A DNA stretch of 64,000 nucleotides from Octopus vulgaris (taxonomy: Eukaryota). The notes beneath the pieces were generated by a model, which was not told where the DNA came from, made no database searches, and worked only from the letters and a program-made list of their open reading frames with translations. The translations under genes and the position numbers were made by a program. This document shows, piece by piece, positions 1 to 64,000 of the stretch; position 1 is the stretch's first letter; each line of letters opens with the position of its first letter. The DNA is taken from NCBI GenBank assembly GCA_951406725.2, contig OX597836.1, positions 28,396,001 to 28,460,000 of the forward strand, given 5' to 3'.

Positions 1-3000
1 GCTTCTGGAAATGATCCCGGTACTCTTTAGCATCGGTGAATTTAGCTTCACACTGGCCACATGCAACAAAGCCTTCACGTTTGATGATCGCTTGGCTCAT
101 ACACAGCCTCTTGTGCCAGTTTAATTCTTCGTTCCTGTTGAATCCTTTCAGACAGATGTCACATTCATAGGTTGTCGTGTGTGTGGCCTCATGATTGTTC
201 AGATGTTGCAAGTTGGAAAATGTCTTCTTGCACACTCGACACGTAAGCTTGTTGTCGTTCTCTTTGGAGGATTCCTCGGCCAAAGGTGTGCATTCGTGTT
301 CTTTCAAAGCCTCCTCAACAGCAAATGACCGTCGGCATTTGAAGCAGTGCAACGAGAAACAGCGAAGCAGGTGGTTTTCAAGGCCAAGCTTTGTTGAGAA
401 AGTGCGACCACAGTTGTGGCAGGAATGAATGTTTTCTGCAGCAGCCCTTGCTGGGTCACAACGCAGGATGTGTTTCTGCATAGAATCCTTGCGTGAGAAG
501 CAGCGGCCACATTGCTCACACTTAAAAATATCTGTATGCATCGCTAAATGACGGAAAAGATATTTCACAGTGCGGAAACTTTGTTCACAGATATCACACT
601 GGTGTAGAGCATTCTCATTTTCCTCCCCTTTGTTGCTACTACACGCATGGCTAACCAGTAGGTGGCGTTGTGAAAACTTCCTTTTGCATCGGTCACATTT
701 CCAGTGATCAGCTGGTGCAGTGGCAGGCTTTTCTCCAGGTTCCAGCTGTGAAGTGGAGAGCTCAGAATCGTCTTGTGTAAAACTTAGTCTGTCATCAGCG
801 TTGTCACCAGTCTGGAGCACAGTTGAGTTGGCATTGCTGTCACACCGATGTTTCATTAGAGATTCCTTTCGTGTAAATCTCTTGCAACAGAGATCACAAC
901 GAAAGCGGTCAGTGTGCGCTGGTGCATGTAGTTTCAGATACTTTATGTTGGTGAATCTTTTGCCACAGACGCAGCAGGCATAGAGAATGACATCGTCCGT
1001 CTTATCAATCAAAATATCTATGCCATTGTCTTTGGCAAGAATTTTACATTTCCTTCTGGATTCCGGTGAATCACTGGAATCATCTTGGTTATCCTCATTA
1101 GCTGTATCAGAGTCCTTGAAATCAGACTCTAGTACTTCTCCTTCTTCACATTCATCTTCACCTAAAATGTCATCAGTGTCGTCATCGGCCAAATTCTTGC
1201 TGCTTTCATCATCAGTGACAGGTGTTTTCTCACTGTCACTGTTCACCAAGTCAGCTTTCTGTGAAGTTTTGCTCTTTGATGGAGACTGCTCTTGAGAAGT
1301 TTTGGCTTTGATGGCTACTGATGTGGTGTTGCTTGTGTTCTTGCTGCTGACCAACGACACGGCTGTGTTGCTGTTGGCCGGTGTAGTTGCCTGCGTTTGC
1401 AATGCTTTCGGTGGTCGCCCACGACGACGAGTTGCACCAGGCACTTTCACAGTTTCTTGCAAAACCTTTTTCTCCAATGGCTTTTCAGGTTTTGCTACTT
1501 TACTCGGCTCTTCTTCATCAATTGCTTTGTTACCAGTTGTTCTAATACCCTTCAACCGTCGTGTGGGTAACACCCGTGCCAGGCTTTGCGAAGGCGAGGC
1601 AGCCTGGACAGGTGACTGACTAGTACTGGTTTTTACTTTCTTAGGTGTTGACAATTCTGATTGTGATTTGTCACTGTCAGAACTGGATTTTGGTTTTCTC
1701 CCCAAATGAAGTGCCTGGCGTGTGCGCTTCCTAGGCCGACCTGGGCCACGTGTCTTTTTCAGGGGCTCTTCTTTTGTGGTGCTAGCTTCAGCGGCACCAT
1801 TACTTTTATCTGTAACATCACTGGCAACTGTTGGCTGGCAACTCTCAGAACTCTTTGCAGTGACCTGTTCCGGTGTGGCTTTATTCTCTTCACTCTCACC
1901 TTCACCTTCATCTTTATTCAGCCAAGCAACGTCAGCAACAACATAGTCAACAAACTCTACCAATTTGTTAACTTTGTTCTCAGTTGTCTCACTTGACCCA
2001 TCAAGTTTTCCCAACTTCCCATCATCTCCATCTTCAATGGCACTGGTGCTCTTAGTCTCAGAATCATGACTGACATCTTCTTCAACCAGTTTTATTGTAA
2101 CAGGTTCCTCTGACGTGCTTTCTTTGCAGTGAGTATCCATCTCCTCAGCTGCTGTTACACAACTTGTGTCATCGTCATTTCTCTCTTCTTTGGCCAGCAC
2201 GCTGACAACATTAGCATCCAACTGAACAATCTCGAACGACTGACTTTCCATAACTAAGCTGTTCTCATTTGCTTTGGTGTCCACCTCATCTGTAACTACA
2301 GTGGTAGTATCATCAAGCATTGATTCATCAACAGGTGAATGCTGCACAGCTTTGTCAACCAGCAGACGTTCTTCAACCTCTTCACCGGTACTTTCTGCTT
2401 CCTTTACCACAAACTCTTGATTTACTACAGACTCCTGCAGACACTTTTCTGCGGAATTCTCTTCTACTACAGACACAGCTACTTCAAATTTCTCACCATC
2501 ATTCGATTCCTCTACAACAGAGTTTTTGCTAACAACCGACTCTGTATTTACATCAATGACAGATTTATCACAAACCACGGTCTCTTCTATAATGGTCGGT
2601 ATAATAATGCTCTTATCGTCTTCAGTATGTGCAGACATGTCTATCTCTTTCACAGTCTCTACAAGGTAGTTCTCACACTTAATAGTATCAGCTATTTTCT
2701 CCTCCTGCGACTGAGACATTCCTATCATATTCTTATACATTTCAGATATGCTCTCATGAGTGTTTTCAACATGCACCACTTGAACTGTAGATGAACCGGC
2801 TGCTATATTCTGTTCATCGCTGTTGTTGTTACTGTTATTGTCACCACTGCCTTCAGGGATATAGTCAGTGTTGGAGACAGTTTTAACATACATACTGTCA
2901 AGACGTTCGAAAGCTTCTGATACAGTCACTTCACTAACATGTTGATAACTTTCCTTATCTTTGTAGTCAAGGTCACTGTCTTCAAGCGATATCTTGGCTT

Positions 3001-4029
3001 CTAGAAGAGCAATTTTGGTGATATCTGGTTTCTTACACTGAGTTCCGATATCCTCGTTTTTACCGACATCCAAACTTTTCTCGACAAGTTCAGCAAGGTT
3101 CTTATCTAAAATTAAGTTAGTAGACTCTGTAGAATTTCCAAAATTACAGAAATTTGCCTGACAGATGGCAACCTTATTCGAAGAATCAGCAACCTCGTTT
3201 ACCTTGCTTTCTTCAACAGATTCAGATGAAATAACAATGGTTTCTTTGGCATCTTCAGTATTATTAATTTCATGAATGTTACTGTCATTATTATTATTAT
3301 TATTATTATCATCGTCATCATCATTATTATTATTATTACCGCTGCTATTACTGTTGTAGCTCTGAGTTTTCACTTCTGTCAATTCACTATACGACTCACC
3401 GCCATCATTAGATCCAACGGCAGCAGCAACTTCTTCTTCTTCATCATTTTCGTGGTCATCACTGCTGCCTTTATCCAAAGAATTAGCTAAATCTTCACTA
3501 GTCTGGTCCTCATACTCAAACAGATTACCCTTTGAGCCTTGCAATTTCACCTTGCTGTGTTTTGAGAAGAGATGGTTCCACATGACATCCAATCGGTAAC
3601 TACGGTAACCGCACTCCACGCATCGCAGGATCTGGCCTTTGTGCTTCTTCATGTGTCGTTGGTAGTTGCTCCTGTTCACAAAACCAATGTTACAAACCGA
3701 ACAGTGAAACTTAGATTTCCGACTCCGAGTTTTGCCTCCACGAGGGTTGCTGTTGGGGACAAGGTGGGCCCTCAAGTGCTTAGCAAGGTCCACCTGGCTG
3801 TTGAAAACATTTTCACATTTGCTGCACTTGTACTCTTTAATCTCCTCACTTTGGATTAATGACAAGATGTGGTTCCTGTAGAGTTTATCGCAGTCTGTTT
3901 GCATCCTCTCCAGGGATTCCTCAGACACTGACACCACTTCCGTAGCCTGGTGCTGCAAAATTGCAACAGTTGCTTCCGAGGTAATTTCATCAGTGTTGCT
4001 ATCTTTCTCAGTTAGCAACGACACCATCA
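1..4029 (-). CDS. PRDM10/15-like PR-domain zinc finger protein, large coding exon (3 N-terminal C2H2 fingers, long acidic/Asn-rich linker, 2 AT-hooks, 10 further C2H2/C2HC fingers); continues beyond window start
   Basis: Polypyrimidine-CAG acceptor at 4030-4032; phase 1 matches the upstream donor. Manual translation gives YKCSKCENVFNSQVDLAKHLRAH, FHCSVCNIGF..HMKKH, GPGRPRK, RRRGRPPK, YACCVCGKRF..HAPAH, LTCRVCKKTF..HEATH, all in one frame. Probably absent from the ORF track because it runs off the window without a stop. Confidence 0.93.
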
Positions 4030-4137
4030 CTGAAAAAAAAAAAAAAAAGATTTTATATGGTGGGAAAACATCGGAAATTAAAGGAGATTATTCACTTAGT
4101 AATAGATGCTTGTGTATATGTGTGCATAACAAGTTAA

Positions 4138-4228
4138 CCCTTTTGTTATCATATATCTACTGAAAACATTCGAAATAATTTGAATATATAAACATTACAT
4201 TTGGCAGAATAATCTGAAAGCTAAAGGG
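4138..4228. mobile_element. Short piggyBac-type MITE remnant
   Basis: TTAA|CCCTTT...AAAGGG|TTAA termini; same left end as the element at 19937. Confidence 0.5.
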
Positions 4229-4324
4229 TTAAAATAGGAAGACTGTAACATAGGACCAGGGGATGTCCCAGGTGCGTTCATATGAAAAGGGTTAAACATG
4301 GACTGATATGTCTCACACACACAC

Positions 4325-4543
4325 ACACATGCCAGCGAAAGGTACCCATGCAGGTGACACATGAATGGCATCCATGCTGGTGACATGTAAAAGGACCCAC
4401 CGCTTTCTTGGAGTGGTTGGTGTTAGGAAGGGCATTCAGCTGTAGAAACCGAGCCAATAAGAGCTTGATGCCGCTCTCCAGCTTACCATCTCCAGTCAAA
4501 CTGTCCAACCCATGCCGGCACGGAAAACAGACATTAAATGATG

Positions 4544-4574
<31 letters not shown>

Positions 4575-4575
4575 C
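4325..4575 (+). mobile_element. RTE LINE 3'-end fragment with (GAT)n tail
   Basis: GGTTGGTGTTAGGAAGGGCATTCAGCTGTAGAAAC...ACATTAAATGATGA; same sequence terminates the RT remnant at 28500-28927. Confidence 0.75.
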
Positions 4576-4755
4576 CATCACCCTCATAATTACTATAATT
4601 CTTGCCACCTCCAACTCAAATTCCTACAGTTACTACCACAACTACTACAACTTGAAAGATTACCACCACTACCCCCACCCCACCACCTTAACCATCAAAT
4701 GCTACCACCATGGTGTGAACAGTGTAAGGAAAATTTTGAACCTAAAACTTTACTC

Positions 4756-5175
4756 GGATCTTTTTGGTTTGAACAGCAGTTTTTAACATAATTTCCACAT
4801 AACTAAACACTTTTAAACTTCGTATACTGGTAGAATGTGTTTATAAAACATCTTTTTCTCTTGGTTTTATTGAGAAAATTCCATAGTTTGTAAGATATTT
4901 GTTGTTTTATTTTCTCCAATTTCTGCAATTTCAACCAATCACTGACGTCCATTGAGGTAAAAAAAAACATTCTGTGCCGTATGAATATGTCCCTCGTTTA
5001 AGAAACAGATTGGGTTTATTTACATTTGTGAAGAAAAAAAGATACCCTTCCCTCACCCCTAACCGTAGCCCTAAAACAGATAGAAATGCAATAGATCGAT
5101 ACTAGGGTCATAATTATGGGTGACAATTTCATATGACACCACTAGTAAAAACTGCCGTTCAAACCGAAAAGATCC
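4756..5175. mobile_element. ~420 bp MITE, Merlin-type (GG-terminal TIRs, 8 bp TSD)
   Basis: TIRs GGATCTTTTTGGTTTGAAC / GTTCAAACCGAAAAGATCC; TSD CTTTACTC/CTTTACAC; near-identical copy at 33240-33661. Confidence 0.85.
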
Positions 5176-5187
5176 CTTTACACTTAC

Positions 5188-5434
5188 CCCTATAATCTTT
5201 GCATGGCTTCACTGGTTTGCCCAACTTTTTAGCATAATGTAAGGCATACCAGACCTTCAGTTGCTCCCCTTCTTGGATGGTTCGGATGCTGTTGTAGAAG
5301 ATGTTTGTTCCTAACTGGTAGGCAATGCAGTTCTGTTCCTCCTCGTTCTGTGCACATTGCACCAAACACATCCAGTTGCAATCGTTTTCGTTAGAAGTGT
5401 CGAGAGAGACAACAGCACCGTCTTTAGATAAGAT
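5188..5434 (-). CDS. PRDM10/15-like gene, exon encoding C-terminal half of the PR/SET domain
   Basis: ILSKDGAVVSLDTSNENDCNWMCLVQCAQNEEEQNCIAYQLGTNIFYNSIRTIQEGEQLKVWYA carries the PR-domain NWM...EQN...(E)L.VWY motifs; CAG acceptor 5435-5437, GTAAGT donor 5187-5182; phases 0/1 consistent. Confidence 0.93.
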
Positions 5435-5529
5435 CTGTTACGGGAAGATTACAAGAGTTAGAAAAAAAAAGACAAGCTTCATCTAATTATAACGAAAAAT
5501 AAAGGAAAAGAATTAAATGATGTAATACC

Positions 5530-5755
5530 TATTTCTTTATTACCCACAAGGGGCTAAACACAGAGGGGACAAACAAGGACAGACATAGGTATTAAGTCGA
5601 TTACATCGACCCCAGTGCGTAACTGGTACTTAATTAATCGACTCCGAAAGGATGAAAGGAAAAGTCGACCTTGGCGGAATTTGAACTCAGAACGTAACGG
5701 CAGAGGAAATACGGCTACGCATTTCGCCCGGCGTGCTAACGTTTCTGCCAGCTCT
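5530..5755 (-). mobile_element. tRNA-derived SINE (family B)
   Basis: B-box-like GAGTTCAAATTCC, conserved TTTCATCCTTTCGG core; 16 bp TSD TAAATGATGTAATACC on both sides. Confidence 0.85.
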
Positions 5756-6095
5756 GTAAATGATGTAATACCGCAAGAGTTACCTCCCTTCAATTAGTCA
5801 ACAAAACTATAAACAATAAAATATAAACCTATTCTGATAATTACTAAACAGCATGAGAAGACACCCCCCCCCCTGTGTACAGACATGATTTACAGCATGG
5901 TTAGAATTTCATTGACACACACGTGTCAATTAAACACGTGTGTGTGTGTGTGTATAATAGCACTAAGCATTGAGGGTGATAGCAGATAAGTGAGGTCTTA
6001 ATGACGGGGAATAACAGAGTCGAGATGGCACCGAAAGGTGGTGATTGGTGGAAACAGTAGGGGGTGGGGGTCATGGGAATTGGAAGTGGATTAAG

Positions 6096-6131
<36 letters not shown>

Positions 6132-6134
<3 letters not shown>

Positions 6135-6297
6135 GGCAGGCTTCTTTCAGTTTCCATCTACCAAAATCCACTCACAAAGCTTTGGTCAGCCTGAGGCTAT
6201 AGTAGAAGATACTTGCCCCATGTCTTCTACTATAACCTCGGGCTGACCAAAGCCTTGTGAGTGGATTTGGTAGACAGAAACCGAAAGAAGCCTGTCA

Positions 6298-6298
<1 letters not shown>
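6132..6298. repeat. Fold-back of two SINE-A fragments, flanked by (TA)n
   Basis: ~77 bp arms GCAGGCTTCTTTCAGTTTCC...GTAGAAGA / TCTTCTAC...GAAAGAAGCCTGTC with a short loop. Confidence 0.85.
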
Positions 6299-6339
<41 letters not shown>

Positions 6340-6445
6340 TATACATTCATACATACATATAATATAGGGTAAGATTATTAATAATAATAATAATTTTACC
6401 AAGTAGTCAGCATGTTAAAAAACCTTTTAGGTAAATTATACAAAA

Positions 6446-6691
6446 TATTCTATAGTTATATACATAATTATAATGAGGGTCAGCTAATTGTCTCGCCACG
6501 TACTGAATTAGAAATAGATGCTAATGTCTTTTCAACTACCATAAAAACTCTGAGAAAAATAACACACAGTGTGTTACTTTTCTCAGAGTTTTTATGGTAG
6601 TTGAAAAGATACTAGCATCTATTTCTAATTCAGTTCATGGCGAGGCAATTAGCTGACCCCTCGTTATAATTGTGTATATAATTATAGAATA
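6446..6691. repeat. ~245 bp imperfect palindrome
   Basis: ~120 bp arms centred on TAACACACAGTGTGTTA. Confidence 0.9.
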
Positions 6692-6745
6692 ATTTATATA
6701 TATATATATATACACACATATATAAATACATATAAGCTGACACTT

Positions 6746-6978
6746 AGGGTGACGAGCTGGCAGAATCGTTAGCACAATGGGGTGAAATGCTTAGCGGTAT
6801 TTCGTCTACCATTATGTTGAGTTCAAATTCTGCTGAGATTGACTTTGCCTTTCATCTTTTTGGGGTCGATTAAATAAGTACCAGTTATACACTGAGGTTG
6901 ATGTAATTGCCTTAATCCCTTTGTCTGACCTTGTTTGTCCCCGCTGTGTTTAGCCCCCTGTGGGCAATAAAGAAATAA
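6746..6978 (+). mobile_element. tRNA-derived SINE (family B)
   Basis: GAGCTGGCAGAATCGTTAGC...GAGTTCAAATTC...AATAAAGAAATA; flanking direct repeat CTGACACTT. Confidence 0.8.
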
Positions 6979-7154
6979 GTAACTGACACTTGTCTAACCT
7001 GTTTGTGTATGGAATGAAAGACGATGTAAAGTGATAAGAATGAAACACATTTATACACAGATGCAAGTCTCCTCATTAAAAAAAAGTTTTAAAAAAGCAT
7101 GAAAGGAATCTTTTGATTATTTCTGAAGGTAAAATTATCAATAATTGGAATTAC

Positions 7155-7317
7155 CTTTAGAATGAAGATATTGTCAGTATCAAGGTCCTGAGTTGTTCTT
7201 CTGGCCTCAAATGGTCCAAACTGTGTCTTGGCTGGTATCACGTGTTGAGCCACCACAGTTAGAGAGGAATCTATGTGTTCTAACAACATCAAGTTGGACG
7301 GTAGTGTAAGGCGTGCC
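7155..7317 (-). CDS. PRDM10/15-like gene, exon encoding N-terminal half of the PR/SET domain
   Basis: ARLTLPSNL...IPAKTQFGPFEA...FILK (PR-domain A..LP and FGP motifs); CAG acceptor 7318-7320, AAG|GTAATT donor; phases 2/0 consistent with neighbours. Confidence 0.9.
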
Positions 7318-8069
7318 CTGACAGGTGACAACACAGGAACAGATTGACAAAGTTTAGAAGAAAGATTAAAAAAAGAAAACAACATTTAAAAGGTTGTTGG
7401 AGTAGCAAAAATGATACAACATCGTGTGTGTTCATGTGCGCTTATCACCATTGAGATAAAGCACCTTACTTGAAGTGTGTATGTGTGTATGCATGTGTGT
7501 GTGTGTGGAGAAGGTAACTCAGGTAACTGGGATAACTCTGACATAAAACCTGTGGCTCAGTGGTTACCGATGATGTTGACTTGTTCTTCTTTTCGGATTA
7601 TGGCTGCTGTTGCTTAGTGAGTGGGATTGACTCAGTGCACAGCCTTTCCTCACTTTAAAAAAAATCTTCCTGCACAGGCATTGCACGATAACAACATTGT
7701 TCATGATTGTTGATGGTGCTGTGAGTCTCAACGGAATGGCTGGCTGTAGCCTTAAAAAGCAAATAAAATTCACATTCGATCACAGCACCAATAACAGTTA
7801 AGCCTCGTGCAATGGCCATACTCGATAACGAGGGGGTAGCCATCATATTTATACAAATACACATAAAAAATTAAATGTTAATTAACCAATTAGATTCTAA
7901 TGTTAATATTCAAAGATATAACACATTATCAACCCTATTTATGTTTGAAAGAGACAGAGAGAGGGGAGACAAAGGAGAAAGCAATAAAGAGGGGTGAAGA
8001 AAGAGAAAGGAGAGAGAAAAAGGGAAGGAATGAAGGAGAGATAGACAGACAGCTAGAAATATTACTTAC

Positions 8070-8340
8070 TTTGACATTACTTTGAACTCTCCAACTGGTG
8101 TGTTGAGTCCAAGTTCTGGACATTCTTCAGTGAGGTGGTCACCGCCACATACATCACATCCAGCATAGAGGTCAAGGAAGAGTGTGGTTGCTGTTGCAGC
8201 ATCGGATACTGTTGCAACTGTAACTGCTTCGGCAGCTTCTGTGACGACAGCTGTTGCAGTCGTAGCTCCGCCGAGGGCTGACACTGCGGCTGTGACTTCA
8301 TCTTGGGACGCACAGATTATTGTAGGTTTCTCTTCTGGAG
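8070..8340 (-). CDS. PRDM10/15-like gene, exon with Ala/Thr-rich segment and PR zinc knuckle
   Basis: CDVCGGDHLTEECPELG resembles the PRDM10/15 knuckle (CxxC...CPxxG); CAG acceptor 8341-8343, GTAAGT donor 8069-8064; splicing gives VMSK|ARLTLP. Confidence 0.88.
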
Positions 8341-8449
8341 CTGTTGAGACAGAATACGATAAACAAAACACTTTTGAAATTAAGGCTTGTTGTAAAGGCA
8401 TTCAGACCACCACCACCACCACTATTGTTATTATCAATATTATTATTAT

Positions 8450-8815
8450 TATCATCATCATCATCGTTTAACGTCCATTTTCCATGCTAGCATGGGTTGG
8501 ACGGTTCAACTGGAGTCTGGGAAGCCAGAAGGATCCGCCAGGCCCAGTCTGATCTGGCAGTGTTTCTACAGCTGGATGCCCTTCCTAATGCCAACCACTC
8601 CGTGAGTGTAGTGGGTGCTTTTTACGTGCCACCTGCACAGGTGCCAGACGATGCTGGCAAACGGCCACGATCGGATGGTGCTTTTTACGTGCCACCGACA
8701 CGGGGGTCAGGCGAGGTTGGTAAATGGCCACGATCGGATGGTGCTTTTTATGTGCCACTAGCACGGGGGCCAGACGAGGCTGGCAAACGGCTACAATCGG
8801 ATGGTGCTTTTTACA
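8450..8815 (-). mobile_element. RTE LINE 3'-end fragment with internal ~60 bp tandem units
   Basis: (ATC)n tail, family core, and four GGTGCTTTTTACGTGCCAC-headed units. Confidence 0.8.
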
Positions 8816-8832
8816 CCCAACTGAAATATGAA

Positions 8833-9256
8833 TTCAGTTTAATGGTGATACTGGTCTCATCTAGATGATAACATCCATTTTAATGGTGATAGTGATGACA
8901 CAATTTAAGGGTGATAGTCATAATATTCAATTTAATGGTGAAAATCATGACATTCAATTTAATGGTGTGAGTGAGGGCATTAAATCAATTTAAGGGCGAT
9001 AGTCATGATATTCAATTTAATGGTGTGACAGATGACATTCTTTCAGTTTAATGGTGTGTGCGAGGGCATTAAATCAATTTAATGGTGAAAGTCATGACAT
9101 TCAATTTAATGGGGTAAGTGATGATATTCTTTCAATTTAATGGTGTGTGCGAAGGCATTAAATCAATTTAAGGGTGATAGTTATGATATTCAATTTAATG
9201 GTGTGACTGAAGACATTCTTTCAATTTAATGGTGTGTAAGGGCATTAAATCAATTA
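8833..9256. repeat. Minisatellite, 27-31 bp units with CAATTTAATGGTG core and ~89 bp higher-order period
   Basis: About 14 cores; the three unit types recur in the same order. Confidence 0.9.
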
Positions 9257-9394
9257 AAATAATATATATAATAACATTTGTCCACTATAGCTGTGGATGT
9301 ATGTGGTGATGTTTGTCCAACTTAATGAACTGAATATAATAGAATGCAAAAGGTTGTGAACTGAGTGAATGAAATAAAAATGGTTGCTACTTAC

Positions 9395-9410
9395 ATTCAT
9401 TTTCTTCCAT
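9395..9410 (-). CDS. PRDM10/15-like gene, probable start-codon segment (MEENE-S) of a 60 nt exon 9395-9454
   Basis: TTTTACAG acceptor 9455-9462 and GTAAGT donor 9394-9389. Only the frame with ATG at 9410 joins the next exon in phase (MEENESPEEKP); an in-frame TGA lies upstream. Confidence 0.7.
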
Positions 9411-10109
9411 CTCAATAGGATGGTGTGTGGCATGTGGTGCCCCACTTCAACCAGCTGTAAAATGAACAACAAAAGTCAAAGATAAAAATAGAAACAAATA
9501 TATAAAAACATTGTTTTACAACTGCAACAATCATATAAAGAAGATAAGGCACTTCATCTAAAATAAAAGACAACAGGAAATGTGCTACTCTAGCGTATTT
9601 TAAAAGTTGAAATCTTGATCTAAGGTGAATGAAGATTGATTAGGGACTAAACTGCCAAAACAATACAATTAAAGAGAACAGCATGATCATTGCCACCAAC
9701 AAAAATATGCTACACTATCACCAACAACATCATCTTCTAAATAACCAACTGGCAACAACAATGATAGTATCAACAGACTAGTAATGTCTGTAGCTACATA
9801 TGTTGTATGTCAGCACAATGATGTGTGTGAGTGCATGCACGAGAAGAATGCAGAGTTTTTATGGTTTGAGTCAGAGGTACAAGGAGCAAAGTGCCCATGA
9901 ATTTGGTAATCGTTCTATTAACTTTAATCATACAGCACTCCCACCCACTTCATTCCTTAATCCATTCATATTTTCATTTCCCTTTTTACAGCCATAGGGA
10001 TAAGACAACAATTTTTTGCTCTCACAAAACAACTCTTTCCTTATTCTATATTTTTTATTACATATTTGTCATAGATAACTATTGATTGCAATGCTGTAGG
10101 ATTTCCCTA

Positions 10110-11330
10110 CAAATCAAGATGTATGGAAAGAAGTCATCAACTGGAACTGGAGGCACGAATATGTATAGGAACCATAGAGATTACAATGGGTATCAAACTT
10201 AACGTTTTAAAACGTTTGATGTAGAAGATACAGAAATCAGCCACATCGACAAAACAAAGAATTGCAACATCTACAGTAGGAGCAATATAAGTGTTTAAGA
10301 AGCTATTCCATTAACTAGTCGGATCTTATTTTTTCATAGATATATATTTCTTTATTGCCCACAAGGGGCTAAACATAGAGAGGACAAACAAGGACAGACA
10401 AAGGGATTAAGTCGATTACATCGACCCCAGTGCGAAACTGGTACTTTTATTTATCGACCCCGAAAGGATGAAAGGCAAAGTCGACCTCGGCGGAATTTGA
10501 ACTCAGAACGTAATGACAGACGAAATACCGCTAAGCATTCCGCCTGGCGCGCTAATGTGTCTGCCAGCTCGCCAATTTTTTCATAGATATAACATGATGC
10601 TTATAATGGGACAGCTATAATGGGGCTGAGAATCAGGCTTGAGTAATCTGCAGTTAAGCACAATGGTAATTAAAAAAACACAAAGTTTGTATGATGATTT
10701 CCTGAAAAGAGAAAGTGAAACTTGCTAAGTAGCAAGTTAGAAAATCTCTATAAGAGATGAAGTAGGAACTAGACTGAGAAGTAATGATTATTGCCACTTC
10801 AACATGGCTGTTCCATTACTACTGTTTTTAACCCGAAGAGCATCTTCGTCCAGCTGATCATTGATGCAATCTGCATCAGGTGCAGATTGCATTGATAACC
10901 AGCTGGAGGAGGCAGCTCTTGGAGTTAGAAACAGTAGTAATGTCAGTTCCTATGGAAGTCATATTGAAGATGAAACTTCTAATGAAAAGCCTGTTCTGTC
11001 AAGTAAAGGCTGATTTGAAGCACAACATAAGAATGACTTGTAAAGCTGCTCGTGTTGATATAGAGGTTGCCACTAATCCTGAGCAGCTGAAGGAAATTAT
11101 AGCTGAATGGAGCCACACACCAGAACAAATAGATAATGTTGATGCAATTGAACTTTTCTGGAAGCACATGCCTGACAGAACTTTTAGTTCTCGAGAAGAA
11201 AAACAATCAATACCAAGATTTAGACCTTGAGTAAATTGTCTGATGTTTCTTTTAAGAGGAAATGCTTGTGTTTCATACAGAAAATCCATGCCTCTGACTT
11301 GGTGTTCAAATAAGGCCACGATTATGGTCT
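10110..11330 (+). mobile_element. Degenerate pogo/Tigger-type transposase remnant, interrupted by a SINE
   Basis: PEQLKEIIAEWSHTPEQIDNVDAIELFWKHMPDRTFSSREEK matches the Tigger QIFNxDETGLFWKxMPxRTF motif; ITMGIKLNVLKR near 10180 resembles the N-terminal HTH. Confidence 0.7.
10345..10573 (-). mobile_element. tRNA-derived SINE (family B)
   Basis: Full family sequence; ~17 bp TSD ATTTTTTCATAGATATA. Confidence 0.85.
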
Positions 11331-11349
11331 TACTTGGATTGCCAGGTCA

Positions 11350-11950
11350 CCTCAAGCATAGCATATCTCCACAGGTCTTTGGTGGTCACTGAGGAAACTA
11401 AGCATAGACAAATGGCTCGATAGGGCTGTATAAGCTGTGTACAAAGATGCAGTGGTGAGTTTAGTGTTAAATGTAGGAGTTCAAAGTTCAGTTCTCAGTT
11501 CGTTCCAATTCATCAAAGTCTGTCAAGCCATCAGAGATGAGTTTAAGACTGGTTGTCCATGGGAACTCCTACACGGTGATAATCTAGTTCTCATAGCTAA
11601 ATCTTTAAAGGAATTAGAGAGGAAATTCCACATAAAAGCACCCAGCACACTCTGTAAAGTGGTTGGCATTAGGAAGGGCATCCAGACATAGAAAACTATG
11701 CCAAATCAGATTGGAACCTGGTGCACTTCCCCAGCTTGCCAACTCTGATCGAACCATCCAACCCATGCCAGCATGGACAGCAGACATTAAATGATGGTGG
11801 TGATGATGAAAAGGAATCAGATGTAGTGTGTAAGGAAGGAAACAGCACTGATATGGATATGTGATGTGAATGGATGGGGTCCACTGTATAAAGAAGTGCT
11901 GATTACCAAATGTGGATGGAGATTGCAGAAGAGGGAGACCCAGGAGAACA
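11350..11950 (+). mobile_element. Degenerate RTE LINE RT fragment with an inserted LINE 3' tail (11630-11808)
   Basis: WWSLRKL...YKDAV...FKTGCPWELLHGDNLVLIA (degenerate YADD region). Confidence 0.75.
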
Positions 11951-12456
11951 TAAAACAATATGACAACAGAAATGATAAGAGACTTGGATGATTGACAATA
12001 CACAGTTCTTGAGAAGACTTGCCCAACTCAGTGAAGCCAAGTTCTGGAAGAACTCTGTGTGTGTGTGTGTATGTATTTGTATGCATGTAAGCTGGTACAT
12101 GTGCACAACTGGGCCCTTCATCCAATTTCTCCCTCAAGATAAATGCTACCAAAACAAGTGGAGTAAATTTTGAACCCCGCTTGTGTTCTTTTATCATGAT
12201 ACTTAATTGTTCCCTAACACCCTTTCTCTTCAAATATATATTGTATTATGGATGTTTAACAATTTATTTCCATACATAAAATCAGTTGTCTTGTTTTGCT
12301 TTTCTTTCTGTTTTTTTTTATAAACAATCTATCAGAAAATTTTGGGAAAATAAATTTTATGGACAGATTTTCAGGAATGCATCACTTCTGTAATGCAAGG
12401 GAATCCCCTGTGTTTGTGTGTGTGTGTATATATCTATATCTATCTATATATATATA

Positions 12457-12828
12457 TACTCTTTTACTTGTTTCAGTCATTTGAATGTGGCCATGCTGAA
12501 GCACCGCCTTCAGTCGAGCAGATCGGCCCCAGGACTTATTCTTTGTAAGCCTAGTACTTATTCTATCAGTCTCTTTTGCCGGGGACGTAAACACACCAGC
12601 ATCGGTTGTCAAGCGATGTTGGGGGGACAAACACGGACACACACACACATACATACATATATATATACGACGAACGTCTTTCAGTTTCCGTCTACCAAAT
12701 CCACTCACAAGGCTTTGGCCGGCCTGAGGCTATAGTAGAAGACACTTGCCCAAGGTGCCATGCAGTGGTACTGAGCCCGGAACGGTGTGGTTCGTAAGCA
12801 AGCTACTTACTACACAGCCACTCTTGCG
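12457..12828 (-). mobile_element. tRNA-derived SINE (family A)
   Basis: Head with A/B-box-like motifs, ACCTTGGGCAAGTGTC core, internal microsatellite, GAAACAAGTAAAAGAG tail. Confidence 0.85.
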
Positions 12829-13014
12829 TCTATATAGATATAAATTGTATGTAGTCGTTGGTTATAGCCGGTCAGAAAGTTACCTAGCGGTTCGGCAAAA
12901 ATAAACGATATAATAAGTATCATACTTTAAAAAACGAGTCCTGAGGTCAAGTTGTTCGACAAAACCTTTCAAAGCGGTGCTCCAGGATGACCGTAGATAA
13001 AAATGACTGAAGCA

Positions 13015-13054
<40 letters not shown>

Positions 13055-14059
13055 GGGCGCGGGCGGGAGGCGCAAGATTTACACATAATACATACATAAA
13101 CACAAAGCTAGGATGAAGAACTATGAAAGCTACAGTTTATAAAGGACAGTGTATTAAAATACTTATAATTTTCAACACACTATATAATTAACTAAAACAG
13201 TTAGCACCAATAGGGGTATACACACACATGTATATATAAATATATATATCAATAATAAAGGTATATATATATATATATATATATACACACGTGTGAAAAT
13301 ATTATGAGAAGCCTATACAACTCCTGCCCACAAACATTAAATATATATATATATATATGTAGTGCATGTGCTTGTTGGACCTCCGTTAGTTACTGGTAGA
13401 TTCGTTTTACAGGAGGGAACTAAGTCCCACACTGATCAACGACATATGACAGGTGCACGCAGTTTGTTTGCAAGGGGAAAACTAAAAACAATTAACAAGA
13501 TTTTATAAAAAGTATCACTGGCTACGACATTGAACCCGAAATATACTCACATGCATATATAAACGGCGATTAAAGAAACAACTGAATATATTATAAATTA
13601 TTATGTTTTAAACCGAGTTAATTACTACGACAAAAATTATACTTTCGGTGGGAACGACAAACATAAAATACGATCGTGGTCTAAAATAATTTAATACATT
13701 TAAGACATGTACATTATAAAATAAGGCGTATATGGCGGGATAAGAGTATATAGTCGGGATAAGAGTATATAGTCCATATGATTTTCCCCACTTCGGTGTT
13801 TAGTTTAAAAATATAAATGAAATTATTTAGGGTAGTATATGATTTGTTTAATACAAAAAGGTTTTCAGAATGTTTAGAAAAAGAATCCGGGAAAAGAATC
13901 GAAGTCAAAAATGACGGAACGGAAATCTTCATCCCAGCGCCATTTTCTAGATGTGAACAAAATGTTTTGAGGAGAACTTCATCGTAAGAATTCGCTGTGG
14001 AAGGCTTCAGAATAAATTTGCAACAATGTAAAAGCATTTATGAAAAATAGTAAAATCTT

Positions 14060-14245
14060 ACTTACAAATAAGAGAAATTCAGCTGAAAGCTTTATAGTGT
14101 AGAGTTGTATCAAAACATTCAATACTCTTACTGAACCGAACCGAAGCTATTTTCAATTTTTTTTCCAGCGACCATAATCTATCAGCGACGCATGCGCAGT
14201 GAGTCAGTCGCATGGCGTCTACATTGGATGTCATGACGAAATTGC
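14060..14245 (-). promoter_or_regulatory. Candidate promoter and non-coding first exon of the PRDM-like gene
   Basis: Locally CpG-rich; ACGCATGCGCA (NRF1-like), TGAGTCA (AP-1) and CATGGCG (YY1-like) cluster at ~14187-14220; minus-strand GTAAGTAAG donor at ~14065. Confidence 0.45.
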
Positions 14246-14759
14246 AGTTGAATTGATTTAAATTGTAATCTATTACTGTATTTAGTGTCTTTTTGCGTTG
14301 TTTTATTAGCTTTTTGTCTTTGTGTTATTCGTTCATTTACATATAAATTATATTTATACAGAGAGAGAAAGAGATTTGATATTAAATTTTATTCATTCTC
14401 TGTGTTATAATTTCAATATGTAATACCAATTTATTCATCCCATCTGCAACCCATGTGCATTTGGGATGGCTTTTCTATGTTAAACATCCAGCTTTAAAGC
14501 ATGTGAGATCTGCTTTTGTGGGGTCATGAAAATAATGTACCTTGTCTAACAACACAACACATTTACTGCTCTTGTAAGTTGGGTTTTGCCTGCAGTAATC
14601 CAGAAAACTTAATCTCTTTTATACATGTATATTGTGGAAGAATCTTACAAGTCATTAAAAATGACATATGTACTGCTTTATTAATTTTTTTCTTTCATTT
14701 TTATATTGTAATGCCACATGTCAATAACTAATATTTATGTTGAATAATGACCACAAGGA

Positions 14760-15050
14760 TACAATAGCAAGGCTGCAATGGGGTTCATATGAAGGGTTTC
14801 TGGAGTGATATTACTCAATGGGATGTAACTCAGAGATCAGAAAGTTGAAGGAAATAATCACAAGCCAAGCCACCCAGTAAGAGACATAGGGTTAGACCAA
14901 GAACAAGACGGCTGGATCATATCCAGAGTCCCAGTTGGTCACGCTTGGAAATCCAGTTGAAAAGTGTAATGACGGTAGCTTTAGATAAGACTATGGAGAA
15001 AGTGCAAAGGCCTCTATCCCCCATGACCCTTCCAGAAATAGAGGGCTGAG
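14760..15050 (+). mobile_element. Degenerate RTE-clade (Rex3/Expander-like) 3' remnant
   Basis: RHRVRPRTRRLDHIQSPSWSRLEI resembles the RTE C-terminal GRPRTRWxD motif. Confidence 0.45.
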
Positions 15051-15298
15051 AAGATGGACATATGTCATACATCAAAATATTTACTATCTGATTAGTGATA
15101 CTTCACTTATATGTATGTGGTGGTGCCACATAAAATTCATGTTATTGTCACCTAAAACCTGTGTTGGCGCCACATAAAAACACCTATGCTGGTGCCACGT
15201 AAAAAGCACCTGTACTGGTGCCACATTTAAAGCCCTCATACAGGTGCCATGTATGAAGTCCTGGTGCCAGTACCATCTAAAATCCCCTAGTACTAAAC

Positions 15299-15583
15299 CA
15301 GTGGTTCCCAAAATGGGTGGTACCACCCCTAGTGGGGCAGCGGAAATTTCCAAGGGGGTGTTGAAGAAAAGTGGGATGATAATGGAGTAGCCAAAAGGGG
15401 ACAATTGATGTAAAAATGACAAAATAATAGGCTAATTAGGTGACGTTTTATTTGTGAAATGCATTTGTTTTGAATTTGCTTCAAAAATAGGTGTATAATT
15501 GTGGTGGTAAGTTGGTGGGGGACGCTAGGAATGTAGCCTGGGTGCCAAGGGGGCAGCAGCCCCCAAAAGTTTGGGAACCGCTG
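15299..15583. mobile_element. hAT-type MITE inserted in a LINE-tail remnant
   Basis: CAGTGGTTCCCAAA / TTTGGGAACCGCTG TIRs; degenerate 8 bp TSD TACTAAAC/GTGTAAAC. Confidence 0.7.
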
Positions 15584-17242
15584 GTGTAAACCATCCAACT
15601 TATGCCAGCTTGGATATTAAATGATGATAATGATCTAAAAGGTAGGATAGTCCTGAAGCTATTCTACCTTAAAGATGCACACCCTATTACTTTTCTTAAT
15701 TACCCCTACCACTAATCCTTTCCTTTTCCACTGTTCTCTGCCACAATCCTTTCCACGGGTGTGTCTACTGTCTTACTTTCTCCACTACATAAATCCCTAT
15801 CATTATATAAATCTGTTCCTTTTTATTCTCCTTCTTCACCTTGCCTAGTATCATCACACTGTCTCTCTTTGGTTCTCCATCAGTTATTGGGTCCAGTTGA
15901 GGGATATCATGTGTGTGTTTGTTGGCTGGTCTGAGGTGATGAGTGGTTGAGTTGAGTAACGAAAACCTGTTCCTTGGGCAGCTTGAAGTAGTAACTCACA
16001 ACACTTATGAACAATTAACAGAAGATTCTATTGTTGCACATAGGCTCAAGCTGTGTTGGTCTTTTGCAAATAACAACAGCAATAATTATGGGGAGAAACT
16101 GCTTGGAGTTCACAGCAAGCAACATTTGGCTGACCCAACATCAGTGAAAACAATTGTGCTATATTCGTAGTGAGGGAAATTCCTATCATCCATCTGCTCT
16201 CTGTCTTAACTGTTTTCCTGGGTCATCTGGCTGTGGCAAGAATAGAGGCACGTACTGCTCAGTTGCCTCAACATTCTGAAATTACAGCCAAAAGTGACCT
16301 TTTTATAGAACACAGGGAGAAGATTGAACCATGCGATGGTTTACACCAGGAGTTGGGGCACTTTTTTAACCAATTACCCCAAAATTTATTTATTTACACC
16401 AACATTAGCCCCCTTTGATTTAAAAGGAAGAAAACCATAGATTCTTTGAATTCAACAAGTTTATTGATCCTACTTGTATGGAGAATACAGTTATAAATAT
16501 AAAAAGTATAAAACAAATGCAATAAAATATATTAATATCCTCATTATGAAACAAAAGGATTTTTCTAGAAACTTTTCCACTTCAGGTTTCGGAGAAATGA
16601 TGTTTCATTTTTTTTACAATTACATCAAAATTGGGGCAATTTAGTGCTAGAGCAATTTGGATACAGTCTTTGGGGTCTGATCAATTTGGTTAAAAGGCTG
16701 AATGGAATAACTACTTAAATCTACTTAAACAAAGCAAAAACGCATGTGTCAAAAAATAAGGTTAAGGCAGGTAATAGACTGACAAATAACATCTATTTAG
16801 TCACTTGACAACACCTTAACAATTACATTGTTTGTAGTTCAAAATGACAAGATGTCTCCCAAACATGTCCATTACATTAAACAGATGCAGTGTTGTTGCC
16901 AAAAGAAAAATTTCTGTCATAACAAGGAACACGTTTTTCATATAATTTTACTTATGTCTAATAAGTCCTCATTATCCAAAAGAATTTCATTTTTACCCCA
17001 CTCGGGGTAATTTACACTGATTGGTTGCTTAATAGACCGATCACATCAAACTATTGTGGTTTAGTTGTGATGTATGACCGGTTACCTAGAGGTTTGGTTT
17101 CAAATCATCATGATGGGCACTTGGACTTACAAGTTTCGAGGCAATCTTCACTACTGCTGGTGCCACAGGTAAAAAAAAAAAAAGGCATCCCAGATGCCTG
17201 GCACCTTGCTGTACTCAAGAAGTCTCATATTCCACACCAGAA

Positions 17243-17705
17243 GTACTTGGCATTTGTTGACCTGGAGAAAGCATTTGACAGAGAGATATGGTGGTCCCTG
17301 AGAAAACCAGAATAGACAAATGGCAACTGAAAGTCATACAGGCCATGTGCAAGGATGCTGTCAGGAAGGTGAGAGTTAGCTGCGAGTACAGCAGTGAATT
17401 TAGAGTATAGGAAGGCATTCACTAGGGCTCAGTTCTCAGTCCCTCTGGTGGTGTAAAATACTTGTGTCAGTGCCATGTAAAAGCTCCCATGTGGTGTCAC
17501 ATAAAAGCAACTATGTGACACCATGTAAAAGCACCCATGCGGTGCCACAAAAAAGCATCCAGCCACACCTTGTAAAGTGGTTGGCATTAAGAAGGGCATC
17601 TAGCCATAGAAACTATGCCAAATCAGACTGGAGTCTGGTGAAGCTCCCCACTGCAGGCCAGCTCTGGTCACACCGTTCAACACATGCCAGCACGGACAAT
17701 GGATA
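17243..17705 (+). mobile_element. RTE RT fragment (near-identical to 18844-19043) followed by LINE tail remnant
   Basis: YLAFVDLEKAFDR...IWWSLRK RT motif; tail with AAGGGCATCTAGCC. Confidence 0.75.
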
Positions 17706-17977
17706 TATGTCCATCTAAGTGTGTGTCTCAGTCGCCAACCACTGCTTGACAACTAGTGTTAGCGCACTTATATCCCTGGAACTTAGCAGTTCAGCAAAAG
17801 AGATCAGTAAAATAAAGTAGTAGGCTTTAAAAAAATAAGTCCTGGGATCGATTTGTTCCACTAAAAAATCTTCAAGACAGTGCTCCAGCATGGCCACAGT
17901 CAAATGACTGAAACAAACAAAAGAAAAAAGATAACTAAACACATACACATATATATTTAGCTGTAAAGCTAAATATA

Positions 17978-18209
17978 TATTTCTTTACTGCCCACAAGGG
18001 GCTAAACATAGAGGGGACAACCAAGGACAGACAAAGGGAGTAAGTCGATTACATCGAACCCAGTGTGAAGCTGGTACTTTATTTATCGACCCCGAAAGGA
18101 AGAAAGGCAAAGTCGACCTTGGCAGAATTTGAACTCAGAACGTAACGACAGATGAAATACCGCTAAGCATTTCGCCCGGCGTGCTAATGTTTCTGCCAGC
18201 TTGCCACCT
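17978..18209 (-). mobile_element. tRNA-derived SINE (family B)
   Basis: Family sequence; flanking direct repeat ATTTAGCTGTAAAGCTAAATATA. Confidence 0.85.
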
Positions 18210-19374
18210 TCAGAGCTGGTAGAAATTTAGCTGTAAAGCTAAATATAGATTTAATGTGTAAGAGTTTCATACATTCATATGTGTAACACATATGAGTGTC
18301 TTGAATCTGGAATCACTTATATAGCTTTACAGTTAAATAGACAGATATGTTTATCAATCTTGAATAGTGACTTCTATTTCTTATTTAGTACCACCAAACC
18401 ATATGCATCTATATCTATATTTGTATACATGTATAGCAGTATGATAGATAAGACAAGTAAGAATATGAAGACAGGAATAAACCCTTGGCCTATCAGGAAT
18501 TGTCACTGAGAGGCTTTAGAATATCTGGTGGAGTAGGATCTAGTCTAGTCACTTATATAGTTAATCAGATTGTGCATGAAGGTGTCATACCCAATGACTG
18601 GTGTAGCAGCATTATAGTCAACCGCTACCAGGGTAAAGAAGATACTTTAAATAGAAATCATTAGAGAGGTACCAAATTGCTGGACCAGGTCATGAAAGTC
18701 ACAAAGAGAGAGTGTTATAGCCCAATTAATTAGAAACAGAGTTAGACTAGATGAGATGCAGTTTGGTTTTGTGCCAGGGAGAAGTACTACTAATGTTATC
18801 TTCTTAAACAATTACAGAAGTATTTAGCTAAAAGTAAACCATTGTACTTGGCATTTGTTGACCTGGAGAAAGCATTTGACAGAGGGATATGGTGGTCCCT
18901 GAGAAAGCCAGAATAGACAAATGGCAACTGAAAGTCATACAGGCCATGTGCAAGGATGCTGTCAGTAAGGTGAGAGTTAGCTGTGAGTACAGCAGTGAAT
19001 TCAGAGTATAGGAAGGCACTCACTAGGGCTCAGTTCTCAGTCCTCTCCTATTAATCATAGATTCCAGGCCATAACAAAGGACTTTAAGACTGGCTGCTCT
19101 AAGGAACTACGGTATGGTGATGACCTTATTCTCATAGCAAAATGAGTAGTAGAATTAGAAAAGGAATTCCAAGCATGGAAGCAAAACCTAGAATCAAAGG
19201 GACTTAAAGTTAACTTTGCAAAGTCCAATGCTCAAGAAAACAGGAAAACTACCCTCATGTAAATGGCCCTGTTCAATATGTAGGAAAGAAGTACACAGGA
19301 ATTCCATTTGGTGTATCCAGTGCAAACTCTTGACACACAGGAGGTGCAGTGGAATCACAGGAAGGTTAACTTAA

Positions 19375-19884
19375 CCCATTGCCTGCCATGAGCCCTATTT
19401 GGGGATCTACAAAAAACAGTCTCACTGCCAATTGTTCGTTGTATTTTTTAGTGAATTGCTTATATATATTGCATTTGCAGGTGTGTTTCACAATATTCAG
19501 TAGTTAAAGTTTGTCATTATTAGCTCTGGCCAATTCTAGAGGACATTCTATGTCATAAATTGGAATCTTTGAACTACAAAAATATTGACTGTTTTGAAAA
19601 CGTTTTTTTCTTTATGCATTTCCCATCTCTATTATTCATTGATATTTCATACACATTAGCATTTGATATTATAGTTTTAAAAAAAAACTAAAATGTTTAT
19701 TATTGCAATTGAATAAAAAAGAATATACTTTTTTTCAGTGATCTCCATTTGGGACTTTTCGGAAGATTTATAATTTCCAAAATAATTCACATATGAAGAA
19801 AATTTAAATACTATATATTATTTTAACTTCTAAGACACCTGGCAAAGCCAAAAAATATGAATAAAAAAATTGTCAGTTAATGAG
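19375..19884. mobile_element. piggyBac-type non-autonomous element (old)
   Basis: TTAA on both sides, imperfect TIRs CCCATTGCCTGCCA / TGTCAGTTAATGAG; LINE sequence resumes after it. Confidence 0.6.
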
Positions 19885-19936
19885 TTAAGAAAGTAGTTTT
19901 TCTATGTGAAATACATACCAGAGAAATAGACATTAA

Positions 19937-20164
19937 CCCTTTTGTTACCAACCTGGCTGAAACCGGATCTGGCTCTGAGTACAAATGTCTTGTTTTCATA
20001 AGTTTTTAATTAAAATCTTCCACCAAACTTTAGTCACAATTTATGTTCCTAACACTAGCTATTTTTATTAAATAACAGCTAGTTATTTTATTAAATTTTT
20101 TGTTATATTTAAAGTAATTGAAAGAAACACAGAGCATCTCAACAGAAATACAGTAACGAAAGGG
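19937..20164. mobile_element. piggyBac-type MITE
   Basis: TTAA|CCCTTTTGTTAC ... GTAACGAAAGGG|TTAA; LINE resumes after it. Confidence 0.8.
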
Positions 20165-20524
20165 TTAAAGTCACAGAAGAAATAGAGTTTTTCAAATATT
20201 CTGGAGGCTTCCTAGAGGTAGCAGAGTTTCAGTTATCTAGGTGACCTAATTAGCAGTGGATGAAGATGTTATCAAAGTAAACCTTTTTTTTTTTTTGAGG
20301 ACATTTCTTTCAAGAGTTCTAACTTTTTCCGACCTCTTATTTACCTTACTTTCCAGATAAATAATTCCTTACAAAACCTTTTGTCCAAATTTTAAGCCCG
20401 AAAAATTAGGGGGCTCCTTATACACGTTAAAATACGGTATATCTCAGTGAGTTGGAAGGATGAGTTACAAGCAAAATTAGAAGAAAGACAGAAGAGTTAT
20501 TTCCCCTGGACTTGTAATAAAGAC

Positions 20525-21220
20525 AAGGACGGCAAACAAAGTCGATCTCGGCGGAATTTGAACTCAGAACATGAAGACAACCACAATGCCGCTAAGCATT
20601 TTGTTCGGCGCGCTAACGATTCTGCCAGCTCGCTGCCTTTCGTAATAATCCTTTTTACTAAAGCGGTGAGCTGGCAGAGACATTAACACGCCGGGAGAAA
20701 TGCTTAGCGGTATTTCGTCTGCCGTTACGTTCTGAGTTCAAATTCCGCCGAGATCGACTTTGCCTTTCATCCTTTCGGGGTCGATTAAATAAGTACCAGT
20801 TACGCAATGGGGTCGATCTAATCGACTTAATCCGTTTGTTTGTCCTTGTTCGTCCTCTCTGTGTTTAGCCCCTTGTGGGTAGTAAAGAAATAGGTATTTT
20901 GTCTGCCGCTACGTTCTGAGTTCAAATTCCGCCGAGATCGACTTTGCCTTTCATCCTTTCGGGGTCGATTAAATAAGTACTAGTTACGCACTGGGGTCGA
21001 TATAATCGACTTAATCCGTTTGTCTGTCCTTGTTTATCCCCTCGTGGGTAGTAAAGAAATAGATATTTCGTCTGCCGTTACGTTCGGAGTTCAAATTCCG
21101 CTGAGGTCGACTTTGCCTTTCATCCTTTTGGGGTCGATCTAATCGACTGACCCCTCCCAGAAAATTTCGGGTCTTGTGCCTAGAGTAGAAAAGAATAGTC
21201 CTTTCTACTATGGGCACAAG
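20525..21220. mobile_element. SINE-B cluster: inverted head plus three tandem forward units
   Basis: Minus-strand head 20525-20638; forward units start at ~20663, ~20893 and ~21063. Confidence 0.8.
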
Positions 21221-21556
21221 TTCGAAGTTTATTGGAGTCACACCTCATTGAATTTATGTGAAGCTATGAATTCAAAGATAAAACATTCCAAAAATTGTCG
21301 GAACATATTCGTTGCAAATATCCTTACAATTGAAGCAATTTACAAATTACTGTTTTGAATGTTGTTCTATGAAAAGATAAAAATTGGCATCAAATTGTCT
21401 ATTCATAACATACAATAATATATGTTCAAGTCTTTTCATATCAGATAATAAAAAAAGTTATAAGCAATTTAGGTTAATGCTTACTTAAACACCCAGCCAC
21501 CAAAACAAAACAAAAAAGTGTAATAGGTGTAAAAAAAAATGCATATTAAATTAATA

Positions 21557-22003
21557 TCATCATCATCATTATCGTTTAACGTCCTCTCTCCATGCTAGCA
21601 TGGGTTGGATGATTTGACTGAGGACTGGCGAACCAGATGGCTGCACCAGGCTTCAATCTGATCTGGCAGAGTTTCTACAGCTGGATGCCCCTCCTAATGC
21701 CAACCACACAGAGTGTAGAGGGTGCTTTTATGTGCCACTGGCATGAGGGCCAGTCAGGCGGTACTGGCAACAGCTACGCTCAAATGGTGTTTTTTATGTG
21801 CCACCTGCACAGGAGCCAGTCTAGCGACACTGGCAATGCCCTTGCTCAGATGTTTTTTCACGTGCCACCGACACAAATGCTAGTACGGCGACGCTGGTAG
21901 CGATCATGCTTGAATGGTGCTTTTTACGTGTCACTGGCACGGAACCCAGTTAGCTGCTCTGGCAACAATCATGCTCGGATGGTGCTCTTAGCACTCCACT
22001 AGC
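21557..22003 (-). mobile_element. RTE LINE 3'-end fragment with 4-5 internal ~65 bp units
   Basis: (ATC)n tail, family core, tandem GGTGCTTTTTACGTG-headed units. Confidence 0.8.
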
Positions 22004-22216
22004 CAGAGAACAAGAATTTGCACCAACGAACTAATTATAAAGAAATTTGTGGGGAAAAATTTTTTCTGATGGGGTAGGAAGAGGACTTTCAAAGAGAAAG
22101 AAATTCATAAATTATTTTTCGTTTGAGTATAATGGAAAAAAGTTTGACAATAAAATTTTTGGATTCATTTATTTTTCATTTGAGTAATAGAAAAAGGTTT
22201 AACAAAAAAATCCCAT

Positions 22217-22615
22217 GTGGCCGTGTGGTAAGTAGCTTGCTTACCAACCACATGGTTCTGGGTTCAGTCCCACTGCATGGCATCTTGGGCAAGTGTCTTC
22301 CACTATAGCCTCAGGCCGACCAAAGCCTTGTGAGTGGATTTGGTAGACGGAAACTGAAAGAAGCCCGTCGTATATATGTGTATATACGTGTGTGCGTGTG
22401 TATGTTTGTGTGTCTGTGTTTGTCCCCCTAGCATTGCTTGACAACCAATGCTGGTGTGTTTATGTCCCGGTCACTTAGCGGTTTGGCAAAAAGAGACCGA
22501 TAGAATAAATACTAGGCTTACAAAGAATAAGTCCCGGGGTCGATTTGCTCGACTAAAGGCAGTACTCCAGCATGGCTGCAGTCAAATGACTGAAACAAAT
22601 AAAAGAGTAAAGAGT
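22217..22615 (+). mobile_element. tRNA-derived SINE (family A)
   Basis: TGGCCGTGTGG A-box-like and GGTTCAGTCC B-box-like head, full body and tail. Confidence 0.85.
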
Positions 22616-23019
22616 ATCATGGTGAGAGAAACAAATTCATAAATGCAGTGTTGAGTATGGTTTCACTATGGAAAAAAAGTTATGGGCAATTTAGCTGTTG
22701 TTTTTAGCACATCTCATGACTATCAAATACGTTCCTTATTTGTTTAATATTTTCTCTCCATAAACACATTTGAGTAATGGAAAAAGGTTTACGAAAAAAA
22801 AATGTGGTATATGCCTCCCCACCCCACCCCGGAACTTTGTTGCCCCATAACTTTCAACAAAATATATTTCATTAACGAAAATGAAAAAAAAATTTTTACA
22901 CATTTGTCTCACAAAAAAATTACACTTACACCCTTGAATTTGTTTGAGTGTGGTTAAATTGTGCTTGAATAGCCAATAGGATTGCTCGGTCTGGTTGACT
23001 CCTGAAACGATTTACTTGC

Positions 23020-23350
23020 TACAACAGCATGGCTCTCTGCAACTCTTGAAAAATGTCAGTCTATATCAAGGTATTCTGCGATTCCACGCAAATGATCGAC
23101 CTGCAATTCCCCGTGTCTTTCACATGACAGGACAAACATGGTGAGACGTCGGCAGTCTGGAAAGGAATGTGGATACTCCATGTCTACATTTCAGAACACC
23201 TTTCTGGAACACATCTACCTTCTGACTTGGAAGGTTTGGCTTTTTGTAAACCACCTCCTCGGGGCAGCTTGGTTGCACAAATCATTAAGGGAAAACCTAG
23301 GATTCTGCCATGAAACCTCCGTAGACTGGCGGTCTTTCTGCTTAGAGGTC
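23020..23350 (+). pseudogene. Merlin/IS1595-type transposase remnant (N-terminal half)
   Basis: ECGYSMSTFQNTFLE...LGFCHETSVDWRSFCLEV parallels SIRTKTFLE...TAIQWYEYCREI of the open ORF at 25379-26245. Confidence 0.65.
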
Positions 23351-24046
23351 AGCAAAGGTAAAGGAGGCAAACACCACCCATTTTCGGATATTTATCTTCT
23401 TGATACAAGAGAATACGATTTTGACCAAAAAACATTTTCAAAATTTTAATACCCCCCACCCCAATTTCTTAATTTTTAACTTTTTTCTAATTTTTTTTTA
23501 ACCCATATAGAAAAATACAGAGATTATGAATCTGGGAAAATTTTTTTTTAAACTTTTAATTTTTCTTTAAGAAACACTAAATTTCCCTTCCACCCCCACC
23601 CCACCCCTGTTTTCAAAAAATAAAGACTCAGAATGTATCTCCACTTTATAGGCATGGCTGTGTGGTTGAGAAGCTTCAATTCCAACCATGTCACCTTGGG
23701 TTCAGTCCTACTGTGCAGCACATTGGGCTATTCTCTTTCATTACAGCTGCATGTCGATCAAAGCCTTGTGTGTTATATAATTACCATTACATATATTGAT
23801 ATATAAAATAACACATACAACTCACTTTTTATCATCATATAATAAACAAACAAAAGTTCATGTTACTTCAATTATTACATGTTTTCTCTTATAAAACATA
23901 CACATACAGGAGGAGTAAATCTACATATATAATAACACTTTGAATGTAGCTCCCGAGAAAGAGTAAAAGTAATTACCTGATCAACGATGGGCATTACTGC
24001 TAGTTATCTATATAACTGATAGCAAATTTTGTATGAAATTATATTA

Positions 24047-26584
24047 AATCCAGGTTTAGTCACAGATCAATCAAGATAGTAATGTTTTAACAATGTGATG
24101 TATACTTGCCATCTCAATATGGCTAACCACTAAGGGTGGGTGTTACTGTGGCTTGTAGTCCCAGGAGAACATTGTCTCCAGCTGGCTTTAGACACACTTT
24201 CTGTGCCCTTAAGGTATTTGCAAAGTGAGGTCATCCTTCCCTCGTCAACCTAAGTGATACGCACGGAACAGTTTTGTGACAACATAGTGTCTCGATACAT
24301 TCTAATGAAAATGTGATAGAAAGAGATAATGCCACTCTCTCTTTGGAAGAGAAATTAATTTTGGTGTTGATAAAAAGGCAGAAAACACCGGAAGCAGTCA
24401 AGTGGAGCAGGAGACATAGCCTGCAAAATTAAGGAAAAACGTATTTAGACTTATTTATCATGAAAAAATGGCATGCCTTCACAAGTAGCCCCTACCTGAC
24501 TTTATTTTCACCCCCACCTCAATCAAGAGAAGCTGTGTGTATGTGTGAGTAAGAAAAAAATATTTCTAACAGAAAAGTATGCTATTAAAATGAATTCTCA
24601 TTTACAGCTGTAGAAACATTGCCAGATAAGACTGGAGCCTGGTGCAGCCTTCTGGCTTCCCAGATCCCCGGTCAAACCGTCTAACCCATGCTAGCATGGA
24701 GAACGGACGTTAAATGATGATGATGATGATGATGATGATGATTCATCTTTTCTGCCAGCAATGACCTTCTCAGGCTCTCCAATATTTTAAATCATAATCA
24801 GAAACAATGGGGAGCAAGGAGTGAGGTTGCCAAAAGAATTATAATTTTTCAAATTTTTTTTTTATAGCATATAAATGTATTTATGGAGAGAAAAATATTG
24901 AAAAACATCATATTTGAGAGTGAGAAAGAAATGAGGTGGGGTTGTCTTAGGATGTGCTAGAAACAACAGCCAAATCTCCCTTAAATCACTCACTTTTTCC
25001 TCTGAAAATATTAACAATTTTAAAAATATCTTTTACAAAAAAGGCTTCTCCTATGGTTTCGAAGTGCAAAAAAAAAAATAATGGCCAAAACCGGTCTGGG
25101 GGAGAATGGTGATGAAGGGGTGGAAAAAAAAAAAAGAAAATTTCGTTAAAAAGTATCCATTTTTCTGGAAGTTATGAGGCAACAAAATTGATGCTGAAAA
25201 ATGGATGTCTTTTAATGAAATTTCTGTGGTTGGGGTGTACAATGCATATTCCATCATTTTTCCATTATTCAGACAGTTGTGAGGAAAGAAAAATTGAAGG
25301 AGTCACATTGTGTAGGTATGCCCAAAAAAGTACACAGAAATACATTATAAGAATTATCGTTTACATACCGTTCAAAAATCATTGTGGATAAATTTCTGCT
25401 ATGTGTTTTAGGAAGGTCTTGTAATTCTCCCATGCTCGGTCGTACGTCATATTATAAAGGTCTCTGTACATGGCCTCGTTGACGTGTAACCATCGCATAT
25501 CTCCACTCGACGTGAATTTGTATTTCAGTCTACTCTTAATTCGGTTCCAGTAGCCCTCCACTTGATTTCCACATACACCATTCTCTGGGTCCACAGTTCC
25601 ATGTATGTATCCAAGGCTTTCTAGATTCCGGTAACTAGCCCACTGGTCTGTAAACACTATAGACCCTGGTTCTACGTTGTTGATAATGAGTGACTCCAGT
25701 GTCTCTGTCTTTCTATCTTCAACATGTTGCAGATGTCCTTTTTTCTGGGTGTTGTCGTAGAAACCAACAACCCAGTATGAATGCACCACACGCCCGGCTT
25801 CATTTTTTCTCCGAAACATTAAACTCTCATCTATTTCTACAACATGATTCGAGCCACCTAATTTTTTTTTATCTCTTAATAATTTCTGCAAACAGATTTC
25901 ACGGCAATATTCATACCACTGTATTGCTGTGACTTTACTGACATTGTTTGCTGACATGGAACTGGTTACCGGCATTTCAAAAATAAAATCGAAAATTAGA
26001 TTGAAAATTTTGTACACAGAAAGCTTACTCTTCTCCAAGAAAGTCTTGGTACGGATTGACACTGCATTCTTGCACTTGTGGCATCTCCATACCACCCCAT
26101 CTATGGCACGCTGAGAAGGCCTTATGCTCATTTCCTTTCCACAACTACATGTCTTCTGATTCGAAATGATTCCATTGTCTTTCAGATATTGTATGAAATT
26201 CTCTTCCGATAAATTTTGGGCCATTTCATATCTTGGACAATCCATCTCGAAAATCAAATTCTAAAAAAATTAGGAAAGAAAGTTCAAATAGTCAAAGAAA
26301 CAAAATCAAAGTTAAAAAATTAAGAAAAAAGTCCAAACAGTCAAAAAATTAGCAAAAAACAGTCAGAATTAGCAAAACAATTAATTACAGGCGGAAGCTG
26401 TGGAGATTGTGATAATAAAACAAATGTTTCCCTCACCACCACCAAAAATTAATTTCTCTTCCAAAGAGAGAGTGGTAATTATTTATTTCTATCACATTTT
26501 CATTAGAATGTTTTGAGACACTATGTTGTTACAAAACTGTTAAAACTTTACAAACCTGATCAACCTGTGACTAAACCTGGATCC
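24047..26584 (-). mobile_element. Merlin (IS1595/IS1016-like) DNA transposon with ~145 bp TIRs; left TIR interrupted by another repeat
   Basis: 24048-24090 plus 24268-24370 are the reverse complement of 26435-26582; right end GGATCC-type; encloses the transposase ORF. No TSD recognised. Confidence 0.8.
25379..26245 (-). CDS. Merlin/IS1595-family (ISXO2-like) DDE transposase, open ORF ~288 aa
   Basis: Zn ribbon CSC..WRCHKC; VEIDES, WVVG, TDQWASY..L and NQVEGYW motifs; first ATG at 26245 (ORF track starts at TTG 26257). Lacks the usual NHSxxFV segment. Confidence 0.88.
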   Translation of the reverse strand: MDCPRYEMAQNLSEENFIQYLKDNGIISNQKTCSCGKEMSIRPSQRAIDGVVWRCHKCKNAVSIRTKTFLEKSKLSVYKIFNLIFDFIFEMPVTSSMSANNVSKVTAIQWYEYCREICLQKLLRDKKKLGGSNHVVEIDESLMFRRKNEAGRVVHSYWVVGFYDNTQKKGHLQHVEDRKTETLESLIINNVEPGSIVFTDQWASYRNLESLGYIHGTVDPENGVCGNQVEGYWNRIKSRLKYKFTSSGDMRWLHVNEAMYRDLYNMTYDRAWENYKTFLKHIAEIYPQ

Positions 26585-27351
26585 ACTTAACCCATCTATT
26601 TGCACATAAAATATTGAGCGTTTATGAGGAAGCCTCAAGAAGTGCATTATTCAACCCGCAATGAGGCCTGACTATCTGAAGTACTTCGTTTGGTTACTTT
26701 TCTCACCATCAACCCAGCAACTTCATAAGTTTCTTTTGGAGGCTGCAAGACTATACCCAGCTTCCTGATGACACTGAAGACTGTATACCGGTTCTTGATG
26801 TCGTTCTCCGATAACTCCTTAACGGTGCATTTTTTTAATACTGTAAAACATTCAATACAGCTCTTCCTACCCCCATTAGGTTTGTTAACTTGCTTATTTG
26901 TGACCAAGAGAACTTGTAGTAATTAACTGAAAATATTAAACAAACAAGGGAGGTAGCAGATGGTCGTGAGATGTGCTAAAAACAAAAGCTAAATTACCCT
27001 TAAATTTTTTCTATGGTGAAATCATATTCAACACTGCATTTATGAATTTTTTCATCTCACCATGATAGGATCTTTTTTAAAACCTTTTTCTATTACTCAG
27101 ATGAAAAATAAATGAATTAAAAAATTTTATTTCAATCTTTTTTCGATTACACTAAAACAAAAAAATAATTTATGAATTTCTTTCCCTTAGAAAGTTCTCT
27201 TCCCACTCCCTCGGAAAAATTCTTTCCCCACAAATTTCTTTATAATCGGTCTGTTGGTGCAAATTTTTGTTCTCATATTTGTTTAATACACATTTTTTTA
27301 CACCTATTTCACTTTGTTTTTGTTTTGGTGGCTGGTTGTTAAAGTAAATAT

Positions 27352-27690
27352 TAACCCATGAATCACTATAAATAACTGAGCCAGGTATGATATATACCTG
27401 GATGAGAGGAACCAGTGTTGCTTTGTCACGCTTCTTATTTATTAGCGGCACAACAAAAAGACGCTTACTGGTTCACTCTATTCCACTAAACAACCAAACT
27501 TGGCTCAGAATTCAACCTCTTCTTTATTTCTGGCGGACAATTAAGGTCTCATCAATTTCGACCTCAATTGATTTTCTGCCAATTCATTCCACTTTTCTGT
27601 TACTTCACAACAGACCTCCAATCTACAGAAGATCTTGGACACAATTCCATCACTGTGATATGACTCCAAGAACAATGTAGAAATTCGTCT
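27352..27690 (-). pseudogene. Merlin/IS1595-type transposase remnant (catalytic region)
   Basis: EVEIDETLI...VWLFSGIE...FVVPL..KRDKATLVPLIQVYIIPGSVIYSDSW with stops. Confidence 0.8.
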
Positions 27691-27709
27691 ATAAAAAAAA
27701 AACGATTTT

Positions 27710-28927
27710 CTACAGAGGATTCAGGGTGTGGAAGCAAGGTCTAGAATTAAAGGGCCTTAGGTTTAACCTAGCAAAAACCAAAGTCTTAGTAAGTAAGTAG
27801 GTTCACAAATCACAAACACTTTCAGGTAGATGGCCCTACTCAATCTGTAGAAAAGGCAGGTAGAAACTCCATATGATGTACCCGGTGTAGGCTATGGACA
27901 CATAAAAGGTGCAGCAATATCAAAGGAAGGTTAATCAAGAAGGTAGATTTTGTGTGTGGCAGATGCACTGGGGCAATAAACACTGAAGATGTACAGAAAA
28001 CAGATTCTATCATATGCCAGGGGGAAAACCTTTGAAGTAGTTGATAGCTTCTGCTACTTAGGCGACCAAGTCTGTGTGGGGGTGGATGCTCTGAGAGTGT
28101 AGCGGCTAGAATAAAAATAGCCTGGGTAAAGTTCAGAGAGCTCCTACATCTGCTGGATGTGTAATGTCAGTGTGGATACATATGACAGAGTGTGAGTGCC
28201 CCGAGAGAAAAGTTGGACGTAAGAAGCATCAAATGCGGTGTGCAAGAGAGACAACTGCGCTGGTATGGTCATGAGCTCCGTATGGATGAGGAGAGCTGTG
28301 TGAGGAAGTGCCACACCCTAACTGTGGAAGGAACCTGTAGAAGAGGTAGACCCAGGAAGACATGAGATGAGGTGGTGAAGCACGACCATCGAACGTTGGA
28401 CTTCACTGAGGCAACAGCAGGAGACCGAGACCTTTGGAGATATGCTGATATGATTGAGAAGACCTAGCAACTAAAGTGAGATCGCAGACATGGCGGATGC
28501 TAGTGTTGCATGTCAGGCCCTTGATGCGCCGGGCGATAGGATATGCTTGAGAAGACCTGTTAAGTCAAGTAAAACCAAGATCGTAGCTGTGGCCAGTGCC
28601 CCCTGACTGGCTCCCGTGCCGGTGACATGTAAAATGCACCATCTGAATGTGGTCGATGCCAGTGCCTCTTGACTGGCTCCTGTGCCGGTGGCACGTAATC
28701 GATACCAGGGCCACCTGACTGGCTTCTGTGCTGGTGGCACGTAAAAAGTACCCACTACACTCTCAGAGTGGTTGGCGTTAGAAAGGGCATCCAGCTGTAG
28801 AAACATTGCCAGATCAGATTGGAGCCTGGTGCAGCCTTCTGACTTGCTAGTCCTCAGTCAAACTGTTCAACCCATGCCAGCATGGAAAACGGACGTTAAA
28901 TGATGATGATGATGATGATGATGATGA
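27710..28927 (+). mobile_element. 5'-truncated RTE LINE: RT C-terminus, 3' UTR with tandem units, (GAT)n tail
   Basis: GLRFNLAKTKV, EVVDSFCYLG, LRWYGH, RRGRPRKT, DRDLWR motifs, running directly into the dispersed tail repeat. Confidence 0.9.
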
Positions 28928-29249
28928 ATGTGGGTATTATCAAGAAAAGGCCCTTGAAACTCCGATGCAGAAAAACGACACTGCTGCAGTTTTTTTTTTT
29001 TAGATTTAGCGACAATATGACTCCTTCTGGATCGCCAGAAATGTTGGTCCTTTCTATACACGCATTCACCCCGAAATTGTGGACATATCACAGTAGTTGG
29101 CAGAACACCAAGATTCCGGAAGAATCCAATAGATTTTTGGTCGTCCTCATGGACAAGAAAAGTAAATAAACATTAAGAGGGAGACAACTAGATTCTCGTC
29201 CTTTACTTACACGGAAATATGTCCTCAAACGTGAATCAATCTTGGAGGA

Positions 29250-29635
29250 ATCTTGGAATATCACTCAGTTAATCGAATCAGGAGCCAATATTCTTCAGTG
29301 GTTGGCACGGAGTCGACGAATATGTACACTTGCGAAAATTGTAATTCACCATGTGGCCTCACTACACGTGGTGACGCTACAGATGGGAAAATGTGAGTCT
29401 GTAAAAGGAGGAAATTACTTCGTTCTTAGAAAGAAACCATATTTTATTGTACAATATCGTTTTGATCATTTATGATCACGCGATATGTTCCATATGTGCA
29501 TGAGTGTTTCATAAACAGTCGGACTACAGTCGCAGATTGGTGTAATTTCTGCCGCGAAGTATGCGCCGTTTGACAACAAAACCCAATGGAAATCGGCGGT
29601 GTTGATGGTAACGGGTGACCACAAGTTGTGGACTA
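29250..29635 (+). pseudogene. Merlin/IS1595-type transposase remnant (N-terminal half)
   Basis: YTCENCNSPC...DGKM*VCK and TVADWCNFCREVCA...PMEIGG. Confidence 0.72.
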
Positions 29636-30240
29636 GTTATCTCCCTCTTAATTTTTATCTACTTTTTTGAAATCCCTATACTGAACACTTGCCGAATATA
29701 TTTCTTTTCTCACACAACATTTAAGATATATTTATTCTAAATCACTTTTTTGTAGACAGAAAACGGTATTTCTTCGCGAGCCCCACACACCTCACCCTAT
29801 AACTTTTGAACCAGTAATTTAAAAAATTTTTTTCAGAATCCTGTTTTCGATATCGGAGATTACGATTTAGGAAAACAATTTTTTTTCAATTTCAATATTC
29901 CAACCCCAATTTATTTGCTTTGTTTACTGTTGACAAGACGTTCTGTCACACACAAAAGAACAATTTCCAAATCCTGCTTCCTGATTGGGTGAAAATTATC
30001 AAACTTTAAACCTCTGTAACTTTTTTAAAACATTTTTCTGGAAAAAAGTGAAACAAGCAATTCAGCTTGGAAAAGTACATTATTGTGCCAAAATAAAATT
30101 TTTTCGATAAACTTTAATTTTTGAAATGCTGGTAGCCAAACCAACTTGATCCATTATAGAACCATTAGAAGTTGGTGTCGATCATACAGCGAAGTTGGTT
30201 AAAAAGGTACATAAGCACAATTTAACTTCAATATTTAATT

Positions 30241-30960
30241 ATGAACTTTATTGATATCAGCAGCTGTAATATCTGTCAATTGCTTGACTCAGCAGCAACA
30301 GTTAAATTGACAATTACGTTTTGTCAAGATATTGGACTGTTACATCATGCGAGAATTTGTTACACGTGTAACCGAAATAGGAAATTGACGAAGGGTGGTA
30401 AAAGAAAGGAAAGTTTTGAGATGGACGTATGGAAGGTCGTGTAGAAAGGAGAAAGGTTTGAGAGTCGGTACCTTCCTTGCTAATAGTAATTTGGACTTGA
30501 GAGAAATTTTAATGTTCATTTACTGCTGGGCATGTGAAGAAGCATCTCAAAGAAAATGTCAACGGGAGCTGGAATGAAATAGTGAGGCTATTTGTAATTG
30601 GAAGAATTTCCTCCGTGACATATGCGCAGAGAAATTATCAATGAATCCAATATTACTTGGGGACCTTGGACGAAAGGTTCAGATTGACGAGTCTGTACTT
30701 AAATGGAGAAAGGGGTATGTTGGCAGATTGACATGACAACTGGGCTTTTGGTGGCATTGATACAACAAGTAAAGAGTGTTTCCTTGGGGCAGTGGCAAAA
30801 AGGGATGCCAACACTCTTTTACCTGTGTTGGGCAAATACGTGAGACCAGGAACCACTGTGGTGTCAGATCTGAGGCGATAGTGAATCATCTAATTTCGTT
30901 GATCCTATGACAGGAGACCACAGTAATACAACCGAAAATCTGTGGACGAGGGCAGTTACC
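30241..30960 (+). pseudogene. Merlin/IS1595-type transposase pseudogene (near full length, frameshifted)
   Basis: CYTC..GLRVGTFLANS..NWKNFLRDIC..VQIDES..WAFGGID..KRDANTLLP..PGTTVVSD..VNH..FVDPMTGDHSNTTENLW. Confidence 0.85.
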
Positions 30961-31283
30961 CAAGTTGAATTTCGACGGGAAAACTTGCAAAAGGAAAGGG
31001 ATTTTTTTAAACACTCTATATTATTTCAATCTATTCTGCAGTCTGGGATTAATATATCCAATGATTTTAAGAGGTATGAGAAAGGTATTGTGGTTGGTAT
31101 TGGCGCAGTTTGTCTCCTATTGTATTACGCGCCAATATGCAACCCAACCAATCGCAACCTTCAGATAAGGTCCCGTGACACAGTCTTCTAAATGTTCCGT
31201 TTGAGCCTATAATTTGCTATAAAAGTTTCAGCGATTCTCTGTATTGCGTCTTTGGTTCTCACCACTGACCACAGAGCCCTCCA

Positions 31284-31350
31284 GTCGGGGTCACCACTTG
31301 TAGGACAACCAGAAGGCTGCGTGTTCGAATCACGTCAGGGTCAACACTTG
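31284..31350 (-). other. tRNA-Trp primer-binding-site-like sequence plus an adjacent longer tRNA-Trp 3'-half copy (probable LTR retroelement junction)
   Basis: GTCGGGGTCACCA (minus TGGTGACCCCGAC) and CAGAAGGCTGCGTGTTCGAATCACGTCAGGGTCAACA match the 3' end of eukaryotic tRNA-Trp(CCA); each is followed by CTTG. Confidence 0.7.
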
Positions 31351-31518
31351 TTGAACGATTGTGCGAAAGAAGAGGTGATGAATGAATGACTCCTTTAAAC
31401 ACTGCACGGTCGCCTTACAATAAAAGCCAAAATATGGATAAATGAATTCAAGTGCCAGAAAGGAAAAGAGAAGATAACACAACCGTAATATTTTAAGAGA
31501 AAGGTTTATTTAGATATT

Positions 31519-31700
31519 AGCAGAGTGTGTCCGTGTGTGCGACATAAGTACATTTATAATAAGAACAATAATAGACAGGCCGTCGTGCATACAATATGTG
31601 TATGTGTGTTAGCTGAGTGTATCTGTGTGTGCGCCATAGGTACATATATAATAACAATAATAGACAGGTCGTCAAGCATACATAATGTGTATGTGTGTAC
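31519..31700. repeat. Two-copy ~90 bp tandem duplication
   Basis: GTGTGTGCG.CATA.GTACAT.TATAATA..AACAATAATAGACAGG.CGTC repeated twice. Confidence 0.75.
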
Positions 31701-31949
31701 AAACAAGGGTGTATGCGTGTGAGATAAAATACAGAGCATAGAAAGATGTCTATAGCAGGACGCTAGATGAATGTTCAGACACAAGATAAAAATAAATATC
31801 AGTTCGTAGTAAAGTACACAATAGATTTTGGTAATTTTAGGGAATTCGTAAACCACAGACAAATTCATGCCTGTTTGATAGTAAGAAGCGGACCGTGAGA
31901 ACTTTTTTGTCTGCGAGAAAGTACGTGCCTGTTGCCTTAATTACAAGCG

Positions 31950-32490
31950 AAACCGTGCAGTCTTTGAAAAGTCTTTTATCTGTGAGGAAGCACGTGTTCT
32001 GTGTGATTATGGCAGCAAGCTCCAGTGACTTCGCTTCCATTATGGGAACATTGAAAACAGAGGGTGGTCCTGGGAAGATTTTTAAAATCGATGAAACAGT
32101 CTTCTGAAGACGTAAATACAACTGAGGAAGACTCGTACTTGAGCAGTGGGTTTTCGGAGGAATGTGTCGCGAGACCAGACAGGTTATTCTGTATGCAGTG
32201 CCATGTCGGAATCGTGACACACTGGAAGAATGCATACGTTACTCGATTCTTCCAGGAATCACAATTTTCAGCGATTTGTGGGGGACGAACTCTCACATTC
32301 TTGAAATTGATAATTATAATTTTGAGAATAGAACAGTGAACGACGGCGTTGCGTTTGGTAACTCGAAAGATGGTACACACACTCACCAAGTGGGCCTCTG
32401 TGAACAGAGGTAATAAACGACGCCGTGGCACTCACCGTTCTATGGTAGGTTCATATTTCTTTGAATTTATGTGGAGGATATGAAAATTGT
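31950..32490 (+). pseudogene. Merlin/IS1595-type transposase remnant (catalytic half)
   Basis: GGPGKIFKIDETVF*RRKYN*GR..QWVFGGMCR..RNRDTL..ILPGITIFSDLW..GTHTHQV..YFFEFMWR. Confidence 0.85.
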
Positions 32491-32984
32491 AATTTATTTG
32501 AAAAATTGATTGAATGTATTTCTAACTTTCAGTTTTAACTTTGAAAATATTTCGTATTGTGTTGCTTATTGCATGCTTAAATGTTTGGCTTTTAAGCATA
32601 TTTTGTTCACTCTTAATTTCATATATAACATATAAACATGTACATCTTTTGGAACATTGTCCTTTTATAAGATTTTGCAGGCAAATTTTTTAATTAACAT
32701 AAACATTTATTTATATGAAAGAAAATCACCGGAGAACTTCCATCTAATTCTTCCAAATCTTTCTGTTAAAAATTGTAATGTGTTTATCGCATGTAACCTG
32801 TTGTTTATCGCATTTGCATTAAATGCATATTGAATGCGTAAATGTTTGCTCGTTTCTTTTTGTCATTGGGCATTGAGGTGGTTGTATTGTGTGCTAAAAA
32901 TAACAGCTAAATAAGATTTGTTGGATAAATCTTTTAAATTAATCGGTGGATTTATTTCACTAGAATTCTCATATGTTTACAAGA

Positions 32985-33215
32985 GCTAGATAGGCATCTC
33001 CAACTAGCAGGCCATGCTACTCCAGACTTATGACGAGCAAAAACTCAGAAACTAGTCTCTGGATGCAGGCTTAGCCTAGTGGTGATGCTTATCTCCCCCT
33101 TGTAAACATAAGGACACTGGAAATGTGTCAAGGCCGACAGGAAGCGTTGCTGCTTCCTAGGGCTAAGTAGCAGTAGTGTGAGTCCCTTCATTGGACTGTC
33201 ACATTAAGTTGACAG
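32985..33215 (+). ncRNA. Structured RNA-like element with a degenerate type I hammerhead ribozyme fold (33021-33063)
   Basis: TCCAGA-CTTATGA-cGAG(CAAAAA)CTCa-GAAAC-TA-GTC-TCTGGA: perfect stem I, core CUGAUGA with one substitution, palindromic ACTAGT stem III; followed by a multi-hairpin domain. Confidence 0.6.
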
Positions 33216-33239
33216 TATACAACTATTCTATCGTACCAC

Positions 33240-33661
33240 GGATCTTTTCGGTTTGAACGGCAGATTTTTAAAATAATTTCCACGTAACTAAACACTTTTA
33301 AACTTCGTATACTGGTAGAATGTGTTTATAAAACATCTTTTTCTCTTGGCTTTATTGAGAAAATTCTATAGTTTGTAAGATATTTGTTGTTTTTCTTCAA
33401 TTTCTGCAATTTCAACCAATCAATGACGTCTATTGAGATGGAAACATTTTGTGTCGTATGAAATTGTCCCTCGTTTAAGAAACAGATTGGGTTTATTTAC
33501 ATTTGTGAAGAAAAAAAGATACCCTTCCCCCGCCCCTAATCCTAACCCTAACCCTAAAATAGATTGAAATGCAATAGATCGATACTAGGGTCATAATTAT
33601 GGGTGACAATTTCATATGACACCGCTAGAAAAAAAAACTGTTGTTCAAACCGAAAAGATCC
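33240..33661. mobile_element. 422 bp MITE, Merlin-type
   Basis: Perfect 19 bp TIRs GGATCTTTTCGGTTTGAAC and perfect 8 bp TSD CGTACCAC. Confidence 0.92.
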
Positions 33662-33995
33662 CGTACCACTACTGCATATATCTCTCTGAGATATTTAGAA
33701 ATTTAATATTTCTATTAACATAGACACTTATTTACATAAAAGAAAATTAGCGGATTGTTATGCCAAATTAAAAATTTTCGGTAAACTTTAATTTTTGAAA
33801 TGCTGGCAGCCAAACCGACTAGATCCCTTGGCGGAATTAAAACTCAGAATGTAAAGCCGGAAGACATGCTGCTAAGCATTTTGTTCGACACACTAACGGT
33901 TCTGTAAGCTCACCGTCCAATTACGCTAAGCAATCCTGCAGCTTATTCACCAGAGAAAAATAATAAAAAATATAGTTATAGTTATCTCCCCTGTA

Positions 33996-34040
33996 GTTGC
34001 TTAGGAATTTATTTTCTCGATGCCACCTGCAGAGGGCGTC
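33996..34040 (+). promoter_or_regulatory. Candidate RFX X-box and CTCF-like site upstream of HYLS1
   Basis: GTTGCTTAGGAAT at 33996-34008 (X-box-like) and TGCCACCTGCAGAGGGCGTC at 34021-34040 (CTCF-core-like on both strands). Confidence 0.4.
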
Positions 34041-35369
34041 ACTAATCATAACACGAATATGGCTTCCGATGTCAGTAAGTCACGGTTGGATTTCACGGAA
34101 GAAGAAATAAGAAAGGAGCTCTTTCGGTATGGCATCAAAGATATCAACCGAAGTAGTTTACGTCAATTTCGAGAAGAACTTCGGAATTTGGTGAAAAAAA
34201 TATCCTCAAGTTCTCTTCGTAATGTTGGTAAATCCACCTCGATTTCGTCTTCTTTCAACAACGTAACTGACACTTGTTTGAAAATCTCTCCTCCAGAACC
34301 CTTTTCTAAAACTCCTCCAACTGCCAAGAACGTTGACGATAAGTCATGCCTGCCTCATACAGACGATCGTCGTCCTGCTAATTCCATGGAGCCGTCGATT
34401 GTTACCGTTTCTCACAATCGGCCCCAGAAAACAGCTGAATGTTCCAAACACGTTGCTTGCAGAAGAAGCTGTCAATTGTTCAACAGTGCCAATAAGGTGG
34501 ATGGTCACTCGGGTATGACACTCAACCATCAATACACACAAACTCAACAGCCACTGACTAATCGATCGGAAACGGAACATGAAAAGCAGGAGAATCTCCT
34601 TCAAACTTTCACCAGAAAAAACGTTCCGCAGCCAAACCAGGTAAATAGATTTGATCATCCCAAGAACAAAGAAAACGCCTGGTCTCGTCATATCGCACCT
34701 TCGTCATCTCTCTCATCGCAAGTATCGGTCCCCAAACCATCACAAATCGCCTCCAACGACACCGAAAGCAATGCCATGAAAGATTATTTACTAAAGACGT
34801 TGAACAAACCTCCACGACTAAACACTTATGTTACCAAGAGGAAGATCTCTCGCAAAGGCTCCGATGGTAAACGTTACATCGACAGAAGTGAATCTGTGTG
34901 TAGTATCAGTAGCACCAGTTGTAGTAGTGTCTGTGGCAGTTGCTGTAGCAGTATCGCTGACCCCGCTGAGTGCCAGAATCGTCTGAGAGAGATAACAAAC
35001 AGAGGCGGCCAGTTCTGTCAAAGATCCCTGAGTTCTTGTGATAACCGGTTCAGGTCATCAACTATAGTTACTCCATCACAGCCGAGGTTGAAGAAAAACA
35101 GAAAGACAGACCCCGTGAGTAGGTTCCATGAATTCCAAAGCTACTGGAAATTGCACAAGCCTCCCGGTGAAAATAATCACAACGCCCTTCGGTGGAGCAT
35201 TAAAGAGAAAATTGCCAAACACGACGTCATAGGAAGCCGTCCACGGAAAACTTTCGTGCCCAATAATTATGTGATACCCTCACAAAACCCGAGACATTCT
35301 CTTCGATGGCAGGTGCGGACTGATCTGGCTCACGGCGCGATGCCAACCACCAAATATAACGACTATTAA
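34020..35369 (+). CDS. HYLS1: HYLS1-like centriolar/ciliogenesis protein (single-exon CDS; ATG 34059 may be the real start)
   Basis: 449 aa uninterrupted ORF. C-terminal HYLS1 box KTDPVSRFHEFQSYW..PGENNHNALRWSIKE and PNNYVIPSQNPRHSLRWQVRTDLA; N-terminal FTEEEIRKEL..G....SLRQFREELRNLV helix; Ser-rich linker. Confidence 0.9.
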   Translation: MPPAEGVTNHNTNMASDVSKSRLDFTEEEIRKELFRYGIKDINRSSLRQFREELRNLVKKISSSSLRNVGKSTSISSSFNNVTDTCLKISPPEPFSKTPPTAKNVDDKSCLPHTDDRRPANSMEPSIVTVSHNRPQKTAECSKHVACRRSCQLFNSANKVDGHSGMTLNHQYTQTQQPLTNRSETEHEKQENLLQTFTRKNVPQPNQVNRFDHPKNKENAWSRHIAPSSSLSSQVSVPKPSQIASNDTESNAMKDYLLKTLNKPPRLNTYVTKRKISRKGSDGKRYIDRSESVCSISSTSCSSVCGSCCSSIADPAECQNRLREITNRGGQFCQRSLSSCDNRFRSSTIVTPSQPRLKKNRKTDPVSRFHEFQSYWKLHKPPGENNHNALRWSIKEKIAKHDVIGSRPRKTFVPNNYVIPSQNPRHSLRWQVRTDLAHGAMPTTKYNDY

Positions 35370-35709
35370 GGACGTTTTTCTCTATGTGTGTGATTTTCGT
35401 TTGAATCAGTTCATTCTTCGTATACTTAGTTTTACAGATTAAGTTGATATATATATATATATATAAATCAAGTTGTTGTACATATGTTGATTTGTTCAAA
35501 TTAAGTTGTATATATTTTGAGGTGTGTCCAAACTTTGTAAATATCTCTAAATGTAAAAACAGTTTTTCACCAGAATGAATGCATTTAATAGAAACAACAA
35601 AAATTGTACAATATACAATGTATTTATATTTCTACCACGTGTATAGTTTTTCTTTCCTGTATTTTTAAGATGAGGAATTATGTACATTATTTACAATGGG
35701 AAGATAGGT

Positions 35710-36830
35710 GTCCTGACCTTGTTTGTTATCACAACGTTTCGGCTGATGTACTCTCCAGCCTTCTTCGGGTGGAATTTCGAACCCAGCCCTTTATTTGACC
35801 AATGGGGTACACTGTTCTCATTCCTAAGATATGTTGCTTAGGAGGTTGTTGTGTCCTAGCATATGTGCAACCTCTCTTAATTTTCGTATTTTCCAGCGGT
35901 GTTCTCTGTTGATTATTTTAGCTTCATCCCACAGGGGCAGGTGGTGTCCGTTTTTCCACATCCCCTCATGTCACAGCTTTATGATGTTCCTCTACCCTTA
36001 CTTTAAAAGGGCAGCTTGTTTCACCTTTGTATAACCTACCACAGCTGCATGGCGAAACATACCGCCCCCTTAAAGTAAGGGTAGAGGAACATCATAAACC
36101 TGTGACACGAAAGGGTGTTGAAAAATCGGATGTAGCTGATCATGTATAGAAAAATGGGGACCACCTCCCGCTGTGGGATAAAGTTTAAATAATTGACAGA
36201 GAACACCCCTGGAAAATACGAAAATTAAAAGAGGCTGCACATATGCTAGAACACAATAACCTCCTAAGCAAACCTAGTGCAGATATGAATTTAATATGAG
36301 AACCAGTATTAAGAAAAGATAAAATACTAGGTTTATAAGCCCTAAAATTCACTCTATAATTATCCACAGATCCAGCCTCGTCTGGCACCTGTGTCGGTGG
36401 CACATAAAATCACCCACTACACTCTTGGAGTGGTTGGTGTTAGGAAGGGCATCCAGCTGTAGAAACACTGCCAGATCTGACTGGCCTGGTGCAGCCTTCG
36501 GGCTCCCCAGACCCCAGTTGAACCGTCCAACCCATGCTAGCATGGAAAGCGGACGTTAAACGATGATGATGATATAGTGTAGTGGATAAGAGCATGGGCT
36601 ACTAATCCTTGGATTCAAAGTTCAATCACAGGTAGGGGCTTGAAAAATAATATCAACAGAAAAATAACATCAGCAACATCCCTGAGGAATGAGAACAGTG
36701 TATCCCATTAGTCAAATAAAGGATTAGGTTCGAAATTCCACCAGAACACCTGATGGAGGCTGGAAAGTACATCAGCCGAAATGTTGTGATAACAACAAAC
36801 AAGTTGAGGACACTGATCCATCTGTTGTAA
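35710..36830. mobile_element. Penelope-like element remnant as an inverted pair (GIY-YIG fragments plus terminal repeats with hammerhead-like motifs)
   Basis: Minus 35830-36055: PCSCGRLYKGET..FKVRVEEH. Plus 36060-36320: LKVRVEEH..VADH..RKLKEA. 35715-35830 is the inverse of 36680-36805; both carry C(T/C)GANG(A/G)..GGCTG..CAGCC-GAAA. Confidence 0.8.
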
Positions 36831-37182
36831 ATAAAGTAGTTTTTCTTTCTTCAGTTAATACCTCATATAGTATTATGGCAACCTTGTGCCAAATAAAATT
36901 ATTTTGTTTTAATCCCACTTCCTCAGTTTGGGATTGGAGGTAAGCGATCTCAACCGTTTTCAACAGTGTTACAAAGTGAGGTAAAATTAACTGGTTTCGG
37001 ATGTGAATTGAACTGCTAGAAATTAACCATGCTATTCTGCTGTTCTTTATTACAACAGAGAACTATTGGGTAATTAACTTTAGCATTCAGATGATTCTGT
37101 CAAATGTAATGCATGTGCGTAGTCTGGCAAGATCTGTGTGTAAGATGATAACTCAACAGGAACTGCAAAAGTCCTTTCAGGA

Positions 37183-37588
37183 TCATCATCATCATCATCG
37201 TTTAACGTCCATTCTCCATGCTAGCATGGGTTGGACGGTTCGACCAGGGATCTGGGAAGCCAGAAGGCTGCACCAGGCTCCGGTCTTATCTGGCAATGTT
37301 TCTACAGCTGGATGCCCTTCTTAACGCCAACCACTCCGTGAGTGTAGTGGGTGCTTTTTACGTGCCACCGACACGGAAGCCAGTCGAGGCTGGCATCGGC
37401 CACAGTCGGATTGGTGCATTTTATGTGCCACCGGCACGGAAGCCAGTCGAGGTGGCACTGGCTTCGGCCACGATTCGGATGGTGTTTTTTGCGTGCCACC
37501 GACACGGAAGCCAGTCGAGGCGGCGCTGGCATTGGCCACGATTCGGATAGTGCTTTTTACGTACCACCAGTCCAGGGGTCCTGGCATC
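37183..37588 (-). mobile_element. RTE LINE 3'-end fragment with 4 internal tandem units
   Basis: (ATC)n tail and family core; tandem GGTGC.TTTTA.GTGCCACCG.CACGGAAGCCAGTCGAGG units. Confidence 0.8.
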
Positions 37589-37589
37589 T

Positions 37590-38210
37590 TAAAATAATAA
37601 TGAGCTTATTGTATACAGTGCTCAGGTGCACCACAACTCATCAGAAAAAGTAGCCCAAAAGTGTATGAACAGTAAATAGAATAATGCACAGGGAGTGAAC
37701 AGTGAATTAGTCATTTTAAAAAAATGTAGTTGGTGGGAGATCATCAGGTGTACTGTTGGTGAATTTCAGGAAGCATGGGAGTTTTGAAGGATGTAGTGTC
37801 CCAACAGTTAACAACCAATGCAGGGAGTTTATTCCATGTTTCAAGAATTCTGAGTGTGAAAAAATGTTTCTGAAAGTCATGGGTGCTGGGTTGTTTTTTG
37901 ATTTTGTAAGCATGTCCACAAGTGTTGGAGATATGGAATTCAAACATGTGCCCAAGGTTGTTGTTGGAAAGATGGTGGATAATCTTGTGGGTGTCTACCA
38001 AGTCAGTTACCAGACAACAAAGAATTAATGTATCCATGCCCAGGGAAGCAAGATATTCAGAGTCTGGTTGATACCTGATGGTGGGTATTCATCTAGTTAC
38101 ACATTCCTTAACAGTTTCCAGAAGATTGATAAACTGAACAAGATAGGGGTTCCAGACTGGTGATGCAAACTTTGGACGTACCATAGCCATATACAGCTTT
38201 AAAAGATGGA
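37590..38210 (-). mobile_element. CR1-type LINE 3' remnant
   Basis: VRPKFASPVWNPY and GHAYKIKK..HFFTLRILETWNKLPALVV..TSFK, typical of the CR1 ORF2 C-terminus. Confidence 0.8.
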
Positions 38211-38780
38211 TTCCTTATATCTTAGTCCTTATCAATCAATCTAAATATTAGAGATTTTGTGATATAACCTAAGGTGAAGAACATGCAAAGTGTGTACATC
38301 CATATAAAATTCATCATATATCACCATTGCCTTAACATAAACTTCTCCATGCTCGCATGGGTCAGATGGGATTTGTTGAGGGTAGATTTTCTATGGACTG
38401 GATGCCCTTCCTGTTGCTAACCCTCATCTGTTTTCATGCAAGATATTAATATTTCCTATGTTTGTTGTGAGAGATGAAGGATAAACAACACCACTTGTAT
38501 GATGGTTATGCTTGCCTACAACCATTGCATGTTGTCAAGACAAGGATACACACAAACACACACAGTCATACACATACATAAGGACAAGGAAGCCCTTGGA
38601 ATTCCAAGATGCAGCCACGAATATAGATTATGTCATATCTCTGTGGAAGATATAACACATGTGATTAGCAGCTGCCCCAAAAATGTAATCAAGGTACTAC
38701 CTCTCTATGTGACATGACAGTGTTGCAAAAACATACAATGCCATTTGGTAAAAAAAAATTATAATAAATAAGAATAAATA

Positions 38781-39156
38781 TAGGAGTGGCTGTGTGGTAA
38801 GTAGCTTGTTTACCAACCACATGGTTCCGGGTTCAGTCCCACTGCGTGGCACCTTGGGCAAGTGTCTTCTACTATAGCCTCGGGCCGACCAAAGCCTTGT
38901 GAGTGGATTTGGTAGACGGAAACTGAAAGAAGCCTGTCGTATATATATGTATTTGTGTGTCTGTGTTTGTCCCCTTAGCATTGCTTGACAACCGATGTTG
39001 GTGTGTTTACGTCCCCGTTACTTAGCGGTTCGGCAAAAGAGACCGATAGAATAAGTACTGCGCTTACAAAGAATAAGTCCCGGGGTCGATTTGCTCGACT
39101 AAAGGCGGTGCTCCAGCATGGCCGCAGTCAAATGACTGAAACAAGTAAAAGAGTAA
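38781..39156 (+). mobile_element. tRNA-derived SINE (family A)
   Basis: Complete family sequence with A/B-box-like head. Confidence 0.88.
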
Positions 39157-39401
39157 TAGAGAATCCCCCTGTTATTGAATACATACACAAATACCAGCAC
39201 GAGGAATACTTGTGTAACATTCCCATCAAAACATCTGTCAAGTGTAAGCATAACAGGGCAGATATTGCTGCTTGGTGCAAACAAGAAAAAGTATGTACTG
39301 TCATAGAGGTCAGCTGTCCTGATGATGTGAATATTGCTTTGAAAATCAAAGAGAAAGAAGATAACTGTGGAGAGCTGCTTTGAAAGCTCTAGCTTCTATA
39401 T

Positions 39402-39604
39402 ACTCTTACTCTTTTACTTGTTTCAGTCATTTGACTGTGGCCATACTAGAGCACTGTCTTTAGTTGAACAAATCGACCCCAGGACTTATTCTTTGTAAGC
39501 CTAGTCCTTACTCTATTGGTCTCTTTTGCCGAACTGCTAAGTTTCGGGGATGTAAACACACCAGCATCGGTTGTCAAGCAATGTTGGGGGGGACAAACAC
39601 ATAT

Positions 39605-39653
<49 letters not shown>

Positions 39654-39820
39654 CATATATATGACAGGCTTCTTTCAGTTTCTGTCTACCAAATCCACTC
39701 AGAAGGCTTTGGTCGGCCTGAGGCTATAGTGGAAGACGCTTGCCCAAGGTGCCACACAGTGGGACTGAACCCGGAGCCATGCGGTTGGCAAGCAAGCTAC
39801 TTACCACACAGCCACTCCTG
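39402..39820 (-). mobile_element. tRNA-derived SINE (family A)
   Basis: Complete family sequence, inverted relative to 38781-39156. Confidence 0.88.
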
Positions 39821-40242
39821 TACCTGTGTCCGGATTACTAATTTACATTTATACCAATAATAATTGGAGCGCTTCATCTTGTAAGTAAATGCCTGTCAGT
39901 CTGGATAAGCTTGGATTTTTAGAAAAAGAAATCAACCGACTGACTCGCATATTGCAAATACAATCTGTAAGGGGAACAGTAAGACTATGCAAGACTTTTC
40001 TCAGGTTTAAAATGTGACATTGTTTTCATTATCTACATTCCAAAGATGGAGCTTTGTATCTCTGTTACAAAGCAACTCCATCTTCAGAGGAAGAATTTAA
40101 ATGATTAAAAATCGAAAAGAACATACAGAATATTTGTACAATGGGCTTCTTTCAGTTTCTGTCTCCTGAATCCACTCATTAAGCTTTGGTCAGTGCAAGG
40201 CTGTAGTAAAGTACACTTGCCCCAAAATTGTTAACCAGACAA

Positions 40243-40640
40243 CATCATCATCATCATCGTTTAACGTCCATTCTCCATGCTAGCATGGATTGGACGGTTC
40301 GACCGGGGATCTAGGAAGCCAGAAGGCTGCATCAGGCTCCAGTCTGATCTGGCAGTGTTTCTACAGCTGGATGCCCTTCCTAACGCCAACCACTCCGTGA
40401 GTGTAGTGAGTGCTTTTTACGTGCCAGGTGACGCTGGCAACGGCCACAATCGGATTGGTGCATTTTACGGAAGCCAGTCAAGGTGGCGCTGGCATCAGCC
40501 ATGATTTGGATGGTGCTTTTTACGTGCCACGGGCACGGAAGCCAGTCTAGGCGGTGCTGGCATCGGCTACGTTCAGATGGTGCCTTTTATGTGTCACCGG
40601 CACAGGGATTGCAACTGCAGTTTCCATTGATTTTGATGTT
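40243..40640 (-). mobile_element. RTE LINE 3'-end fragment
   Basis: (ATC)n tail, family core and tandem units. Confidence 0.8.
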
Positions 40641-40924
40641 GGTGTACATTCAGAAGAAATGCATCAATGTCATATTCTTTACCATTACAACGAGAAAATT
40701 CCAGAATCTAGATGCTGCTGCTTAGCTTAGGAATACTGTTATTAGTAGCTATTGTCAGAGCCGTAAGAGAGCAGAGTAGGAAATAGTTTGCTGTATTCGT
40801 TCTGATTTTACTGTGCTCTGTGAACAAATTTCACTGACATCCTGATTTTGCCTTTCATCCTTTCGGATCAACAGAATATAATACCATTGCAGATTGGTGG
40901 ATTTGCAGAATTGTTACATTATTA

Positions 40925-41325
40925 CTCTCTTTACTCTTTTACTTGTTTCAGTCATTTGACTGCAGCCATGCTGGAGCACCGCCTTTAGTCGAGCAAATCG
41001 ACCCCGGGACTTATTCTTTGTAAGCCCAGTACTTATTCTATCGGTCTCTTTTGCCGAACCGCTAAGTGATGCGGACGTAAACACACCAGCAACGGTTGTC
41101 AAGCAATGCTAGGGGGACAAACACAGACACATACATACACATATATATATATACATATATACGACAGGCTTCTTTCAGTTTCCATCTACCAAATCCACTC
41201 ACAAGGCATTGGTCGGCCCGGGGCTATAGTGGAAGACACTTCCCCAAGATGCCACGCAGTGGGACTGAACCTGGAACCATGTGGTTGGTTAGCAAGCTAC
41301 TTACCACACAGCCACTCCTGCGCCT
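40925..41325 (-). mobile_element. tRNA-derived SINE (family A)
   Basis: Complete family sequence. Confidence 0.88.
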
Positions 41326-42227
41326 ATTACTAATATTAATTGTGGCGCAATGTCAGTAATTTTGGTGGAGGGGGTTGAGTCGATTACATCAATCTCAGTG
41401 CTTCACTGGGCCTTATTTTATCAATCTCGGAGGATGAAAAGCAAAGCTGCCCTCGGTGGAATTTGAATTCAGAATGCAAAGAGGGACGAAATGTGGCTAA
41501 GCATTTTCACTGGTGTGCTAAGGATTCTGCTAGCTTGCCGCCCTAAAAAGCATAATCGCTTCTCTTGCAGGGAACTGAGTCTCTGATTCCTGTGTCATGG
41601 GCAGGGACACTTACCAGTATACTATCAAGGGCCAGCCAAATTATTACTAATATTAATAGAGAGGGTAAAGTGGTGAGCTGGCAGAATGGTTTGCATGCTA
41701 AGTAAAAAGCTTAATGGCATTTTTGTCCGTCGTTACATTCTGAGTTCAAATTCCACTGAAGTTGACTTTGCTTTTCATCCTTCTGGGGTCAATAAAATAA
41801 ATACCAGCTGAACACCAGGGTCAACGCAACTGAGTTATATATGCATAAAGAAGCCCATTGTATACACACACACACACATACAAGGCTTCAATAGCACCCA
41901 TTTTCCACTTCGCATGTCCATGCTGTTTCCAACACTTGCACCATAACACCACCAATAGTTTCAGACCCCACTTCTCTGATTTCTCTATTGATACGTAAAC
42001 CCTCTCTTTCAGGTGTCTTCAGGAGAAAGTCAAGTCTGGGGAACGTGTAGGCCATTCAAAGTAGAGCTCACACATAGTTCCAGCAAGATGGGACAACTGC
42101 TCGTACCACAAAAGAAACAATGCAGTTGCTACGGCAATAGTACTTTGGAGAGAGAATAATCTCCCTCTACAGCAATGTCAACTGGCCTTCATGTTCCCTA
42201 GACTTGATACATACATACAGGAGGGAA

Positions 42228-43230
42228 GAGAGTACTTCCTCGAAAATCCAGAGGAGAAGGACTTCCTGGAAAGTTTCAAGGAAGGGAGTACTTCCTGGAA
42301 AGTTCTTAGGAGGGTTGAAGGGGAGGGAGTACTTCCTGGAAAGTCCGAGGATGGAGTGAATGGGAGGTGTTACTTCCTGGAAAGTTTTGAGAAGGGGTGA
42401 AGAGTAAGGAGTACTTCATTGACAGTTCCAAAGAGGTGTGAAGGGGAGGGAGTATTTCCTGGAAAAGTCCAAGAAGGGTTAGTTAGTTAGTTCCACCCCT
42501 CCTGGACGTTTCTAGGAAGTACTACTTTTTCACCCTTCCTTCGAACTTTTCAGGAAGTAACTAAACATCCTCGAACTTTTCCAGGAAGTATTCCCTTCAG
42601 CACTCCTCGGAACTTTCCAGGAAGTACTTTGCTTCACCTCTCCTTGAAACTTTCCAGGATGTCCTCTGAAGTTTCCAGGAAGTACTCCCATCCCTCTATG
42701 GAGCTTTCCAGGAACTCCCCCTCCTCAACTTTTCCAGGAAACACTACTTCTCCTTCACCCCTCCTTGGAATTTTCCGAGAAGTTTCCCTCCTTGGACTTT
42801 TCATGAAATACTCTCTCCCCTTCCCACTTCAACAAAGAAGTCCCCTCCTCGATCTTTTCCAAGAAGTATTCCCTCCCCTTCAAAACCCTTCCTTGAAATT
42901 TTCCAGGTAATATACTTCCTGGAAAGTTCCTAGGCTGTGTACTTCCTGGGAAATTCCAAGGTGTGGGTGACGGGTAGGGAGTATTTCCTGGAAAGTTCAG
43001 AGGAGGGGTGTGAATGGGAGTACTTCCTGGAAAATCCGATGCGTGGGACTTCCTTGAAAGTTCCAAGGAGTGGTGTGCTGGGGATGGAGTACTTCCTGGA
43101 AAGCTTTGAGGAGTGGGGTAAAGGAAAAGGAGTACTTTCTGGAAAATTCTGAGGAGGGGGAACTTCCCGGAAAGTTCCAAGGAGTGGTGTGCTGGGGATA
43201 TAGTACTTCCTGGAAAGTTCCAAGGAGGGC
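42228..43230. repeat. Array of ~29 GAGTACTTCCTGGAAAGTTCC-type units in forward-reverse-forward blocks
   Basis: ~7 forward units (42230-42480), ~13 reverse (42500-42908), ~9 forward (42912-43225); purine-rich variable spacers. Confidence 0.9.
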
Positions 43231-43559
43231 TTGAATATGGGGGGGTTGGGGGAATAACAGTGTGGAAGAATGACATTAAATGGCAAGAATAAAGTGGAGG
43301 ATGTTTATGTGTGCAAATGCATAAACAGGAGAGAAGGCAAGAGAGGAAGATAAGGTGTGAAATTCTGGTGTAGGCAGAGGGAGGGAAATGTAGGTTACAA
43401 AAGTGAGGGATGATTGAAGACCAAAAGGTGTGAAAGTTTTGAGAAGAAAGATGAGCTCCTGTTCCCTCTGAAAGTGGTTGGAGGTCTGATGTTGAAAGCC
43501 AAGCCAAAGACCAAGAGATGTTGGATGGCTTGGAGTAGAAATATTGAGCTATTACCATG

Positions 43560-43835
43560 TGAACTTTCTCCATTTCTATTCTTATTCTAGCAACTAGACT
43601 TCCAAAACATCCTCCTCCACAACTAACTAGGTCTCCTAAGTAACAGAAACTACCTACTATCTTTAGGGATCCTCCTGGGTATTTGAGAAAATCTATTCCC
43701 CATGTATTCTTTATTTGTTTCTTCGGTGCACCTACCACAAACAAAGTCTATTTTTTTCTGTTAACTTCCCTGTAAGTCCCCTGCACCTCTTGTGTGTCCA
43801 TAGTCTGCACTTGGTATACTATATGGAATTTCTAC
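43560..43835 (-). mobile_element. RTE LINE RT fragment
   Basis: LKIVGSFCYLGDLVSCGGGC..ARIRI. Confidence 0.75.
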
Positions 43836-44564
43836 AGATTGAATAAGGTCATTTCTCTAAAAGGAGTATTGACCATCACAGTCTGCAGGCTGTTGCTCCA
43901 ATCTGATCTTTGCCAGATCAGATTGGAGCCTAGTGCAGCCTTCTGGCTCACCAGCCCTCAGTCAAACCGTCCAACCCATACCAGCATGGAAAGTGGACTT
44001 TAAATGATGATGATATATATAAAGGAATAAAAAAAAAGGGGACAAGAACGCAAACCATCCAGACAGTTAGATGATACAAAAAAAGGGACAAGAAAAAACT
44101 AGGATGGGTCATTCGGAGTTTTCTTTCCTCAGGTGATTTCCAGATTATCTTTGCAATTTTGACTGGTTATACTCGAGATTTCTCCAATCTGGCCAGCCCC
44201 AAGGAAAAAACTATGTTAAGAGCACTAGATTCCTTGGAAGAAAGCAGCGATTGTATACAAAAACAAGGATGGAAAAAGAAACAGAGAAATGGTACACAAA
44301 TACAAATAACAGGACATTAACAACAGGTGTCTTTTGACTAAGGATTGGCATGGGCATAAATGTTAGCATGCCGGGCAAAATGAAGATAAGTATTTTGTCT
44401 GTTTTTATGTTCTGAGTTCAAATGCCACTGTGGTTGACTTTGCATTTCATTCTTTTAAGGTCAACAAAATAAGCACCAATTGGGGACTGGGAGGGATGTT
44501 ATTGATTAACCCCTTTCCCCAAAAAGTTTCAGGCCTTGTGCCTATAATAGAAAGGATTCATAAC

Positions 44565-44935
44565 CATCATCATCATCATCATTTAATGCTTGTTCTCCAT
44601 GCTGGCATGAATTAGTTTGACTGGAGCTGGTAAGCTGCACCAGACTCCAGCCTTTTTTGGTTTGGCTTCTACAGCTGGATATCCTTCCCAATGCCAACTA
44701 CTCTGCAACAGCTGCTGGGTTTCTCTTACGTGTCACTGGCATGGTTGCCTTTTACATGTCTCTGACACTGGCTATGATTTCACTTAGCTTGCAGTGTCTT
44801 CTCAAGCGCAGCAAGACACCAGATATCTTGGCGACTTGTCATTGCCTTCATGGGACTCAACACCCAAAGATCATATTTCACCATTTCGTCCCACGTCCTC
44901 CTCAGTCTACCTCTTCTACAGATTCCCTTCACAAT
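44565..44935 (-). mobile_element. 5'-truncated RTE LINE (C-terminus plus tail)
   Basis: VKGICRRGRLRRTWDEMVKYDL..EKT followed by the family tail and (GAT)n. Confidence 0.8.
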
Positions 44936-47779
44936 TATATATGTAAAAATTAAATTATATATTTTGTACTTCATTGTGTTTTGCTATGTGTCAGCTTCCC
45001 CATGAGAGTTGATCTATGATTTACTTGAGGACTGATCTGGGTCTTAATCATGGGCCTGCTGAATTAGGTTTGCTAACCTGAGATTTGAAAACTGATGTAC
45101 TGGATCAGGGCTGACTTTGGACTAAACAGCTACAAATTACAACAAACTATACTTCAAGAGGTTTGTCGTTATGGATGTTGGTGAATGTCCTACAGTGAAT
45201 TAAGCTATATTTAGATGTGTATATGAAACCATATACAATATGATATATTTAATAAGTATAATTAGTGTTGCTGTGAAAATATACTGTGAACAGGTCACAG
45301 AAGTCATGTTTATCCAACAGATATAAATATCATTTAAAGTGATATAAGAAAAAAATAATTACATGTGGTGTTCTACCAAATGTATTTCATATTTTTATTT
45401 CAAATTAATGACTAAGCAGATATTTCTAGAAAATGACTTGTAAGGAAAAAGATAATTATAATAAACAAGTCATGATAGATATCTAAGTAACCATGAAACC
45501 TATCTGTTGTGCAACAAAAGCTAGGAACTGCTGCCTTATACTATTTTGGCCGTTTGAGCCCTGAGCTCAACTCTTACTGAATGAACTGTCTTTCATTTCT
45601 TCAAGGTTGAGCCATAAAGTTTACAGTTTTAGTTCACCATTTCAAAGTGGTAGATTAGTTGAACTGGTGAACCAGTGATGCCTTGCAGAGTATATTGGTC
45701 TGGTTAAATGAGATGGTATTTGTTCTGGCTTAGTGCATTCCGAGTTTCAGTCCTGCCTCTTGACATTGTGAAACTGAAAGGATGAATGAATGGGGATGTT
45801 AATATCTATCGCCTGTTACTCTCAACACCCGTATACCAGTTGGTAAGAGACGACACATTTTCAAACCTGTAGTCTCTCTCTATCTCTCTCTATATATAAA
45901 TATATACATACATAAATCTCTCTCTCTTTATATTTCATTAATTGCGCAGTTAAGCTCAAATAACGTGAAAACGGTCATTTTCTTTTCTTTTCGTCGCCGT
46001 AATACGAAAACATTTGCAAATGAGAGGCATCAGTAACCTTACTGACGCCAATGTTTATATGTACTGATGACATATTTTGAATATTTCTAAACAAAGCATA
46101 TTTCATTCCAGTATTTAACCAGCTAGTGGGAAGAGATAATTATTGAAAGAGGAAGGAAAAAAGAGAGAGACAGAGAGACACTTATTGTCATTTCAAAATG
46201 GGATGGGCGACAACAGTTGACATATATACATACACATATATATATATTTATATCTACGTTTGTCTCAGGATGTATGTATGTGTATATATATATATACACA
46301 TAAGTAGGTACGAATGTAATCGCGTGATTAAAGTAAAATGCGTATATTTAGAGGACATGGATCTCGAGTTATCGCCCCTGTGCGAGCTCTCTGCTGTTAT
46401 TTACAATTCTTTGAAGCTTCCTGAACAGAAAGTGATCAATGGTAGGCATATAGTGATTTACCACCGCCAGAAACACAGCATTCAACCAGCTTTGCACGGT
46501 AAATAACACACACGCAACGCAACACACATATACCTATATGTGTGTGTACACGTCTGTGTATTGACATATATATATATATGTACATACATACATGTATGTG
46601 TGTGTATACGTGTGTCTATACATATATTTAATTTCATTTGTAAACGCAATACGATGTCGGAATTCTTTGCGACTTAAAATATTTGTTTGTATCTACGTGT
46701 ATATATATATGATTTCTCATTCTAAAGAAATGTTGTGTGTGTCTATGTCGTTTCGCTTCATAACAAATGTACGTCTTCACAGCTCTCTCCAAAATGAAAT
46801 GTATTCGTGTCTACTTCGTCTTCTAAACAAGTGCATGTTTGATATATGTCTATATGTCGTTTATCTATCTTCTTGAGAATTACTGTGTCCATGTCGTTTT
46901 GCTCCATAACAACTGTATGCCTTTGTAGTTTCTCTACAAAACAACTATGTCTCTGAATGGTCTTCTAAACAAGTATTTGATATTTGGTCTCTTGTTCGAA
47001 ACCGTGTGTATGTATGGTGTTTATCGCCTCCGAAATAAATGTTTGCGTCTATCGCCTTTCCTCCTTGAAGCAAGTCTCTGTGTGGTTCCATGTCTTCCGT
47101 TCTATGACTTTAATATGTGGATGGACTCAAGAGCGACACACACACACTTGATGGCGTTGTATTTTTATTCGCTGTCCATTTACACCAGTCTTAGAGTACG
47201 GAGGTCGATTTACACTGTTACACCTCCCCTAAATTTGTGGCCTTGTTCGTAATTTAAAAGTCGATAACATTTAGTAACATGTTTTCGATAATGTTTTGGT
47301 TGAATTATTGTGCGTGTCACACACACATGCGATGTCTTGTATATAGAGTTTCCTTTTAAACAAGTATTTTGCGTGCACTGGTTTGTTACATAGTGCATAT
47401 AATGTGTGTGTGGGTATATATATGTACATACATACATACATACACATCTCAATTTAGTCACCACGTGTGTCTTTTTGGTTTTGTGTCTTTTACGTATTTT
47501 ACTAATTTCGTGTCTCTGTGTGTGACGACATCTCTGAACGTAGTAATTTTAGTGGTCGGAACATTTGGATACTTAAATTAGAACCTTGTGGCTGTAAACT
47601 GCTGCAGCATGAGCCATACACGAATTGGTTGTATTCACACACCACACTGTACACAAGACAAACACTTGGAGCTAATGCTAGATATAACAACCAAATCTCC
47701 TCCAAGTCACTCTACTTCCTTGAAGGAAGAAGAAGAAAAAAAGCTGTACATTCAATAGATAATATTTACAAAATGATAT

Positions 47780-48340
47780 TGAGTACCTTTGATCATTGTT
47801 CTTCAGTCAAAGGTTGGCCTAGGGTTAAACAACAGTACATGAGCGTTTGGACCAGAAAGGCCACATACGTAGTTGAAAGGGATGCACACAGTTTGCCTCA
47901 ATTAAACCCAGCTCGACACGATCATTCGTGCCAATTTCTTAAATAGCTCCATCCTATTTGTTGCTTTACATAAGTGAGGAAGGAAAACATCCGGTTATAA
48001 CATACAGAGCCATGAAAAGATCAATGCTAGGAATATCATTGTGAGAGCGTATCGAACACGGACTAATTCGAAAACAGTGGAGTGAACGATGTGTTCATGG
48101 AATGACCTATAATAAATAGCACAAGTGTAGCTGGGTCGGGTATGTTTCCAGGCTCATAAACAACAGACAGACCCGAGCAGTTGTTGAGTGGTATCTTAGA
48201 GATTGGAAGAGACAATTTGTAAGGCTTCTGAGACAAGGAAGACGACATAATTAAAAAAAAAAAGAAGTTCAGGGCCAAATTTAAGGGACGGATAATCAAG
48301 AGAAGAATGGAAACGTGTATAGGGGCATCTGATAGTCTGA
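47780..48340 (+). mobile_element. Very degenerate RTE-clade LINE remnant
   Basis: SMLGISL*ERI and VVEWYLRDWKR fragments resemble RTE C-terminal motifs. Confidence 0.4.
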
Positions 48341-49243
48341 TTGAGAGAAAGATCGAAAAATTCCAAGCTTAGGGTAAAAGAAAATCCAGGAGGTTCAGTT
48401 AATGATGATTTTATTCAACACATTCCTTCTTTCAGATTCACACACTTATTGCAGCAGTCCTTCAGTTTTTCTAAGCTGTGTAAAAGAACTAGGGCCTCCA
48501 ACTGGGACTTTCGCAATACCCTTAAAGCCAGGGACTTTTCAGCACATCCTCATATATATATATATATATATAGGCACGTAAAAAGCACCCACTACATTCA
48601 CAGAGTGGTTGGCGTTAGGAAGGGCATCCAGCTGTAGAAACATTGCCAGATAAGACCGGAGCCTGGTGCAGCCTCCTGGCTTCCCAGATCCCCGGTCGAA
48701 CCGTCCAACTCATGGAGAACGGACGTTAAACGATGATGATGATATATATGTGGGTATGTATGTGTCACATACACATCATCTATAAACGTCTACTTTTCCT
48801 TACTTGCATGTGTTGGATGAGATTTGTTGAGGCAAATTCTCTATGGTTGGATGCCTTTCCTGTCGCCGACCCTCACCTGTTTCCATGTGAGGTAATATTT
48901 CCTCGTGGTTGAATATGCTTTCGCAAAATATTGGAAACAAATGACACTGTTTGTATGATGGTGGCACTTGCTTTATAAACTGTCACACAATATCACGACA
49001 AAGAGAAACCTATCTGACTCTTGTAATCATGGAAAAAGTAGATGTTAAAAAGATGATGATTCCCCCGCCTCCTCTCTGTTAGGAGGCACAAGCACTTACA
49101 CGTACATACACGACGGAAACTTCCACCTACTAAAGTCAACCACAAGGCTTTGGCTGGCCCAATGCTCTAGCAGAAGACACTTGCCCAAGGTGTCACACAG
49201 TGGGACTGTACCTGAAACTATGTGCCAAGAAGCAAGCTTCCTA

Positions 49244-49301
<58 letters not shown>

Positions 49302-49719
49302 GAGGCGTGGCTGTGTGGTAAGAAGCTTGCTTCCCAACCATATGGCATGAGGTTCGAGTGGATTTGGTAGATGGAAACTGAAAGAAGCCCATCATATGTG
49401 TGTGTGTGTATATATATATATGTATGTATGTATGTGTGTGTGTGTTTGTTTGTCCCCATACCATCACTTGACAACTGATGTTGGTGTGTTTATGTCCCCA
49501 TAACTTAGCGGTTTGTCAAAAGAGACCAATAGAATAAGTATTAGGCTTACAAAGAATAAGTGCTGGGGTTGATTTGGCAGTGCTCCAGCATGGCCGCATT
49601 CAAATGACTGAAACAAACAGAATATATATAGATAAATAACTTACTGTTAATAAAAGCGCAGGTGCATTGCGTCCTGTTTCTTAATAACATTTTTTTTTAC
49701 TTATTCGTAATCTATCAAC

Positions 49720-50001
49720 ATCAATGGAATTTGTAGCTGTGATACCAGTGCCGGTGGCACGTAAGAGAACCATCCGAACGTGGCCGTAGCCAGCGCCGCC
49801 CCGACTGGTCTCCGTGCCGGTGGCACGTAAAAAGCACCCACTACACTCACAGATTGGTTGGCATTAGGAAGGGCATCCAGCTGTAGAAACACTGCCAGAT
49901 CAGACTGGGCCTGGTGCAGCCTTCTGGCTTCCCAGACCCCAGTTGAACCGTGCAACCCATGCTAGCATGGAAAGCGGACGTTAAACGATGCTGATGATGA
50001 T
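49720..50001 (+). mobile_element. RTE LINE 3'-end fragment
   Basis: Two tandem units, family core, (GAT)n tail. Confidence 0.8.
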
Positions 50002-50654
50002 GTATATAATGTTTTCACTTACACACACACACACACACACACAGCCTGGTGCCATGTAAAAAGCACTCACTATTTTCTGTTGTGGTTGACATTAGGAAAC
50101 ACTTCTACAGCTGCAGAAACCAAACCAAAGCAGATTACGGAACCTGGTGTGGCTCCTGGCCTTGCTAGCAGCTGTCACACCATGCAACCCATACTGGCAT
50201 GGAAAAACGGACGTTAAATGATGACACACGCACACCAACACACACACACATAGTCGATTGACAGATGAACCTAGACAGTACAGTTTTATTTAATTGCTAA
50301 AAGTGCACAACAGTTCAACAAGTTGTTGGTGTTATGGCATTGTGTCCTATGTATTTAAACATGTGAAAATGGACCTGAATGTAGAGTCTGTGCATTTATA
50401 CATGTGAAAATGACATTAAAAAAATATGGGATTTTTACAAGTTATGGTTTCTGTTGCTGCTGGTCGTCATCATAAAATGTGACACCAGCCTTAAGCTACG
50501 AGACTTTGCCATAAATAGAAAGTTTAACCTATTTGTGTACATAATACAACTATATCCTATCCTCAATTAATCCAGAACAATAATTATAGAGAGAACTTTA
50601 CCATCTCAGGTGGGAATGTGGTGTTCACTTTACACATTCAGAATATAAAACCTT

Positions 50655-51050
50655 GAATGTATGTGTGTGTGTGTGTGTGTATATGTATGTATAGATGTTT
50701 GTGTATATATGTAGGTATAGATGTTTGTGTATATATGTATAGATGTGTGTATATATGTATGTATAGATGTGTGTGTGTGTGTATGTATGTATAGATGTGT
50801 GTGTAGGTATAGATGTGTGTGTGTGTGTAGGTATAGATGTGTGTAGGTATAGATGTGTGTGTGTGTGTAGGTATAGATGTGTGTGTGTGTATGTAGGTAT
50901 AGATGTGTGTGTATATGTATAGAGGTGTGTTAATATATGCATGTGTAGATGTGTGTGTATATGTATGTAAAAGTGTGTGCATGTACAGGTGTGTGTGTGT
51001 GTATATCTAGATGTGTGTGATTATGTGTAGGTGTGTGTGAATATGTGTAC
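50655..51050. repeat. Compound (GT)n / GTATAGAT microsatellite-minisatellite
   Basis: Repeated AGGTATAGAT(GT)n units. Confidence 0.9.
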
Positions 51051-51069
51051 ACACAAGCACACACCTTGT

Positions 51070-51808
51070 TTCATTCATTAGACTGTGGCCATGCTGGGGC
51101 ACTGCCTTGGAGAACCTTTAGTTGAATGAATCCCCACCTCAGTTCTCATTACTTTTTATTGTCCTCCTTTGCTGAACTGCTAAATTACAGAAATATAAAC
51201 ATGCCAACAGCAGGATTGTCAATCAGTGGTGAAAGACAATCACACACACACACAGAGTTCAAAATGTAGAAAAGACTGATGTGGAGGTACAACAAAGTGT
51301 ATTAGTTTGATGCTCAGGAAAAATAGGGCATACACACACGCAAGCACACGACAGGCTTCTTTCAGTTTCCATCAACTAAATCCACTCACAAGGATTTATA
51401 TATGTGTATATATATAGGCGCAGGAGTGGCTGTGTGGTAAGTAGCTTGTTTACCAACCACATGGTTCCGGGTTCAGGCCCACTGCATGGCACCTTGGGCA
51501 AGTGTCTTCTACTATAGCCTCGGGCCGACCGAAGCCTTGTGAGTGGATTTGGTGGATGGAAACTGAAAGAAGTTTGTCGTATATATGTATATATATATAT
51601 TCGTGTGTGTGTTTATGTGTCTGTTTGTCCCCCTAGCGTTGCTTGACAAACGATGCTGGTGTGTTTATGTCCCCGTTACTTAGCGGATCGGCAAAAGAGA
51701 CCGATAGAATAAGTACTGGGCTTACAAAAGAATAAGTCCCGGGGTCGAGTTGCTCGATTAAAGGCGGTGCTCCAGCATGGCCGCAGTCAAATGACTGAAA
51801 CGAGTAAA

Positions 51809-51868
<60 letters not shown>

Positions 51869-52785
51869 GAAGGGCTTCTTTCAGTTTCTATCTACCAAAT
51901 CCACTGACGAGGCTATAGTGGAAGACACTTGCTTGAGGTGCCATGCAGTAGGACTCAACCTGGAATTGTGTGGTTGAGAAGCAAGCTTCTTCTCATGCCA
52001 CACACACATTTCTTTTTTCTCTATTCTCATTGCTTTCCTGTTTTGAACAAGTTTCTTCTGGCGCAGTGTCTTTCCGATCAGTTGAGTTCTTTGATCACCT
52101 TGCCTCTGGAGATTTGCTTTCTTCCCTTTTTTTGACTCTTCCCCTTGGATTTCCTCTTTCTTCGGTTAGGGGTGCTTGACACTTTCACCCAGCAGTCACA
52201 TGTGTCTACTATCACATTCTATTGCCCCTTTTTTGCTGAACTACCAACTTACAGGGATGTAAACACACCAACACCAAGCTTGTCAAGCAGTGGGTGGTGG
52301 TGGTGGTGGTGGGGACAAACACACACACACACACACACATATGGTTTAAAATGTAGAAAAGACAGTGACAAGTGAGGGAACACTCACTTCTGATTACTCT
52401 CTTACTTGTTTCAGTCATTTGACTGTGGCCATGCTGGAGCACTGCCTTTAGTTGAGCACATCGACCCCAGGACTTATTCTTTGTAAGCCTAGTACTTATT
52501 CTATCGGCCTCTTTTGCTGAACCGCTAAGTTACGGGGATGTAAACACACCACTATCAGTTGTCAAGCAATGTTGGGGAGACAAACATATACACACACATA
52601 TATATATACACATACATACATGCATGCATATGACAGACTTCTTTCAATTTCCGTCTACCAAATCCACTCACAAGGCTTTGGTCGGCCTGAGGCTATAGTA
52701 GAAGACATTTGCCCAAGGTGCCACGCAGTGTGACTGAACCCGGAACCATGTGGTTGGTAAGCAAGCTACTTACCACACAGCCACT
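51070..52785. mobile_element. Cluster of SINE-A copies in both orientations (full copies 51416-51810 plus, 52395-52785 minus)
   Basis: Family head, body and tail sequences repeated with internal microsatellites. Confidence 0.85.
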
Positions 52786-53548
52786 CTGCAACTTAGTTTT
52801 TCTCTCAGCTCCTCTGTTCATTCATGCTAGTCTTACACAGCCACCCAAGCAGCACTCCTCACTTACTTTTGGGACATTGTTGTTACAAGGCCTGAAATTT
52901 CAGATGAAGGTATAAGTTGATTACATTGACCTCAATGCGTAACTGGTACTTATTTTATTGGCTCTGAAAGGATGAAAGGCAAAGTCAACCTTGGTGGAAT
53001 TTGAACTCAGAACATAAAGATGAAATGCTGTTAAGTATTTTGCCCAGTGTGCTAACATTTCTGCCAGCTTACACCACCTTAATTATTATATATATAGTAC
53101 ATATAATATATATATATCATCATCATCATTTAACATCTGCTTTCCATGGGTTGGACGGTTCAACTGAGGTCTGGGAAGCCAGAAGGCTGCACCAGGCCCA
53201 GTCTGATCTGGCAGTGTTTCTACAGCTGGATGCCCTTCCAAACGCCAACCACTCCGTGAGTGTAGCGGGTGCTTTTTACGTGCCAGACGAGGCTGGCAAA
53301 CGGCCACGATCGGATGGTGCTTTTTACGTGCCTGCAAAAACACTCTTCAGACTGCAATTGTTAATAAAATAGAAATAAAATTTGAAAATTTATTCTCTCT
53401 CTACTGTCTGATACCAAATGATGCATATTCTCCCCTCTGATTCACACTCTTATTGCAGCGGTCCTTCAGTTTTTCTTAAGCCCTGTAAACGAACTCAGAA
53501 GGTTGGACCTCCAACCAGGCTTTTTGCTACACCCTTAAAACTCAAAAG

Positions 53549-53835
53549 CAGGGGTTCTCAACCATTTTTCATTATGGACCCCTTTGATTACCAACCCTAA
53601 CCCTAAATCCTTGTTTTGTTTTTCACACATTAACTTGTATAAGTTAAACCTATGTAAAATGTTGAAAGAAATTAAGCTGTTTCTTGCAATGCATGAATCT
53701 ACAGGAAATTTTTTTGGTGGGAGGCCAAAATACAATTGTGAATCCCCAATTTACTATTTTATTACATGGACCCCTAAAAATTTTATGTGGAACTGGGGGG
53801 GGGGGGGGCATATGATTCCTGGTTGTGAACCACTG
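53549..53835. mobile_element. hAT-type MITE
   Basis: CAGGGGTTCTCAACC / GGTTGTGAACCACTG TIRs; 8 bp TSD CTCAAAAG/CTCTAGAG. Confidence 0.75.
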
Positions 53836-54032
53836 CTCTAGAGCAGTCTTACTTCATTTCTTTCCAATTGTCACACAACTGCTACATTCAGTGCCATGTT
53901 ATGCTACTATGTAGCATTTCACTTTGTACATGAACCTCATAAACCTTATATAATCTGTCCTTCTTTTTGGAGAGAGGATGTCTTTATTGCCAGCAGATGT
54001 AAATGGAAGCAATCTAGGGATGTTTTTTGATA

Positions 54033-54548
54033 CAGTAGACTGCCACTAATCCAGCAACCTGTAATTCGGCACTAATTTTGGCTAGAAAAATTTCAAATTT
54101 CCCGGGTTGCTGCACCAACTGGCTGCTACAATTTGTTGGCACTACTTGCTGCATAAACACACTTGCATTATTTGTAAACAAAGGCAGGCCTTTCCAGTGT
54201 CTTTTTTTTTTTTTTTTCATCTATTATTATTATATCTTTTCCACTTCAGCCCCAATCATGGTTCCAGTGCATAAAGGAAGTGCTTCTCATAGTGCAAAGT
54301 GTAAACACCATACATTGTCCATAAAAGAAAAAGTTGAAAAAACTTGAGAGTGGTTTGTCTGAAAAGATTGTGTGAATTATACAATATTGGATCTTCAATG
54401 GTTTACGACAAAAACAAAACAAAGACCAGTTACTCTGTTTCTTTACTGACTATAAGTCAAAGAAACAATTGATAATCGCTAATCTGGCAAAATCACTAAT
54501 CTACCACTCTCCAGGTCCCAATGATGCCGGATAATCGGCAGTTAACTG
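54033..54548 (+). mobile_element. pogo/Tigger-type deletion derivative
   Basis: TA|CAGTAGACTGCC..TAATCC / GGATAATCGGCAGTTAACTG ends; KHHTLSIKEKVE..LESG..LCELYNIGSSMVYD HTH-psq remnant. Confidence 0.6.
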
Positions 54549-54605
54549 CACTTGAAATAATCTACTATGCATCCCTGTTGTATCTGATATTCACATACGT
54601 TCATA

Positions 54606-54813
54606 CAGGGTGGCCCAAAATTAGGTTTACTGTTATCATGCAGGCACTTAAAATTTCTTTTAAAACATTTTATTACATTTAAATTTCTATCTTATAACTA
54701 AATTAGCATAGAATAATGGTTTCATATATATTTATAATTAAAATCTAAACTGTTAATATATGAATGCAAAAGAGATAGTTGAATAACTGTAAACCTATTT
54801 TTGGGCCACCCTG
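54606..54813. mobile_element. Tc1/mariner-type MITE
   Basis: TA|CAGGGTGGCCCAAAATTAGGTTTAC ... GTAAACCTATTTTTGGGCCACCCTG|TA. Confidence 0.88.
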
Positions 54814-54889
54814 TATTTCTTCTCTGTTAGTCTACTGTAACACATGTATACCCTTTGCTTACATTGGACTCACTGTATGCAATGCCTTT

Positions 54890-56060
54890 TCTGCATATCA
54901 GGTATAGTCACCTTCTAGATGGCAGTAGAATGCTGCCTTCTCTCCTCTGCTTTCATGTTTGAATTGTTTTCTCCGATTCCTCAACAGATTCAGCTATTTG
55001 CACAAGGTTTTTAGCATAGAGGAGCTTCCATGGACAGCCAGTCTTTGGGCCTGGAGAACTATAATAAATGAGGAAAAGGCTGGGAACTGTTCTCTGACAG
55101 ACTCCTACCAACAGACATTAAAATCATTGTCAAACCTGTTGCCAACTGTCACGTTGATGGTGGTACTCCTTCACATGGCTCGTGCATCCCTCACAAGCCA
55201 CTCATCGAAACCCAGGTTATGCACCATGATGTTCTGTTCAAAGTCTGTACATCTGCATACAGCAGTGCTTTTCAAACTTTTTGCTGGAGCAGAACCCCAA
55301 GGAAACATTCCACTGGCTCGAGGAACCCCTGTGCAATAATATAATAGTCTTTTCCACACATATCTGCACAGGAGAATTAAAAATTACTGCCTATTTTAGC
55401 AGTTTTGTAACTTCTTGCGGAACCCCTGGACTGTACTGGCAGAACCCTGGTTGAAAACCACTGACATACAGGTACATCTATAGTGGCTATAGTTTCAGTG
55501 AGGCGTTAGTGGTGCTCCATCTTGGCACAAGAGCTGTATTTTATCTAAATTCTCTTCCTAATCAGTTGAACAATAACTCTGTTACATAACTTGGTCCACC
55601 GGTTTGATATCTCTGCAGTTGCTGCTTTCTACTACACCTCCTTTGCACCTGTACTAAATGTTGTTGTTGATGATGATGATACTGCTACACCAGTCATTGG
55701 ATAGAGCACCTCCTCATCCAACCTGATTCACTGTGCAAGTGATTTAACGTTTGGCTGAGAGTCCAACTACTTCCCTTGTCTTTCATAGCCTTAAAAAAAG
55801 TATTTGACCCATGTACAGCTATGTAGACTTCTTTAGTTAGTCTACTTTGCCTAAACTCTCTTTCTCCTTCCACACTCCCCCCCCCCTCATATACATTCTC
55901 ATCAGTCATCATTGGAAATTAGGGCAATGCACTGCCATCATTCTATACCCACATCCTGAATGCCATCAGGTATCACAGACCACCTCACATTTCTGATTCT
56001 CTTATCACTGAACACTGGCAAACCTTTTACTTACATTTCTATTCTCTTAACCCAACAGTG
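54890..56060 (-). mobile_element. Degenerate RTE LINE RT remnant containing a hAT MITE
   Basis: LGFDEWLVRDARAM, KTGCPWKLLYAKNLVQIAES and upstream PNDWCSSII-like segments. Confidence 0.7.
55263..55463. mobile_element. hAT-type MITE
   Basis: CAGTGCTTTTCAA / TTGAAAACCACTG TIRs; 8 bp TSD GCATACAG/ACATACAG. Confidence 0.85.
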
Positions 56061-56524
56061 TTCCTTTCCTCCACTTTTTCCAGGCCTGTCCTCTTTGCCT
56101 TTTATGGCTCTACTATACCATTTCATTACCCTGTTACCTTCTGTCTAGCTGGTGCCATGCTGTCTACAGATTTGGTCTGTGGCTCACTACAGGATGCTTC
56201 CCAGTTGTTTTCAGTGTCTTCTCCTCTTCCTCACCATATATGTGTCACCTAGAATCTATCTGAACCCACCATGTCTTGCAGGTGGGGCTTTCAGTTTCTA
56301 CACCTTCCTTCTGATTGTCTACTCTTTTACTTGTTTCAATTATTTGATTGTGGCCATGCTGGAACACCACCTATAGTAGAACGAATCGATTCCAGGGCTT
56401 ATTATTTGTAAGCCTAGTACTTATTCCATTGGTCTCCTTTGCCAAACCGCTAAGTTACAAGGATGTAAACACATTAACATTGGTTGTCAAGCGATGGTGT
56501 AGGGACAAACACAGACACACAAAT

Positions 56525-56561
<37 letters not shown>

Positions 56562-57050
56562 GATACAAGAATGGGTATGTAGCTTGCTTACCAACCACAT
56601 GGTTCCGGGTTCAGTTCCATTGCGTGGTACCTTGGGCAAGTGTGTTCTATAGCTTCAGGCTGACCAATTGGAAAATTGAAATGCAACTATTTTAGCATTT
56701 ATGCTCCTATCATGATGAAAGGGTAGAATAAGAAAGAATTCTATGGCACAGAGTTGTGTGGTAGAAGAATAATAAAAGAGAAATAGGAACAGAAATGTGT
56801 GAGTGGTTAGTGTGAAAGAGAAGGAGTGATTGGTAAAGGTGGTTGGATAGGTTGAGGGGTATGGGAATCCAGTGCTCTCTTTTATATATATAATAACCTC
56901 ATCATTTTATGTTTGTTTTTTATGCGGTTATGTATGGATTGAATGGTTTATTAGGTGAAGTACAAGAAGAACAGGTTTATCGTTATGAGAGAACAGTAAA
57001 GGGAATAATAAATCTCTGAATGAGGTATAAACAGTAACTGCACGACAATG

Positions 57051-57436
57051 TGAGGAATATTTGCCATCTCAACATAGCTAACCACTAAGGGTGGGTGTTA
57101 CTGTAGTGAGGAATATTTGCCATCTCAATATAGCTAACCACTAAGGGTGGCTTGTAGCCTCAGGAGAATCTGGCTTTAGGCACACTTAAAAAAAAAAAAA
57201 TTTTTTTTAAGCCAGCTGGAGCCGATGTTCTCCTGGGGCTACAAGCTACAGTAACACACCACTAAGGGTAGGTGTTACTGTAGCTTGTAGCCTCAGGAGA
57301 ACATGGCTTTAGGCACACTTTAAAAAAAAAAATTTTTTTTTTAAAGCCAGCTGGAGACGATGTTCTCCTGGGGCTACAAGCTACAGTAACACCTACCCTT
57401 AGTGGTTAGCTATGTTGAGATGGCAAATATTCCTCA
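57051..57436. repeat. Rearranged fold-back repeat with internal direct and inverted duplications
   Basis: Begins TGAGGAATATTTGCCATCTCAACATAGC and ends with its reverse complement; two (A)n(T)n centres; related to 24105-24260. Confidence 0.85.
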
Positions 57437-57851
57437 GTAAAGGGAATGTTAGGGAAGAGAAAACTAGAAGTGTCATGGGTTAGATCAGGAGAGTCAAAGT
57501 GTGATAAGAACAGTGGGGTGGGGTTGGATTGTATAGAAAATTCAGTGCTACTCCATATTATGGGTGGTAGAGTGATGCATGAGAGAGAGATGAGGATGAG
57601 GAACTGGAGTGTATTCTCAAAGTGTCATATCTAAGAAGATGAATAGAAAATGTGGTGACAGAAGACTCAGGAAAGATTGATAAGAGTTTGCAAGAATACA
57701 ATCTCTCCTCACTTAAGCATCATGGTTTTGGAAGGATAATTGGCACTGTGTTGGTTAAAACAGACAAGGGTTCCAGTTGATCCAATCAAAGGAACAGCTT
57801 GTTTGTGAAATTAACATGCAAGTGGTTGAGCACTCCACAGACACATGTACC

Positions 57852-58077
57852 TATTTCTTTACTGCCCACAAGGGGCTAAACACAGAGAGGACAAACAAGG
57901 ACAGACAAACGGTTTAAGTCGAGTGTATCGACCCCAGTGCGTAACTGGTACTTATTTAATCGACTCCGAAAGGATGAAAGGCAAAGTCGACCCCGGCGGA
58001 ATTTGAACTCAAACGTAGCGGCAGACGAAATACTGCTAAGCATTTCGACCGGCGTGCTAACGATTCTGCCAGCTCGC
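57852..58077 (-). mobile_element. tRNA-derived SINE (family B)
   Basis: Full family sequence; ~17 bp TSD CCACAGACACATGTACC. Confidence 0.88.
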
Positions 58078-58539
58078 CACAGACACATGTACCCTTAATG
58101 TAATTCTCAGGGAGATTCAGTGTGACAAGGCTGGTCCTTTGAATTACACAGGTACCACTCATTTTTGCCAGCCAAGTGAACTGGAGCGGTGTGGAATAAA
58201 TTGTCTTGCTTGAAGAGACAAAACACACTGCCAGAAATGGAACTCACAGTTTTGAAGGAGAGAAAAGAGGAGTAGCAAGAGATGGATAGTGGAGGTAGGG
58301 GCAAGGAACATTTAGTATGCACAGGTCAAGGGTTTTCCTCTCAATTGCAGGCATTGTACTTTACAGTAAGAGATGATGAGAAGGGAAGAAAAGTAAATAG
58401 CTAATGGGGATATACACTACTCCACCATTTAATGAGAACTTCACTAAACTTACAGGTAAGGTCTCCTGCAGCACCTGTATTTTCAGTCAACACAGCCCTC
58501 TGTCAAACCCTTCATCAGATGTAACATCTCGGCCTCATC

Positions 58540-58820
58540 ATTCACTACCTTGTCTTACATATTTCTGTTTCCCTCTTTTGAAGGTACCATTTATTTTGAG
58601 CACTAAGCACTTGCTTATGTAGCAGTCCCCCTCCTGCAATATATGTCCCTACCAATCACAGCCTCTGCTCTTACGCAACACATTCTACTCCCTAGTTTCT
58701 CTTGCAATGCATTCATATTTTATCGTTCATGGACACAAACATGACACATCCAGCAAAGAAGGCTTGCCTCATTTCTATCTAGTTTCCACGGGTCTGATGC
58801 ATACAAACCCACATCTTGCT
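58540..58820 (-). mobile_element. RTE LINE post-RT fragment
   Basis: KLDRNEASLLCWMCHVCVHER..ALQEKLG; homologous to the region near 28150-28220. Confidence 0.6.
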
Positions 58821-58910
58821 TCACACTTCACACACAAGCACCATACAATCTGTCATTGATTCAGCAAGAAAAAAGCCCTTTACTACCCACGCACACGCAC
58901 ACACACACAC

Positions 58911-59099
58911 ACGGGGGGTGGGGTGCTGAAAAGTTCCAGGTTTTAAGGGTTTTGCAAAGGGCCTGGTTGGAGGCCCAACCTTCTGAAGGGCTGCTGCAAT
59001 AAGTGTGTGAATCTGAGAGGGAAATATGTTCAATAAAATCATAACTGATGCCTCCTGTGTTTCCTTTTACCCAAAGCCAGGAACTTTTCAGAATACCTG
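58911..59099. mobile_element. mariner-type MITE (related fragments at ~48430-48555 and ~53425-53540)
   Basis: GGGTGCTGAAAAGTTCCAGG / CCAGGAACTTTTCAG inverted ends. Confidence 0.6.
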
Positions 59100-59104
59100 T
59101 GTGT

Positions 59105-59155
<51 letters not shown>

Positions 59156-59269
59156 ATATATATATATATGTAGGTCCCGGGTTGAGTCGGGGTTAACCAC
59201 AGTAAATAAGGTACTCAATACCTTGAATGAAACAGTTCTAGTCCTGTAGAAGCTCCTTCTATAAAATAA

Positions 59270-59307
<38 letters not shown>

Positions 59308-59975
59308 TTATCTTTGTCCCCCCCCACTATTGCTTGACAACTGATGTGGGTGTGTTCACGTCCCCGTAACTTAGCGGTTCGGGAAAAGACACTGATAGAA
59401 TAAGTACTCGGCTTACAAAGACTAAATGTTGGGGGTCGATTTGTTCGACTAAAAGGCGGTGCTCCAGCATGGCCACAGCAGCCAAATGACTGAAACAAAT
59501 AGAAGAAAAGAATAAAAAGAATATATGTGTATGTATGTGTGTGTGTGTGTGTCCTATATTTTATACAGTATCTCTCTCTCTCATGTGTATATGTGTTTGT
59601 GCATGTTTATATATATATATTGTGTTGACCATACCAACCATGTATTTTTTGTTCATTCCACTCACACTTTATTTATTAACACCATTTGCTCCAGTATCTG
59701 TACTCTGTACTTGACTGCTAATCCTCTCTGGAAACACCTACTGTCAGGGAAAGTAAAAAGCTTTGGTGAAATAAGCCCTTTTACTAGAAGAAAGAGGTAA
59801 TTAACTAGTTTGATCCAACTGAACACATCACCCTTCTCTCCTTTTCTCTCTATCTCTCTCACACACACTATACTATTAATGATTTCTTCTGTCTAGGTAC
59901 AATACCACAAATGGGGTGTTAGGTTACATAGTGTCGATTGATTCAACATGTCAGTTTATATCAGTAGTAAGTATA

Positions 59976-60796
59976 CAAGGTCTGATCAATAAGTATTCGG
60001 ATTGTTGCCATAGTAATGAAGTTAAAGCATGCTGAGTGAAGCCTGTTTAGCACAGATTGACCTTGGACTCTGCTGTGCACGCGCATTTCCACTGTTTATA
60101 GCAGTGTTTGGAATGAAGATGTGTAGCGTGTGATCGACACATTGACCATGAGAGGGAAAGTTGTCATGGCGATAACCTGCTCAAGGCTGACGTAAAGTTG
60201 CAGAAAGTGTATGAGCCGCACACAGGTGGATGAGTGGTTCAGATGTTTCCTAGATGGCTGAAAAAATGTCGATAGCGATGAATGTTCTGGGAGATCCGCA
60301 ACCAGCAGAACTGAGAAAAAACATTGTAGATGTGTATGCAGCCGTGAGGGGAAACCCTTGATTCACCATCCATGAGTTATCAGAGGATGTGCAGTTTAAT
60401 TACGGTTCAGTGTCTGCTAAGTTTGTGCTAAAACTGCTTTCAGCTGACCAAAAGGACACTTGGGTTTTTAGTTGTACAAGATCTCCTTGATTGTGTCGAG
60501 AATGATGAAAACTTTTTGAAAACTTTGCATAGGCCTCTGAGCAGATATCGCCAAATTTTGGCAACATTTGATGCAGATTCTCTGCTCAACTTTTTCTGTC
60601 ATGGTCAATGCAATGATCACATACTACACATGTTCCTTCCAAGCACTGCTGTAAACAGCAGAAGTGAGCTACAATGTTAAAACTTAGTGCACATGCACAA
60701 CAGAGTGCCAAGCAGCTTCACTGTGCGTGCTTTACTCTGCATGCTTTTAGTGTCATTACTATGGCAACAGTCCAGATAGTTATTGATCAGACCTTG
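59976..60796 (+). mobile_element. mariner deletion derivative with long TIRs
   Basis: TA|CAAGGTCTGATCAATAA ... TTATTGATCAGACCTTG|TA; internal EWFRCFLDG..DECSGRSATS..FTIHELSE..AKFVLKLL transposase remnant. Confidence 0.88.
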
Positions 60797-60911
60797 TATA
60801 TTTTCTGTTTATATTATTTAGTTTATATTTTATACAAGGAATGGCAAATGTGAACTCAGTATGTGATGGGATACAAGTGGCGCTGGTATTTGGTCCCTTC
60901 ATGTTCAAATC

Positions 60912-61107
60912 TATTTCTGTATTACCCACAAGGGGCTAAACATAGAGGGGACAAACAAGGACAGGCATAGGTATAAAGTCGATTACATAACTGGTACTTA
61001 ATTTATCGACCCCGAAAGGATGAAAGGCAAAGTCGACCTCGGCGGAATTTGAACTCACAATGTAGGGACAGACGAAATATCGCAAAGCATTTCGCCCGGT
61101 GTGCTAA
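60912..61107 (-). mobile_element. tRNA-derived SINE (family B)
   Basis: Family sequence. Confidence 0.8.
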
Positions 61108-61239
61108 CGTTTCTGCCAGGTCGCCGACTTTGTGTTCAAATCTGACTTGAGTTGATGTTTGATTGTGAAATCCTTTGATCCCATATTTCAGATGAAGTAT
61201 ACTGCCTTTGCTCCAGTCAATTTGAAAAATAACAAAGTA

Positions 61240-61607
61240 GGCATGGCTGTGTGGTAAGAAGCTTGCTTCCCAACCACATGGTTCTACGTTCAGTCCCACT
61301 GCATGGCACTTTAGGCAAAGTGTCTTCTATCACCTTGGGCTGAATCAAAGCCTTGTGAGTGAATTTGGTAGACAGAAAATGATACACACACAGATGTGTA
61401 TATCTATCTATGTGTGTGTGTGTGTGTCTATGTTTGTCTCCCAACACCACTTGACAACCGGTGTTGGTTTGTTTATGTCCCTGTAACTTAGTGGTTCTGC
61501 AAAAGAGACATAGAATTATCACTAAGCTTTAAAAAACGAGTCTTAAGGATCGATTTGTCTCGGTGCCCCAGCATGGCTACAGTCAAACGACAGAAATGAG
61601 TAAAAGG
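61240..61607 (+). mobile_element. tRNA-derived SINE (family A)
   Basis: Diverged full-length family sequence. Confidence 0.8.
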
Positions 61608-61699
61608 TTGTGTGTGTGTGTAGGATTATAGTCTCATGACAGCCAATTCTTAATATTGAACAGTTTCATGCTGATGACCTTCCAGAAACACAGAAGTAG

Positions 61700-62537
61700 A
61701 ATTTATCGACCCTGAAAGGATGAAAGGTAAAGTTGACCTTGGCAGAATTTGAACTCAGAACGTAAAGACAGACAAAATAGCACTGAGGATTTTGCCTGGC
61801 TTGCTAATGATTCTGCCAGCTCAAGCACAAATGAGCTGCATTGCTCAACAGCTACAACAGTGATACTTAGCTGTAGATGTACTCTACAATAATATTTGAC
61901 CTACTCAAGATGGCGAGCTGGCAGAAACGTTAGCATGCTGGGCGAAATGCGTAGCCGTATTTTGTCTGCCGTTTTGTTCTGAGTTCATATTCCACCGAGG
62001 TCGACTTTGCCGTTCATCCTTTCGGGGTCGATAAATTGAGTACCAGTTAAGCACTGGGGTCGATGTAATCGTCTTAATCTGTTTGTCTGTCCTTGTTTGT
62101 CCCTTCTGTTTAGCCACTTGTGGGTAGTAAAGAAATAGGTATTTTGCCTGTCTTTATGTTTTGAGTTCAAATTCCACCGAGGTTGACTTTACCTTTCATC
62201 CTTTCAGCATTGATAAATTAAGCACCAGTTGCATACTGGGGTCGAGCTAATCGACTGGGTCCCTTCCTCCAAAATTTCGTACCTTGTGCCTAGAGTAGAA
62301 AAGAATATATGGTACCAAGATAAGGCGGTGAGCTGGCAGAAACATTAGCATGCCGGGTGAAATGCTTAGCAGTATTTCATCTGTCTGCTTCTGAGTTCAA
62401 ATTCCACTGAGGTCGACTTTACCTTGCGTCCTTTCGGTGGTTGGTAAGTTAAGTACAAGTTACGTACTGGAATCGATCTAATCAACTGGGCCTCCTCCCT
62501 CAAAATTTTGTGCCTTGTGCCTAGAGTAGAAAAGAAT
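61700..62537. mobile_element. SINE-B cluster (one inverted head, several forward units)
   Basis: Minus 61700-61822; plus 61910-62305 and 62323-62537. Confidence 0.8.
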
Positions 62538-62985
62538 ATTTGACTTGCTCTGTCACACTCAACAGTATTTGATCTGTTCTGTCACACTCGAATGGAAGTA
62601 TTACTCAAAAAAAGCAATATTTGACCTACTCTACCACACTTAAGTTGAGTGTTACTCAACAATATTTGACCTGTTCTGCTAAACTGGAGTGGAGTATTAC
62701 ACAGTATTTGGCCAACTCTGTCACCCAACAACAATTTTGGCCTATCCTGCCACACTCAAGAAGAGTGTTACTCATCAGTAACATTTGACCTATTCTGCTA
62801 CACTCAAGTGTGATATTCCTCAATAACAACAATATTTGACCTTTTATCATACTCAAGTAGTGTTACTCAACAAGATTTGATCTGCTCTGCCAAACTCAAG
62901 TAGCTTTACTCAACAACAATATTTGACCTACTCTGCCACACTCAAGTGGAGTGTTACTCAACAACAACATTTGACCTACTGTGTG
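62535..62985. repeat. Minisatellite, ~30-50 bp units AATATTTGACCTACTCTGCCACACTCAAGTGGAGTGTTACTCAAC
   Basis: About 11 ATTTGACCT-type cores; an orphan unit at 61891-61909. Confidence 0.88.
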
Positions 62986-63854
62986 TCATAGCCAAAATCT
63001 TCCTTCTTAAACTGCCTACTATTTGTAGCTGTTGGCTGAACAATATGTACTGACCTTAGAGAGGTCACTGTGAGGTTAGTGAAGTAGGTGGTGTTCGGGT
63101 GAGGGTGAGAGGGCTCTGTTAATGATAGGAAAATAGCCAAATAGCCCTTGGACTCTTGTGTGTTAGAGAGAGAGAGAGAGAGAGAGAGTGATATAGGAGA
63201 AAATCACTATGCTCAATTTAACTCACCTGTGTTGTGTGGTAGGTGAGAAGCAACACATACACATGCACACACACACACAAGACAGACAGACACACACACA
63301 TACACACACAGAGCTAGAAAGCAAAGAGAGAGGTGAAGCCAAACACAGACAGACAGAAGGGAGGAGAGAGAGAGAGAGAGAAGGAAGTTAGTGTGGGCAA
63401 GAAAAGATAAGGAATGGTTGATTGGGAAGAAAAGAAGAGAGATGGAGGAGGAGGAGGAATTAGTGGTGGCTGGAATGAAGAGAAATATAGAAAGAATGAA
63501 TGAGGAGTAGGAAGAGAAAGGAAAATAGATAGTGGTGGGAGGTGGGGGTGGATAGCTGTAAAGGATTGTATGTGGAGAGAGAATAGGAAGTCAGCAAGGA
63601 AGGTGGTGGTGGAGGAGGTAGTGATGGTGGTGTCGAAGGTTGTTATTTTTTTTTTTCCTATTGGCTTCCTATATGGTACTTCAGTTTGTATTTGATTCAT
63701 AAAAAAAGAAAAAAAAAGCTTTCGTCTTTGACATGAATAACTCTATAGGCAGGCAGGTAAGCTGATATTCCCACCTGACTACATCAAATACTATTATTAC
63801 TGATTTCTGAGTAAAAATGCCTGGAATATTTTTGTTTGTTTTGGTCACATATAT

Positions 63855-64000
63855 ATCTATTCGCTCAGTCGACTCGGTCACCCGATGGATCAGTGTCCTC
63901 CAGTCAGTTCTATCCTGGGCCGCTTCTTTCAGATCGGCTATGTCCATTCCGGTATCACTCTTGATGGTGTCAAGCCAGCGGGTTCTTGGTCGGCCTCTTC
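63855..64000 (-). mobile_element. RTE (Bov-B-like) LINE 3' end, truncated by window edge
   Basis: RGRPRTRWLDTIKSDTGMDIADLKEAAQDRTDWRTLIHRVTES. Confidence 0.8.

Follow-up and report, generated by a model that had tools for sequence, protein, structure and literature searches.

A nested hammerhead-bearing insertion upstream of HYLS1

Within the window, the whole 64,000-nt stretch of Octopus vulgaris DNA analysed here, lies an insertion at positions 32940–33716 on the plus strand, which BLAST against the working unit of its family identified as one arm of a 351-nt unit, interrupted by a MITE. The copy covers unit positions 331–351 followed by 1–326, that is, about 347 nt of element DNA, 4 nt short of one full turn, and is 93–94% identical to the family. 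Its insertion was also evident from an empty site, other copies of the older repeat that hosts it reading uninterrupted across the insertion point. The initial annotation had confined the element to 32985–33215 (~230 nt), boundaries that are superseded by those given here. At both junctions a 5-nt target repeat, ATTAA (32938–32942 and 33714–33718, plus strand), overlaps element bases and represents either a short duplication or microhomology. On its 3′ side, the copy reads through position 33227 (+), which corresponds to the short 3′ end of the family (E1, unit position 267), and terminates at 33715–33716 (+), where the long end of the family lies (E2, unit position 325/326).

The MITE that splits the copy (33240–33661, 422 bp) has terminal inverted repeats starting with GGATC and an 8-bp target duplication (33232–33239 and 33662–33669), and a second member of its family, also with 8-bp target duplications, was found in the window at 4756–5175. 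We infer that the MITE is Merlin/IS1595-like. An ORF for an IS1595/Merlin-type transposase, located at 25379–26260 on the minus strand, is a possible mobiliser of the GGATC MITEs, and a short telomere-like run of CCCTAA was seen within the MITE at 33535–33557. The older host repeat extends around the retrozyme copy from 32087 to 33826 (outer limits approximate), ends in a GGATC-type terminus at 33826 and holds a broken DDE-transposase-like stretch at 32087–32290; judging from an IS1595-domain ORF elsewhere in the window, it too appears to be of Merlin type.

Outside the element, the neighbouring HYLS1 coding sequence occupies 34020–35369 on the same strand (Pfam HYLS1_C, E 3e-25). Its first ATG is 304 nt downstream of the insertion and the ORF starts ~800 nt past 33215, as had been annotated. 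A single 449-aa frame without interruption encodes HYLS1, and immediately before it lie ~2 kb of transposon remnants nested in one another. Further along the window, at 35683–36838, there is an inverted pair of Penelope-type termini ~1 kb apart, unrelated to the retrozyme family, the right arm of which contains a hammerhead-like stretch near 36750–36790.

The type I hammerhead of the copy spans 33021–33063 (+) and comprises stem I (33021–33026 with 33058–33063), the core CUUAUGA (33027–33033), stem II GAG/CUC (33035–33037 with 33044–33046), GAAAC (33048–33052) and the GTC triplet (33055–33057), with a C.A at 10.1/11.1 and a predicted cleavage site after 33057. Stem III is formed by the palindrome ACUAGU (33051–33056, +), predicted to pair between two units as a double hammerhead. 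All the previously named motifs that we looked up by coordinate were present, including CTTATGA, ACTAGT and the arms of the downstream hairpins, and the reading of the motif as a type I hammerhead with a substituted G5 held, its family relatives carrying intact cores. The substitution, G5U at 33029, is private to this copy, as the corresponding genomic pattern matched once, at the locus itself. Hammerhead core mutants indicate that G5U would abolish cleavage. A hammerhead model scored the locus at 82.8 bits, a match by construction given that the locus copy is part of the model's own alignment. The curated Rfam models gave no match to the hammerhead at E ≤ 10 in the window between 31000 and 35000 nor at E ≤ 1 at four family-copy loci, and a generic hammerhead pattern matched the window twice, which is chance level.

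Folding of the 231-nt stretch annotated initially yielded −83.7 kcal/mol (z −3.70), and 0 of 200 shuffles were as good; its contrast in base composition was confirmed, with 48% GC against 27% in the 500 nt upstream. The inverted repeat, the folds and the pair probabilities all pointed to an imperfect rod of ~50 bp (32972–33110, +) that prolongs stem I, in which 32972–33026 pairs with 33058–33110; when 32961–33239 was folded, 33099–33110 paired with 32972–32983 at a probability of 0.91–1.0. A branched 3′ domain follows at 33113–33215 (+), consisting of short hairpins at 33113–33129, 33132–33164 (holding AGGAAGC/GCUUCCU) and 33196–33215. The predicted fold of the family is a stem I extended into a ~50-bp rod, then short hairpins. 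The cloverleaf drawn in the initial annotation had to be rejected as the family fold: its closing helix, CTTAGCC (33070–33076) with GGCTAAG (33161–33167), had a pairing probability of 0.00 in the fold of 32961–33239, and a perfect pair was present in 1 of 58 copies, namely the locus copy.

The criterion by which Li et al. call a retrozyme 'active' is two consecutive intact units (10.64898/2026.07.22.740005); the locus has a single unit with a G5U core. Taken as a whole, the locus is probably a decayed, twice-nested retrozyme copy that is dead.

The 351-nt family and its predicted ribozyme

A DNA search of the species' own genome (2.8 Gb) returned 2,500 candidates, and among the 40 that were scored, copies 90–93% identical were found on many contigs. 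The intact core CUGAUGA was in the majority among the 30 best copies. Exact core-pattern matches in three subfamily groups numbered 280, 236 and 129 (CUGAnGA for the 280 and the 129, CYGAUGA for the 236; reversed controls 0), and a 22-mer from the 3′ hairpin had 1,045 genomic matches (reversed control 0). From 597 word matches and a capture rate of 14/83, we estimated the family at ~3,500 segments. Copies with an intact core, which the initial annotation had proposed to look for genome-wide, are documented by the 280 exact matches; together with covarying stems and a better-than-shuffle fold, they support the earlier description of the locus as a decayed monomer of a retrozyme family. In copies sampled without regard to the ribozyme, all 12 core bases were kept in 17 of 23, and core positions were only slightly better kept than positions elsewhere (4.0% versus 5.3–8.0%).

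In many copies the upstream flank is the element's own 3′ end, which makes the unit self-closing at 351 nt; the sequence upstream of unit position 1 was never an ORF in the copies examined. This self-closing unit has a period of 350–351 nt, a GC content of 41.6% and a longest stop-free frame of 52 aa, and tandems of it were found at L056, with two intact cores 350 nt apart, and at L076, with three units. In contigs of four sequence runs, guessed to be RNA, the unit was unevenly covered, and strand, level and circles were not readable from them. An RNA dataset lookup listed none, a result weakened by the use of the whole 3.3-kb locus as the query.

The window copy belonged to a clade of ten UA rows with 100/95 support. 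A different subfamily (L105, L106, L134, L149, L161 and related loci) combines a U4C core with a U.U mismatch at stem II's base, and its median divergence of 5.3% was the lowest of the groups measured, so it spread despite its variant core. A U4C core has been described as weak in vitro yet viable in a viroid (PMC3088659). At L082 (~1100–1145, +) we came across a second, unrelated hammerhead family, with a U4C core, an 8-nt palindromic stem III and an extremely long stem I; it sits in a (TA)n tract that lies within an insertion of the 351-nt family.

In 120 parsed hammerheads, subfamilies differed by pair-preserving double changes, three of them in stem I (pair 3, AU 97/GC 16; pair 4, CG 72/UA 36; pair 6, UA 73/CG 16) and one in stem II (middle pair, AU 83/GC 36), so that the compensatory changes sought in stems I and II were indeed there. 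In a 58-row alignment whose rows were chosen by core patterns, 84 cells were changed on both sides, compared to 36±8 expected (0/500 shuffles), while the nine pairs with a double change showed no excess over shuffle (149/500). As cells count copies and not events, about four independent double changes lie behind the covariation signal. Across 20 near-full copies, a double change was seen in 17 of the 86 predicted pairs.

Stem III has 1–2 bp within one unit and is self-complementary in four states: ACUAGU, ACAUGU, ACAUGCAUGU and ACAUGCGUGU. Newt satellite 2 is an example of a metazoan hammerhead of the dimer type. A UA/AU swap in the palindrome takes two substitutions, and in a monomer these bases would form an unconstrained loop that pairs only across two units, so the preserved self-complementarity fits the dimer model of hammerhead cleavage (PMC4209133). 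Folded in isolation, none of the four palindromes yielded a predicted hairpin, leaving the idea that long forms cleave as monomers unsupported. The tree was midpoint-rooted and included ribozyme characters, and the order of the palindrome changes is not fixed by it. That core, stems and palindrome were kept through compensatory changes across subfamilies implies that the ribozyme is of importance to spreading lineages.

Insertion anatomy and mobilisation

We sampled insertions by anchoring mid-unit and not on the ribozyme, taking 90 stretches that between them included most of the first 100 listed of the 597 matches, which gave 94 distinct ends. The 3′ ends fell at two fixed positions 58 nt apart, with 44 at E1 (unit 262–272), 35 at E2 (319–332) and 15 elsewhere, and the 5′ ends of the same 94 segments were spread out. 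An abutting inverted piece was present in 36 of the 94, and 12 of the 94 were longer than one unit, reaching about three turns. The copies are mostly dispersed one- or two-armed insertions of Penelope type, and not satellite arrays. All fetched loci together contained 69 two-armed insertions; 16 had unclassifiable ends, and 49 of the 53 classifiable ones combined one E1 with one E2 end (p 3e-11). After 27 of these 49 were dropped for microsatellite flanks, target repeats in the remaining 22 had a mean length of 9.9 nt and measured at least 7 nt in 18 cases, compared to a mean of 2.3 and a maximum of 8 in shuffled pairings. A (TA)4 tract lay within 70 nt of 33 of 79 E1/E2 ends; in background windows the count was 49 of 510. 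Of the 44 short ends, 10 were followed by (CT)4; of the 35 long ends, none was. Short repeats just past the 3′ ends, (CT)n, (CTAT)n and (GTTA)n, echo the element's last bases (L047, L051, L066 and ten short-end copies); possible sources are RT stutter or a target preference.

No 3′ end of the 94 was located at the ribozyme cut, and the cut site was crossed gap-free in 52 of 54 copies, which argues that the template was covalently continuous at that point, being either a circle or an uncleaved multimer. The density of 5′ ends around the cut was not significantly raised (4 ends, 1.25 versus 0.55 per 100 nt), and so the genome holds no trace of a cleaved linear RNA in this respect. Rare variants shared by the arms or units of one insertion were few (21 in 59 pairs, with 58 in 687 control pairs), 9 of them in 15 tandem pairs, all from one locus, and 12 in 44 inverted pairs, so that they do not prove a single circular template.

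Penelope-like elements are characterised by partial tandems, inverted truncated arms, 8–10-bp duplications and a (TA)n bias, as well as by a one-ended tail of 30–40 bp (PMC8557442, PMC3846280). The 351-nt family bears this insertion signature except for the length of the extension, 58 nt versus 30–40. On the basis of the insertion anatomy, mobilisation by a Penelope-type enzyme is likely. The unit itself contains no RT or GIY-YIG ORF, and elements of Penelope type with open frames of 781 aa are present in the genome. A search for a sequence link to an autonomous partner found none among the 30 of 148 scored GIY-YIG loci that were compared (best E 0.33). Of the 30 GIY-YIG loci examined, 17 have a U3-A8 minimal hammerhead whose palindrome is likewise ACAUGU, and these hammerhead-bearing ends mostly run into (TA)n. 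A young Penelope-type family (L212, L217 and 15 more GIY-YIG loci) encodes the 781-aa frames and a CX4CX2C linker (Neptune/Nematis-like), together with the U3-A8 hammerhead and 3′ ends that mostly pass into (TA)n. We also considered whether autonomous Penelope elements share the two fixed ends, and rejected this: the closer TA run lies inside them, and just a single end was observed.

Given these findings, we are largely confident that the locus is a likely inactive, dispersed copy of a non-coding type I hammerhead family that is likely a non-autonomous retroelement, an animal non-LTR retrozyme, pasted by a Penelope-like enzyme. Under the proposed mechanism, a source of two or more units would be transcribed, and neighbouring hammerheads would pair via palindromic stem III sequences and cleave after GUC, yielding unit-length RNA that, by analogy with other retrozymes, would be closed into a rod-and-hairpin circle. 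A GIY-YIG endonuclease would then make a staggered cut of ~10 nt, often at (TA)n, and both target ends would prime reverse transcription at the two fixed internal sites, which are separated by 58 nt and remote from the ribozyme cut; the resulting cDNAs, varying randomly in length up to three turns, would be joined head to head. The locus copy stopped at the long site, having covered one turn less 4 nt, and later gained G5U and the MITE. More tentatively, and with less than even confidence, we propose that the family records how Penelope integration works: the ~10-nt cut ends would prime one RNA circle at two sites, RT stutter at the short site would seed (CT)n, and the subfamilies would constitute a natural compensatory series that reflects selection for a two-unit (dimer-only) ribozyme switch. 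In that reading, the head-to-head arms and the one-ended 'tail' would both follow from two fixed priming sites on one circle.

The same family and the same type of enzyme could also operate on an uncleaved linear multimer, with E2, where a T5 run lies at unit 325–329, as the 3′ end of the RNA and no need for circles. The absence of a clear 5′-end spike at the cut speaks for it, as does the report that 8 of 9 Xenopus dimers remained uncleaved in vitro (10.64898/2026.07.22.740005), and both multi-unit copies and read-through of the cut site are equally expected of uncleaved RNA. Against it stand the compensatory conservation of core, stems and palindrome described above and the circles formed by related units of mussel and axolotl (PMC7229834), and overall we judge this alternative rather unlikely. 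On the narrower question of the template, we favour a circle slightly over an uncleaved multimer, given that all spreading lineages conserve the ribozyme and that circles are formed by related units (PMC7229834). An improbable possibility is that the unit is nothing but a pseudo-LTR detached from an autonomous Penelope-like element, its copies being the 5′-truncated ends of that element. The insertion anatomy is identical to that of Penelope-like elements, Xenopus retrozymes resemble pseudo-LTRs (10.64898/2026.07.22.740005), and the comparison covered only 30 GIY-YIG loci; however, what precedes position 1 in the copies examined is the unit's own 3′ end, arrays reach three turns without any coding sequence, and the 30 GIY-YIG loci have no similarity to the unit.

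Two further explanations were weighed, and we assign very little probability to either. That the element is a tRNA-derived SINE, combining cloverleaf and hammerhead like Sm-alpha and moved by a LINE, was suggested by an A-box-like stretch near 33072–33082, as read from the sequence against the box consensus, and by the cloverleaf that can be drawn in this copy, but is largely refuted: ARAGORN found 0 tRNA genes in the window, the cloverleaf helix is a private and unpaired feature of this copy, and the insertions have neither a fixed 5′ end nor an A-tail and carry inverted arms with an asymmetric tail. That the copy was recruited by HYLS1 as regulatory RNA or as part of its promoter would suit its proximity to the first ATG on the same strand, but is hardly to be expected of an ordinary family member whose core is broken, which a MITE has split and which lies within a transposon remnant.

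We regard the locus as ordinary and the family as modestly important. In the literature consulted, support for the mobilisation of animal retrozymes by Penelope has consisted of co-occurrence, shared hammerheads and pseudo-LTR homology, to which the insertion scars add a quantitative and independent line. With its two mapped priming sites, the 351-nt unit lends itself as a compact substrate to in vitro assays of Penelope integration, which have been named as needed (PMC8557442), and the four palindrome states provide natural variants for tests of monomer versus dimer cleavage.

Relation to known retrozymes and Penelope-like elements

In the accessible literature we found no description of a cephalopod retrozyme family, although the supplements of PMC7229834 and 10.64898/2026.07.22.740005 may list such, nor, supplements possibly differing, of asymmetric two-armed retrozyme insertions with fixed asymmetric 3′ ends. 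The available text of the vertebrate study names no mollusc among its 35 genomes (10.64898/2026.07.22.740005), and 235 Hammerhead_1 loci have been reported from the giant squid genome (PMC6962438).

Animal non-LTR retrozymes were described by Cervera and de la Pena in 2020, with mussel units of ~350–390 bp as well as axolotl units, and a link to Penelope was proposed in the same work (PMC7229834). Like these, the octopus family has a type I hammerhead in a non-coding unit of 170–400 nt with a GC content below 50% (here 42%), is highly self-paired, makes target duplications of more than 4 bp and coexists with Penelope-like elements. It differs from them in consisting mostly of dispersed one- or two-armed insertions instead of long tandem arrays, and both its hammerhead cleavage and its circular RNA are predicted. 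By unit size, GC content, hammerhead type, tandems and duplications, the family fits among the animal non-LTR retrozymes. Vertebrate retrozymes have been interpreted as non-autonomous Penelope-like elements on the grounds of co-occurrence and pseudo-LTR homology (Li, Clavereau, Pollet, 10.64898/2026.07.22.740005). They share with the present family the dispersed monomers with some dimers and multimers, and the relationship proposed is the same, whereas our case is built on insertion anatomy, pseudo-LTR homology being absent from the 30 of 148 loci compared.

Metazoan hammerheads of the dimer type (PMC4209133) resemble that of the family in their 6-bp helix I, 1–2-bp helix III and palindromic loop cap; the family departs from them in its stem II of 3 bp plus a mismatch, its four palindrome states and its one U4C subfamily. 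With the endonuclease-positive Penelope-like elements (PMC8557442, PMC3846280), finally, it has in common 5′ truncation, partial tandems and an inverted truncated arm. In contrast to those elements, it lacks any coding capacity for RT or GIY-YIG, its extension is ~58 nt, and its hammerhead core is canonical and situated 170–230 nt from the 3′ ends.

Follow-up and report, generated by a model that had tools for sequence, protein, structure and literature searches.

Mammalian hypervariable minisatellites are dispersed, G-rich, head-to-tail arrays whose units differ in length, are highly polymorphic, and share a short core that was later tied to a DNA-binding protein. In molluscs, the Cg_HINE / Pearl arrays of Crassostrea gigas are short, degenerate tandem arrays, likely multi-locus, with a 4-base microsatellite on one side and related monomers that keep shared motifs; in the available part of their description, their flanks are conserved and bear subterminal inverted repeats together with a 3' palindrome, and the arrays stand in one orientation relative to those flanks (PMC7492417). 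Oppositely oriented blocks of tandem repeats able to fold back are reported, in the excerpts available, for the foldback transposons FB, Galileo and Tetris (PMC4079207). STAT-consensus palindromes were spread in primates by the LTR family MER41B, in which two GAS sites lie 21 bp apart in the LTR and binding was demonstrated by ChIP-seq, as stated in the portion of the source at hand (PMC2897888).

The octopod array described here lies in a stretch of 64,000 nucleotides, hereafter the window, and resembles each of these systems in part. Its tandem degenerate units fall within the 10-60 bp of minisatellites; in contrast to the mammalian ones, it is internally inverted and nearly frozen across species. 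With Cg_HINE / Pearl, it has in common the short degenerate array that likely occurs at several loci, the shared motifs of its monomers and a microsatellite at one side, a weak likeness given that such runs are common in the window. However, its flank is single-copy, its orientation switches twice, and the flanks, subterminal inverted repeats and 3' palindrome of Helentrons (HINE/Pearl) were not found at the locus, where a carrier diverged by more than 20% would escape. Like MER41B, the array likely belongs to a repeat family spreading STAT-consensus palindromes, but its sites are predicted from sequence, it has no LTR, and it packs 21-24 sites into 1 kb, mostly 26-44 bp apart. Unlike the foldback transposons, it has three blocks and shows no terminal domains, no target-site duplication and no shared flanks. 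Judged by the features given in the available parts of those reports (PMC4079207, PMC7492417), the array at this locus is a member of neither the foldback nor the Helentron-carried class. It is likely a mollusc minisatellite of the dispersed type, internally inverted and with a core resembling a transcription-factor site, from an apparently undescribed repeat family. We suggest, with a probability of about one half, that this 28-unit, three-block array belongs to a dispersed family of octopod minisatellites, that the palindromic core of the family was once a protein-binding site, and that the array is now ageing near the background rate.

Table 1. Coordinates of the array, its junctions and its surroundings in the window
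Feature	Position	Strand	Remarks
PRDM exons	7994-8341, 7149-7319, 5189-5449, 2-4036	-	
Multi-copy repeat remnant, left	41900-42207	.	From contig depth and loose ends; other copies diverge from the window at 42207
Short TACA microsatellite	42208-42220	+	Between left remnant and first unit
Forward block 1	42228-42480	+	7 units (42233-42453); spacing 27, 29, 41, 41, 41, 41; period-41 array
Tail-to-tail junction	42476-42495	.	Short TTAG stutter
Reverse block	42490-42912	-	12 clear units (42504-42895) and 1 decayed unit (42824)
Head-to-head junction	42901-42924	.	At self-complementary unit head; two cores abut over TATA
Forward block 2	42913-43230	+	9 units (42913-43204); 114-bp higher-order period
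Purine-rich (0.66) stretch, 345 bases	43231-43575	+	About single-copy depth
Multi-copy repeat remnant, right	43576-43840	-	From contig depth; other copies diverge from the window at about 43576

Scanning the window with an 18-base core placed 28 clear units at 42233-43221, in addition to one decayed unit, and the remaining 63 kb contained only one place matching this core at no more than 4 mismatches. The preliminary description had counted about 29 units in forward, reverse and forward blocks, and this layout was confirmed. Units are 21-44 bp long, each a chain of short palindromes followed by a G-rich tail, and they align as one degenerate monomer in which the core is succeeded by a tail ending at varying lengths. 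The spacers are truncated, decayed copies of that same tail. Hence, the conserved unit of about 20 bp between variable spacers proposed earlier holds as regards the conserved core, but the well-conserved part measures about 12 bp and the spacers are homologous tails. A dimer of a short (26-28 bp; 21 in one case) and a long unit (about 41 bp) is recurrent, and a short unit followed by a purine-starting unit occurs seven times, in both orientations. Single units, short-plus-long dimers and the 114-bp trimer were duplicated inside blocks and between blocks: 42568-42596 and 42846-42874 in the reverse block are 93% alike, and 43045-43113 and 43159-43227 in forward block 2 are 87% alike. Homologous, tail-derived spacers and higher-order duplications indicate a minisatellite, and not isolated sites among unrelated spacers. 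The array holds 107 inverted pairs, its forward and reverse blocks forming long inverted arms of tandem repeats. That either flank can pair with the centre, as had been claimed, is borne out by the predicted RNA fold, in which both outer blocks pair with the centre (-518 kcal/mol, z=-12, 0/20 shuffles as stable); such pairing is expected of any inverted array. By contrast, the purine/pyrimidine asymmetry said to favour non-B DNA amounts to a weak potential: the array has no canonical four-tract G-quadruplex motif, a G4Hunter score of at least 1.5 in 11 of 978 windows, and a longest pure purine or pyrimidine run of 15 bases, so that G-quadruplex and triplex readings were set aside as weak. A heat-shock element was also rejected, with two pentamers seen by eye where three are needed.

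The STAT core is defined as TTC-N3-GAA in the available part of PMC2556238. We found this motif 23 times in 42201-43260 (1.06 kb) versus 14 times in the remaining 62.9 kb of the window, and TTCCNGGAA 16 times versus once; TTC-N3-GAA is intact in 21/28 units and TTC-N2-4-GAA in 24/28. Substitutions affect 23/336 cells (6.8%) at unit positions 2-13 and 87/386 (22.5%) at positions 14-27, and conservation of the 12-bp core exceeds that of the remaining unit 2-3 times. The contrast is kept when positions 18-19 are removed (tail 65/332, p=1e-6), positions at which CA in 12, TG in 3 and CG in 3 of 28 units indicate CpG decay in the tail (array CpG o/e 0.21). It appears in both base classes (A/T columns 3.6% vs 22%; G/C columns 12% vs 27%) and on neighbour-joining trees, among them one made from non-core columns only, with 24 steps in 12 core columns against 56 in 14 others (p=0.002; p=0.012 under a uniform-rate null allowing for the best choice of window, and p=0.045 by column permutation). 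Nine duplicated segment pairs, picked for similarity, differ at 12/120 core and 49/239 tail positions (p=0.012). The better conservation of the core over the spacers, the point on which the preliminary description had staked its reading, was thereby upheld, also after tree correction and the split by base class.

Within the core, the outer TTC and GAA triplets carry 6/168 changes and the inner three bases 10/84 (p=0.014; tree-aware p=0.03-0.05); G/C columns alone give 3 versus 8 (p=0.11), and the duplicated pairs, again picked for similarity, 2/60 versus 8/30. The centre base, which is free for STAT, is T in 26, C in 2 and A in none of the 28 units; no unit has the complementary base there, a pattern that tells against hairpin or opposite-register conversion having preserved the palindrome. 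The lower variability of the outer triplets fits STAT better than ETS, as one base of the ETS core is changed in four units. On the other strand, 15/28 units match what we take to be the ETS consensus, and 7/28 match the presumed NF-κB consensus. The canonical STAT-site motif named earlier is well represented, with the outer/inner contrast falling short of significance in G/C columns. By sequence, STAT is probably the best-fitting reader of the core; a protein of a now extinct mobile element or a zinc-finger protein may also have been the reader.

Parts of the stretch occur in 12 of 24 sequencing runs, from 7 studies and under 4 organism labels, and contigs of four of those runs were compared with the window at 80% likeness. 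In the run of the window's own species (X2, organism A), 42178-43839 is covered by a single contig that differs in 4 letters and is possibly not independent of the assembly; in that of a second species (X5, organism B), a single contig covers 42259-43900, with 61 differing letters and 64 gap letters. Each of these single contigs crosses both orientation switches, and since both are present in organism B, the switches are older than the split of A and B. Twelve of the differences in organism B are clustered at 42805-42832, crossing one core and the decayed unit. The matches listed for a third species (X8, organism C) include pieces from all three blocks and neither junction. For organism C, the array had 27/656 differences and the flank 13/425 (p=0.41, with low power at 3-5% divergence), the array count being drawn from three pieces in or mostly in the array and the flank count from one 425-base contig; a fourth piece (9/181), straddling the left array edge, was left out. 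The array changes between species about as fast as the flank, and a divergence of 3-5% separates neutral decay from weak selection poorly. Clean between-species changes fell in a core in 1/11 cases (p=0.07), among the 40 of 268 rows listed, a biased selection in which other contigs dilute the cores. Together with the outer/inner pattern in the duplicated pairs, this could reflect continuing selection on the cores. The units differ from each other by a mean of 33% over 32 bases, far above the between-species difference, and so the array formed long before the splits and is not being homogenised. The flanking repeat remnants diverge by 13-18% from the longest of their listed sister copies, a range bounded by the 80% likeness floor; the core divergence is about half of that, as expected if the cores began identical and aged alongside the remnants. 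A run only guessed to be RNA (X7) yielded three array contigs of 154-172 bases, each differing from the window in 1 letter and covered at depth 3-6; they show neither transcription nor editing.

Summed contig depth over 15 array bins was 7.3 (X2), 7.4 (X5) and 8.0 (X8) times that over 4 unique-flank bins, an excess corresponding to about 12-13 kb of single-copy sequence, depth not being equal to copy number; the depth profiles of the three DNA runs correlate at 0.95-0.96. The joints listed (15 of 185; sides of 20-35 letters, likeness 80) consist of two units in tandem with spacers absent from the window, in the order core, different spacer, and second core with an identical upstream tail. Several of them are common to X2 and X5, at about single-copy depth, beside each run's full-length contig for this locus. 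The depth excess and the tandem-unit joints were read as sister arrays elsewhere, and the summed depth and short joints suggest that the array is likely a member of a dispersed repeat family whose unit recurs at other loci. A carrier element for this family was not found at the locus. Viral contigs gave 0 matches to an exact two-unit pattern and, to a relaxed three-site pattern, 12 stretches that are mostly coding repeats and of which none has the unit's tail; metagenomes gave only 1 unrelated 30-bp repeat, prokaryote genomes 0 matches, phage records no match, and Rfam 0 matches in the window. In one of the viral stretches, from a microvirus-like contig (L008 1-115, L009 1480-1595), an 11-12-base intergenic tandem repeat has the identical palindrome, with no sign of kinship. 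A literature search returned no description of this octopod repeat; repeat databases and supplements lay outside that search, and a catalogue entry may exist. No relevant passage was met in the accessible text of PMC10048060, and in that of PMC13652810 no whole-word occurrence of STAT, satellite or tandem repeat turned up.

The array is set between remnants of two multi-copy repeats. We take the left one to be Tc1/mariner-like, from transposase-type peptide motifs, and the right one is presumably non-LTR retrotransposon-like, from a peptide motif; both labels are without a Pfam or PDB match. Three pieces related to the right remnant occur at other places in the window. In all three DNA runs, further copies of both repeats continue into sequence that does not resemble the window, and because they part from it at the remnants' array-facing ends, neither repeat carries the array. 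The left remnant comprises two transposase-like pieces back to back (minus from 42057, plus from 42078); many sister contigs cover 42028-42207 in one piece, which suggests that the inverted layout is a trait of a multi-copy derivative family. In the purine-rich stretch on the right, a 15-base match to the unit tail lies at 43432, and a position-weight scan detected no further unit there. A Pfam scan of 469/629 open frames of at least 45 aa recognised no exon near the array, which is situated 7 kb beyond HYLS1. From 0.11-0.26 at 42-45 kb, CpG o/e rises to 1.03 at 46 kb. In O. bimaculoides, gene bodies and satellites are reported to be methylated, and promoters and transposons scantly so, in the available part of PMC9476566; the array therefore likely lies in long-methylated DNA, perhaps in an intron.

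Under the proposed history, both orientation switches would have arisen from fold-back template switching during replication or repair, an established mechanism. The right switch would have occurred at the self-complementary unit head, and the left one would have left behind the TTAG stutter and a 42-base mirror copy: 42447-42488 is mirrored at 42555-42596 as an inverted copy (81%), stuttered TTAG bases included. A dimeric DNA-binding protein may have kept the core constant during the spread of the family, as the tails drifted in length and sequence. Afterwards, the whole array would have decayed roughly evenly, and any STAT binding today would be either a by-product or a co-option that came later. 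The cores are far more alike than the tails, yet the array diverges at about the flank rate; the simplest fit is that the contrast was set during the spread and has decayed evenly since. Host selection on any single site would also be weak, since more than twenty of them are redundant. Ageing is the likely state of the array, given the flank-like rate in organism C, the altered core in organism B, two badly decayed units, and CpG decay.

We also considered the array as a live homotypic STAT (or STAT and ETS) enhancer or decoy under host selection, whose sister arrays would form a repeat-derived JAK-STAT network; this seems a somewhat unlikely alternative. Its appeal lies in the many intact STAT cores, the restrained outer triplets, the matches to the presumed ETS and NF-κB consensus, and the survival of the array, including both switches, in two species. 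Repeats can carry inducible STAT1 sites, as with MER41 (PMC2897888), and a STAT reader is plausible because JAK-STAT transcripts were reported in the octopus white body, in the part of that paper available (PMC6522055). However, the array shows no excess conservation over the flank between species, and one core is altered in organism B. The low CpG o/e around the array suggests methylated DNA, whereas octopus promoters are scantly methylated in the available part of PMC9476566. In addition, induced tandem STAT1 sites prefer a spacing of 18-21 bp, in the excerpts available of PMC2897888, but centre spacings in the array are mostly 26-44 bp and only 2/27 (15, 21) come near it. Nor is either of the recognised neighbouring genes, PRDM and HYLS1, a known STAT target, and the G/C-only outer/inner contrast is not significant. 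The bolder idea that octopods possess genome-wide, repeat-born STAT super-clusters, with about 20 candidate sites per kb acting as switch-like enhancers or sinks of JAK-STAT signalling, is unlikely and would make an invertebrate counterpart of the MER41 interferon network, built from minisatellites instead of LTRs. A purely mutational minisatellite, in which the core was never bound and the G-rich tail simply slips and mutates faster, its CpG having decayed, is a rather doubtful account as well. It agrees with tail length varying through G/A runs, with CpG decay at positions 18-19, with many tail variants shared by descent in the short-plus-long dimer, and with the similar divergence of array and flank between species; but it leaves unexplained a core/tail contrast that outlasts the removal of those two positions, tree correction and the base-class split, and the centre base that never became its complement tells against hairpin conversion keeping the palindrome.

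The preliminary description had also offered the subterminal binding array of a foldback transposon; a transposase-binding array of a Mutator-like foldback element still recognisable at this locus is highly improbable. Such elements have long tandem-repeat inverted arms that can hold transposase sites, in the available part of PMC4079207, and the array likewise has inverted arms of forward and reverse blocks and a unit that likely recurs elsewhere. Nevertheless, three blocks replace two arms round a middle, and the array edges display no terminal inverted repeat of at least 8 bases and no 8-10-bp duplication: inverted matches of at least 8 bases between 42195-42240 and 43215-44100 were absent, and the direct matches were two of 8 bases, 150 and 360 bases beyond the right edge. 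The right flank is single-copy, and the neighbouring repeats' other copies do not continue into the array. A long-dead, fragmented carrier element is compatible with a dispersed, ageing minisatellite. Practically negligible is the chance of an assembly artefact or a repetitive coding exon, as both switches lie within single contigs of two species. An open frame of 330 aa (42755-43747, minus) does overlap the array, but it starts in the right repeat remnant and has no Pfam match; one array frame scores on SelB-wing_3 (E 1.7e-5), but no stretch of it passes by itself, and unit lengths of 26, 28, 29, 41, 43 and 44 break the frame. A CRISPR array, already dismissed in the preliminary description, was rightly rejected in view of the orientation switches, the homologous spacers of uneven length, the eukaryotic genes, and the lack of any Cas family in 469/629 frames of at least 45 aa.

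If the array is a relic, it would stand for an octopod repeat family not described before, whose twice-inverted layout is unusual; this would help repeat annotation and offer a clean case of a binding-site core kept inside a minisatellite. If STAT reads the array, it would supply a ready, testable set of candidate enhancers for work on immunity and regeneration in cephalopods, together with a natural reporter cassette for STAT, and would be a case of repeat-driven JAK-STAT rewiring outside mammals.

Several other features of the window were observed. At 45800-46100, a sharp change from CpG-poor to CpG-rich sequence, with donor-like sites on both strands, marks a candidate promoter or first exon, at a distance of 2.6 kb from the array. 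HYLS1 (34005-35369, plus), with its reading frame at 34005-35366, is a single coding exon after a splice-acceptor-like site; its CpG o/e is near 1, in contrast to the DNA downstream of it. The PRDM gene (PR/SET and C2H2 zinc finger; 2-8341, minus) has its coding start near 8.35 kb and contains a 1345-codon exon, and the best named homolog of its protein comes from Argonauta hians. An uninterrupted 293-aa frame at 25382-26260 (minus) carries an IS1595/Merlin-type transposase domain (E 3e-12), and decayed pieces of a similar transposase type were recognised by eye near 30.6-30.9 kb and 32.0-32.4 kb. At 57150-57392, a MITE-like 135-bp unit is present in 1.8 copies, its ends mutually inverted round A and T runs.
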